DNA of 58,044 nucleotides, counting the filler, from Gonapodya sp. JEL0774 (lineage: Eukaryota): the NCBI GenBank assembly GCA_027604505.1. It is 6 parts of 6 records of this genome, joined end to end, with 100 filler letters (N's around TTAATTAATTAA, not from the genome) between each part and the next. Parts side by side here need not be neighbours in the genome. Positions count along the whole stretch, not along the records: positions 1 to 9,776 come from JADIIX010000404.1; 5 more parts are not named here. One strand, 5' to 3'. The notes beneath the pieces were generated by a model that saw only the letters and a list, made by a program, of their open reading frames with translations, had not been told where the DNA came from and searched no databases. Shown piece after piece: positions 1 through 58,044 of the stretch. The position numbers were made by a program, and so were the translations under genes. Within the stretch, counting starts at the first letter, position 1. Each line of letters starts with the position of its first letter.

Positions 1-2194
1 AACAAGAATGCTACCCACGGTCTCTTCGAATTTGTTCTCGGGGTAGACGAAGACCGTCAAGATGGGACCGAAAATTTCTATCAAATCAAGGAGAGAATCA
101 CCGTGGGGATTTGGTCAGACACGCGACGAGTGAGACATGATCGAGCGCACGAATCACCACTCACCCTCGGTCATAGATTTGTAATGTGGGTTGGTGGTTA
201 CGATGATAGTCGGGTGCACAAAGTACCCCTGAGAATCGTCACCTGGTCCGCCGAATTGTTTCACATCAATAGAATTCACATCAAACAATATTCGCACCGC
301 GGATTGCGCAGAGCGACAAAGCCCCTTTGATATGACATGACTCACAGATACCTCCGACCAACACCTCCGCGTCCGGCGCAGCCTTGGCGTGCTCAATGTA
401 CGACTTGCACTTGTCGAAGGAGGACTTGTGGATGACGGCCGAGACGAATGTCGAGAAATCTGTCGGGCAGGTGTGGGAACGACAGTCCGGTCGTGAAACC
501 GCAGTATCGTAGGCCAAGATGCAAAATGGTCGTGCTCCCAAACGTAAACCAGAAGCGACGTGCCCTCTCCTCTATACTGAGACTCGTTCCTGTCACTCCC
601 CTCAACGACCCACCTTCGACCCCGCCCACCTTCATCGCCCGTACCCCTTCCACCAACCCTTTCTTGACCTCGTGCCACACCGTATCGGGGACGTACAATC
701 TCGACGTGGCGCTGCACTTTTGCCCAGAATACTCGAACGCGCCGCGGAGGGTGCTGTTGATGGCGGTGGGCAGGTGGGCGGAGGGGTGGATCATGTGGAG
801 GTTCTTGCCGCCGGTTTCGCCGACTTGGAGGGTCAGCGGGAGGGGGTGTGATGGGGAGCGGGAGAGGGAGAGAGAGGGGCACCGTCTTTGGGCTTTAGGA
901 GCAGGGCGAGCTCATCGGAGTACAAGACGCGACGGAGACGTACCGATCCTCGGAAAGTTCCTATACCCATCCAAGTTTCCCGCCACTCGCTTCCACAATT
1001 CCCTAAACACGGAGCTACTGCCTGTAAAATGCAGTCCTGCAAAGTCTTTGCTGTCGACCATGGCGCCGACGACCTGCTCGGCCTCCCCGGGGACGAACTG
1101 GATCACACCAGGCGGTAAGCCGGATTCGTGGAGGATGGAGAGCACGAGGTAGGATGATAGTAGGGAGTTGGGAGAGGGTTTCCAGAGGACGGAGTTGCCT
1201 GAGGTGAGCGTAGAGTGTGGTGGTTCAGCATAAACTGTCGAAAGGCTGATTTGCGTCCGATTACGAGGCGACCCCAAGACATGGAGCAATATTTCGCCAT
1301 TTGACTCGTTGTTTCTACTCACCCATCAACACTGGGGCACCAGCCAAGTTGCCCCCGATGGCCGTAAAATTGAAAGGACTGACCGCCGCGACAAATCCTT
1401 CCAAGGGCCTGTATTCGACTCTATTCCACAGGCCATCTTGCTGAACCGACAGTGGCTGCTGACTGTAAATATCCCTCTGGGCGTAGAGTACGTTGAAGCG
1501 GAAGAAATCCGCCAGTTCGGCGGCCGCGTCGATTTCTGCTTGCCACACAGTTTTCCCTTGGCCCAGCATAGTGGCTGCGAGAAGTTGGTACCGATACTTG
1601 GTGGCCACGAGGTCGGCGGCTTTGAGGAAGACTGCGGCGCGGTCAGAGAACGGGAGCGAGGACCAGAGCTTCTGGGCTTTGAGGGCACCCGGAATGGCTT
1701 GTGAGGTAATAGTGTAGGCGTCGACGGAGTGAGCAGAAGCAAGTAGAGTGTGGTGGTTGTGGGGAATGTGTTGGAGGAGTGGTTGGGAGGTGGATGAGGT
1801 GGAGTGGAGTGTTTCGACGCCATTGACGACAGAGGGGATTTGGATTGGCAGTTGAGAGCGGAGGTCAGCAAGCGCGGACACAAGATTTCCACGGTCTGTG
1901 GAGTTTGGTGGATACGAGCCCTGGAGGTTGATTGGTGTTTGGAGTTGGGGAGGTGGAATGGGTCAATAACATGGAGTTCAAAACGGAGTGAGCAGGCTGA
2001 ACAGAACACAAATCAGTGGAGGGGATGACGTGTGCACAAACCATTGGCTCATTGACGATGTCCGGGAGCGCGAAGAAGCCGAGTTGGGCGGTGCGCGTTG
2101 CAGTGGACTCGTTGCGGGAGTGCGGAAGGGGATGGGGGAAGGAGAGAGGGCAGACGGGACGGGAAACACGTGGGACAACAACGCGCAGAGACAT
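1..2194 (-). CDS. PUT2: Delta-1-pyrroline-5-carboxylate dehydrogenase (ALDH4 family), multi-exon, 3' end outside window
   Basis: Exon translations contain MLGQGKTVWQAEIDAAAELADFFRFN, EYRPLEGFVAAVSPFNFTAIGGNL, WKPSP, FTGSS and catalytic AFEYSGQKCSATSRLYV. ATG at 2194 opens an Arg/Ser-rich presequence-like segment. First GT donor at 2041. Confidence 0.93.
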
Positions 2195-3149
2195 GGCGGC
2201 GCTATATGGAGATGAAATGGAGAGAGTCCGATGTTTTCCCAAATGTTTCGAACGCACCTGTCGGCTAAACTCATATCCGATTACCCTACCTATTTATCCA
2301 TTTGGGAACAGCGTTATGGGCTTTTGAGGAGAGTTTTCCGCATTACTACGATAATCTACGGCGAGCATTCTTAGAAGGTGGATTATCCGACATATAGCAC
2401 CCGGAACAAGTGACTACGTGTCCAATCAACCAAGTAGAGTGCTCACTTGCTGTGGGCAGCCACCTTCGATGCTCCAGCCCAGCTTCACCAAATATCTCAT
2501 AACGTCACAGTTGTTGGCATACGCCTCAGCCTCCAAGGCCACCACCGTTCCTGCTCCTCTCACTTTACCTTCCGATCGTGCAAGTACAAGCCATGTAGGA
2601 CTGCACACACCGACTTGTAAATCGCTTCGACGACCAAGTGTTGCCCAGGTTCGGATCTAAAACATTCTAATACAAAACCAAATTGCCAGGGTACCGGCAT
2701 TGGAGACTTTCGCGGATACCAAGGAGACGCTCTGTCCGATGGGGTGCATTATGAATATACAAGTGAAATAGACGGCTAGAGTCCAACTCTGCGCCTGCTC
2801 ACCTGACCAATAGAGTTGACTCTTCTGGGGAGTCCGGTCAGGTGTTCGCACTAACGCTTTCAGTGGATAAACTGTGGTGGCGTTTGGCGAGGACGATGGG
2901 GAGCTGCGGTTCTATTCCTGTGGAAACAGCTCGTCCACCCCAACCTATCGGTACCAAAACAATCGTAGAGAGTGGAATGGTCATTCTCGAAGATGATGCG
3001 TCAAGGGAGGGAGGCAACGTGGTATGTCTCTAGGAAGGTAACACCGATTTGGTTCCAGGTCCAAAAATGATCCAACCTAAGCGTATCCGAGACTCACCAC
3101 ATAGACGGATCAGCTTATAAAATATCTCTCATCCGTCGCAGAATAGACC

Positions 3150-5271
3150 GCCGTTATAGTTGTTCCGACAACAGGTTTCTCGTCACCCGAGTCCAGAGGC
3201 CGGGCTGAGGTGAACGAGGTGTGATGTCCGTGGAGAGGGGACAAAAGGGTCGAAGTGATGGAAGCGGGGAGGTGGACATAACATCGTCAGTGGGGGCAGT
3301 CTCGAGTTTCTTTCCTTTCGCGGTCCGCGTGTCATGCATGCCGACGAAATTCATCTCGAATCTACGTCCAGTACTCATCCAGTACAACGACATCCCACTT
3401 TCCGTCATTCCCCGTCGTTGAATCCAATCCATCAATATATTCAACCCGCGGACACGAGCTTCAATCCGAATCCGTCCGCCACTGCGGATCTCGCACTCAC
3501 CTTATGCTCTGAGCAGATATGTGCAGCTCTGCCTGCACCTACACCACGACCTAGTAGTCCCCTAAGGCCTACACCGACGGGTCGCGTGAAAATGCTCGAT
3601 CAAGGAGAACGTTGGACGGGGGCGGGTCTGTGATGTAGGAACGAGAGGCCGACGGAACATATGTGCAGGAAAAGGGTTAAACGGACTTGACTTACCTTCC
3701 CCCAAGGGATCCCGTCTGCACGAGATCTAGTAGTCCCGTCAAGACTCCGCAACCCATACCCTTTGGCTCACCATGCGAGGTTGTGGTGTTCGACCGTCCA
3801 CCCTGTCGGAGATTCCCCCCATGACGGTCTCCGGGTCAGCCGTCCACGCCACCGTAATTTCAACTGACTGACCAGCACACCGTGTGACTGCACTGTCCTG
3901 AAATTACTCGACACCTGATGTCTCGTGCCAGAAACGGCCCGTCCCACTTACCATCCTCACCACTGCCCCGTCATCACTTGCCTCAGCGCTCGCTCGCACT
4001 TAGTGGCCCCAAAGTGGTGATGAGGGTTTGGAGCGGTCGGTGGAGGAGGGGATGCGGATGAGGAAGATCACGATGTGAAGGACTGTCGAAGAGAAGCACG
4101 GTGAAACTCGGATGGAGTCCAGAGATGTTAAAACACACCTTGAGGATCAAAATGCATCCGCCGATCTGTAACTTCCAGCGCACCTCAGGTCGTGGTTGGA
4201 TTTGGAGCAGATCATGCATGTCACTCGGGTAATGAGCTGCGTGTCGACGGAAATGTTTGATTGTGAAAGGAAAGACACGGCTTCGTGAGGTGTGGTCGGC
4301 GGGTGCGAGATTTGTCGGTACGGAAATTGATAGGGGGATGATGGAAAAACCGGATACAGATTTCAAGGTGACAAGGAGAGGCAAGATACCGGTAGGATCT
4401 AAGACCGTGAGAAGAAAACACGACTTTGAGAGTGTGAGCGACACGTGCCTGCTTTGTTTTTACACCGCTTCCTTGCATCGTCTCCCGTTGTTGCAGTCAC
4501 ATTAAAGGGGGTGCTCATCCTGTCGCCTTCCCGCGCCACTGTCCACCACTAAGCTGCCTCGTCCGTCATCATGCCCATGATCCGAGTTTAACGTTTCCCG
4601 TCGAGGAACATCCGCTCTCCACTACAGCACTCACCAATTGCTCTGAAGTCCGACTGGTGGACATCCCCGCCAACCGCATCTCCACGACCTCGTAGCAGCC
4701 AAGACAAACGAGTAATAGTGACGTCCAACTGCGAGGAAGGTGAGTTGGGGAACCGACTGTGCCGTGGACACGAGGGAGTGGGAACGGCAGGTGGAGGAAG
4801 TACGCGAGGGAAAAGTACGGGAAGCGATGTGAGGCTCACCGGGTCGATTGGAGAAATAACGAGGCTACAAAACGAGATGCGGCGATGCATGTTCTGCTTT
4901 CGAGTGCGACAATAAAGGTTCCGTGATGGAGGAAGGGGCGAGCGAGAGTGGGGGGAAACAGAGAAGTATGAGAGGGGGAAGAGGGAAAAGAGCGGAAAAA
5001 CACAAAAGAGCTCGCTCAATTCAAGTAGAAAACTTACCGAGGCAACGGATTTTGTCGGTGGGACCATTGCGGGACGTGTCGTGACTGGTTCGCCCACATA
5101 CTTACACTTCTACGACACTGTCTCAGAGAACAACATCTCAGATTTCATTCTCTCAAGTCTCTCCGACTGACTTCTCTCAGGTGCAAGTCCTGAATCTTTT
5201 CCTGTACTTTCATTTTCTGATCTGATCTGATCTGATGACAAATATCTCAATTTCGAAAGTATCTGTGATTT
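3150..5271. mobile_element. Probable degenerate insertion or TE-derived segment that truncates the HeLo gene
   Basis: HeLo similarity stops abruptly at about 5272. An AT-richer stretch with (TCTGA)4 follows at 5216-5235. A 279-bp segment (4828-5106) has LTR-like ends TGTAAG...CTCACA on the minus strand. No TSD, RT or transposase motif was recognised, and the left boundary is a guess. Confidence 0.3.
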
Positions 5272-5352
5272 GTAGTTGAAGCATTCTAGACAGGTGTTGA
5301 AGGTGGCGGCGATACCGACAGCGCCTGAGACGATTCCGAAAGCGTCAGCCAT
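5110..5352 (-). pseudogene. Truncated HET-S/HeLo-domain effector; only the first ~27 codons are homologous
   Basis: MADAFGIVSGAVGIAATFNTCLECFNY aligns without gaps to the HET-S N-terminus as recalled (MSEPFGIVAGALNVAGLFNNCVDCFEY). After Y27 the ORF runs into unrelated sequence and stops at 5110. Confidence 0.75.
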
Positions 5353-5676
5353 GATAAAGGGCGATGATAATCCTACTGTGACTGGGAAACGATTGCTCTG
5401 TGCAGTTTGGTGGGTGGGATGGAGGTCAAAGTAACTGCGCCACCTGAGGTCATCCTCAGCAAGTTCAGTCGCGTGACTCTTTCCAAGGACTGCGAACGGG
5501 AGAAGCTGTCGGGCCTTGTTGGTGTCGATCCCACTCCTCCGTCTGCTCTGAAGTGATGTGGATGGGACCGTGTCCCTTTTGAATTCCTTACCACACGGCC
5601 TTCTAGGCTCTGTGCCTCACGGCTCCCAAAACTACCACTCGCACTCCCCCACTCCGAATCCCTTCCCTTCTTGGAT

Positions 5677-8600
5677 ATGGCGATGTCCGACACCGCTACT
5701 GCTGCTGAACCACACCTTCAGAGTCCGTCGCTATCTCCGCAAATAGTGAATAATATCACCTACTCAGTAGGGGCCCAGTACATTGACGGCAATGCGCGTT
5801 TACACATGGGCAATTCTATCCACCAAGGCTCGAGGTAAGCTCGACCATTCAAGGCTCCGCGTGCTTACTGTCCTTACCTTTGACCGCTGTAATATCATGA
5901 ATGCCATCAGTGCTTCACAATCCAAAGTTGGCGCGACTCCTGGCTCCTCCCCGCCCCACTACTACATTCCCTTTTCGAGGAACAAACAGTTTGTGGGCCG
6001 GCGCGACGTACTCGCCACTTTGAAAAGAAAACTCTTCGACAATAAGGACTGTCACAGTGTATCTCTCCTGGGACTGGGTGGTGTCGGGAAGACGCAGATC
6101 GCACTGGAGTTTGCGTATAGTGTAGAGGACACATATAAAGATTACTCAATCTTTTGGTTTCCTGCACTGAGTATGGAGAGCTTTGAGCAGGCATGCAAGG
6201 AGGTAGCTATAAAAGTTGGGATCTCTCATATGATAGGGGAAACAGAAGACGTGAAGGAGGTTGTCATGCGGTATTTGAGCGAGGAGGCAGCCGGGCGGTG
6301 GCTCTTGATTGTGGACAATGCCGATGATGCAGATACTGTGTTTCCCAAGCAGGGACGCGGTATTCATGACTACCTTCCACACAGCAAACACGGACTCCTT
6401 CTGTTTACAACCCGCTATGGAGAAATGGCAGATGGACTAACGGAACATCATTTCATTGACGTGGAAGGAATGAGTCACGAAGACGCCACAGAACTATTCA
6501 GGAACTCTGTCCAACCCAAACACAAGCTCAACGACAATTCGAGCTTAAGAGAGCTATTGAATGAGCTCGCATACCTTCCACTGGCGATCTCTCAGGCAAC
6601 CTCTTTCATTAACGTTAAACGAGTCACCATAAAAAAGTACTTGGAAAAGATGCGTGCAATTAACGAGGAACAAGTGATTAAGCTCCTGGATGACACAAGT
6701 TCTAAGAAATCTCAGAAATCAGTAGCAACAACGTGGTTAATTTCGTTTGGGCAGATGTCCAAGGAAAGTCCAAACTCTGCAAAGCTTCTTGCGTTCATGG
6801 GATGTGTAGAATGGAAGGCGATCCCTCAAAGTATTCTGCCAACGGAACCAGAAGAGGACATAGACACAACCATCGGCATACTGAAATCGTACGCTTTTGT
6901 GTCTTCTCGGGAGGTACAGGGCTCAGAGGAGGAACGTTACGATCTCCATCGCCTCGTACATCTGGCAGCACGGAACTGGCTACGTGGGCGAGTAATTGAT
7001 GATGCTCTCTCACAGAAGGAGACCCTCTTTTCCAAAACGATGAAAGAGGCGATCAAACACATCTCAAAGATATTTCCAATAGACGAATGGCAAAATCGAG
7101 AGCGATGGAGGGAGTACCTTCCACACGCTTCAAAAGTTCTCAGTGAGGAAGATGTCAAAGAGCTCACTGAGAAGTACGATCTGTGCCTCAAGGTCGGGCG
7201 ATGTCTGATCAAAGATGGAAGAGGAAAGGACGCAATCCCTGTACTCGAAATATGCCTCAAAGGAAGGCAAGATGTCACACAACATTCTCTGCTCTTGCCC
7301 CGGAGTAATTTCAAGGAGAACAACGTTGGCATGCCTTCTACCTCAAGTACGACTCGGGGCGGCTGGTCTCCGCCCCCCATTTCGAGCTTTCAATGGGGAC
7401 AGCAGGACCGACAAAGTGAAAAATTATCACCAGTTGTTGCAGCCGTGCAAAAAGACAAGTCGCAAGATGAAACTCTCGTGCTGGAAGCGCGGTATGCACT
7501 CGCCCTTGCCTGCTTTTCTGGTGGACAGGCGGTCAGAACGGTGAACATTCTGGAAGAGATGATCAAAACCAGACAGAAAAGATCAAAAAAGGAGGACAAA
7601 AGTCTGGAATCACTGGAGTGGCAGCTCCACCTTGGTAGAGCCTACCTTGCCTGCAACCGCCAGCACGATGGCAAGAGAGTGTTTGAGTATGTGGGAAAGT
7701 TGTCTCCGGATGGTCACCCTCTCAAAGCCTTGGCAATCCACGAGTTTCGAAACATTGAAAAGAGGAGTGAGTGAGTTATTTTTATCTACCAACGTCTGAT
7801 CTCACTGGGTGACTGTTTCAGGGAAATGGATGGACACCATCAGCATCGACAGCATGATAAATGCCATGTCAAACTCCTCCAATGCGAACACTCTTAGTTT
7901 CAAAGGTGAGACAATTTGGTCCACAGTGATATTTTGCTGTTTCGTTGCATGGGGACAAGCGCCATGGCAGCTGACTATCATGCGACATTTACGTACATTT
8001 TCTTCGTGATTGTTCTAGATCGAATTATTGGTGTCGTGGGTGCACGGGCGCTTGCTCATGCGCTGAAGCAGGGCACGGTGACTTATCCTTTAACAAAATT
8101 GGATCTCTCAGGTGCATATGAGTAGATTGCCATATCTCGCCGGAGTGCTTCCGTACTCCAATGGATGCCTCTTCACATCTTAGGAAGTTCCGTTGAAGTT
8201 GAAGGACTGCAAGCCCTTGGCGACGCACTAGCAAGAACCACTACGCTGATTGAACTGAATCTTGAAGGTGAAACTCCTTGAAGGATGCGTCGGGAACGGC
8301 GAAGGCAGCAGCGGGAACAACATTCTCACATCTTTGACCCCACCAGACAACGTTTTGATTGGCGAAAAGGGTGGGAACATACTCAAAGAAGCCTTGAAGG
8401 GCCTCGCATCCCTTGAGAAGCTCAATTTGAACAGTGAATGCACAACGTCGACCCTTTCTCCTCCGAAACCTTCCCTCAAGCTCACGCTACACATCTTACA
8501 ATTCCTTGCAACCACTCACTTCTACCCTTCTGCTCTGACTCATCGCACTCACTTCCCAGAGAACGGGATCGGACCTGAGGGAGTGAAGGCCCTCGCGGAC

Positions 8601-9661
8601 AGGCTCAAGGATCTGACCAGCCTGACCACGTTGCATCTCGCAGGTGCGTTGGAGCGGCGGAGGGGTGTGGTTTTCGGTGGTGTGGTGGCGTGTGCGACAC
8701 GCGACTCACGGTCTCTCGGTCTCTCGGTCCGATCGTTCCGATTGACTTTTTCGATCGATCGATGTCTTCGATGGTTCCAATGTCTACCATTGTCTAGGGA
8801 ACAGCATCGGACCCGAAGGAGCCAAGGCCCTCGCGGACAGGCTCAAGGGTCTGACCAGCCTGACTTCATTGGATCTCGGATGTGAGTTGGAGCGGCGTGA
8901 GCGGGGGCGGGGGGTGCGGTGCGGTTTTCGGTCACTCACTGTCTCTCTGTGGTGGCGTGCGCGACACGCGACTCACGGTCTCACGGTCTCTCTCGGTCCG
9001 ATCGTTCCGATTGACTTTTTCGATCGGTCGATGTCTTCGATGGTTCCATTGTCTACCATTGTCTAGCGAACAGGATCGGAGACGAGGGAGCCAAGGCCCT
9101 CGCGGACGGGCTCCAGCATCTGGCCAGCCTGACCACGTTGCATCTCGCACGTGAGTTGAAGCGGCGGAGGGGTGTGGTTTTCGGTGGTGTGGTGGCGTGC
9201 GCGACACGCGACTCACGGTCTCACGGTCTCTCTCGGTCCGATTGTTCCGATGTCGATGGTTCGATCGGTCGATGTATTCGATGGTATCATTGTCTACCAT
9301 TGTCTAGTGAACAGGCTCGGAGACGAGGGAGCCAAGGCCATCGCGGACGGGCTCAAGGGTCTGGCCAGCCTGACCAAATTGGATCTCGGATGTGAGTTGG
9401 AGCGGCGTGAGCGGGGGCGGGGGGTGCGGTGCGGTTTTCGGTCACTCACTGTCTCTCTGTGGTGGTGTGCGCGGCACGCGACTCACGGTCTCACGGTCTC
9501 TCTCGGTCCGATTGCTCCGATGTCGATGGTTCGATCGGTCGATGTATTCCATGGTTCCATTGTCTACCATTGTCTAGCGAACATTATCAGAGACGAGGGA
9601 GCCAAGGCCCTCGCGGACGGGCTCCAGCATCTGGCCAGCCTGACCACGTTGGATCTCGTAG
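5677..9661 (+). CDS. NLR-like STAND protein: N-terminal HET-s-like amyloid motif, NB-ARC, TPR-like helices, >=9 RI-type LRRs; 3' truncated by contig end
   Basis: Exons 5677-5834, 5911-7766, 7822-7905, 8019-8111, 8184-8267, 8347-8433, 8560-8643, 8798-8881, 9067-9150, 9308-9391, 9578-9661. All are GT-AG and in frame (2782 nt, 927 codons plus 1 nt). NB-ARC motifs: PFSRNKQFVGR, Walker A GLGGVGKTQ, Walker B WLLIVDNAD, LLFTTR, YLPLAI, YDLHRLVH. The NB-ARC call is strong; the link to the LRRs rests on intron 7767-7821. Confidence 0.8.
5761..5820 (+). other. HET-s-related amyloid motif (R0-like) YSVGAQYIDGNARLHMGNSI
   Basis: Ungapped register match to the HET-s prion-domain repeats as recalled: R1 NSAKDIRTEERARVQLGNVV and R2 NSVETVVGKGESRVLIGNEY. 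Shared features are S-V, G at position 10, A-R-hydrophobic-x-hydrophobic and G-N. Confidence 0.7.
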
Positions 9662-9776
9662 GTGAGTTGAAGCAGCGGAGGGGTGTGGTTTTTAGTGGTG
9701 TGGTGGCGTGCGCGACACGCGACTCACGGTCTCACGGTCTCTCTCGGTCCGATCGTTCCGATGTCGATGGTTCGAT
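8560..9776 (+). repeat. Tandem array of near-identical LRR exon+intron units (two-exon period ~510 bp)
   Basis: 84-nt exons start at 8560, 8798, 9067, 9308 and 9578. Introns alternate 154/185/157/186 nt and all four complete ones end in TGTCTACCATTGTCTAG. Confidence 0.95.
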
Positions 9777-9876
9777 NNNNNNNNNNNNNNNNNNNNNNNN
9801 NNNNNNNNNNNNNNNNNNNNTTAATTAATTAANNNNNNNNNNNNNNNNNNNNNNNNNNNNNNNNNNNNNNNNNNNN
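9777..9876. other. Artificial contig linker (N44-TTAATTAATTAA-N44)
   Basis: Six-frame-stop 12-mer at 9821-9832 inside Ns; the identical 100-bp spacer occurs five times in the window. Confidence 0.98.
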
Positions 9877-11428
9877 CAGAGTGCGACGATTTACACTAAC
9901 CAGCCGGTACCAGCCCCAAGGTCTTCAGTTACCCGGTTTTCAACCTCAGATTGGAGCTTTTTCTCCGACTCAATATGGTGCGACTGCTCTGTCGGTAAGA
10001 GTCGAACCTGCTTGCCATGATGTTCCAAAGTTGCTTCCCACGAGCCTTGGTCTTGTCCAATCCCCGATGATCCCAGATCTCGTCAATTATATGCACCGCA
10101 GATGAAGCTCACGAATACCTTGTGGGCTTTGCCTTGTGGAGTTCTCTTGCTGTCCCATGTATTAAACCCCATGGCAATTTACCCCAGGAGAACAACTTTC
10201 TCGTCAAGCTCGATGGAATCCCGCAGTTCGCAAATCGATCATCCATCGACTACTCATCTGTCTGCTTGTGCACAGTGGCTGAAGTTTCCAACTACCTGGT
10301 GAGATTGTGTCCTCTGCGGGTTGCCTCACCTTCCCCACCCACTCATCATTCGACACACTGCGATTCAGGCCAACAACATTCTTGTAAAGATGAACGGAGT
10401 CAAGAAATACGTACCGCGTTCTTCCATCTTTTCGCCGTTTCGTGCACAGACGTGGCCATCGGTACGCTCTCACGTTTCTCGTCGTTTTGACGTTTTTGTC
10501 GTGAATCCCAAATCCGGTTCCGCCTGGTCCACGATTCAGAACTGGCCGCAAACACATTCAGGAGAACCCTTCAATTTCAGGTAAGATTTCAGTGCCAGTA
10601 TGTCGCGAACCTCACGGGGGGTCAACGGCGGTTCTCAGAGTGGTTGTTCTCCTCTGCGAAGCAGGACTCTCACTGGCCAACAAGCTCTAATCGGCAACAA
10701 TCTAGGCGTGTTTCCAGTGGATTTTCGTTACGATATGATGTCCAATTCAACTGGTTTGAGTATGCTTTGATCAGCCGACCTGTTTCTGTAAGTTAAGCCC
10801 GACCGGACTCACTCGTGTGGTCTTACTTCAAAGGTACGACAACAAACGAGCGATCTCCTTGGCCGACGGCTGCACTTCCTTCACCGTCAGCATCAAGCGT
10901 ATCCAGCGGTCAGTCCCCTCCCGCAGGTACGTTTGTTGGGGACTGTGTCCGACCGTGCAACTGCTTCAACACAGTGATCCGCCCGTTGCTGATCAATATA
11001 ATGTACCAACTCTTGTTAGTCGACAATGGGTTCTACGCGTATAGGCCAGTGAGCACGGTCCATCAAAGCACGGGTCGTTACGTTTGCTCCGAGGAAGGGT
11101 GTGGCTTAAGATTCGAACAGAGGTCTGGCATGGTCCGCCACCGCAACCTAATACACGCGAAACAACTCCCAGTCGGACACCCATATCGAGTTAAATGTAG
11201 ATGCGGGAAACTCTTTTACGGGTGAGAACTTTGAGACCGGGTGCTCCGTTTGAAAAAAATGATCGAAAACCTCATCACTGTCTCTCACCTCGCATTTGCA
11301 CACATGCACACATACACAGCTCCAAAGCTCAAAGCGACCATGCAAAGAGACTCGGTGGCGGTGACGCGCACAATGTCGTGACGGAGGTTGTTGGAGAGAT
11401 GGACGCTCCTAAGTTGTTTTTTTTGTGA
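9877..11428 (+). CDS. Partial multi-exon protein ending in C2H2 zinc finger(s)
   Basis: YVCSEEGCGLRFEQRSGMVRHRNLIH at about 11078-11155, then a second atypical finger CRCGKLFY|SKAQSDHAKRLGGGDAH across an intron. Upstream exons and boundaries are uncertain. Confidence 0.5.
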
Positions 11429-11818
11429 CGAAGGAGTTTACGGAAGAGTTGCACCGTCCTTGGGCGTTTTTTGTAGTGAGACTCAAGTTAACATATCTCG
11501 AGATGTTCCTCTTCCGTACCCTGCCCCATTTGCAAGTCGATTAGATTTCAGTGCATTTTATGCGCTCTGCTGGAAATGACGCCCATTTGAAGCGGTGAAC
11601 CTGGCCATGGATAGCGTGAAAATACGGGTCCAGAGATTACCAGGGATACGAATCTTTTCGTATAGTTGAACTGAGGTCGGCTGACGTTTTGGAATTTACA
11701 CCCGACCGTAAACACTTTGAACATCATAATGTGCGACTGATCTAGGCCGGCGAGGCGGCATGCACATGTATTCAAGATAAATCGAAGCTCAAAATCAGCG
11801 ATCATTCCGCGTCTACGT

Positions 11819-13367
11819 CTACAAAGGAAAACTATTTTGCAACGGAATGATGCTTTCTTTTGTTTCTGTCTTATAGCCTTGGAGGAATTTATAAAAGGAA
11901 GTTCCCCCTTGATGAGAAAAAGAGTTCAATTATTCAGCAGCTGTTGCATAGTAGTGCAAACGCATAGTCAAAGATTACTTGCCAGTACCCGTCAGGAGAC
12001 GCGCGAGATACTTGTGAGCCAGAGAGATGTGGGCGTTCCTCAAGCTGCACAGGCGTTCGAGGCACAGATTGTAAGCTTTCGCGACCTCGTCCGTGCCCTC
12101 GTTGACCAGGTTAACGGCAAACACGCGAATCGACGGGCCCTTCTCAAGCGCGCAAACAAAGCGACGGTGCTCTTTGAAGAAGTATGGTCGCATCTGTACG
12201 TAGAAATCGTCGGTGTGCAGCACACCAAGGACGATGTCGAACGCCTGGAACAGTGGGCTTTGTCCCCCGGTTCCCCCAGAAAAGATCTGAGTCTGTAACA
12301 CATCGAGAGAACATTTATAACGGACATGTTTCCCGGAAACTCGGTCGATGCGAGTCCTAACTTTTGATGTCACACCCTCGAAAATGATGTGGTGCCACGA
12401 CCCGAGGTAGGGGCGAATCGCTTGAACGAAGTCATCAATATCCGTGCCCTGTCGTGCGACAATATTGTTGAGGACAGAACGAGCAAACCAGAGCGTCAAG
12501 GCGGACACATCTCAAAAACGATCGTGCAATCAACCCACTTTTTGCATTTGCCCCATGACATCCGTCACCTGGCCGAGAGAGTCGTGCAGTGCAGTAAGGT
12601 TTGCCAGGACCGTTGCGGCGTCATGAGCGTTGGCGCCCTCCATCGCCAGGACTGCACACTCTAGGGCTCTGGCGCCCTTCGCCTCCATCGCTGCGTGCAC
12701 CTTGTAAAACCAGGATTCGGATGCAAGTCCCGTGAAGGTAAATTCACAGATAATGTCCTCCACGTTGGCGATCGGTCCAGCGGGTGTGAAACAATTCCAC
12801 AGCACAACTGAGGCGTATGAAGCGACGGGGTTCATTCCCAATCTTTCGGCGATCGCGGCTAGTGGAATTGCCAGCACTTTAGGGAGAACCTGCGTCAAAC
12901 GCAGGCGCCGCAGTGTTTCCCAATTATTTGGTGTCTCACAAAAAAACATCGAAACCGGAATAACGGACCTTTGCAACCTCCTCGCCCACTGCAAATATGT
13001 AGGCAGCTGAAACCATCGACAGCACCAAATAAGCACGCTTGAGATCGCAATCAGATTCCAAGAGGTCAGAATCAGCGAGGTCGAGCTGCGGCCATCGTCA
13101 GCAGGAGATGATCTATGATCAGTTGTTCTGCCATCTCACTAAATGTTGTTCCTTTGTGCTCACCGCATGCACTTCTTGCCGGAGACGTCTTTCCTTGAGG
13201 AGATCCGGCATCCTCTGTGCAAGATGTTCGTATACGACAAAAGGAGAACTTTGAAGGGGCTGGAGAGCTGATTCAGTGAGAAAACCTGTCCTGGGTGAGA
13301 CTGGGGGAGAGGCGACAAGCGGCGTCGATTGGGTGTTCTGGGCAGCTCGCAAAAGACTTCTGGGCAT
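11819..13367 (-). CDS. Indoleamine 2,3-dioxygenase family protein, multi-exon
   Basis: VSPRTGFL, LGMNPVASYASVVLWN, FTFTGLASESWFYKVHAAME, IRPYL, SGGTGGQSPLFQAFDIVLGV, MRPY..EHRRF, RNAHISLAHKY (heme-ligand His region) and terminal GTG|GTSFYKFL. Start codon is approximate. Confidence 0.9.
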
Positions 13368-13940
13368 AGAAATCACCGTCAAAGGCCGCTAGTCTTGGAA
13401 CAGAGCCCACAGGTGGGTACAAACTCATCGCTCTCCGCAATGCAAAGAGCAAAATGCTAGGAGACGGATCATCGTGTTGGGGGATGGAGACGACGCAAGG
13501 TAACAATCGGGAGTAACGCAGTCACATACCATAGAATCACAAAAGCGAGTGCAAGGCTCTCGGAGTTATTCATTGCTGCGATTCTCCGTTGTAACTGTAG
13601 ATGTTACAGCTTCCCGTCGGCTTTTGACTCGCTCGAGAGAAGCAGAAGTCATGGGTAAAAGGGCCATTTGCTTGTGCTTTGCAGAACTTTCAAAGCATTT
13701 GAGTGCTCTGCATATGCAGTCTTTGGCTAGAATACGATTCTGCTGTATGGTGATCCTCTGTCACCCTCTGATCGGCTGAGGACGAGGAGCTGCATATGCT
13801 GGCATGAGCATCCTGGCATACGCGCTCAGCCAAAGCTGACATTCAGAAATGCATATAAACGAGCAAATATCAATTCGCTTCCCGTGCTTCCTCCGATCGC
13901 ATCTCGCAGAACTCTTTCAGTTTTCACCTCGCGAACTTCA

Positions 13941-15678
13941 ATGTCCATGGCCACCCCCTCCCCGGACGGCTCCAGCGCAGTTGCCCGCGAGCAAGAAATT
14001 ACGCCTTGGAAAGTGGAAGGGGCCGTCAACGAATCCGGTGAAGTTATGGGGATCGACTACACGCGTCTTATCGAACAGTTCGGAACCCGGCCCATCGAAA
14101 AGGCACTTCTGCAGCGGTTCGAGCTTGCCACGGGTGTGAAACCCCACAGACTACTACGTAGGGGTATTTTCTTTTCCCACAGGTGTGTTGCTTCGTCCTT
14201 TTGTTTGGGTGTTGGGAGCTCAGGACATTTGTACTTTGTGTTCCGACTGTATATCTGACTCTTTCATACTTTGATTCTCACTCAGGGATCTCGAAGTGAT
14301 TCTTGACAGATATGAACAGGGGAAGCCCTTCTTCTTGTATACGGGGAGAGGGCCTTCGGCTTCCAGCATGCATCTTGGCCATTTGGTACCTTTTATCTTC
14401 ACAAAGTGAGCGTCATCACATGTTTGCATCTATCTGAAGATGGTGCTCCTCCCTAATCGAATGGCGTAAAGGTGGCTTCAAGATGTTTTCAGGGTCCCTC
14501 TTGTGATTCAATTGACAGACGACGAGAAATTCCTCTTCAAACCAACACTTCAGCTGGAGGAATGCCATTCAATGGCTTTGGAAAATGCCAAGGACATAAT
14601 AGCGTGCGGATTTGACCCAAAACTAACCTTCATCTTCTCCAACTTGGACTATGTCGGGTGAGTGAGCTGGCCCCTGGCGCTCAGTGAATCTTACAGACAG
14701 GCACCGCTGACACCGAAATTTTCACCTCCCTGAAACGTGCCAGTGGCGCATTTTATGCCAACATCGTTCGAATCGCCAAGTCTGTTACCGGATCGAGCTC
14801 CAAAAGTACGTTTGGCTTCAGCGACTCGGACAACATCGGCATGCAGCACTTTGTGGCGATCCAGGCGGCCCCAAGCTTCTCCAATACATTCCCCCATATA
14901 TTCGGAGTGACGGGGGATATCCCAGCGCTGATTCCTTGTGCGATCGATCAGGTATGCCGGGGGAGAGGTCGTTTCTTGTCCAAGTATTTGCTGTGACGGT
15001 CTTGAACTTGATGCACTTGCGGCTCCATGTCCGCATCTTCCCTTCAGGACCCATACTTCCGGATCACTCGAGATGTCGCACCTCGTCTTCAATATCCCAA
15101 GCCCTCCCTCATCCATGCCCGCTTCCTTCCATCTCTTCAAGGAGCGTTTGGCAAAATGTCGTCATCGGAGAGCCAATCTACGGTGCTTCTTTCGGACACG
15201 GAGAAGCAAGTGTACGCGAAAATCAACAAGTATGCGTTCAGTGGCGGGAAGGAGACGGTCGAGGAGCACCGTAAGCTTGGTGGTGATCCAGATGTGGATG
15301 TCTCGTTCCAGTACTTGAGGTGAGCTTGCTCTTGGCGATCTACATCTGAGTGCTTTCTGTCCATGTATCTCACAGGTTCTGTATCATGATGGATTCCCCT
15401 TGTTTCCTTGCAGATACTTCCTCGAAGACGATACCGAACTGGAAAAGATCCGCGTCTCCTACAAGTACGGCGACATGCTCTCGGGAGAGCTCAAGGCGCT
15501 TTGTGCCCGAGTTGTTTCCAAGGTTGTCTCCGAGTTCCAGGCGAGGAGGTCCTCTGTTGGAAAAGATGACGTGCGGGCGTTCATGGATTGTGCAAAGACG
15601 ATGGAGTGGAGGACGGCGTTTTCGGAAAGGTTGGAGGCAAAGGGCAAAAAGACAAACGATGCTGTTGTAGGATGGTAG
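13941..15678 (+). CDS. WRS1: Cytoplasmic tryptophanyl-tRNA synthetase, multi-exon
   Basis: [83 protein letters not shown]. Confidence 0.96.
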
Positions 15679-18600
15679 TGGTTCGTAGTAGTCATGCGTG
15701 TGTGTAAGCAGTTTGGAAAGTTATCATCCGTCCATCAACAACGGCCGACGCCAATGTGAGTGTGCTCGTCGTCGCCACGGATGACGGATCCCATGTACAT
15801 GGTCGAGGTGTGCTTTTGGCGCTTATGTATGCATGTACACAAGACGTGAGAGACAATAAATGGGGACCCTTTCGAACGTTGCATATCTCAACACAACACG
15901 ATGTACTAATGCAGCCACCGATCGTGTACCAATGAAATTTTCGCCAGGTTATGTTCCCCTTGCCCCAACCCCCGTCCGAGTGAAAGTCTTAACACCATGC
16001 CTGGGCCTGGAGCCTGGGGCCTGGTGCCTGCCTGGGTCAGCGGCCGTGTGAACGGAGAGACCCGGACCGAGTCATGAACAAACTGCTCAACATCTCCCGT
16101 GCCTGCGTTCGGTCGCTTGGAACAATCATGTAGCTATTAGAGGATCGTACTGTATGTGGAGAGAGGGAGAGAGGGGGACGTCTGTGGTACGGGCAGGACG
16201 GGTTACTGCCGTGTTCTTTACCAACACAAGTAGTGTCGGGGCCGCGGAGCAGGGAATCGAGAACGCATTCAGAAGGATTGTTGAGGGGGTTTTAGGTTGT
16301 TTCTGAGTTTTGGGGAGCTTGGGGCCTGATGATTGGCAGAGTATCCGTACTCACATTACATGCAAACCGATCTGCTTAAGGTTTTTTTCGCATTGCATGA
16401 CTGCGTCATACAAAAGATGCCCGATTGTCTCCAGCTCACCGGTGGATATTTGCCCTCCTATCACGAGTAGTTCGGCCACAGTTGGGTACTCAAAATCGAT
16501 TACACTACACCGATGACTGCCGAACTATTTTAAGTTACGAAATAGATATGCCCACCTCTTAGCCATTTGCGTCTGCACGAGCGAGATGCAAGTGTTTCCA
16601 GAGCGCACCCGGGGGGGGGGGGTGGGCAAAGCGCTCCACAAAATGGACCACTCACCTGGATCCTAGCGGGTAGAATACTGTTCTCGCCATCAATTCAAAG
16701 TCGGGGCGCTGGGTGCAGAAGAACACGCTGTAAAGCAGATTACGTGATGTACTGCTCTACTCTCGAGTTTGGTGAAATAACTCTCACCTTTACTTAGCCA
16801 ACTTGCTGCATCGGCCTCGCCGTCCCCCTAAACATTCCCTTGCTCCTTGTCTCCAACTTCACACCGCTCCGGTCCCAGTGCTTTCCCTTCGGAGTTTCCA
16901 ACCTTGCAGTGACGGGTGACGCGCACCCGCAAACCACCGGGCCGTATCCGAGGAGGATGTTGATAGATTCGAATTGAAGGTTGTTGTCGGGTTCAAGCTT
17001 GAGCCATAAACCTCTGAGGAGAGGAGGAGAAATGAATAGCCTGGGAGTGAGATTACGACAACAGCCACTTAGTAGTGGCTGAACAGGCGAGCTTACCGCG
17101 TCAAAGAATCGTCTCGAGGGTGCATGGTCGGCCCCTCCACCTCACAACCTTGAACTCGAGGCAAAACTTGAACTTGACATTACAATTCGGTGATGAGTGC
17201 AAGACGATCGTGATGACCGTCACAACAGCTCCGCTCACCTTGAAGACACCAACCTCCCACTTGCTGTCTCACCAAACACAAATCCCTCCTTCTTCTCCAT
17301 TGACCATCCGCTCCGGCATATCCCGTGGTGTCGCATCGGATTTAGACTTCCGAGACGGTAGCTAGTGCAGGGCATTGCAAACCCACAGAACCCGTACTCG
17401 ATAATTGTGATGGTGAAGAGGCTGAAGAACTGCGTTGTAAACAGGTTACTTGGAATGCAGCGCAAAGGGTGATTTCCAGAACTGGAGGTGAAAACAGGCA
17501 ACAGGGACAGGGCTTAATCATCAAAAAGATATTATGTCCCAAATACAGTCTCACCTTGCACGAATAACATGCATCCCATTGCCCCTCCGCCGTTACAATT
17601 GCTCCATTCCGAGTAAATGGAGGCTGGAGGGGCGGCCGCCGTAGCGATGAGCTTGATCTGATCAACGAACCATTAGCGTACTATGTGTAAGCAAGAAAAG
17701 GAGCTGACATTATAATCATTAATGAATAGACACACAATCAAGAACGAGGAGCCATTGCAGTCAATACAGCGGCTCCGCTCACCTTGGCAACCCAAACTTC
17801 CTGCGCCTTCTGGTCCTTCACCATCAACAACGATGGCTCCCATTCCTTGCCTCCACCATCACGTCCTTTCGGCCACCTGCAGCGTCACACCTCGGGCTGC
17901 CCCCGGTGCAGTGTTGTATCGTGCTCCAGAACCCTGCTTCCTGCTTAGTTGAAACGGACGGTGGAGGTGGGGGTGGGAGTTGGAGCGACGCGCGGGCGGG
18001 CCTGGCTTCGTGCACGTGCCCGCCCATGTCTACCCGCCCCGACCGCCCTCGCCCGTCTCCCCGTGGTCCCTGTCGGTGATGCGGCGGGAGAAGACGGGTC
18101 TGGAAAAGTGGATGTGGGGGACGTGAGGGGGCCGGTGGTGGCGTTGGGATAGTGGGGGAGGGGGTTGGATGTGGGTCAGGGGGAAGGAGGAACGCGCGTG
18201 TTCGGAAGAGGAACGCGAGTTTGTTTGCGTGGAAAAACCACACAGAAGGAAAGCGTTACCCCGGCCTTTCGCACAGACTTGATCTTTTTTTCGTGAAACA
18301 ATAGGTCGGGGAGGATGTTGTGCGGGCCGGATCAAGTGGGTTTTTGGCTACGGCGCGAGTGTTGGTGAGTATCTTTTTCGTGGATCGTGGATGATGGGAT
18401 GGATTTGGAGTTGGACTTGGAATTGGAATTGGACTCGGACTTGGATGTGTTGTGTTTGGTTTTACGTACTATGTATACCACCTTGAGGTCCTAACGGTTC
18501 GGCTGTTGGGAACCTTCGTAACATAATGGCGGCGGCCAGTGGTGGGTACTGGTATTGGAATTGGAATTGGTATGCTTTCACTATGTAATTATTTGAGCAG

Positions 18601-18988
18601 AATGTTTTGCGGAATTTTCTAGAGGTTATGTGGTGGTACTTGGACCGACGTCGCTCATTTTCCGAGGAACGAATGTTGGTTGATACTGGCTGGCGTCAGC
18701 TAACGTTCTCCGGAAAGACCCGAGTGGACCGACTTAAAACAGTAACCCCATAAGGCGGAAGGTAGCACACCACTAAAAGTCTAAAATCCCCTTTGAACCA
18801 CTTTTCCACCTTTCGAAGTTCGGAGAGCTTCGTGATTTCTGAGTTGCACGGTAAAATTTGCGTCTTTCGTGTCTCCATGTTTATATGGCGGTTCTGCCTG
18901 CAGTTGGGTGCTGATACGTGCTGTGGGGGTGCTGTGGAACGTGAGCGCATTCTTGCTTGTCGTCAACCCACTGTTGCTCCCACTAAGC

Positions 18989-19496
18989 ATGTCGTCCTCG
19001 CGAGAAGATCTCTCGCAACAAGATCCCTCGCAACAAAATCTCTCGCAAAAAGATCCTTACAAACAAGATCCCTCTCGAGCAGGTCGTCTAAACACGTGGG
19101 CGGGTATGACCTATCTCAGAAGGGGGTTGGACATCAAAGCTCTGTCGTGGCTCCCGGAACCAGACGGCACCAACTCAATCCAATGCAATTACTGTAAGAA
19201 GAGAAAATGGACACAGAAAGCGCGTAAGTTGAATTCAGCTGCTAATGAACATCTCCAACAGGATGCAAACGTTCCTGTTGGTTTAGGGTCCTCAAAAGGT
19301 ACCGAGATGAGAGATCACGTTTACCAATGTTCGGAACGGACAGCGTGGATAGGACATCTGAGCAACCATCCATCAAAAGCAGCTCAAAGAACCCAACTAG
19401 CGGGTAGTGTAGACGGAGCCGCACCAGCAGCGGACCAGACTTCGCAGCCGACTACTACGATAGACGGAGTCATGCAAGAAGCCGGCCGTTCTTTTG
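18989..19496 (+). mobile_element. BED zinc-finger ORF, probable 5' part of a hAT-type transposase; truncated at contig end
   Basis: W...SIQCNYCKK...SSKGTEMRDHVYQC fits the BED finger pattern. It is preceded by five 15-bp repeats at 19004-19078. The catalytic domain and TIRs are not visible. Confidence 0.5.
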
Positions 19497-19596
19497 NNNN
19501 NNNNNNNNNNNNNNNNNNNNNNNNNNNNNNNNNNNNNNNNTTAATTAATTAANNNNNNNNNNNNNNNNNNNNNNNNNNNNNNNNNNNNNNNNNNNN
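19497..19596. other. Artificial contig linker
   Basis: N44-TTAATTAATTAA-N44. Confidence 0.98.
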
Positions 19597-22500
19597 GGGC
19601 CCAGAAGATCGCAACACCCCCGATTCCAGGCATGAAACGCGCCGGACGGAAAATCGGGTGGCCAGCGCTCGTACTTGTTGCACTCGCACTTTATGTTACC
19701 GCCATTGCCACCGTTTCCAGCGTTGAATCGCAGGATCACCGCTTTCGAGTGCAGGTCCCGGGAGCTGGAGGTGGGCATCTGGGCGTACATTGGAAGCGAC
19801 CACCCGCTCCCGGTGAAGACTCTTCGGAAACGATTTTGGCTGACCATGAAGCGCTTGATGTTCTTGGACTGCCACGTGCCGGGGTTCGAACGGAGTGTGA
19901 GAGGTGCTCACCGGTCGGAGATGACAAAGGGACGAGAGGATGGACAGATGAAAGCCAAGTGGCCACCTTTGAAACAAGCTGGGTACGTGGAGAAACGGGA
20001 AGCTGAAGCTGCCTTCTTCCTACATAATATGATCCATTCTGCTGCTATGTGCCTGCGGCAGCAAGTCCTCGGTCCCCTTCCTCCTTCGCTCTCGGGCTCA
20101 TCCCTCCTCGCGTTCGTCGATTCGATACCCGCGTACGCGGCTGATCCCGATTTCACTGACAAGTTCCCGTCGGAAATTGCGGATGGAGGGTTCGCAACAT
20201 GGCACAACTGGACAGCCACCGTGGGAAGCGACGGCGTGCACACCGTACAGGAGAACTTTGACGAGTTGAACGAAGACTTGCTACAGTCGTTTTTTGGAAT
20301 TGCTGGGTGAGTGAAAGTGGATTGTTTCATGCATAACGTCCGTTCGTGGACTTAATGCCTCGTCTTCTCGTCATTCTTCCTGCAAACCAGCCTCGAATAC
20401 AATTTCCTCGTTATCAACACTCTTCATGTCCCTACGTCGGGTCTCTATTTGTTCACTCAGCCTTCCGGCCCTCGATCCTTTTACGTAGACGGAGCAGCTC
20501 ACTCGCACGACCCGTTCATGGGTGGAAACGCGTCGTTCCCTGTTCCTTTGAGTGCAGGAAGGCGAACATTTGCGTTTATGGGCAGGGGGTTTGGAAAAGA
20601 AGGAGGTTTTCAAGTGCCAGGCTTGGTCAGAACTCTTGATGAACGGGGACCTGGATTTCATTTGGTAGACGATGATGTCGTTGTGCCAGATCTCGTAAAG
20701 TGAGTAATTTCGGTGGAGTGAACGAATGCAATGATTGAACGATCAGTTTAACCCAAAACGACGGGATCTTTCCAAAACGTACTCGTGAACAATCGCTGTA
20801 ACTTTATCAAGCGGTCACCCTTCCTCACCGCACTTCTCGCTCGTCGTTATTCCTCACATCTGCATTGCGCCCACGACCCTCTCGGTCCTCGTGATTCTTC
20901 GGGGCACCTTTACTGCTTGGACCTCTCTCACCACCTTTCCAGCTTCTGGTAGCCACGCTTACAGAGCACGACAACCAATACCACTGAGACTTATCTTGCC
21001 AACCTTACCTAGAGGAGATACCGTATTGGCCTGTTCAGAGAACACTCCTCAGCTCACGGTCCGAATATCCTTGCCTGACCGACCAGCACTTATAACCCAC
21101 ATAAACCTCCCCTGCACGACGCACCCGGAAGCGTTCCGATTCACATTCCCAGACCACCGTTCTGACAATTCTATCCACTACGCTGCTGTCCGTCCGCCCA
21201 CCTCTCCTGAATCCTGCGCGTCTCAGGGCTGCCCCGTTCTCTTGTCGCTCCACGGCGCTGGTGTGGATTCAGCCTCATGGGCTTGGACGTCGTCGTACCG
21301 CTCACAACCTCGTGCTTGGGTTGTCCTGCCGACAGGGAGGAGGAAGTACGGATTCGATTGGGAAGGAGTGGGGTATGGAAACGCATGGGCGGCTGTGGAG
21401 GCACTCAAGACTTTGGTGGACGGAGGATGGGGTGTGCCCGAAGTATTGAAAGGAAAGGTGGGAGTGGATACGAAGAGGCTCGTTTATGCAGGGCACAGGT
21501 GAGGGAACTCAACGTGCGTCGTTGTCTTGGCCCCTTCGGTCCTCCCTCATCACTGACATTGGCTCTCTTCTTCCCACCATAACGCGATCAGCATGGGGGG
21601 ACATGGCTCTCTCCTACTCCTCACACACCATCCCGACCTCGCTCTAGGTGCGCTCCCCGCCTCGGGATGGTTGCGTCACGCAGACTATCTGCCCGACTTC
21701 TTGGTCTCCGACTGGGCAGCCCAGGGTAAAGGCTGGTGGGAGAGGGCAGTCGCACAGCAGGCACTCGAAGAGTGGGAGGCCCAAGGTGGCGTGGGAAATG
21801 CGGTGGGGATACCAGTAGTGGTGAGTTTGAACGGTGCAAGTTGTTGAGGATCGAAGATCGGGCTGATTTTCAAAACTCCACAAACGCATATCTCCGAAGC
21901 TCCGTACCGGTACCGTTGACGACAACGTTCCACCTCATAATCTTCGACGCTTCCATCGGCTCCTACTCGCTTCCTCACGTCGGGCCGGGTCCCAAGCGGC
22001 CATCGCTCTTTCCGAAGTTCCTGGGCAGGGCCACTGGTTTGGCGGTGTGGTGGATGACGACGAGTTGCAGAAACACTTTGACCAGTGGCTTGGTATCATG
22101 GATAGCGTTGCCAGATCTAGCGTGACTGGCCCATTGCTCCAGGATGGTCCGCACGAACCGTCACCCCCACCGCCTGAACCAGCCGATCGTCTCAGCCTAC
22201 CTCGACTTCCCCCTCAGTTTTCGTTTTCTACAGCCAACCCAGCGACCTCCGGCTCCCGTGGCGGTGTTCGAATCCTTCAGCTTCAAATCACTGGACGGCG
22301 TGCGAGTTTCTCGGTATCAGTAACCGCCCCGTCCGCACCGTGGCACATTACCACCCACAATGTTCGTCGTATTGCCGTTCGTGGCCTAGAGTCCGACGGG
22401 GATTCTGACTCGACTCACGTCCCTTTGCACGGCATAGTTCTGGACGGACGAACCTTCCCTTACGCCTTGGGGAAGGAGTTCGTGTACATGCCAATCTTGG

Positions 22501-23228
22501 GCTGGTTGCCGTCTCCACTTGCGTCGTGGAGACGTGTGGAAAGATCTCCCATGTCTTATGGTCCGGCAAGGAGAGTGTGGATGAGTGGGGTGGTCATTGC
22601 ACATTCAGTTGGTTTCAGAGAGGAGGCGTTGAGGTTAGCACAAGAGGTGTATTGGAGGGGGAGAGGATCTGTTGACATTGAGGAGGTGGAGGAATCGGCA
22701 GCGGGTGTTAGTTCGCTGGTGACAGCATTGAAAGCACAGGAGGGAGCCCCTCTGAAGGAGACCGATCTGCGAGAGCTTGATGCGGACCCTATCATGCCAC
22801 TACCCGCACGTCAGCCAAACTTCGTGATTATCGCAACCCCGGGGTCCAACCTCCTTGTGGCGTTGGGCGACATTCTGCCCCACCACGGTCCACCAATAGC
22901 GTTTCACGCTCATCCCACCAATCCATCCTTTACTCTCGGACCGCGTGTGTTCGCTCACCAATTTCACGCCATAGTTTACATTGCACCATTATCTCGCGAG
23001 GATCCACGCCGGCTAGCACTGATCGTAGCGGGAAACTCTGCGAACGCTGTGAGAAAGGCAGTGGGGATGATACCGGTCTACAGTGGAAGCCGCGTCGGGG
23101 ACTATGTTGTACTTGGTGAGAGCACGGGAGACGATGGTTACGGTGGAGTTGAGGGAGCAGGATGGTGGGGTTGGGATTGGGGATTTGGTGAGTTTGACAA
23201 GCTTGAGAACTTGTTCATTGGTTTGTGA
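19597..23228 (+). CDS. Large alpha/beta-hydrolase (prolyl-oligopeptidase S9-like) protein, 5' truncated, multi-exon
   Basis: VLLSLHGAGVD, PTGRRKYGFDWEGVG, and nucleophile motif YAGH-S-MGGHG reconstituted across intron 21499-21591. Also ANPATSGSRGGVRILQL and R..MSYGP. Confidence 0.75.
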
Positions 23229-23730
23229 CTGATCCTCTGCTCCGTCGACTTTACGTAGACGAGCGGAGTGGGTGGGTTTAAGTGGTGTCCTTTCGGTTGA
23301 TTTCACACTTACAAATGGGTCAGTTCCCGGCTCACAATAACACTTCCGAGTGCCTGTAAATAAGCCATATAAATACGAAGGAGCCCGAAGTTAATAATAA
23401 CCACTGCAGCATCTTTGGTAGGCTAATAAGCTCATTTCCCATACGGAGGAGATCAACGGTGCACAGGCCCGATCCAGTGTGTGGAGGCTGCTGTCAGGAC
23501 CAAGGAAAGTACAAGAGCATACCACTCTGCGAGACCGGACAGGAGCTCAGCGGAGTTTCTCAATAGATTCAATGCTTTGAAATTGACACATATCATTACA
23601 CCGAAAGAGGTCGCTTGACTGTCGTTAGGTACGTAGACAACCAAGAAAATCGTAAACCTGCAAAGTCCGCAAGTCTTCAGAGATACCCTTCCTCCACTTC
23701 CCAAAGCTTTCGTAGCTATGTGTATTGCCG

Positions 23731-24639
23731 CTACTCGTCATCGTCATCGGCGTCCAGCTGCTTCTTGTAGTCAACCTTTTTGCCTCGAGTAGGTCGCCCT
23801 GATGCACGAGAGGGTTTTCCTTTGATGATTTTCTTGGTGTCGATTCCCTCCATATCATCTGGGAGGAAAAAAAGAGCGAATCAGCGGGAAAGAGTCGCAG
23901 AGATAAACAAAAACAATCTTTCCCGACAACAAGCTGATCGCGGGGAACTGCTGATAACATTGGCAACGTACCTTCATCCCCTTCAACGTCATCATCATCC
24001 TCGTCGTCGTCGTCGTCCTTCTTCTTCTTGGGCTTCCTCTTGGGAGCAGCCTTCGTGGCGCCTGCTTCCTTCTTGGGGCGACCACGTCCGCGCTTGGCCG
24101 GCGCGTCAGCGGCTTTGGCAGCAGGGGCCTTGCGTTTCTTTGCCACGGGCTCTGAAAAGAGGAAAGACACATGAACGATAGTGGTGGTGAATGGCAGTCG
24201 GATTAATTAGTACGGTTGACACGAATAAGCAAGGACAATAGGATGAGGCTCAAGAACGACATAGCCGGGTCGAGAAACCACATCCAAACTTACTTTCTTC
24301 CTCTTCTTCGTCATCTTCCTCTTTGTTCTCCGCCTCCTCGTCTTCATCTGAGATTTGTCGGTGGACAAGCGAAATAGCCGGCGCCGGCGGAAAGACAGAA
24401 ACACGGTATTGAGCGACGAATCGCGATCGATCGTTCACGAAAACAGGCAAATCGCACTCGCGGGACCCACCCTTCTTTTTGGCTTTCTTTGCCGCCGGCT
24501 TTTTTACCGCCTTCTCCTCCTCCTCCCCGTCGTCGCCATTAGCCTCCTCCTTCGCCTCCTCCTCCGCGTCATCAGCGGCTTGGGCCTTGGCAAGAGCGTC
24601 TGCCTTCGCCTTGCGGCCGGTCTGCTTCTCTGCGGTCAT
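23731..24639 (-). CDS. Acidic/Lys-rich histone chaperone with C-terminal CHZ-like motif and an AT-hook (Chz1/HIRIP3-like), multi-exon
   Basis: Last exon reads DDMEGIDTKKIIKGKPSRASGRPTRGKKVDYKKQLDADDDDE*. Internal KRGRGRPKK and poly-D/E tracts. Confidence 0.65.
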
Positions 24640-25922
24640 GGTGGTGGTGGTGACGGGATCTGACTGTTTCTGGTGTGGGCCGGTTCATGGCTGCGCCACA
24701 TATCCCTTTCAAAATCGAGCAAATCGATCTTCAAATTTCGTCGAGTATGACGAATGTAAATACGGGAGCCACGCGAAGAGAGCATTTAAATGTTAGTTGA
24801 GTGATTCCCGTGGCATGGAAGTGTGATATTCCGAATCGGGTTTTTACTGGCCCACTGACGTTTCAATGTGATTTCCAAGTTCAGAAGGTAGAGTGCACGG
24901 ACTGTTGAGAGCACTGCACTGTTTCGGGGTGCCAGGGGTGTGTGAGATTCGACGGAATGACCGCACCCTGAGTCAACCAGAGAAAGCACAAACCTCGTCG
25001 AAGCTAAAGGGCCACCTGACCGCCGAAAAAACATGATGGAGCTGCGGGACTAGGACAGTTCTGTCAGAGACGAGCAGTACAGGGTTCAGCCACTTCGGCC
25101 ACTTTGCGCTGCTGTCTGCACACTCTGTTTCACGCGGTCTACTTAGTTTATGTAATCGGGGTAGATGGCATTAGAGAACGAGATGAATGCGAATTGGAGA
25201 TGGTGAACTTTGTAGTTCAGGTATGTCGATTCTGTTTAGACAATATATATTTTTGTGCGGCAGTACGCATAGTACAATGAATCCCACGCTGGACGCACGG
25301 AGGACCGGGACGTACCGGCGTACAGTCAACGGGACAGCATACCCGTCTCTAAGTTGCTGATAGGTTACTAGTGACCTGTGACAGGCTCGACCTCTCCTAG
25401 TATATCTGTCTTTAAAAAAAGTGTTAGATATTTGCGGGAGATCCCCCAATCGCTTTGCTGTTCCATGCTCAGCACCAGCAACCTGCTCTTTCCAGATACC
25501 TGGGAGAACGAACCAACTCTCGGCTCACAACTGATCAATGCGATAGTGCTGTAAGATCAACAAGTGCGTTTCGCGTACCCTAAACTCGCTAATCTGTCTC
25601 TGACCTTGGCCATAGTAAATTCAGGTAAGGTCGCATTCTAGCCTGCCACATATTGTTGAACATGAGACGTTGGTCATGTGTTGATTTGTTCCAAATGGCA
25701 AGGATGGAGTAAGCTACTCGCGTTGCCCATGGAGATCGCGGTCCGACAAGAGACGGATATAGAGCTCGGTCACGCACTTTGCAGTAAGATGGACCTGATA
25801 CCTGACTGGATACTACTTTGGCTCAGCTTGCTGGACGAATACTAAATATATCTCCATATACTCGTGCACGGATCACCACTGATCCTGACGCGTTTCAAAT
25901 CAATTTTCTTTCCCTCGTTTCC

Positions 25923-28791
25923 ATGCCCACGGCCCCACGACGAAATCCCAAAACTTCGGGCGAGATGGATCAACCTGGAACAGCGGCTGTGACGCATCTC
26001 GGTGTCGTTCCTGGGGATGCCTCGGTAGGTTTTGAGACGCTCTCCCTCGCGATAAACGCCCGCCCGTCGGCGGCAAGACAGCTCTAAGATCGAATGAAAT
26101 CCATTGGATTGCTGAAATGGAAAGGATAGTCCTCCAAATTCATTTGTGGAACAGTGGAGTGAAACTAGTGTTTGATTGATTCAAAAACCAGCAGCAACTT
26201 CAAGCTTTCATGTTTTGTATCCGTCTCTTGACGACGTGATACCATAGACATCATGCACTAACTCCGACGATCTCTAATTGTGTCACGTGCAGGTTCTTTC
26301 TCGCAGTCACCGTGTTCTCATTCCTGCCTTCAACCCGGTCTCGTCTTCTCTCACAGTTGCACTCGGGAAACACAAAAAGTCAGCGAATCTGTCCAAAAGC
26401 GAAACGGGATTCTTTCCAGAATTCGACAACTCGGTCTTCATTTGCGATAGCTCCTCCAACAAAGCCAGCAGCGTAAGCGATGGTGACATCTTGCCCGAAA
26501 CCGCCGCTCTCTACGACGCTGGTGTTGCTTTGCTCGATGGCATCACCGGCATTCAACGAAACTCCACACCTGGGGATCCCGTTCAACATAGCACTGTCCA
26601 TCCCGCCAATGTCCTCCGTCTCTCACGTCAGTTCCTCAGAGATGTGCATGATTCAGTGACAGCTCTTTCAAATCGTTATCTCTCCCTCTCGCGGTCGACA
26701 ACCAGCGACCAGCTTGAACGGATCCGAGTCAAATCACAGCTTTCTCGAACCGTCGCCAGTCAACTCGTGTGGGGTCTCGCCGAAGCGGCTTACTTGGAGC
26801 CAGCTGCATTGAAGGCATTGGCGGATGAGAATATTGAAGAGCATTATCCCTCTCCCGACGACATCGATGTGGATGAGGATCGAGATGTACCCACGCACCC
26901 CTCAGATCGTCACAACGAACAGAATGGACTCGAAGATACGGCCTCTGACGAAAGTATGGATGAAACCCACCCTCTCCCTGCGACTAAGCGACGAAAACTG
27001 GCTACTGCAGCACCCTCGGGGGCTGGGTCCACACCCTACCGCCTTCGACCACCGAAACGTTCGAGCGCCACGCGGTTCTCCTCTGGCTCGACTGATCCAC
27101 TCTTATCACACACACTTTCAACTCTCCTGAACTTTTGCCTTCCTCTCAACCCATCGGACCCCCGCCTCCGGCTCATTCCGACGCATGAACTTTCCACCTG
27201 GAGGTCTGTCCTCGTTCCGTTATTCCGTGGTGACATGGAATCCACCGCAAATGCCCTCTCCCGCACTCTCGCGCAACCCAAGCGTGCCTTACCAGCCGCT
27301 GTCCTACCCGTGCTGCGAGATCTCTACGAGGCGATCAACTCCTTCCCAGTCTGGTCACCAACCATGACAACAGAAGCTCACGAGAACCGCCTGTCCGCAT
27401 GGCGGGGCACATTCGCCATTGAGAACATGGCGGATCCCATTGAGCTCCACCGAAGGCTCGAAAGCGCGACGTCAGGCAGATCCCGCGATATCAGTGCTGC
27501 TGAACAATGGATTGAACCCATCGCCGCTGTTGCAGGAATTATGTCTGGTCACTTGGAACCTATTTCCAGCTATGGAGACACCTGGCTGGACTCATTGTCC
27601 GCTCTTATCATCTTTCACCCACCACCCTGCACCGTTCCTTCCGATTTACCTTCCCTCACCCGCACCCTTCTCGCCGCGTACAATGGACCACCGCTAGGCT
27701 CTATTTTGCCTGAAATGCCACTGAGACGGTTGGCGTTGGGACAGCCTGGTGCGGCTATTGCAGCTTTGGTCAATGTAGATCCATACATAGCCGGGTTACT
27801 CGCTACGGTGCTTCAAGCTGCCCATATCCCACTCGACCCACCACCTTCGGCGCAATTTTCCAATGTTACAAAACGCGCACGGTCGAATCCTACTTCTTTC
27901 CGTCCTACCTCTACAGACGCAGCAACGCTCGCCCTCCTCTCCACCATCTCCCTTCTCATATCCCAACCCTCCACGTATCGGTATGCAGTTTTGCACATAC
28001 CCCACCTACCCTTGCCCATCGCCACATCGTTCGCAGAACTAGTTTTACCTAGGCTTGTCGGACGAGGAAAAGTTTCCATAGATATGGTGGTGGAAGCTGC
28101 GAGGATGTCAGGGGCGTATGACGTTGCCGGAGATGTGTGGGCCGCGGAGTACGCAAGGTGCGTAGGACGGGGCGATTTGAGCTCCGCTCTCCGCCACGCC
28201 GCTGCTGCTGCAGATGATGGACGGGTTGAGTTACTGGATACGGCGGTGACTGTGGTATTGCAGTGGTACGCAGAAGCTCATGCAGGACATGCCGCCACAT
28301 CGGGGTGGCCAGCACTCGCGCCCATAGTCGGGGTATTGGACTCGTTGCCTCGTGTGCAAATCGCCGCTCACCCCGGCATGGTCTTCTTAGCGTCATGGTG
28401 CGGTTACGTAAAGCTTGCCGCGGCTGAACCGTCCCGACAGGCCGACGCGCTCGCAGCCGTTGCTTTGTGTGCGCGCATGGCATTGAATGACACTGTTTCG
28501 TCGAGTGGTGTGAGCCCCGTGCCCAAGGAGTTCCTTGGTTGCTTGATCTCCGAAATTTCAGTGTCCCTAGCGCACGTGCGAACCGCGGGATATGAATCCC
28601 TCACATCTGCTGAAGCTACTTCGGTGTTGAGCGTAGTTGAGGAGTTTAGTGAGTTTGTTAAGAGAGGCGGTGACATTTGGGGATGTTCTATATCTGGAAA
28701 ACACGAGGAATGGAAGAAGTGGGTCAGAGCTGTACGAGAAGGGGTAGCGGGAGTGGATATCACTGCAACAGCTGGATCCCGACGGCATTGA
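25923..28791 (+). CDS. Nucleoporin Nup85-like alpha-helical protein
   Basis: 837-codon ORF with segments resembling the Nup85 pattern (LFRGDMESTANAL, INSFP...RLSAWR, GIMSGHLEPISSYGDTWLDSLSALIIFHPP, TYRYAVLHI). A short first exon from ATG 25923 is inferred. Recognised from memory, not aligned. Confidence 0.55.
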
Positions 28792-29195
28792 CGAGATAAT
28801 TTTCAATACTTGGTGACCAACTACTACGGTTGTTTCGACGATGGGGATAACGTTGATGTAATTAATGTCCATATCCATGATTAATGATTACGGTTGCGGA
28901 AAACGCATGTAGTATGTCGGCACTACCGTCGCCGGCACCGAGATAATTTGTTTTGCTGCCCATTACAACCAAGAGTTCTCTGAAGAACGTGGTTTGCACA
29001 ATACAATGTGTGGTCTTTGACAGGAGGTCCACTGATGGCCCGCAGTAACATTCACCTGCACGCTCCTGCTCCATATGATACCTAAAGCTCGTGTCGGTGC
29101 TAGTCTCGGTGGAAATGTCGAAATGTCATGCGGCGTCCGATTTGCTGTGTAACCCTATATATTTACACGTTGTATCATGCAAACAACGCCATTAC

Positions 29196-29295
29196 NNNNN
29201 NNNNNNNNNNNNNNNNNNNNNNNNNNNNNNNNNNNNNNNTTAATTAATTAANNNNNNNNNNNNNNNNNNNNNNNNNNNNNNNNNNNNNNNNNNNN
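29196..29295. other. Artificial contig linker
   Basis: N44-TTAATTAATTAA-N44. Confidence 0.98.
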
Positions 29296-29736
29296 GCAGA
29301 TGAAATCTATGCATCGGAAGCACTGACCGCATATATGGTGGCGGAGATGGGTCGAGTTGAACAGGATGAGGATGAGGACGATCCTGCCTTTGCACCACAC
29401 GCAGGCTATTACAACGCTCATGGTGTCAAGACAGGCAAAGTTGTGGAACTTGCAAAACCGAGGATAACAGGAGTTCGTGATACAGTGCTGCGAGAAGTTG
29501 AGAGGATGCACGCGGAGCCTGACGAGGTTCCCGGGTATGCCGAAGCATGGGGATGGTCAGGAGACTCTGAAACGCCATTGGCACCTAAACCAATATCGGC
29601 GATCGGAAGTGCGACGAGGCTGACCCATCTGGCGGACGTTCCTGGCGGAGAGATGTTTTTTAGGAGGACAGAGGACGTGGGGTATGCACTAAAGATTGCG
29701 ACCGAAAGGGGAAATACCCCACTCGGCAGAAAGTAG
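29296..29736 (+). CDS. Probable last exon of an unidentified gene
   Basis: Open frame with protein-like composition from the contig start to the stop at 29736; no recognisable motif. Confidence 0.35.
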
Positions 29737-29845
29737 CTTTCGAGCTCGCGCGGATGTGAATTGTGAATTGATATGGCAAGGGCAAGTACAAATACTAATG
29801 CGGCACTTCACCGCAGCACTAAACAACTTGACACCAAAATCACTA

Positions 29846-31634
29846 ATGTCCGTCGTAATAGAGACATCAGTGGGAGATATCGTCGTGGACCTTCTTGTGG
29901 AGCAATGCCCTCGTTCCTGTACCAATTTCCTCAAGCTTTGCAAATCCAAGTACTACAATTGGTCGCTGTTTCACACAGTCCAGAAGGATTTCATCGCTCA
30001 GACTGGGGATCCATCAGGAACGGGAAAGAGCGGACAGAGTGTGTGGGGGTGAGTGGATTGCAACTTGTTTGATTCTTTCGATCATCAGCTGGATCACCTG
30101 TTTCGAATTCGGTTGGTTTGTCTTGCACGGGAACGTTACGCACTGTTCTTCAACACATACATTGCTAGTCTCATTCACGGAGAGTCTCGCCGACATTTTG
30201 TCCCCGAGATGCCGCCTAAGCTCAAACACAAGAAACGCGGAGTCGTTTCCTTCGCCTGTGTCATTCCGCCCGCAGACCCAAATTCGTCCGTCCAGCCGGT
30301 CCCGCTCGCAGCTTCTCAATTTTTTATCACTCTGGGAGCTCAACTAACGGATCTGGACGGGAAACATGCGCCATTTGGGGTCGTAGCTGAGGGTTTGGAG
30401 GTTCTAGAAAAGTTCAACGACGCTTTGGTGGATGACAACGGGAGACCGTACATTGACATTCGAATACGACATACAATTATCATCGATGATCCCTTCCCTG
30501 ACATGGAGGGGCTGAGAGTTCCAGAAGGAAGCCCGGAACCAACTGAAGAGATGCTGAAGGTGAGCCACCGCTTCATGTTGGCAGAGAGAACACTGCAGTT
30601 ATTTGGTTTTGTTCATCGCGGCTCCATCACAACTTCCCTGTTTTTTTGTTGCTCGGCATGTGGAGTCCACGCGCCTGTCGGACACGGACGCCCTCAAACC
30701 GACCCTCCCACCAGAGGAAGAGGAACTAGCACACCAACGGCACGAAGCTTCGGCACGCGCTCTCACTCTGGAGATGCTTGGTGATCTTCCCTTCGCCGAG
30801 ATAAAGCCTCCAGAGAATGTTCTCTTCGTTTGCAAGTTGAACCCGGTTACCCGGGACGAGGATTTGGAGTTGATTTTTTCACGGTTTGGAACCATTCGTA
30901 GGTGAGGGAATCATGAATAGTTTTCCCGGGCTCCACAATGGCTGAAAGGCTCGCTTGAAGCTGCGAGATTCTCCGAGACAAGAAAAGCGGTGACTCCCTT
31001 CAGTACGCTTTTATTGAATTTGACGAACGCGAGGCTTGCGAGCGTGCCTACTTCAAAATGGTGCGTTGTCCGCGCTGCGATGCCATTCTTTGTGCAATAA
31101 CTGTGTTTCACCTTGAACCTTTCTGTCCCTACCTATTAGGATAATGTCCTCATAGACGACCGCCGAATTCACGTGGACTTCTCACAATCGGTGGGCAAGC
31201 TTCACAAAGAGTGGATGTGTGAGCATACTTTATCTTGAAGATCGTTTGCAAACCCGTGGTACTCATGTTTGTCACGACCATTCCCCATTGCAGACGCACG
31301 ACAACAGAAGGGCAGAGGAATAACTGAACTGCAAAAGAAAACACGTTATCGGGAGGAAGAGGACACGGCAGATCAATACGATATGGTTTTTGAAGGTCAG
31401 GATGGTGAAGAGCGGAAAGCTGCAGGTGGTGGAAAGTTTTCTGGTAGCGGAGCTCATCAGTCGGATCGAAAACCGGACCTCCAAGCAGTTCGTTCGGATG
31501 GGAGTAAGCGCGCCCACGACCGAGGCGAGTCACAGAAAGATTCAAGAAGGCGGCGGAGGAGTAGAAGCAGAAGCCGTGAGCAGGAGAGTCGAGGAAAGCG
31601 ACGGAGAAGCAGAAGCCCATACTACAGGAGTTAG
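29846..31634 (+). CDS. PPIL4: Cyclophilin-RRM-RS protein (PPIL4/Cyp59/Rct1), multi-exon
   Basis: [113 protein letters not shown] and an RS-rich tail. Confidence 0.95.
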
Positions 31635-34600
31635 GTGAACTGTTCGCTTCATTATTATCCTATACACTTCGATTCCATCCATGTTCTGCAATTTTATCGT
31701 TATTGATACACGTGGTTACTGCTGTAGCCCACTCAAGTAAGTTCTTGTGCAAACCCGTTCAAGCTCTGGGTCATTCGGTGGTGGGCATTTTTGGTGACCG
31801 GACATCACGGTGGCAAAGCAAAACTTCATAGTGCTGCATATTTGCGAAACTTTGCAGGACATACTGTGGGCCAAGCATATTATTGAAAACGTGACGGGAT
31901 CATTTGGTAGGAGTTTGTGCGCAAAGGTATCATGAATCAGCGTCACAAACCCGCCAAGCTTAAAGAGTGACAAGACGTGTTATGACCAATATTATATAGT
32001 ACATACATTTTCAGTGTATGTGTGGAAAGAGTGTAGTGGCCCGTAACGGCGTTTATTAAAGTTTAATGGACTTTTGTAATGGAACTCAAAACAACATTCC
32101 AGCACGTAGAAAAGTCCGGTGGACGTGACGGGACCTCTTATCTTGATCAAGAAGAACAGACAGAACGGAGGGCAATGCAATGTGGGAGAGATGGCACCTT
32201 AATATAAACTAAATTTATTAAGGGGGTACATTGTCTTCGCTGTCTTCATGCTTGAAACCGGTAAGTTTAATTAAGTTTAATGGGAGACTGTTCACATTTC
32301 CTGCACAGCTAGAGTGCTGCATGGGAGTGCACCTGAATGCGTCACAACGTGATAGCAACTTGTATGGATAGCAGCAAGCAACGGTGGCGGTGTTATCTTT
32401 GTATCTCGTGATGCTATACAATATGGTGGTGGAAAAATGTGGGAGTTGGTGGGAGCACCGTGATCCCCCTTCGATTCCCCACATTGCAACACAAACGCAA
32501 TCACAGATGGGCAAGAAACGTGCCTTGTCCAGCGCAATCAAGGATCCAGTAACTGCCATCATCCAGAATTCCTCGGTTGGGGATGTTTTACCTCAACCTT
32601 GTTTCCCACCAGATCCGGCCAACCTGACGGAAGGGGTATCCGGCCGCAGCATGGCCTGGCAGGGGGAGGCGAGAAGACAGAGGTGAACAAAGTTCCGCCC
32701 GACTTGGCACTCGCAATTATCAAATTGGACGTCGCTGAGGATTGCTGGCTGCGTACCCTCAACACATGGTGGTGGCCATTCTCATCTTCAGGGCGGGAAC
32801 AGCGCCGACCTGATCGACATTTCCAACGTTTCATGCCAGCGGATGGAAAGCAACTCCAGCCGGAAAGCTCACAGTGAAGCAAGATCATGAGGAAAGCGAA
32901 ACGTGAAGCTCATTCCATGTTGGTTTTCATTATCACTCTGATTGACGATAGTGGCAGAATCAGTGCCGCATACGCAAACCAACTCAGCGGAGCACGAGCA
33001 AACGAGACGTCTCGGAATGAAACGACGGTCAATTGTGCTGAGACTGGCCAACAATGGGGCCTTTTCTTGGTCCTCGCCTGTCCGGTATGAAACTGATTCG
33101 GGGCATCAAGTGAGACTTCGTCCAATAACTGGACGCTGCGCCGTGTAATAATTACAAGACTCGTTTTATTAGGAAGATTCAAAGGTCAAGGCACGGGAAG
33201 AGAACCCTGATTGTGCGGTCATCGTGACGTATTCTCCAACAAGCACAAACACGTATATTTCGCGCATATTTCGGACAGAGTCGGCACGACTCCGGTACGA
33301 CTCCGCCGAATTTCACGGAGTTTCTGTTCTCGTTGAATTTAAGCGTTCTTGTCGCTTGAGATTCCTGTGACCACTCAGGACCGTTCTCTGCAGAACGGTC
33401 CCAATTCTATGGTACGGGAAGACCAGTAACCCCTTGCATCCCTGCCCACAACCATGGCAAATCCAGGGGTTTCAAATTCCTCAACAAACTCCACTCTGAT
33501 TCCCTGTGGTTTCGATCTCAACTGCAACTTGACCGCAATTGATACTGCCACAGTGTCTCACCCATCGAAAACATCCGGCAGGTTATGACAACGAAGGGAC
33601 GTTCTGGTGCCTTCCCGCTTGGTCACGGATGGGAGCTATCGCATACTGGAGAGCGAGCTTACCGTTGTAAGTTCTGTTTAAAGACCTTTTCAAGACGTGG
33701 TAAGCTACACCTGCGCCGTGGCCGAGGAAGATCGGTTTCGATTGATTGATTCGTCGACTTTGTTTCGTAACCCACTTCGACATAGATGTCGTTCAAAGGC
33801 ATCTCAAGCGCACGGAGTGCCGCTTAGGGTTTCGAGACCTAAACATCTCCGAGATACCAACGTCGGCAACTCGCAGACGTGCATCCGAGCCGCTCATAGT
33901 TACTTCGACACAATGGAGATCCGATTCGGGACTCTCCATAAGCCAAGGCAATTTGATTACCGCGCAGTCTCCTGAAGGAACGCAAAACCCACAGTTTTTG
34001 CAATGGCAGTCGGGTCCAGTTGATCCCATGGTTCGCTCGGAAAATTTTTATTCCAACCCGGCCTCAAATGAGTGGGCCATAAATGCTCCACAAGAGTTTC
34101 CTGCAACCATCAATATACCATTCACTGGACAGCCTTTTCTTCGAACAAGAGAACTCCCCATATCGCCGACATCGTCTTTTGCATCTCTTCCGTCAATGTC
34201 TGCCTCGGAGGACGTCATCTCATCCCGCCACGGTGGGCACCACACTTCCAGCGATACGTTCCGCTCCTCGATGTTCACTCATGCTGAAATGTCTTCGTGG
34301 AAGCATTTTATTCAGGCGAACCTACCTCCTGCACCTTTTCTGGAGCCAGATCCCGCACCCGTCCCAGAGGTCCCCACGATCCCCATTTCTCTATAGGATG
34401 ACAGACTTTGAAGGACAACCTCGAGTGTTCTTGCTTCATGATTAATACGATATGGCATACGTGGGACTGAAGCTGATCACACTTTTGCATTGTTTGTGCT
34501 GATCGTCGATCTCTTTCCGTGGTGCTGATTATTGTATAAAAGCATGGATCCCCCTGCATAATACTTCTAAAAGAGAATTTCGAGGGTAATATCACGCTTT

Positions 34601-34686
34601 CTGACTGTACCTAGCTCGTGGATTTCTGTGCAAAGTCAGTCCTGTTTCCCAATGCACGTGTTCGCTCCGAACACAACCATATAACG

Positions 34687-35787
34687 ATGGGTTCAAAGGG
34701 CTCTAAAACCGGCGGGTCCTCTGGTATAATATTCCCACTCTACGTTTATCCTACGCCAGATGAAATCGAGCGGACCTGGACGAAAGTCGCTCTTGCTTCT
34801 CATGTGAGGGATCGATCGACAGATCCACATTCCTCATGCACGCTCTCGATGACTGGAGCGACAGTAGCACACTTGCTCAAACGACCATGATCCACCCGCC
34901 TTGCAGATAGTCCCAGTGATTGCAGTTGTCAATCCGAATTCAGGCCCCGGCTCCACCACGTTGCCAGATGCCTCCTATGTAGCGGCAATCACAACGATGC
35001 GCCAGCGAGGTCACCCAGTGAATCTCAAACTTGTCGGCTACGTCCCTCTTACTTTCGGGAAAAGACCTTTTGCCCAGGTTGTTGAAGATATTCGTGTGTA
35101 TAGCGGTTGGAATGAAGTAGGTACCTAGTACGGGATGGAGAGCCCGACAGAATCCAACGGAGCGTGCTGACCTACTTCTTTTCGGATATTCGAAGCTTTC
35201 TAATGGCACCCTAGCTCTTGATGGAATCTTCTTCGATGAAATGCCGGCATCCTCTGACTCCCAGCAACCGTACCCTCATGCGGGGGACTTTGGGGGGCGC
35301 CCGCACGTAATCTCCAGCTTCACTCAAAGCGCTACTGCGATTGCACGAACCCTGAGCTGTAAGGGTGGATCACGGGCTCTGCTGGTTACAAACCCAGGCG
35401 TCGTTGACATACCGGCAAGAGAGTATGCACGGACCTTTGGAGGGGACGTTACTGTCGCTTTTGAGACGAGTGAGGGGGACTGGAGCAGCAAAAATGTGAA
35501 GGAAACGGCGACCTTCCTCGCGGATAATACCGAAGAATCCAGGCGGCATGCGGTTTCGGTTATCATCCACACAGCTGGTGGGTAAATCACATCCATTTCC
35601 ATGCGTCTTCTTCTGGTGCGAAACCCGATTCTGGTTTATTGCAGATGTGAAATCGCTTCCAAAGCTCGTCCGTCAATTGCGTTCGGTTGGGGTGGATTAC
35701 GTGCTCATTTCCGACAGGCAAATGCCCAACCCGTATGACGGGCTCCCTAAATACTGGGACGACTTTGTCCAGTTGCTCGCTGCTTAG
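34687..35787 (+). CDS. Spherulin-4 / GH135-like glycoside hydrolase, multi-exon
   Basis: PLYVYP, VVNPNSGPG, LVGYV, LDGIFFDE, VTNPG, VAFE, NPYDGLPKYWDDFV. Confidence 0.88.
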
Positions 35788-35899
35788 AGTTCTTCGTCGG
35801 TTGTATAGTGTGATGAATAATACGTTATTCTGAAAGCTTCCGCTGCAGTGGGGTTCATATGCACGTAGGACATCATCGTCACCATCCATTTACATTTTC

Positions 35900-38884
35900 A
35901 TGTCCAACGTCGGGGACACTACACCGCCACGCTTGAAGCTGCCATCATGGAACAATCTCAGTCTTCCGATCATTGACATCCGACTTCCTGGTCTGAGTTG
36001 GGCTCAGTCCGACCAAACCACACCTGTCTCCCTTGATTCTCCAAGTACAGCCAAACCCTCTAATCCTATTGTGCCCGCTTCTCTCTCCGTGGCACTCGCC
36101 GGTATGAGAACTGCAATTCCGTCTGATCCGTCTCCCGCTCGAGTGAGACCTACAGTCGCATTCCCGTCACGAAAGGATCCGAAAAGACGAGAGAACGATC
36201 AAACCAATGTGGCAAAGAATCCGTTTCTGCGCATACTGCAATCGCATCATCTCGATCTGGTGGCGCTGCTTCTTTCAAACAACCTCATTCTCTGTCTGCC
36301 ACCGCCAGCTCTTGCTTCTCGGATGCTTTGGGCAATGGGGAAGCACTGGCCGATTGAAAGGCGGGCCGAGCTTTCTGAATCTGCTCTGAACACACTAGAA
36401 AAGGATGCTTTAGCCTCTCTGGATAGTAGACTGCCTATCGAGTTCTGGAGTGAGCTTTCTCTCAAGATACTCTCCGTGATGATCCACCTTATTTCAACAG
36501 ATTCACCCATACAGGTTCACATATTGTGCGACCGCCCACCTCATTGATATCTAATTCGTCGAATAATTCCTCTACAGTACTAGGCAGAATTTCGTATCTA
36601 TGTGTCACTCTTGAGAGCGAGACTCTGGAACTCCTGTTCTCGGCCTTCCCCCGGCAGGTTGTGACCGGCAGGGGGTTTTCCCGACCCGGCAAAAGACTCG
36701 CTATTGTAGCCGATGAGCTGTTTACGGACGACTACGGTCGCTCGTTTAGCGTGTACGTCCTTGCAGGTCCACTGAGAGTTCCTATCACCAACGAATCAAA
36801 TAAGGACGACAATTCGCACGAGGGCGACCGCGAATCCCTTCCTTTGATATCTGAAAATCTAGAATCGGACCAGTATGCAGGACCACAAGGTCTCGCCCGC
36901 GTTTTCGCCCTTTATCCCACCAAGAGCTCCGCCAGGGCAACGTTGCAGAAGCTCTCGAGTCATTTGCAAAGCTTCACCGACCGAATTATGCCACTTTCTA
37001 CCCTAAAAGAGCTTCGTGAGCTTTCACACAAGGTTCAGGAGGAGTGCATGGATATGGTATTGAATTTGGATCGAGAGGGGCTTCAACGAATGCTCGAGCT
37101 TTGCGAACTGGAAGAAGCCCAGTTTTGGGCGGTCTTGGAAAGGTGCGTTGGGCAATAGTACCAGATAGTACGAATGTACGACAGATTCACATGAATGAGG
37201 AACCGCAAGTTTCGTCGCGGAACAGACGTACGACATTCTTTTCTTCAAGATCAGTGGAATTTTTCGGCGTGAGGATCAGTCGCTCCAGTCTGAAGCCGAG
37301 AAGCTTCGCTACCTTGACGTTCGCAATTTGGATCTCGATGAAGCTCTTGGTGAGTATCCAAAGCAATGTCCGAACATCGGCGGAGCCAATGCAAATATTC
37401 TTAGCAGTATTCACTCTCCGTTTTGTTTGTGCAGGTGCTGTTTTGTACCGTGCTGTGCGAATATTTCCCGCTGTGACGTTCCTCCGCACGCCGGGGGAAA
37501 AACTACATGCACTAGCAGCAACCATGCGAGCACTCGTTGACAGTTCGGCAGCATATCGGTGGTGGAGGCGTATGAATTGGTCTCAGGCAGACGTTTCGTC
37601 GATTCAACTCGACCGGGACTTGTTTGATTTGCCGAGCAGCGAAACCTTCACGTCGCCTTTGCCACAGGACTCTCCCAAAGCGACAAAACTCTCTTCGGAC
37701 GATCTTGTCCCTCTCCTCATTCTTGCAGTAGTGCGCATAACGGAGTCAACTGCAGCCCAACTCATCGCCACGTTCCGGTATATGGCTGACTTCGCGACCT
37801 GGAACGACATTGAACAGGGTGAATGGGCGTTTGTGCTTGCAACAATGGAAAGCGCATTAACTTGGTTAGTCTCCGGTCGCACCACACAAGATATCGACTC
37901 TCAAGGCGAACCAGATCATGTCACACCTCGAACAGATAGTCAGGAAAGACCTCATCAGACTGTTAGTGGGTCGACTTCATTGATCTCGGAGTCACCCAGC
38001 AATAGATTGCAGTCCAGTCGAATGGACATAGAGGAGGTATCGCTCTGGAATGGTCGCTGGTGGGATGCTGTAAAGATGGGGGACTTGCACAAGTGTCAGG
38101 AAATTGTGTCTGGGTACGCTGCGGCGCACGCGGATAGATTCCCTTCTTTCACGGCTGCTCGCGATGACCAAGGAGATGACGCTGTCATAATAGCTACGCG
38201 ACATTCCCGATCGCGCCTTGTTGAGTTTCTTGTCAGTCCATCAACAACTGAAGCAGGGCTACCGCTACCGATTCACTCGGTCAACTTCGCCTACGAAACG
38301 CCAATCCACCTGGCGGTGTCAAATGCCGATATCGAGACTCTCAATGTTTTACTTGCTTATCTACCTCCGTGTCATGATAAGTACCACCCGTATGTAAATG
38401 TTCCGAACGCAGCCGGTTTAAGTCCACTTCTCATTGCTGCTACACTCGAGGAAACGTCTTCACTCAAGATTGTCAAAGTATTACTACGGAGTGGCGCCAA
38501 TCCGAACTGTGTCAACCTTGATGGTCGCACCGCTTTCCACCTCGGCCATGCTTCACTTATGCCACTGCTGTATGAGTATGGTGGTCGATGGGATCTCAAA
38601 GCTCTTGATAACCTCCCGCCACTTCTTTACCGATGCATTGAGAAGGACGTTGCTGGTATGATAGGATTACTAGATGTGGAACGCCGTGCGAGGATTGATG
38701 GGAACTCAGAGTTCTGCTCTATAGACTGGAACGCTGCTGATCTCGGAGGCCGTTCTGTCTTGCACTATATTTCGCTTCGGGGGGGTGCAGAATATGAAAC
38801 AATCTTGCAGATGATTCTGGATATGGGACTCGCACATCTCGATACGGACGGCAATCATTCTGGGCGATCCCAATCGAAATCACC
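35900..38884 (+). CDS. VPS9-domain plus ankyrin-repeat protein (VARP/ANKRD27/Vrl1-like), 3' truncated
   Basis: VPS9 motifs RTPGEKL, SSDDLVPLLILAVV and GEWAFVLATMESAL, followed by ankyrin repeats (ETPIHLAV, GLSPLLIAA..LLRSGANPN, GRTAFHL, GRSVLHY). Confidence 0.85.
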
Positions 38885-38984
38885 NNNNNNNNNNNNNNNN
38901 NNNNNNNNNNNNNNNNNNNNNNNNNNNNTTAATTAATTAANNNNNNNNNNNNNNNNNNNNNNNNNNNNNNNNNNNNNNNNNNNN
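38885..38984. other. Artificial contig linker
   Basis: N44-TTAATTAATTAA-N44. Confidence 0.98.
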
Positions 38985-39770
38985 GCACTGGCCCAGTCGA
39001 ATCTTGGCGTGATGTACGAGGACGGGCGGGGCGTGCAGAAGGATGAGGCGGAGGCTGTGAAGTGGTACAGGAGGGCCGCTGACCAGGGACATGCATGGGC
39101 CCAGTCATATCTTGGTTTCATGTACGAGATCGGTTGGACCGTGCAGAAGGACGAGGCAGAGGCTGTGAAGTGGTACAGGAGGGCCGCAGACCAGGGGAAC
39201 GCAGTTGGACAAAACGGTCTCGGGTGGATGTATGCCACTGAACGCGGAGCATCACAGGATGTACATGAAGCGAAGAAACTCTTCACAACAGCTGCGGATC
39301 AGGGGGATGCCGGGGCCCAGTTTAATCTCGCATACCTGTTTCACTTGCATGGTCTCGGTGGGTGTGAGCGTGATGTGGGAATGGCGGAGGAACTTCTTAA
39401 AAGATCAGGTGATAGTGAGCGGACGTTTGCTCTTGGAATTCTCCATGAGCGTGGGTGGGGCGGAAGAGCGAAGGATGAACAAACAGCAGTGGAATACTAT
39501 TTGAAAGATCTCCGGTGCGCGGCAAAGACTTTACTAGCCGGCATGTACGAGGACGGTCGAGGAGGATTAGATCAGGACCTGGGGACCGCCGTGCGCTTGT
39601 ACACAGAGGCACTAGACCAGCGGGACGTGGTCGCTGCAGTGTCGCTCGGTCGAATGTACGAAAAGGGACTCGGAGGGTTGGCAAAGGACATCAACAAGGC
39701 GATTGAGATGTACGAGTTGGCGGGGACGTGGGAGGCGCGAGTCGCGTTAGAGCGCCTGCGGGGGTCGTGA
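38985..39770 (+). CDS. SEL1-like repeat protein, 3' part; paralog of the gene ending at 47403
   Basis: AQS.LG.MY..G..VQKDEAEAVKWYRRAADQG repeats; C-terminus AGTWEARVALERLRGS. Confidence 0.92.
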   Translation, partial: ALAQSNLGVMYEDGRGVQKDEAEAVKWYRRAADQGHAWAQSYLGFMYEIGWTVQKDEAEAVKWYRRAADQGNAVGQNGLGWMYATERGASQDVHEAKKLFTTAADQGDAGAQFNLAYLFHLHGLGGCERDVGMAEELLKRSGDSERTFALGILHERGWGGRAKDEQTAVEYYLKDLRCAAKTLLAGMYEDGRGGLDQDLGTAVRLYTEALDQRDVVAAVSLGRMYEKGLGGLAKDINKAIEMYELAGTWEARVALERLRGS

Positions 39771-40835
39771 AGGTGGAGCAGTGAACATTTATATTTAATA
39801 TTTATGGTATATGTAATTCTTGAATGTCAGTGGTATTTTCTTTGTGTTTCCGAAGTGCAAATCATGACGTCCCGTGCGCAGTTGTTGACGGCCGAGGTAA
39901 TCCCAGAGACGCCGTTTGAGAATAACAACGGACGGTTGTTGTGAGGGTCGTCAGATGAAAGACGGATCCGTAAAGGTTCTCGTACATGCTACGTTTGTGA
40001 ACAGACGCAGAGGTTAAAAGTCACATGAGGTCGCGAGAGACACAGTTTGGACGTTGTTGGCCTTCACGAAATCACTTTTGCGTTATCGGAACGTTCAGGT
40101 AGGATCAAAATTACCATAGATATGAAGGAAATATAGGTGCGCTTTGCCTCATGTCACGCTCGCCCAAGTCGTGTATGATGTCCATGTGATTCACGCTTTT
40201 GATGCTTTCGGCGCGAATTATTGTCACCGAGGGGATGGCAAGGAGCGAATTCTTTCGGACGCTGAAAAGACGGTCATGCACTGTTTATGCAGCAATTTCG
40301 TAACAAATTTGATCCGTCGATGTCGTTGGTTGTCGATGTTTCCAAGCTAGGTCATCAGCATCATGACGCGAGATTTGATTCGGTGTCGGAAGTAGGGAGT
40401 TAGTTGAAAAACGAGAAACTGACAATATTTCATTCTCGAGCGTTCTCGCCAGATATTTCTGAGCGAAAGCATGATTCCTTTGTGATTTCGTCGTCTGCAG
40501 TGATCGCTTACGACCACTGCCCCAGTCCAAGTCCAGTGATTTCATTCACTTGATCTGCGATTTCCGAAAAAAGTACTTCAGTTGTTATGCTCCAAAATAC
40601 AGAAGCTGCGAGCATGTGCTTGGAGAAGGGATGATTGCCCGCGTAACGAGGGGAAACCATGAAGCAGCCGAAAGATTGGTTGGGCTGTCCGAAGGCGTAA
40701 GATCAACTCGAACGTCAAGAGCAAGCGAAGTATTAGTAGGCGAGCCTCAGAACGTGGTTGACTGAAGTTGAAGGTGGAGAAACATGACGAATCGGGGGGG
40801 AAGAACGAGAAGGCATACGGAGAACTCCAACGCCG
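38985..40835 (+). repeat. Segmental tandem duplication, copy A (copy B about 46730-48467)
   Basis: The coding 3' end and ~1 kb of downstream DNA are recognisably homologous, e.g. CGACCACTGCCCAGTCCAAGTCCAGTGATTTCATTCACTTGA occurs in both. Stop codons are 7633 bp apart. Confidence 0.93.
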
Positions 40836-42379
40836 CACTATAACAGTTCAAGAAGTTGAACAAAATGTTGATGCCGAAAAGAAGGAGTGTTTTTGAATTA
40901 GAGAATCAGTGATCAGAATTGGGGATGTAGAGACGTACAAAGTATCACATAGTGACAAGCATTCTTGTGTTACCCGGCTGGAATCAGTCACAACCGAGTC
41001 TCCACCACCACAGTTCGACTCGCAGCACCGATTCTACCAATGGCCACTTGCAACACCGCACAGAAGACTCCACGCACGTAGACCAGATTGATTCCTTCCT
41101 ATTATACCAACTTGCAATCCCCACACGTCCCACACCAGCGAGGGATCCTTGTTCAGTCCGAGGGCCATCAATCAAAAGGCCCCCGCCAGATTTTTCATCT
41201 CTCCACCCACCCTCCCTCGCCACTCGCGATTCGCCGAGATCAGTCGGTGGTGTCCTAGTCAAAGGGGACTGAGGGTGGACGGTGGATGGTGGAGGGCGGA
41301 GTGGTGTAATGACCAAACCGTCAAACAGAGGGACTTTCGTATCCCCCACTCCCCACCGCGTCATCCTGCGGGGCAACCCGGTCCGTCAAACCAATCTCCC
41401 CCGCACGCACACACGGTGGGCATGTCCATCACTCACACACTCACACTCGGCGGGCACATCGGGCGCTGCCGCACGCAGCCACGGCACCTCCACATATCCG
41501 CTTCCACATCCACGTCCCACGTACACAACCCACCTCCACGATCCCCATCCACCTCCGACGCCGCCCGTGCGGCGTGTGTCCCGGAGCCGACCGTAGGGTG
41601 GTACTCTGTGCTCGTTACTCTCCACACTCCATTGGCCCGTCTCGTCCCACCCACACATACCCTCCCCATCCCAACCAACCCTCCCTCCCTCCCTCCCACC
41701 TCACGCTTCCTCCCACCTCCCGCCTCACGCTCCCTCCCACCTCCCACCTCCCACCTCCCGCCCCTCCGGCCTCCCGCCCCTCCCCCCCACCGCCGACCAG
41801 GAAGCCGGACTTGTTTGATCCCGCGTTTTTTTCCTCCCCGTCCACGTCCACTTCCAACCTGTGGGTCGGTCGTGCGCTGGAGTCGGGAGTGGTGGATTAC
41901 GGGGTGGGGTGCGGTAGGGCGGAACATCCACGCACACGTCTCGGGACTCGCACCCCACCGTAGCCCACCAGCCTGTCACCACCGCCTGACCCACCAGGCG
42001 CCATCTCATCGCCACCGCTGCCGCCACCCCCCCTCTTCTCGGACCTTACCGACGTGCCAACATATCGACCTACCAACGGAAAGACGTACCAGCTGATTGG
42101 GTGGGACGGGCCATGAGACGCGTCTCGTGTGGTGGGGTCGCGGTCGCGATCGGGGTGGGAGTGGTGGTGTGGCTGGTGTGGTGGGTGGTGGGTGTGGACC
42201 ACGCACACCCGAACACATGACGTAGCGACGTAGCGAGGTGGGCGACCCGGTCCCGTGGTCACACACGTGGAGTGGAGTGGAGGGGACTCGGCTGTTCCCA
42301 CCGGGCGGCTGCGACTGGTCGAGGCTGAGTGTGGGAGTGTGGGAAGGGGTTCCCTCGCCATCGTACTCCAATCGGCCCC

Positions 42380-43990
42380 GGCATGGCCAAGAGGCACGCC
42401 CACGACGACGACAACAAAAAAGAATGAAAGAATGGAAGAGAGGGAGAAAAAAAGAACGAAAGAAAGCACCACGTAATAGATGGACACACGAGGGCGACCA
42501 CAGAGGCGACCCACGATGGTGGGGCATCCGACAACCGAACAAAATGAAAACCCACAGAAAGCAACGAAAACCTGAACCACAACTCTCGAACCTGGAAACA
42601 CAAACCTCCAACGTCTGCGCCATCTGTACCCTGGCCCCCTTCCCGCCCCCGCCACCCTTTGTGTTCTCTGTCTCGCCTTCGTTCCGATTCACAATTCCTT
42701 TCCTTTCCTTTCCGTGGCACTCTCTCCCGCGCCGTGCTGCTTCCCTGACTCCAACGTCGAATCCGCAAACTGCTCACGGTGTGTGGGCTCGGGGCCTCGG
42801 GGTCGGGAATTCAGATGGTCGCGTCGCGGAGTCAGGTCGGGCAGTGCTCGCGATCGAACAGGACACGGGCTCGGGCGTGCTTGAGGAAAACAGAGCGGGT
42901 GACGTGTCGTGCCGCCAGTCCCCCCCACCACCCACCACCACCATCCCGCCCCTCCTCTTCTCACACCCCACCACCACTCACCACGCACGCACTCCCTTCC
43001 TCGCATATCCACGAGATACTCACGAGAGTGGCACACCTGCCGGTCGTCCCACCTGCCACCGACGCCATTTTTCGACCCTGGCGCTCATCCCGGCACAACT
43101 CCCGAACATCCACAAGCGACTCACGAGATGCACCACCTGCCCGATTTCCCACTCCGTTGCTGACCCAGACCTGGACGCTTCACCCGCCCCAAATCCCGCT
43201 CGCACCTTTCACCTTTCGCGCACCGCACCCCGTACCCCTGCGCACATGCAGTATCGGGTCACGGCTCACTGCTCACCAGTCTGTGGACCTCGTGGCGTAA
43301 CGATTGTCGAAGGAACTTTGAAATTTCTCCAGTAACCGACGCAGGAATTCGATACGTGGGGCTGGGAGGGAGGAAGGGAGGAGGGGCGGAAGGGGGGGTA
43401 TGGCGTATTGGGTGTGGTGTCTGGCGTCCGCTAGGGGGTCGGGGGTGGGGTGGGGTGGGTGTGAGGTGGGAGGTGGATGGAAAATGCTGCATTCCTGAAT
43501 GCTCAATCCTCACCGTGACCAGCACCGCCCGTGCCGGCGCGGTGTTCCCCTCCCCGATCCCCCGCATCGCATCCAGACCCACCACCTGACTGCCCCACCG
43601 ATCCACCGCCCGACCACCAGCCTCGCCCTGTCACACCTCGAGTCCTCCCGCCCTGAAGGGTGAGTCTGGAGAACGGCGCGGCAGGGGGTACAGTACGGCA
43701 CGGCAAGGAAAGGAGAGAAAGGAAAGGAACGGGGAAGCGGAAGGAGGGTGAGACGCGGGACACGAATGGTGGCGAAACAGGGGGCAGGGGGCATAGAGGC
43801 GCGTCAGGGTCGGGGGTCAAGGCCGAGGTTGGTTGTTTCAGTTATTCGGTTCTGGGGTCCACCCTGTCGTGATGGGGATTGTTTTTGATGGGCCCTCTTC
43901 ATTGTTCTTTCATCCATTCGTTCATTTCTTCGTTCATACATCCATCCGTTCATTTTGTTGTCACGGAGGCGTGCCTTTTTGCCAGGGGAC
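42380..43990. repeat. Diverged inverted repeat pair (about 42380-42760 versus 43660-43990) within GC-rich low-complexity DNA
   Basis: The reverse complement of 43660-43800 (..CGCCACCATTCGTGTCCCGCGTCTCACCCTCCTTCCGCTTCCCCGTTCCTTTCCTTTC..) matches 42650-42720 (..CGCCACCCTTTGTGTTCTCTGTCTCGCCTTCGTTCCGATTCACAATTCCTTTCCTTTC..). AGGCACGCC...GACAACAAAA is also shared. Confidence 0.65.
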
Positions 43991-44378
43991 CACTCGAGTC
44001 GAAAGTTCAATTATTAAACCGGTGATCTGTCGAGGATTGGCTTCGAATGTCAGATGGCTGTATTGCGAAAATCCTCACAGAGCTGAAACGGGGGACCATT
44101 CTCAAACTGCTGATTAGTGCAACACAACAACACATGAACATCCTTTTTGGACGCATTAATGCTTGTAATTTGGCCACCACCAGCTATTATGCCGATTTAA
44201 TTGTCACACGACGAATGTATGAAGTATAAGAGATTTCCTGGATGGGAGCCAATCGTGTTGTGCTTTGGAGGTGTGTCCCATTGAGGAGGACCACAGCAGC
44301 CGGGATAAGTCACACCTCCCTCTCAAGCCACACCACAACACGCTGTGTCTCCAAGACAGTCCCCACGAGGCCGGCACG

Positions 44379-47300
44379 ATGCTCCCTATCGCAGAGTTTT
44401 TCAAATTAATTACATCGGCTCTTGAGAAAAACGCCGCTGATGGATCCGCCGATGCGCGCAACGACGGGACCGCCCTCGTCACGGGAATCCCTGGGGCTTG
44501 GAAAACAACCCGCGTCCAACCCCACTTGTCTACATTGGCCTCTCCAACCGGGAGAGAAGACGCTCCGAGGCCCACATCGGCAGTTCCCGACAGCGGGCAA
44601 TCCGCTCTCGTGACACCCCTCGATGGAGCTGGACCGTCTCAACCAGCCGACGTGGCGCCTGCGCGGGAATACATTCTCGATCATACGGAGCATTGGCAAA
44701 CTGCGATCCTTCCCAATTTTACTGGACTTTTGAATGCAGAACCAATTGCCCACCAGCTTCCACTTCCCGTGCTTCCTCCCGCGGGAGCAAACATCCCGAA
44801 AGATGTAACCCCAAAGACATCAATCTCTGAGCTTGCGAAAATTCCAGATGTCTGGGAAATCAAGGAATCTGACTTGATCTGCTCTGTCAGTGAAGTGCTA
44901 GGAAAGGGAGGGTATGGTGTCGTATACTGTGGAAAATGGCTCAACGACATTGATGTCGCCGTCAAGGTGATAACTTTTGCAAAGGGATATGACATGAAGA
45001 TGAGAGGCGTTTTCAGTTATGCGGTCACCGGGACTCACATTGCTGATCTCTTGCAGTCTTTCGATGACGAGGCAACCACGTGGTACAACTTGACCTCTCA
45101 GCATGTACTGCGTTTGTACGGTATCGTGAAGCGAGGAAACATGTTTGCGTTCGTCTCCCCAATCTTGGAGTATGGAAGCGTGCCGAAATATCTTGAACGA
45201 TTCAACGGGGACGAATATCTAAGGCGAGCTGAAGTACTCTTGCTGGTGCGTCCATATCACTTGTGTGGCTGCAGTCAGCCACGTTTTAGGTTCCATTTCA
45301 CTTCTAGCTTCTCGATATTGCTCGCGGGTTGGAGTACTTGCACAGCTTGAACATAGTCCACGCGGATCTCTCTCCGGACAATGCTCTTGTAGACAGAAGG
45401 AAACACGCAGTTTTGACCGATTTTGGAACGTCGAAAGTTTTGAGTGCAGGGACATTTGACGCCACTGGTGGTCGTGTTGGGAAGGCACGATATATGTCAC
45501 CTGAACGATTGCGAGGAGAGGGGACAACAAAGGCAGACGATAGTTACGCATTTGGGATGCTGATGTATTCGGTATGTAAAGTGGGAGTGGTCGTTGGTTT
45601 TAATCCTTTGATAACCTTTACCGATTTCATTTTGAAGCTCTGGAACAAGAAGGAACCTTTTGGAGAACTTCCCACCATGCAGTTCTATGCAAGTCTACAT
45701 AAAATATGCCATCATCCACATGACCGCTCAAACATTCCGGCAGACGCTAATATGCCCGCGGAACTCGAAACGTTGATGCAACAATGTTGGAATCCAGATC
45801 CAACCAAGCGTCCACCGTTTACCTCAATCACCAGAATTCTTTCTCAGATCACGTAAGTAGTTTGCTTCTCTATCCATCTTCCTGATTCTCATCACATGCC
45901 ACCTAGTCCTGAGCGACCACCAGCCGAGATTGACTCTGTCCCTGAGGCAGACTTGATTGGTGATGCAGAATATTTATGGACTTTGGCAGATGGCTTTCAC
46001 CATGGACGTCAGGGAAGGGAACAAAACTTGGACAAGGCATCGCAGGTTTATTTACGTGCGGCAGAATTTGGCCACGTGGAGGCGATGCATCAACTCTACT
46101 TTTTCTACAAGAATGGGCTTGGAATACTTCCAAAGAACTCCGAATCTGCATTCAAGTGGTGCCAACGTGCAGCTGAGCACGGTAACCTTCAGGCACAATT
46201 TGACCTGGGTGATTGCTTCTATTTCGGTCAAGGACACGCAATAGACCACAAGGAGGCAGTAAAGTGGTGGAGGAAGGCCGCTGAACAGGGCTCCGTACAG
46301 GCGCAGTATAATCTTGGTGTCATGTATGCGAATGGACAGGGCGTGCAGAAGGATGAGGCGGAGGAGGTGAAGTGGTACAGGAGGGCCGCTGATCAGGGTT
46401 ATGCACCGGCCCAGTATAATCTTGGTTTCATGTATGCGAATGGACAGGGCGTGCAGAAGGACGAGGCGGAGGCTGTGAAGTTGTACAGGAGGGCCGCAGA
46501 CCAGGGTGACGCAATGGCTCAGTATAATCTTGGTGTCATGTATGCAAATGGACAGGGTGTGCAGAAGGACGAGGCAGAGGCTGTGAAGTGGCACATGAGG
46601 GCCGCCGACCAGGGTGACGCTGATGCGCAGGTCGGTCTTGGTGTCATGTATCGGAAGGGCAGGGGTGTGCAGAAGGATGAGGCGGTGGCTGTAAAGTGGT
46701 ACAGGAGGGCCGCTGACCGGGGGCACGTACCGGCCCAGTCAAATCTTGGTTTGATGTACCAGAACGGGTGGGGTGTTCACAAGGATGAGGCGGAGGCTGT
46801 GAAGTGGTACAGGAAGGCCGCTGACCAGGGTGACGCAATGGGGCAAAACAACCTCGGGTGGATGTACGTCAGCGGTCAAGGTGCATCACGGGATGTACAT
46901 GAAGCAAGGAAACTCTTCACAGCCGCCGGGGAGCAAGGAGATGCTTGGGCACAGTTCAATCTTGCGTACTTGTTCCACTTCCATGGTCTCGGTGGGTGTG
47001 AGCGTGATGTGGGAATGGCGGAGGAGCTCTTTACAAGATCAGGTGATGGCGAGCATGATTGGGCACTTGGGATCCTCCATGAGCGTGGGTGGGTGGAAGA
47101 GCAAAAGATGAGCAAAAAGCAGTGGATTACTATTTGAAAGATCTCAGATGCATGGCAAAGACTTTACTGGCAGCAATGTACAAGGACGGTCGAGGAGGAT
47201 TAGATCAGGACTTGGCGGCTGCTGTGCGCTTGTACACAGAGGCTCTCGAAGAGGGGGACGTGGTCGCTGCAGTGGGTCTCGGTAGGATGTACGAGAAGGG

Positions 47301-47403
47301 ACTCGGAGGATTGCCAAAGGACATTAGCAAGGCGATTGAGATGTACGAGATGGCGGGGACGTGGGAGGCGCGTAGTGCGTTGGAGCGGCTGAGAGGGTCG
47401 TGA
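44379..47403 (+). CDS. Tyrosine-kinase-like (TKL) kinase fused to SEL1 repeats; 1-nt frameshift near 47093; true start uncertain
   Basis: GKGGYGVV, VAVK, HADLSPDN, DFG, YMSPE and CW..DP.KRP. Intron 45853-45906 joins the kinase in frame to the SEL1 exon. The C-terminus continues in a shifted frame to 47403. Confidence 0.88.
46301..46840 (+). repeat. Five high-identity 108-bp SEL1-coding tandem units
   Basis: 36-aa units AQxxLGxMYxxGxGVxKDEAxxVKxxxxAADxGxxx with near-identical codons. Confidence 0.93.
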
Positions 47404-48467
47404 GGTGTAGCAGCACACATGTGTATTTAATATTTATTGTGTATCGAATTCTTGAATGTCAGTGGTACTGTTTCTTGGCCTTTCAGAAGTACACACGCTG
47501 ACGTCCCATGTGCAGTTGTTGACGCCAGAGGTTATCCCAGAGACATGTTTTTAATTACGACAGACGGTTGCGGTGGTGGTGGTCAGATGAAAGGGGGATC
47601 AGTGAAGGTTCTCGGACATGCCACGCATGTGTACAGATGCAGAGCTTAAATGAGGCGCGGGAGAGATGAAGTTTGGACGTTGTTGGCCTTCATGAAAATA
47701 CATTTGCGTGATCGGAACGTTCACGTAGGATCAAAAATATCATCAACATGGAGCAAATAGAGGGGCGCTTCGCTTTATGTAACGCTTGCCCGGGTCGTGC
47801 TTGGTGTACACGCAATTCACGCTATCAACGATTTCGGCGGGAACTACTGTGACCGAGGGGCAGACAGAGAGAAGTTCTTTCGAACGCTTGACAAACGGAA
47901 ATCCACTATTTATGCAGCAATTTCGTAAGAAATTTGATCCGTCGATATCATTGGTTGTCGATGTATAATAGTTAGGTCACCGACATGATGATTGGAGATT
48001 TGATTCTGTGTCGGAAGTTTGGGGGGTTAGTTGAAAAACAAGAAACTGACAATATTTCATTCTCAAGCTTTCTTGGCAGATATTTCTTGGTGAAAGCATG
48101 ATTCCTTTGTGATTTCCTCGTCTGCAGTGATCGCATACGACCACTGCCCCAGTCCAAGTCCAGTGATTTCATTCACTTGAGCTGCGATTTCCGAAAAAAG
48201 TACTTCAGTTGTATCCTCCCAAATACAGAAGCTGCGAGTATGTGCTTGGAGAAGGGACGATTGAATGTTTTAACCGGGGACTGGATTGAAAACCAAGAAG
48301 CATCCGAGAGATGTGTCGGGATGTCCAATAGCACAAGATCGACTTGAGCGTCAAGAGCAAGAAAAGCGGTATGCGAACGCTCAGAACGTGGTTGACTGAA
48401 GTTGAAGGTGGAGAAACATGACGAATCGGGGGGGAAGAAGGAGAAGGCATACGGAGAACTCCACCGC

Positions 48468-48567
48468 NNNNNNNNNNNNNNNNNNNNNNNNNNNNNNNNN
48501 NNNNNNNNNNNTTAATTAATTAANNNNNNNNNNNNNNNNNNNNNNNNNNNNNNNNNNNNNNNNNNNN
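48468..48567. other. Artificial contig linker
   Basis: N44-TTAATTAATTAA-N44. Confidence 0.98.
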
Positions 48568-49095
48568 ACTAGGGGGGGTTCGGGGAGGGTGAGGGATCAA
48601 AGCCACCGCGGAATGAGACACTGCACTTGGCATGGGTGAGGTTGCTAAAGGTTTTGCAGGAAGTTGGCGGTATTGCGATGGTGATGGCATCGCTTGGGCT
48701 TCGTGATTGATGAGATTGCACGGTGCTGTTTTGCAATGGTTCACCGGCGGATGGGTTCGCAAACATCAGGTCATGGTTACGTGTCTTGTACAAACTCTCC
48801 ACAAGTCCATACAATATATCGAGAAAGATAGATTGTGTTGAGTTCCTGTGCCGTTGATCCTCTGGACAACCAATGAGTGCTGGCTTAAAGCCTCCTAAAA
48901 ATGCATCCATTTCGATGGTATCGGTTACAACAATGATTTGGTCAGATCCTGGGAAGTATGCGTATTGATGTATCCAGGGATCGATGGGAGAGGGACTGAA
49001 ACGGCCAGGAAACCCCGCTGACGGCCCGTGTTGAAACCCTAAAGTGCAACTAACTTGCCATCTTTCCTTCGCTGTAGCTGTTGTCCTGTGGAGAA

Positions 49096-49617
49096 ATGGC
49101 CCAATCCTCCGCCGATGTTCCTGCTGCTCCCCAGCTCGAATATGCCTTCTCGATTGCTGCGCAGGTTGATCCACCCACGTTCATCGGTGGTCCCGGTGAT
49201 TCCAGCGCGCTCACCTTCCAGCGACAATTTATTCCGATAATTGGCGGAAAGGTGACTGGTCCGTTGTTGGAGGGCTCCGTACTACCCCATAGCGGTGACT
49301 TCTTGACGAAAGAGTGCGTCAAAGAAGCTGATGGAAGTACGTCCGTGGTCTACTCGGTTTTCGCACGGTACCTTATTCGTGCAAACGATGGAGCTGTGAT
49401 CGAGATCGAGAACAAGGGGTTTTGGGTCGGGACCAAGGAACAAGATGACTTGAGCGCAACCATCGCTCTCGATCCCAAATCATATTACTTCCGGACCCAG
49501 CCTATCTTCAGAACAACTGCCCCGGCATACCAGTGGCTGACGCGAACCATCTTTGTGGGTGCTGCGGAGGACAGAATGGATGGGTACATTCGAATAAACC
49601 TTTGGAAGGTTCTGTAG
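49096..49617 (+). CDS. DUF3237 (UPF0311) beta-barrel protein, intronless
   Basis: RQFIPIIGGKVTGPLLEGSVLP..GD, ARYLIRANDGAVIEIENKG, YYFRTQPIFRTTAPAYQWL..TIFVG. Confidence 0.88.
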   Translation: MAQSSADVPAAPQLEYAFSIAAQVDPPTFIGGPGDSSALTFQRQFIPIIGGKVTGPLLEGSVLPHSGDFLTKECVKEADGSTSVVYSVFARYLIRANDGAVIEIENKGFWVGTKEQDDLSATIALDPKSYYFRTQPIFRTTAPAYQWLTRTIFVGAAEDRMDGYIRINLWKVL

Positions 49618-49852
49618 GACTCACTGTGGTCGCTGAACGTACTAGTTTAATTTTTTGCTTGAGGGTGGAGAAGGAGACGTTTGCTGTACCGGGTTCCTGT
49701 AAGACTTATCGTTCTATTCAGTAAGGACACCGAGGTCTAGTTATCTGTCGCACTGTAGTATTTTTGCTGGGAAAGCAAGGTGACTTGGTGTGAGCTGCTA
49801 ACGACATGCATTAGATAATCTGAGTGCATTTAGAGAGTTCATGAAATTGTTT

Positions 49853-49949
49853 NNNNNNNNNNNNNNNNNNNNNNNNNNNNNNNNNNNNNNNNNNNNNNNN
49901 NNNNNNNNNNNNNNNNNNNNNNNNNNNNNNNNNNNNNNNNNNNNNNNNN
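49853..49949. other. Intra-scaffold assembly gap (97 N, no linker)
   Basis: Run of Ns lacking the TTAATTAATTAA motif. Confidence 0.95.
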
Positions 49950-50253
49950 GTTTCTGTTCGTGCATTTCGGTAGAACGCCACCGGTAACTTGTGTGACTCA
50001 GTAAATGAGATCACATGGGTTTTAGGTCCAACTGAAATTTCAGAGTTGCCAGTTCCAGTACGCTGGTCAGCACGAAATGAAAACCCTCGTGGATATGCGT
50101 AGGAAATCCTCCGCGAAAAATTTTCCTGTTCTGGCGCCTTATTGGTTTGTCGGTTAGAAGTTCCGAAAGGTTGATCATATATAAAACCCATCCACTTTAT
50201 AATTTACCGTAATTTCGCTCTGTTGTCGCGCCCAACCGAATCACATCCAAAAA

Positions 50254-52269
50254 ATGTCTGCAACACCGCCCAAGGCCATTGTCGTCGGCGCGGGCCCCGC
50301 GGGTCTGGTCGCAGCCCTCTCCCTGCTTGATGCAGGTTTGCCCGCCTCTGATGTACTGGTCCTCGAGCGCCGACCCGCCATTGCGAGCCGCTGGAACACT
50401 ATTCAAATCGCTGGTTTGAGCCTCTCCCGGTTCGCGAGCTGGACAACCCCGGACGGATCTGCTTCAGTTTATTCCAGCATGGTGGACGCAGGCGTGCTTG
50501 GCGAGACGATGCAATTGACGAGTCACATGGAGCACAGGCTAGGAAAGCCACGCTCCGAGCGCGGGGAAACGGAAGACGTTGCTAATCCATGCACGAGGGT
50601 GGTGCGCCTCTTCCTGGATATGGAGAAGACCGAGTACGACGCTAAGAAGTTCGCCAGCAAGCCCGGTCAGTCGTTTGATACTGTGCGAAGGTAGGCATGA
50701 GTTTTGTGACTCTTCTGAGGTTTGAAATCATTGCACTCACGATGTTGACGATGTGACTCTCGCCACCGATTCAACTTCTACTTACCGGGACCGTGGAATC
50801 GACTTCCATGATTCTTTGTCACTTTCCACCATGGGTCATCCTTCATGAAGATCCATGACAAAATGCTGGCGTGCTGCATACATCCGAGATATCGAAGAGC
50901 ACCTCATGATCATCGCAGTCGCCAAAGGCATTCAAGTGGCCTTTCACTGCGACACGCAATTGGTTTGGCAATCTCAAACGTCTACGTACAACGTTCGTGT
51001 CACACGCAAAGAGGCCAAGGAACCCCAAGAAATTGCACTTCTACCCCTGAACGAGCAAGTCGAGCTCAAGCCTACCCTTGTGATCGTAGCAGAGGGAGGA
51101 GCTCGAAACATGCTCAAATCTCAAGGAGTTCTTGCTCGACATGGTATCGAGGTCAAGGTTAAAAGTCAGCCCAAAGTGAGTGTCCGAACTTCCGTTTGCA
51201 TCGGATATACGTACAATATCAGGCGCTTACTACTTGATCACCTTCAAGTACTTTGCTGCTGCCCTCATCAAGCATCCCAGACCTACGAAACTTATCCCAA
51301 CCGGACAGGTCGTTGGCGGCACCTTTTACTTTGACAGTCCTGACCAGCACCAGCGGTCCACGGCCGTCGTTTCGGGGAATGTGATCCAGAGGTCTCCTAA
51401 GTACACTGCTATGGAAGAGCGGGGCGAAGAATTGCCGCCCGACACCTGGTACCTTCGAGTGCCGAACGATGATTTGAGTATGGAAAGGTTGGCGAATAAC
51501 ATTAATGGACAGGTAATTGCGCAACTTTGATCGTGTCCTTTACCTCAGTACGTATCTGAACTTCATGAATTTAGGACTTTGGTATCGTTGAGTCCAAAAC
51601 ATCTCCTGCCATGCGGCAGTGGGTCGAATCCCACCTCACCCGTATCATGCACGAGTTCTGTCCGGCGGAGGAAGTCAAGCAGGCCGAGTTCACCAAGATT
51701 ACTGCACCATTTACACAGGCAGACACGAAGCTCGACAAGGTCGTGATGGGGCGAAACTTGGTGGTATTTGGGGACGCTGCGAGGACGGGGCACTTCGTGT
51801 CAGGGATGGGATTGAATACAATCGTTGCAATCGACTGTGAGTATTCCTCCATCATGAACATTAGTGCGTTGATGAGGTTCTGACGAGAACATTTTTGCTG
51901 TCAGCGTATACGGTCACGGAACTCTGGAAATCCCTCTCGTCGGGTGTTTCCACTGAGAAAGCTCTCGCCAAGTACAACACTACGATGATTCGCTCAGCCG
52001 ATGCATGGCATAAGGGTGGGCGCCTCCTGCACAACGAGAACTGGCCAGCATGGGTCCCCGACACAGGCCTGTCTGTCAAAGAAGGATATGCACCTCCAAG
52101 AACAGACCTCAAGTTCAAATCGATCGAGGCCATGGAGCGATATGTGATTGCCAATTTCTTGCTCAGATACACGGTCCCGGTTCCCGTTGCTCGACGCGGT
52201 CTCAGGAGTGTTGCAGAGTGGGTCTTCGGAGGGGTCGAGAGATCAGATATACCTGGCGGTAAGCTGTGA
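50254..52269 (+). CDS. FAD-dependent oxidoreductase/monooxygenase, multi-exon
   Basis: Rossmann motif IVVGAGPAGLVAA..VLVLERR, DG-like motif VIVAEG, GD motif VVFGDAARTGHFVSGMGLN. Confidence 0.85.
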
Positions 52270-54215
52270 GGGTGGGGAGAGATGGATTCGGTACTCCACA
52301 CAGTTTTATGAGTGTGGGAACATAGAGAACCGACTGTGGTGGGGGTAAACTATGAAGTGCAACTGTTGACTTGGCGGTTCTCCGGGATACCGTAACCTTG
52401 CAAAATTTAGATAGAGCAGATCAATTCTTGTTATGTACTACAATACTTCCGTACTTTTTTGCATCCTGCCGTATGGTTACCTGTGGTGACGTCCCTCATG
52501 CCGCCACAAGCAGATTGTATGTGGATCCTTTTCCCGACAACCAAAACACCACCAAAACCCACCGCGCAAAATGTCGATACTATGCCCGACAGCTCCACTC
52601 GATCTTCTTCCAAGTTGCCCCACCCCGCTTCATGTTCTATTCGATTCTCTGTCGGGATCGCATAGGAAGCTTGTTCCGCCCGCCCGCCATTTTGTTTCCT
52701 TTGACGTCTACAAAAACAAAGCGCCGCTCTGCATCGTGGTTGCGGTGAAGGACTGTGGTGTTTTCTATGGCGGTGACGAGGGAGCGGGAAATGGCGGGAT
52801 GAGTCGCATGGTGGTGGATTTACCACATTTTGAAGATGATCAACAAACGAGAGATTTTGAAGCCAAAGGTCCACTGGAGCTTGCAGACCTTTCCCGTATG
52901 TCTCTTGAAACCGTTCGACTCGATAGCTATCCTGTGGATAAGCACATCGAGCGGAATACAACAGGACGTTCTCAAAGTCGTAAATCTCGAAATTCCACAG
53001 TGGACACTGAAGAATCATCTCTTCTGACACTTGGCGAGGCCACGGACGGACGACAGGGTGCGTGGATACGGGGCTCGATGGAGGAGTCCCTCAAGGAGGC
53101 TTCGGGTGGTGGAATAGATGGGGAGAATGTTGTCGGGAGCAAAGATGAGGATCTGTTAAGGAGCGAGTCAACCCTGGCGTTCAGGAAGGGACAACGAATG
53201 GCCGTGGTTGAGACAGTTGGTGGTTGGTACATAGGTGAGAATTCGAAGGCAAGCTTGACCGGGAATGAGCGTCGCATGTGACCAAACCCGTCTGAAAACC
53301 GAACCTCAGGCTGGCTCCTTGCCAACTCCACCTCCTCGACCTCTCCCGACTCTTCCGACCACCCTTCCGACACTCCAGATTTCGATCTATCGCGCCTCCG
53401 CTTTTCTCTCTCACATGACCATGTTGACCATGTCGACCATGACAGTTGGGAGCAAGATCACGGCGACGTGATCTCCCACCGACGAGTAGGATTGATACCG
53501 TCGGATAGAGTCGTAGTCTGCAAGGACTGGTTGAGGAGGCGATTTGTCGGCTCACAATATTAAACTGCCTTAAGTCACGAAAGTTAAACCAGCACGATGC
53601 TCTATACAACAGCAAATGCTTGGGAATTGAAAAGCGCTTTTGACTAGATGCGCGACCAGGACTTGAGCAGCAACTTACGTACCCTACTTTTATTGCGATG
53701 TATGCAAGTGCATGCTTACAGGTGCTTTGTTGAAGAGTGGTACAGAGCCTTACGCAGGAGAGCGGAGATATCCGCTAGTAAAAATATACAATATGCATTA
53801 ATATTAAACCGTTTTTCTGGGGTTGCGTTGACCCCTCCACTCGCTCCCACCTCTGCAATGCAACGCATTGTGCATGACCAAACCCGTCTATTGTGCTATG
53901 TGAATTGGTATTCTTTGCGAGTCACAGCTACTTAACCCTCCTCCGTGTGAAGCATCTTCAAGTAGGAATCGTGTACTAATCATAAACCGGATGAAAATCA
54001 TCACCCAAGTCCTAGGGCGCGGTAATTCGCAATCGCATGGCACTACTAGTACTGTATCTCCATATTACGTGATTTGGAAAATGTAAGTAAGTATGAGCAA
54101 AATTTGTGCTCTCGCACCACTGGTTGTTTCATCTAAATAAGTCATAGATACACGAATATGAGAACACAGACTAATGGGGATGCATCATGGGTACTGAGAA
54201 ATCAATATAGAGGTT

Positions 54216-56753
54216 CTAGGTGAATGCGGTGGAAGACTTCACCCCTCGCCCTCTCAACTCGGGCAAAGTCTCCCTATTTCTTGAATGAATGAACTCTGGA
54301 TGGAAAGGGCAACAGGATACATGTCAGTGAGCTTGATAATTCGGAACGGTGTCACAATTGCTGCCCCTACTTTGGAAGGTATTGTTGTATAATAATCTGA
54401 AACAATATGGTGAGCATATTGACCACGACCCCAGTACGGCAAGCATGCACACTCACTCGAGTGACTCATCCCTACAAGAATCAAAAACATCGATCTCAAA
54501 CGGCTGTCCCGAGTAGATTTGGGATCGAGCATTCTCGGCGACCAAGAAGGAAATGTTGAGCTGGTCGACTGCCCCGCTGCTGATATAGGTGTCGAAAATC
54601 TCTTTCCAACGGTCAACCATCTCCGAAGGAACAAAATTTTTATTCGAATGGTGAAGGTACTGCCTCCACACAGGGGCCCATCGTCTGGCAGGGTGCTTGC
54701 GGCTGGGATCACTCATCATCGAGTCATCGGCAACCCGTTGCTCCCCTGATCGATTGTATAAGGAAACGGAGACGAGATAGAAAGACGAGCTCTTAGTCAC
54801 TACTCACGAGCGACAGACTTCCCACGGTTAATAATTAGTTTAGCAGATTCCTTTTGCAGTGAATCGAGCTCTTCAATGAAAAGCTGGACGCCCAAACAAA
54901 AGTTATTGAAAGAAAAGGAATTATTGTCCAATTGATTTAGCCTGACACATACTACGTTCTCCACTTACACCCATTGAAAGAGTTATAATGTTGGAATGAG
55001 TGCATAATCTAACACTCCTTCATCAGTGGGTTCGGAACCTACCAGTGAAATCTCTTGCTGCAAAATTCCTTAGCTCCATCCAGAGCTGCGCCGAATCACC
55101 GGTTTTGCCAGCAAGAATCTTCTCGAAAATGTCCTTGTCGACTTTGTCCCCAAAACCGTTATGATTAGCTGACCAGTGCCGCCTCAAAGCTGATATAAAC
55201 CCAACATAGGGAACACCCGGTGTGGAGAGGAGGACTCTGGTGAGCACGATGGTCAAGCCGGTAGGTTCATTTTACCCACTCTGCAAGGAAGCGATCACTG
55301 GGAGCACTACTCCGGTTGTATGGACTGTCCCCATTGCGACGGTAACGAAGAAGTTTGAATTGATGTACAGCAGAGAAGTGGGCCATCTGCGATTAACTTG
55401 AAAGACGTTCCACAGAAGGTAAGCACCGAACATAGGCAGTCCCAACCCAAACTGTGGCAAAAAGGCAACAGGACAGGAAGGATATTGATTACCATACAAT
55501 ATCCAGACCGAAGATCAAATTACACTTCAAAGCATTACCGCGGCAAAAAGATCTTCCCGTATTTGATGAGTGTCTGTTTGGAAAAGGACCTTGGCGTGGG
55601 GTTATGCAACATTTTACCTTCTAGTAATTCACGAACCGTCATTGTTCCACAACAGAAAGATTGCGTAGGGGCTCAACGCAAACAATAAGCCAATAATAAA
55701 GTATAAAATTGGAGTATTGGCAATAGACCGAGGTCTACATGATGAGGAGGCAGGCTGTGTCCCGTAAAACAGAGCGAGGGCGAGAATCATGACCAGCAGG
55801 GTGCAGAGAAGAACAATAGAGAGCATGCTCCGTTCGGTCAAGAAATGCTGCGAATGCAGAAATTGTGTAGAACAGAGTCGATCTCTTGAGAACCGCAATT
55901 ACTCTGGATCTCACTCTGCGATTGACGAAGAACCTCAGCATTCGACTGCTTCTTGCTTTTCGTCTCTTCACGATAACCTCCAGGTTAGTAGTATGTAGAG
56001 TTTTTCCAATGCTCGAATTTTCGGTCACAGAGGCATTTTGACTTTTCGCCGTTGATGCAAGCGATGGTGGATCTAACGTGAGGTTGGTACCGGATCTCGT
56101 CAGTCCGCATTCCAACAGTTCATTGCCGACTGTCAGCTTCAAATAAAGAAAAAAAGCTCGAGCGAGGAGACTAAAAACAATGAGTGCGATTCCTTGGTAA
56201 AGGTGAGTGATTCAGAAGATGGAACAGCATCAGGGCGTCGAGTTCCGCGAACTAGAACAAACAAACCATACCAAGGTGCATGGGAACAAGCATCAAAATG
56301 GTGTAACAATTGCTTTCGATCTGTAGGGCAAAGCACGCGGTGCTTTCATTGTCACGGTACTGATTGCTGCGAATAATGTTGACCAGAAGTTACCAGCTCG
56401 GCACAATATGACGACCAAATCGTCAAGGCTACGCCAACTTCCTGCATGAGTATGGTCCAAAAGAACCGGTTTCGTATGATATCTGTTGAGCATGATCAAC
56501 CAGCCGCCTTGTGAAGGAAGTACTGTCACGTTGAGCTCACAGGTATGCCGTAAAGCGACAAAAGCACACAGAAATACTGTAAAAAGATGTGAAGAGCATA
56601 CCGAGGGATGCCGTATCAGGGAAGAACTCGCTCACCGACGTAGTACACAACGAATGTTCCCAAAGAGAGGAGGCAGAGAGGACCACATCGATAGACTTGC
56701 AAAAATGTTGCACCGGTGGGGATGGCCGCCGTTAGGGGATCGGAATCAGACAT
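54216..56753 (-). CDS. Multi-pass (7TM-like) membrane protein with C-terminal RGS domain, multi-exon
   Basis: Hydrophobic exons (MLSIVLLCTLLVMILALALFYG; LYFIIGLLFALSPYAIFLLW; DTHQIREDLFAA|FGLGLPMFGAYLLW; GVVLPVI). RGS motifs follow: FEKIL..LRNFAARDF, FIEEL, EIFDTYISSGAVDQLNIS, VFDSCR, LLYNNTFQKF. Confidence 0.75.
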
Positions 56754-58044
56754 AATCGGTGTAAGGCGTTTGAACTGAATGGTACTTGGCTCAATTACAG
56801 ATCAGAGCGAGCGATCGGCGAAGCATCAGGCAGACAGAAAGAGATTCCTGGCACCTAGCCTCTGGGAAATGCAATGCTGAGAAATAGAGTTCACACGAAA
56901 ACGTGCAGCATTTCAATTCAGTCCCGTATTTTGCTACGCGATATTCTCACATTACTCGGTTCCTCGCGCTCAACTGAGCATCCACACAGACAGACAGCCC
57001 ACAAAATTGCATGCCCTCCTCGATTCTCTCAAGATCCTACGCTGTGTTGGTGAAAGGGCTCCCCAGGATATATGCGCGAGCTCGCTGTCTAGTGCTTCTT
57101 TTCCAGTATCTCAGAGTCCAACGCCGCAGCCTCAGAGTTCCAGGCTTGCCTCCTCGATTCTCGAAGCAACAGATGTTTGATTTTGGTAGCAAGAAAGTCC
57201 TCTAACGTCTCGGGTGTCCATTTGGCAAAGGGAGAGCTGCCGTGAGATCTTTGAGGTGATGGGGAGCCGGGAGGTGAGAACGGGAATACAATCAGTCCGC
57301 ACTTTGCGCATCTGCAGCTGCAATACTCACATACTTACCCAAAAGAAAGAATTACTCCACCTCAATCAACACAACTCGCTGGACGTGATAAACCTTGAGG
57401 GTGGGAGTATGGGTGATGGCGTCACTCGGCGAGTGAAGACCATCTTCGTGACATTGAAGTTGAGTTCTTCGGGTGCTTTTATTTGGAGGAAGACAAGTAG
57501 GTGAGGACGTGGGGTGATATCCTGGGGTACGAAGCTCCATCAACTGGTCAACTGCTCTATGTCTTTGTTCCAGTGGAGTCACGCCACTTTCTTGTTCCCG
57601 TATTAGCATCAGTTTGAATTTCATTCGCTCGCTGAGCCTCCTGGACCTCAGTACGATCGAATCTGGTGTGACGAATTACGACTCCTCGGCCCCAAGGCCT
57701 GGTCGGAGAGTGCTTAGAATCCCCTTGACCTTGGTTTTCAGTTTCAGTAATCGCGTCTTGTATGGAAGAATGACAAAGGTCGTTTACTGACGTGGGTCCC
57801 ATGGTATACTTATGGCCGCCATGGGGTAGTCTGGAAGCGAAACGTCCTCAAACCCCGGAGCAAAGGCGTGTTACGTGACAGAAAGAAAACCGGCCGGTAA
57901 CGAGAATGCCGCAACCATTGAAAATCACACTCGACGATTCCAGTCGACGAGAGTCGGTTGTTTGTCTTGCGCGAGGGAGTTCATTGATTTCCGTGGTCTG
58001 TCCAGGTTTTGCATCCGCTCATTCTATCCACAGCTATCTCTCAT

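Follow-up and report, generated by a model that had tools for sequence, protein, structure and literature searches.

A predicted NB-ARC-TPR-LRR gene with an amyloid-like motif in a chytrid-labelled assembly: a candidate fungal NB-LRR receptor

The locus and its predicted exon chain

Here we analyse a stretch of 58,044 nucleotides (the window) from Gonapodya sp. JEL0774 (assembly GCA_027604505.1), in which a predicted NLR-type gene occupies the end of the first contig, JADIIX010000404.1 (positions 1 to 9,776). The remainder of the window consists of separate contigs with N spacers between them. The gene model comprises 11 exons at 5677-9661, with 927 codons and zero stops; its 3' end is missing, the contig stopping at 9776. 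A flanking gene encodes a P5C dehydrogenase, for which yeast Put2 is the best PDB match and the Atlas gave mostly bacterial fragment clusters. The features of the locus are the following:

5272..5352, minus strand: what is left of a HET-S-type HeLo gene, matching over its first 27 codons only (N-terminal helix)
5677..5834, plus strand: exon 1, with its ATG at 5677, 52 codons plus 2 nt
5755..5817, plus strand: putative HET-s-related r0-like amyloid motif, model residues 27-47
5835..5910, plus strand: intron 1, 76 nt, phase 2, GT-AG, frame kept
5911..7766, plus strand: exon 2, NB-ARC followed by TPR-like hairpins
about 7163-7766, plus strand: TPR-like hairpins in the predicted fold of exon 2, two to three in number and degenerate, with an insert of low confidence
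7767..7821, plus strand: predicted intron, 55 nt, phase 1, GTGAGT donor from 7767, TTTCAG acceptor to 7821
7822..7905, plus strand: exon 3, 84 nt, cap/linker between TPR and LRR, aligning with the tail of paralog P0005
8019-8111 (93 nt), 8184-8267 (84 nt) and 8347-8433 (87 nt), plus strand: exons 4-6, degenerate RI-like LRRs
8560-8643, 8798-8881 and 9067-9150, plus strand: exons 7-9, 84 nt each, single LRR
9308-9391 and 9578-9661, plus strand: exons 10-11, 84 nt each, single LRR
9662..9776, plus strand: 5' part of a further repeat intron, with the contig end at 9776 inside it

Central to this model is the junction 7766^7822, where a preliminary description of this DNA had placed a 55-nt phase-1 intron joining an NB-ARC reading frame to an LRR array; donor, acceptor, length and phase were all found as described, and the in-frame TGA at 7772-7774 falls within the predicted intron. 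The same junction is present in the deposited gene model P0001 (Gonapodya sp. JEL0774 label), which ends after the second post-junction exon; exon 1 is absent from P0001, whose start lies inside exon 1 in a different frame. By a small home-made matrix the donor at 7767 ranks joint fourth among 92 GT sites, tied with a second donor from 7771 that is out of frame. Similarity to P0005, a paralog on another contig, is continuous through the junction (BLAST, E=5e-14), and its tail aligns with 59 post-junction residues at a score of 79, which 0 of 5000 shuffles equalled. We infer that the 55-nt intron is probably spliced. All nine post-junction exons are GT-AG, phase 1 and stop-free; nine phase-1 exons had been proposed, although the first 84-nt exon is itself among the nine and two of them are not 84 nt long. 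In the AlphaFold models, confidence is low, <55 for P0001 beyond its junction and <50 over residues 627-661 of paralog P0004.

Domains from the amyloid-like motif to the LRR array

Two features were overlooked in the preliminary description, an amyloid-like motif near the N-terminus and, next to the gene, a HeLo remnant. Exon 1 appears to encode a putative HET-s-like r0 amyloid motif. The published r0 is a single 21-residue motif near the N-terminus, with G19, R/K15 and hydrophobic residues at 5, 8, 10, 16 and 18; positions 5, 10, 15, 16, 18 and 19 match here (six of seven), and position 8 is Q, as it likewise is in one published r0 row. The motif has no Pfam match, and exon 1 and P0001 have no Pfam match to a CC, TIR or RPW8 N-terminus. 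A pattern composed post hoc, with the motif already known, was passed by 9 of 4705 background Met windows, paralog rows counted in. The N-terminus of paralog P0130 matches the motif in frame (score 43, equalled by 0 of 300 shuffles), and both P0004 and P0008 have compatible sequence, though out of frame. Similarity to the r1/r2 motifs of HeLo relatives is modest, with 4, 11, 21 and 161 of 300 shuffles scoring as high. Among the best 80 of at least 473 confirmed environmental loci, many with short flanks, none had the strict r0 pattern or a HeLo gene.

The HeLo remnant stands head-to-head with the NLR, with 324 nt separating the start codons, an arrangement shared with the nwd2/het-S pair. Its Pfam HeLo match (E=2.4e-4) covers profile positions 1-24 of 205 and is under the cut-off, and all ten of its ten phmmer matches are HeLo proteins (57-79% identical), the best of them carrying the label of another chytrid. 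The frame continues without similarity until a stop at 5110-5112, and no further HeLo or r1/r2 pieces were found on the contig. Since the adjoining HeLo gene is broken, an amyloid step would depend on an effector encoded at another locus; failing that, the r0-like motif would be a relic. In the published source of the motif, adjacency was found in 98 of 155 cases, and effectors may therefore sit elsewhere.

Exon 2 encodes an NB-ARC domain at about 6011-6745 (Pfam, E=3.3e-14, 53.2 bits against a cut-off of 23.5), in which Walker A (6071-6094) and Walker B (6302-6328) are both intact and a GLPL-like motif was also found. The motif LHR at 6944-6961 occupies the MHD position, as it also does in relatives. 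NACHT scores 25.4 bits, under its Pfam cut-off of 26.7 and far weaker than NB-ARC, and the predicted fold is nearest to the STAND-TPR structure 6mfv and Apaf-1. For the TPR region, no Pfam match was obtained in this protein at E<=0.01, and a custom TPR profile gives a weak 1.3 bits on the gene model; the tentative TPR assignment therefore rests on alignment to paralogs, in which the aligned region is TPR, and on predicted helical hairpins. The TPR count has a median of 7 in 186 outside relatives, compared with about 2 in the LRR-bearing paralogs.

Downstream of the junction, the earlier reading of one LRR per exon holds for the later exons, whereas exon 3 is a cap/linker with no LRR and the three exons after it are degenerate. 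LRR_6 is matched singly by exons 7-11 only (Pfam, E 1.8e-4 to 6.8e-3 each), and each such match stays under the curated cut-off, since the profile is split in all of the exons. Of the matches expected from a HMMER search of the spliced 927-residue model, NB-ARC was recovered above its cut-off and LRR_6 under it, but Pfam TPR was not; both repeats quoted at the outset do occur in the model. A custom LRR profile of 944 repeats, trained on outside proteins, gave E-values of 1.9e-5, 1.4e-4 and 0.046 for exons 4-6. Exons 7-11, the final five of the array, are recent tandem duplications of exon and intron together and alternate between two kinds of unit, with identities of 80-93% among the exons and 84-97% among the introns. 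Six concave positions hold 39 of the 87 pairwise amino-acid differences, an excess with p=0.0035 against all 28 positions and 0.039 against the 17 non-framework positions, the five repeats being non-independent samples. This variation on the concave face suggests a role in binding.

Paralogs, relatives and alternative explanations

The fused architecture is not confined to a single gene model. Paralog models P0003, P0004 and P0130 combine NB-ARC/AAA, TPR and LRR_6 and, with the deposited model and the conservation of the junction in P0005, they uphold the NB-ARC-TPR-LRR fusion originally proposed. The annotations of P0006 and P0008 show no LRRs, P0005 and P0010 carry PNP_UDP effectors, and the P0004 model is without part of its NBD. 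The LRR profile matched 4 of 195 NB-ARC relatives, all four from the Gonapodya sp. JEL0774-labelled assembly, the LRR-fused members all being gene predictions from this one fragmented assembly; it matched 0 of 186 outside relatives and 0 of 80 environmental loci (the best 80 of at least 473 confirmed). The NBD of our gene is nearest to P0003/P0004 (70-73%) and the TPR tail to P0005 (51%). For the NB-ARC side, the nearest of the matches listed are ascomycete NB-ARC-TPR proteins that lack LRRs; for the LRR side, they are RNI-like proteins of Mortierellales, which have no P-loop, and animal NLRC3. This pattern fits the independent assembly suggested in the preliminary description.

Phylogenetic trees were built from 57-74 or 36 rows picked from top matches. 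In the 57-row tree, built after removal of 14 bacterial rows, two near-duplicates and a single row on a long branch, nine paralog cores lie on one side of a 100/99 branch and the 48 outside rows on the other. Tests of a single origin neither rejected nor established it for the paralog family (p-AU 0.34) and for its LRR-bearing subclades (p-AU 0.42), and a distant bacterial root attaches inside the paralog family, where long branches meet. Horizontal transfer from Pezizomycotina was considered but not established, the paralog family not being nested among the ascomycete rows.

That the locus instead holds two adjoining genes, or that its main products end before the LRRs and the LRR exons are expressed separately, is quite unlikely. 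Only 47 nt lie between stop and acceptor, close to the 50 nt or so estimated initially; similarity to P0005 is unbroken through the junction; and the annotations of P0003, P0004 and P0130 are of fused genes. These observations stand against the in-frame TGA five bases beyond the donor, the equal scores of the tandem donors 7767/7771 (a retained intron would give a product of 673 aa, donor 7771 one of 697 aa), the in-frame ATGs of exon 3 at 7830, 7854 and 7866, which are possible starts for a separate LRR protein, and the annotation of P0006 and P0008 without LRRs. No AATAAA or TATA was found in 7775-8100, a weak criterion in fungi. We also think it unlikely that the fusion is real and its amyloid output vestigial, with the protein acting as a sensor for another NLR (e.g. 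the PNP_UDP-bearing paralogs) or the LRRs as an autoinhibitory lid. The reduction of the adjoining HeLo gene to 27 codons, the position of r0 at residues 27-47, where NWD2 has its motif at the extreme N-terminus, and the PNP_UDP effectors on P0005 and P0010 would all suit such a role, but P0130, and apparently P0004 and P0008 as well, have retained an r0-like motif over deep branches, the published adjacency figures allow effectors to be elsewhere, and the concave-face variation suggests binding.

A decaying, non-functional locus, the product of chance fusion in a birth-and-death family, would account for the broken partner gene, the degenerate TPRs with their low-confidence insert and the incomplete NBD of P0004; it seems very unlikely for a gene model in which 927 codons are open, the nucleotide-binding motifs are intact, the LRR framework residues are conserved and no splice site is lost. 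Highly improbable, finally, is an ascomycete contaminant contig or a misassembly, in which case the gene would not come from a chytrid or the fusion would not be real. At the junction the sequence is unique, non-repetitive and mirrored in P0005, and the 100/99 branch parts an internally diverse family from all ascomycete rows. Contamination would be in keeping with nearest named outside relatives that are all Pezizomycotina (among the matches listed), the absence of G. prolifera from the best 120 matches of either relative search, the ascomycete-like HeLo remnant and r0, and a flanking P5C dehydrogenase without taxonomic placement. However, the best HeLo match is labelled as another chytrid, and the contig agrees better in composition with the five other contigs than do the 34 environmental loci compared (0.65 once the repeat array is removed and 0.47 with it, against an environmental maximum of 0.57), its TpA o/e of 0.54 comparing with 0.53-0.62 in other contigs and 0.80 +/- 0.16 in environmental loci. 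Even a contaminant would remain a fungal NB-LRR.

Comparison with known receptors and a proposed history

Surveys and reviews from 2014-2025 describe fungal NLRs without LRRs, as the preliminary description had stated, and the NBS-LRR layout as apparently absent from fungi; the 2014 survey found no NLRs in chytrids, and NBS-TPR has been proposed as the ancestral layout. The closest known systems are the fungal amyloid-NB-ARC-TPR NLRs with their nwd2/het-S-type gene pair (PMC4518210, PMC12881547), of which 68 amyloid-NB-ARC-TPR genes are recorded in Sordariales (PMC12258605 supplementary file 10). The Gonapodya gene shares with them NB-ARC and an adjoining HeLo gene, together with a putative N-terminal r0-like motif and a TPR-like region, and ascomycete-type NB-ARC-TPR proteins are 35-48% identical to its product. 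It differs in a TPR array of some two or three degenerate units followed by LRRs, in the truncation of the HeLo gene, and in coming from a chytrid-labelled assembly.

Plant NB-ARC-LRR receptors (ZAR1, NRC, RPP1) share NB-ARC and C-terminal LRRs, and the predicted Gonapodya fold matches the NRC1 NB-ARC (TM 0.71 over the target); the NB-ARC is, however, just 15-17% identical in structural alignments, and the Gonapodya protein has 28-residue RI-like LRRs, one per exon, a TPR-like spacer and no CC or TIR. Similarly, animal NACHT-LRR proteins (NLRC3, NOD2) share RI-like LRR_6 repeats, NLRC3 being among the top LRR matches and NOD2 the top Foldseek match for P0004 (at a TM of merely 0.22), but the Gonapodya gene has NB-ARC instead of NACHT and no CARD or PYD. 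Units of 84 nt had been likened to those of NOD/CIITA-type genes, for which the single literature match concerned one CIITA 84-nt deletion. Mortierellales RNI-like LRR proteins gave the best LRR-array matches among the compared proteins (43-51% identical) and, save for one incidental match, have no Walker A upstream of their LRRs. For brown algal ROCO-LRR and NB-ARC-TPR genes (PMC3341825), repeat-per-exon structure, exon duplication and diversifying repeats are likewise described; there LRR is paired with ROCO and TPR with NB-ARC, whereas Gonapodya joins LRR exons to NB-ARC-TPR.

In our best reading, the gene encodes a fungal NLR of the amyloid-NB-ARC-TPR type in which RI-like LRRs are taking over from the TPR sensor, an NB-LRR origin apart from those of plants and animals. 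We consider it probable, from sequence and predicted structure, that one spliced gene encodes amyloid-like motif, NB-ARC, shrunken TPR region and RI-like LRRs, and that its product is a non-self receptor acting through the LRRs and signalling by amyloid, with the paralog history outlined below; the receptor role itself we infer for an NLR-type protein. Because most variation lies on the LRR concave face and the TPRs are few and degenerate, that face would be the sensor of non-self molecules. As for other members of the STAND class, ligand binding would lead to ADP/ATP exchange and oligomerisation, and the clustered r0 motifs could then template a HET-s-type fold onto a HeLo effector, which would damage the membrane as for NWD2/HET-S. 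The ancestor may have been an amyloid-NB-ARC-TPR/HeLo pair, kin to the ascomycete pairs, that expanded in the Gonapodya-labelled lineage; single-exon LRR modules would have been captured behind a cut-down TPR array, and N- and C-terminal modules shuffled between paralogs.

Together these results present a predicted NB-ARC-LRR layout, reported absent from fungi, in a chytrid-labelled assembly, and may point to HET-s-type amyloid signalling in chytrids. The chances seem even that a chytrid lineage, independently of plants and animals, built its own NB-LRR immune receptor family by exchanging the TPR sensor of an amyloid-signalling fungal NLR for exon-sized RI-like LRRs, a family caught in mid-transition from TPR to LRR, with an exon-duplicated LRR face and a coupling to HET-s-type amyloid cell death. 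The combination of NB-ARC, a shrunken TPR region and a growing LRR array makes the family a candidate for a further origin of NB-LRR receptors at an intermediate stage, and a comparison of LRR-bearing with LRR-free paralogs from a single genome would make it testable how TPRs come to be replaced by LRRs, and why.

Gene model and the predicted NB-ARC-LRR junction

The intron proposed in the preliminary description to join an NB-ARC reading frame to an LRR array was found exactly as stated (donor 7767, acceptor 7821, 55 nt, phase 1), and nine GT-AG exons follow downstream of 7821, measuring 84, 93, 84, 87 and then five times 84 nt; the preliminary description gives 84 nt as typical of LRR exons in animal NOD/CIITA genes. 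Once exon 1 (5677-5834) and exon 2 (5911-7766) are placed in front of the nine, the model stays open for 927 codons. In profile searches NB-ARC reached 53 bits (cut-off 23.5) and NACHT fell under its own cut-off, with Walker A, Walker B, GLPL-like and MHD-like motifs all present, while each of the last five exons matched LRR_6. A custom LRR profile, built from 944 repeats all taken from outside proteins, flagged every exon of the model from 4 to 11, exons 4-6 weakly; exon 3 forms a cap and no repeat. The TPR signal of this copy is weak, with no Pfam match and 1.3 bits from a custom profile, though helical hairpins are predicted. The NB-ARC-TPR-LRR reading is supported, with the additions described here. 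GC3 is 0.78 in the five young LRR exons (8560-9661) versus 0.52 in the NB-ARC-TPR exon, hinting at another source for these exons or at repeated conversion.

Comparative evidence supports the predicted fusion. The deposited protein model of the locus, P0001, splices 7766^7822 and 7905^8019, then reads past the next donor into a stop. A PNP_UDP-NB-ARC-TPR paralog on a separate contig, P0005, has a tail homologous to exons 3-4 (score 79, reached by 0/5000 shuffles; for exon 3 alone, 10/5000 were as high), and a single BLAST alignment to it crosses the junction 7766^7822 (E=5e-14). Furthermore, NB-ARC/AAA, TPR and LRR_6 are annotated together in the paralogs P0003, P0004 and P0130, and AlphaFold gives P0004 a regular 28-residue alpha/beta array behind its TPRs, through a low-confidence link; for P0001, confidence is low downstream of the junction. 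Every fused family member is a gene prediction from a single assembly. Counting against the fusion, however, donor 7767 ranks joint fourth among 92 GT sites (on a small matrix), the out-of-frame donor 7771 scores equally, and three in-frame ATGs lie inside exon 3; the gene may also yield shorter isoforms (673 or 697 aa).

Repeats, paralogs and relatives

Each of the last five LRR exons was duplicated together with its intron, and the copies alternate in pattern (exons 80-93% identical, introns 84-97%). Six concave positions account for 39 of the 87 pairwise amino-acid differences (p=0.0035; p=0.039 against non-framework positions only), which, for only five, related repeats, is suggestive, though no proof, of diversifying selection. 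The nucleotide-binding domain of the locus shares 70-73% identity with P0003/P0004, whereas its TPR tail is nearest P0005 (51% versus 25-28%), and PNP_UDP and r0 (HET-s-related amyloid motif) N-termini are interspersed across the family tree; these affinities indicate that modules have been shuffled between the predicted paralogs. Behind the LRRs of P0130, residues 997-1149 form a multicopper-oxidase-like tail, probably a merged neighbour gene.

NB-ARC was found combined with LRRs in 4 of 195 NB-ARC relatives, all from this assembly, the set comprising the best 120 of 3204 and best 120 of 2093 matches of length-limited searches; G. prolifera was absent among these same best matches. LRRs occurred in 0/80 environmental loci, and the median TPR count was 7 in 186 outside relatives versus about 2 in the LRR-bearing paralogs. 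Querying with the TPR-LRR tail of P0004 recovered, among the best 120 of 819 matches of a length-limited search, no further named fungal NB-LRR; these matches comprised animal NACHT-LRR proteins, unnamed records and Mortierellales RNI-like proteins, the last lacking Walker A except in one incidental case. The matches P0196-P0311 form a large Mortierellales family of ~1000 residues with 8-20 RI-like LRRs, no Walker A and an unannotated N-terminal half, possibly NB-less receptors. A 100/99 branch sets nine paralog cores apart from 48 ascomycete and environmental rows. Bacterial relatives are no more than 25-32% identical, and the tree including them is rooted inside the family at a meeting of long branches, so that it gives no direction for any transfer.

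N-terminal motif, HeLo remnant and proposed mechanism

Two features had escaped the preliminary description. Residues 27-47 of exon 1 match the HET-s-related motif, as defined in the consulted part of PMC4518210, at positions 5, 10, 15, 16, 18 and 19, with Q at position 8, as in one r0 row of that paper's supplement. The r0-like pattern, written post hoc with the motif already seen, has a single match in the six-frame translation of the window (116,084 residues) and none in 200,000 exon 1 shuffles. Independent support comes from P0130, where an r0-like motif lies in frame (0/300 shuffles as high), and from P0004 and a further paralog, P0008, at whose deposited starts a compatible motif lies out of frame, just as in P0001 (background 9/4705). 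In P0001, P0004 and P0008 the deposited model begins within the r0-like exon in another frame and continues through intron 1, and amyloid motifs of the family therefore escape proteome surveys.

On the opposite strand, 324 nt upstream, a stretch of 27 codons corresponds to the beginning of HeLo, the domain of HET-S-type effectors (Pfam E=2.4e-4). All 10 library matches are HeLo proteins, two full-length ones carrying ascomycete labels, and the best match to 5248-5352 (minus) is P0315, a fragment of a HeLo protein under the label Cladochytrium tenue, which suggests that HET-S-like genes may occur in a second chytrid lineage. The rest of the HeLo gene was sought on contig 1-9776 and not found. 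The locus has the adjacent NLR/HeLo layout of nwd2/het-S, with a broken effector.

Most likely, by analogy with STAND and NWD2/HET-S steps known from the literature (e.g. PMC12881547, in part), the LRR face would bind a non-self or modified-self molecule, upon which NB-ARC would swap nucleotide and oligomerise, and the clustered r0 motifs would act as templates for a HeLo effector whose gene lies elsewhere, ending in local cell death. The main alternative to this signalling chain is that the r0 of the locus is vestigial.

Genomic setting and place among fungal NLRs

The window consists of six similar-size contigs with N spacers, continuous only over 1-9776. The same 12-base spacer recurs between N runs wherever contigs were artificially joined, and the contigs follow one another in decreasing size order. 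Spacers and neighbouring genes are as follows.

Spacers and other genes in the window
9821-9832, 19541-19552, 29240-29251, 38929-38940, 48512-48523: 12-base spacers
about 40-2012, minus: aldehyde dehydrogenase gene with introns, best PDB match yeast P5C dehydrogenase Put2; same contig as the NLR locus
12530-13135, minus: IDO gene, another contig
26278-28791: Nup85 gene, another contig
30053-30784: cyclophilin gene, another contig
37020-38884: VPS9-ankyrin gene, another contig
38985-39770: second Sel1 array, at contig start
44223-47137: kinase fragment, then Sel1-repeat array

In composition, the contig looks native to the assembly. The best protein match of the long ORF is P0001 (100% identical), which carries the label of the monoblepharid chytrid Gonapodya sp. 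JEL0774, and a rare complex reported in the consulted part of 10.1101/2024.01.07.573240 as common to JEL0774 and G. prolifera is consistent with this label.

That fungal NLRs are described without LRRs, as the preliminary description held, is in print: the consulted text of PMC4986451 records LRRs in none of 5,616 candidate fungal NLRs and no matches in chytrids, and that of PMC12881547 (2025) restates this. A 122-proteome screen with LRR profiles, G. prolifera included, found some chytrid NLRs (PMC12258605); the consulted text of this paper and of its preprint, as distinct from the kingdom-wide per-species counts, which may still contain one, mentions no LRR-bearing chytrid NLR, and the term 'LRR' is absent from 17 of its supplementary files. 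Related literature, consulted in part, includes PMC9815663, PMC11291939, PMC13449251, PMC10197012, PMC4053784, PMC5536018 and PMC3341825. Searches of the non-subscription literature turned up no account of a fungal NLR with LRRs. Fungal NLRs themselves are already known; this family would add to them a variant of NB-LRR layout, probably assembled independently.

What the first reader, a model, noticed from the sequence alone, without database searches (positions are those of the whole stretch)
5677..5910. Hidden first exon encodes a HET-s-like amyloid signalling motif at the NLR N-terminus
Seen: ATG 5677 opens MAMSDTATAAEPHLQSPSLSPQIVNNITYSVGAQYIDGNARLHMGNSIHQGS. A GTAAGC...CATCAG intron (5835-5910, phase 2) joins it in frame to the NB-ARC exon. 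The ORF track misses this exon. The 20-mer YSVGAQYIDGNARLHMGNSI aligns ungapped with HET-s repeats R1 and R2. Established: NWD2-type NLRs carry one R0 copy of this motif, which templates the amyloid fold onto an adjacent HET-S effector. Inference: this receptor signals by amyloid templating.
Basis: partly seen in the sequence, partly recalled or inferred. Interest (0 to 1): 0.85.

Follow-up and report, generated by a model that had tools for sequence, protein, structure and literature searches.

The report
Amyloid-tagged LRR immune receptor in Gonapodya
A gene of the water-mould-like fungus Gonapodya carries an unannotated HET-s-type amyloid motif in front of an immune-receptor domain and likely ends in leucine-rich repeats, but its neighbouring cell-death partner gene is cut to 27 codons, so any signalling would need a partner elsewhere in the genome.

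Summary
ATG 5677, the peptide and the 76-nt phase-2 GT-AG join are as described; the public model HDU93_006776 (Gonapodya sp. JEL0774) misses the motif. The 21-mer at 5755-5817 ranks 1 of 61,034 six-frame windows against an HRAM profile built here (1/10,000 shuffles) and matches the r0 of an intact HeLo/NLR pair far better than chance (score 57, next 27). Two paralogs differ from it almost only at third positions of the motif frame. (1) A head-to-head HET-S/HeLo gene starts at 5352 (-) but keeps only 27 codons; no effector repeats lie in the window. (2) Nine phase-1 exons extend the frame to 927 aa without a stop, five scoring as LRRs; surveys report no LRR in fungal NLRs. Splicing is unconfirmed (no RNA run listed) and no intact Gonapodya effector was found. 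Verdict: a real HRAM r0 on an NB-ARC/TPR-like/LRR receptor in a zoosporic fungus; a new variant of the NWD2/HET-S kind, signalling in trans or orphaned.

The parts
5677..5834 (+). Predicted exon 1: 26-residue leader, HRAM r0, short linker
   Evidence: Open frame, first in-frame ATG after the stop at 5554-5556; absent from the public model
5755..5817 (+). HRAM r0 21-mer (V5, Q8, I10, R15, L16, M18, G19, N20)
   Evidence: Rank 1 of 61,034, 1/10,000 shuffles; score 57 against the r0 of locus L001, next 27, 0/100,000 shuffles; third-position bias in paralogs
5835..5910 (+). Predicted intron 1, 76 nt, phase 2, GTAAGC...CATCAG
   Evidence: Sequence; donor-compatible residues in read-through paralogs P0004 and P0008; not confirmed by RNA
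5911..7766 (+). Exon 2: NB-ARC, helical and degenerate TPR-like region (unspliced frame stops at 7772-7774)
   Evidence: Pfam NB-ARC E 3e-14; TPR_14 only E 0.026; aligns to TPR-bearing paralogs
7822..9661 (+). Nine predicted phase-1 exons of 84, 87 or 93 nt, ribonuclease-inhibitor-like LRR array, cut by the contig end at 9776
   Evidence: 11-exon model is 927 aa with no stop and GT-AG introns; last five exons each hit LRR_6 at E 2e-4 to 7e-3, below the curated cut-off, first four hit nothing
5272..5352 (-). HeLo/HET-S remnant: first 27 codons only (start of an 80-codon ORF ending at 5110)
   Evidence: Pfam HeLo E 2e-4; PDB 2wvn E 3e-5; 22/27 identical to P0121-P0123; HeLo profile matches only positions 1-27 in the window, E 3e-12
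5353..5676 (.). 324-nt spacer between the two divergent start codons (shared promoter inferred)
   Evidence: Sequence; HeLo ATG to r0 is 403 nt here and 256-1111 nt in 10 other loci

Best explanation
This is an NB-ARC immune-receptor gene whose likely first exon encodes one HET-s-related amyloid repeat (r0) and whose likely last exons encode leucine-rich repeats, lying head-to-head with a HeLo cell-death gene cut to 27 codons; on activation it would stack its r0 copies into a beta-solenoid seed and template a two-repeat HeLo effector that would have to be encoded elsewhere. Shown: the motif, its HRAM match, the head-to-head remnant, the open 11-exon frame, a Gonapodya-only clade of paralogs. 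Inferred: both splice events; that ligand binding at the TPR/LRR end drives oligomerisation; amyloid stacking and templating (by analogy with NWD2/HET-S); the existence of a partner in trans. My separate odds: motif is an r0 by descent 0.95; intron 1 spliced 0.85; LRR exons joined 0.8; a working partner exists elsewhere about 0.55.
For: Profile test independent of the motif (profile seeded from the HeLo remnant's relatives): 17.7 bits, rank 1/61,034. In 10 of 38 metagenomic HeLo loci the same profile finds a divergent r0 at 14.1-27.9 bits (range cut by my 14-bit threshold), 256-1111 nt from the HeLo start. The r0 of L001, whose HeLo is of the subgroup nearest the remnant, gives 9/21 identity and score 57 against -3 to 28 for the other nine; it shares Q8, which is in 1 of 38 r0 entries I saw in parts 1 and 4 of 5 of the PMC4518210 supplement, that one also beside this HeLo subgroup. 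The remnant scores higher on this subgroup's N-termini (median 111 vs 99, 20 vs 59 rows, p 1e-4, rows related). Frame test: public models of P0004 and P0008 read this region in a shifted frame; all 8 of 8 and 7 of 7 differing codons need a change at the motif frame's third position, against 1.3 and 0 at its second; the exon-2 control is reversed (11.7 vs 4). A short r0 exon with a candidate donor 10-31 nt after the motif is seen in 6 of the 10 loci, among them L021, a 34%-identical NB-ARC relative. LRR_6 passes the curated cut-off in paralogs P0003 and P0004; P0005 aligns across the TPR-LRR junction at 44% identity. Non-adjacent pairs are suspected in print (PMC9815663 passage), and 57 of 155 HeLo-HRAM genes had no adjacent NLR (PMC4518210). 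Another chytrid, Cladochytrium tenue, has a full HeLo with two repeats of the same subgroup (P0178).
Against: No intact Gonapodya HeLo among named hits: 0 of 3, 0 of the 120 listed of 156, 0 of 11; these searches are shallow and many hits are unnamed. Candidate introns after r0 in other fungi are phase 1, this one phase 2. Paralog P0003 has Ile where the acceptor AG needs Ser, so that acceptor is lost there; an Arg codon five positions on could supply another. The intron differs less from P0004 (4 of 25 codons) than the motif stretch does (8 of 14), which fits recent conversion but also a read-through frame. Position 18 is Met here but Asn/Asp in the subgroup's effector repeats, and P0004 and P0008 cannot have Asn at 20. 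The motif scores below the median of held-out members (17.7 vs 25.8). P0004 and P0008 share some changes, so the two frame counts are not independent. Without splicing at 7767 the protein stops at 7774 with no LRR.
Confidence: 0.5

Rival explanations
1. Orphan r0: the exon is spliced and the motif is a true r0 by descent, but with the adjacent effector destroyed and none elsewhere it no longer signals, or serves only to cluster receptors.
For: Effector cut to 27 codons; no Gonapodya HeLo among named hits; drift at positions 18 and 20; loss of one partner of a pair is described for het-s/nwd2 (PMC3321046 passage).
Against: Motif frame intact here and compatible in two paralogs on other contigs, with third-position bias; the whole genome could not be searched.
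Confidence: 0.32
2. Intron 1 is not spliced: translation starts at 5792 or 5897, as in the public models, and the motif is non-coding residue upstream.
For: The frame 5771-7774 is open through the intron; five public paralog models start in or before the intron; acceptor lost in P0003; low divergence of the intron from P0004.
Against: Changes in the 5792 frame fall on its second codon positions, 8 of 8 and 7 of 7 codons, the opposite of exon 2 (Fisher p 0.004); donor-compatible G-K kept even in distant P0008, whose intron is otherwise unalike.
Confidence: 0.1
3. Assembly artefact: the HeLo gene is whole in the organism and was cut by a mis-join near 5272, or the NLR/HeLo part is ascomycete contamination joined to host DNA.
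For: Fragmented assembly (contig of 9776 nt); nearest named non-Gonapodya relatives are all filamentous ascomycetes; a short (TCAGA)n run lies about 40 nt past the break.
Against: Eight Gonapodya paralogs on contigs of eight different lengths form one long-branched clade, SH-aLRT 99; the TPR-LRR junction is shared with P0005.
Confidence: 0.08

Closest known systems
NWD2/HET-S of Podospora anserina (PMC3321046 passages; PMC4518210)
   Same: Single N-terminal r0 before the nucleotide-binding domain; divergent neighbouring HeLo gene; G19, R15 and hydrophobic 5, 10, 16, 18.
   Different: NB-ARC with TPR-like and probable LRR end instead of NACHT-WD; Gln at core position 8; r0 at residue 27; effector truncated; host is a monoblepharid, not an ascomycete.
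HRAM subgroup of Hypoxylon CI-4A 318309 (P0130), Aspergillus/Penicillium P0121-P0124, locus L001 and Cladochytrium P0178 (my 'I-type'; no HRAM number assigned)
   Same: Best r0 matches (9/21 each, shared Q8); best matches of the HeLo remnant (21-22 of 27); L001 also has a long leader (31 codons) before r0.
   Different: Met18 instead of Asn; L001's receptor does not match this NB-ARC and has no intron right after r0; those effectors are whole.
Plant NB-ARC-LRR and animal NACHT-LRR receptors (as described in PMC4986451 passages)
   Same: Nucleotide-binding domain followed by predicted LRRs.
   Different: The NB-ARC here groups with fungal NB-ARC-TPR proteins, a TPR-like stretch precedes the LRRs, and the N-terminus is an amyloid motif; resemblance would be convergent.

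Membership tests
HRAM (HET-s-related amyloid motif) r0 | Gly at position 19 and Arg/Lys at 15 | tested here: met
   G19 and R15 in 5755-5817; definition from PMC4518210
HRAM (HET-s-related amyloid motif) r0 | Generally hydrophobic at 5, 8, 10, 16, 18 | tested here: inconclusive
   4 of 5 met (V, I, L, M); position 8 is Gln, as in the published Hypoxylon r0 and 3 of 10 r0 found here
HRAM (HET-s-related amyloid motif) r0 | Scores above chance on an HRAM profile | tested here: met
   1/10,000 shuffles, rank 1/61,034 on a home-made profile; the published profile was not used
HRAM (HET-s-related amyloid motif) r0 | Single copy, low charge, N-terminal to an NLR nucleotide-binding domain | tested here: met
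   One copy, 2 charged residues, NB-ARC follows if intron 1 is spliced
HRAM (HET-s-related amyloid motif) r0 | Forms a beta-solenoid amyloid and seeds a cognate effector | not testable with these tools
Canonical HET-s motif (HRAM1, Pfam HET-s_218-289) | Pfam match; Asn at position 3 | tested here: not met
   No Pfam hit at E<=1; Tyr at 3. Only 38 of 155 HRAM proteins match that Pfam
NWD2/HET-S-type gene pair | Adjacent HeLo gene | tested here: met
   Divergent HeLo start at 5352
NWD2/HET-S-type gene pair | Effector whole, with two C-terminal repeats | tested here: not met
   Only profile positions 1-27 match; no r1/r2 in the window
NWD2/HET-S-type gene pair | NACHT-WD receptor (NWD2 proper) | tested here: not met
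   NB-ARC above cut-off, NACHT below, no WD40
NBS-LRR architecture | LRRs on the same polypeptide as the nucleotide-binding domain | tested here: inconclusive
   Open spliced model and public paralog models with both; all are predictions without RNA support

The most novel reading that the evidence does not exclude
Gonapodya took up an ascomycete-type NLR/HET-S module, expanded it and grafted one-repeat-per-exon LRR arrays onto it, giving a separate origin of the NBS-LRR receptor inside fungi that signals through an amyloid motif in a zoosporic lineage; several paralogs hide the same motif exon from annotation and converge on a shared effector elsewhere.
Probability: 0.3. Interest if true: 0.82.

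Novelty: new variant of a known kind. Interest (0 to 1): 0.63.

Why it matters
HRAM-bearing NLRs are common in filamentous ascomycetes, so the motif alone is ordinary. The setting is not. A 2014 survey found no NLRs in chytrids and no LRRs in fungal NLRs (PMC4986451 passages); a 2025 review repeats the absence of LRRs (PMC12881547 passages); the 30 of 34 chytrid rows I saw in a 2022 table carry no amyloid motif. If the splicing holds, amyloid signalling extends to a monoblepharid fungus and the NBS-LRR layout has arisen again, here with an amyloid N-terminus. It also shows that gene models hide these exons, so protein-based surveys undercount them.

Tried and rejected
RNA or DNA runs: none was listed, so no reads were laid; this is not evidence either way. 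No whole genome was held. Pfam, PDB and ESM Atlas searches with exon 1 gave nothing. Complex prediction of four motif copies was not available; no verdict. One search's codon comparison used a wrong offset (5789) and is void; one search is the corrected run (its table of allowed residues does not depend on the offset). Chaining minus-strand exons behind the HeLo remnant gave arbitrary products and was dropped; Pfam on those frames gave only a weak Suc_Fer-like hit. Repeat search of 2000-5900 showed nothing that explains the break. GC3 of the NB-ARC exon (0.52) is lower than the LRR exons (0.66) but inside the window's range (0.47-0.62), so it says nothing on transfer. Trees are quick, unrooted and made of near hits only; I ran no one-clade test, so transfer from ascomycetes is a lead, not a result. 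Rows dropped: 34 of 120 HeLo proteins were left out of the profile (no clean repeat pair), r1 was used for 39 of 86; three H-type rows were mis-sorted into the I-type profile and removed; 51 selected rows went into the HeLo tree. Literature searches for an earlier report found none on this organism's NLRs; the library lacks most subscription papers.

Full report
Source and setting. The window is several contigs joined by N-linkers; the finding lies on the first, 1-9776. The long frame from 5897 is 100% identical to HDU93_006776 of Gonapodya sp. JEL0774, on a 9776-nt contig. That Gonapodya is a monoblepharid is given in tables seen.

The observation. Exon 5677-5834, intron 5835-5910 and 5911-7774 give 673 aa without a stop. 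The public model starts at ATG 5792 in another frame, reads through the intron and lacks the motif.

Is the motif more than chance? Pfam, PDB and the Atlas see nothing, which is expected for most HRAMs (38 of 155 match the Pfam). I fetched 120 HeLo proteins starting from relatives of the neighbouring remnant, extracted repeat pairs (86 kept) and built position profiles. The 21-mer at 5755 scores 17.7 bits, reached by 1 of 10,000 shuffles, and ranks first of 61,034 windows, next 10.4. It scores 18.9 on the 'I-type' subgroup (0/10,000) and 9.8 on the His-type subgroup (46/10,000). Held-out members have a median of 25.8 and hmmsearch E-values are modest, 0.005-0.29. A scan of metagenome contigs returned 38 HeLo loci, 31 with at least 600 nt upstream. 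Ten carry a divergent r0 above my 14-bit threshold, 256-1111 nt from the HeLo start; the window's distance is 403. The r0 of L001, an I-type locus, scores 57 against the window motif; the next best window 21-mer scores 27 and no shuffle of 100,000 reaches it. The other nine score -3 to 28. Gln8, the one departure from the hydrophobic pattern, is shared with L001 and with the published Hypoxylon r0.

Is it coding? Against the window's codons, 8 of 8 and 7 of 7 differing codons need a change at the base that is third in the motif frame, with 1.3 and 0 at its second position; in exon 2 the pattern is reversed. Allowed residues in both paralogs fit A-R-hydrophobic-Q-hydrophobic-G. This is the mark of purifying selection in the motif frame, at least in the past. 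Against: the two counts share changes; the intron is oddly similar to that of P0004; P0003 has lost the acceptor AG; candidate introns after r0 in 6 of 10 other loci are phase 1, not 2. No sequencing run was listed.

On the minus strand ATG 5352 opens 27 codons matching the HET-s N-terminus (E 3e-5) and 22 of 27 residues of Aspergillus and Penicillium HeLo proteins. A HeLo profile matches only positions 1-27 anywhere in the window; the ORF runs on as unrelated sequence to a stop at 5110. The layout is that of het-s and nwd2, two divergently transcribed neighbours. The remnant is nearer I-type than His-type N-termini, the same subgroup as the r0, so both look like halves of one ancestral pair. 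With no prion domain it cannot be templated. No intact Gonapodya HeLo appeared among named hits, but these searches do not cover the genome. Cladochytrium tenue has a whole I-type HeLo and a partial second copy.

Second: the far end. A donor at 7767, just before the stop, leads to nine phase-1 exons of 84-93 nt; the 11-exon model is 927 aa with no stop and runs to the contig end. The last five exons each hit LRR_6 weakly. Paralog models P0003 and P0004 pass the curated cut-offs for TPR and LRR_6, and P0005 aligns across the junction. The eight Gonapodya NB-ARC domains among 120 hits form one clade (SH-aLRT 99) among filamentous-ascomycete and unnamed relatives; the tree has no outgroup.

Mechanism. 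By analogy with NWD2/HET-S, ligand binding at the repeat end would oligomerise the NB-ARC domains, stack the r0 copies into a beta-solenoid seed and convert a two-repeat effector, which exposes its N-terminal helix and kills the cell. Here the effector must lie elsewhere (about 0.5) or be gone (about 0.3). Non-splicing (0.1) and assembly error (0.08) are the remaining rivals. Because HRAM families need not cross-seed, the right bench partner is an I-type prion domain, not HET-s.

Comparison and novelty. It meets the sequence definition of an HRAM r0, is not canonical HRAM1, and fails membership as an intact NWD2/HET-S pair. Papers seen: PMC4518210 (parts 1-3 of 5 of the text; supplement parts 1 and 4 of 5 and one search), PMC9815663 (passages; supplement searches, two files unsearched, one cut, 30 of 34 chytrid rows seen, all without a motif), PMC12258605 (passages, section 12, 17 supplements searched with no 'LRR' hit, one file too large to read; it included G. 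prolifera and allowed LRRs, and counts as few as one NLR in some chytrids), PMC3321046, PMC4986451, PMC12881547, PMC11291939 and bioRxiv 2020.07.06.188508 (passages only). Searches found no report of amyloid-motif or LRR-bearing NLRs in this lineage. Verdict: new variant of a known kind, interest 0.63.

Noticed in passing
window 7822-9661 (+): One LRR per 84-nt phase-1 exon, with near-identical introns between the last repeats, suggesting recent exon-plus-intron duplication; array cut by the contig end.
   Followed up: partly
P0004, P0008, P0002, P0003 (other Gonapodya contigs): Public models start inside the motif exon in a shifted frame or at the intronic ATG; several paralogs probably hide the same r0 exon.
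   Followed up: partly
P0178, P0241: Cladochytrium tenue encodes HeLo proteins of the same subgroup, one whole with two HRAM repeats; they fall inside an ascomycete group on a long branch in an unrooted tree.
   Followed up: partly
P0005, P0010: Gonapodya paralogs with a PNP_UDP N-terminal domain in place of the motif; P0005 shares the start of the LRR extension.
   Followed up: no
window 2400-5100 (-): Many GTRAGT donors suggest a multi-exon gene right behind the HeLo remnant; only a weak Suc_Fer-like hit (E 0.03) at 4147-4362. Whether the 27-codon helix is spliced onto it is unknown.
   Followed up: partly
window 150-2200 (-): Aldehyde dehydrogenase family gene (Pfam Aldedh E 2e-15), by its sequence probably P5C dehydrogenase (recalled label).
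   Followed up: no
window 44223-47137 (+) and 38937-39770 (+): Protein-kinase-like frames followed by tandem Sel1-like repeats (labels by eye), on two different contigs.
   Followed up: no
L002 826, L008 3491, L018 3803 (-): r0 motifs head-to-head with HeLo genes, followed by sequence that does not look like an immediate nucleotide-binding domain; L002 and L008 also have Gln8.
   Followed up: no
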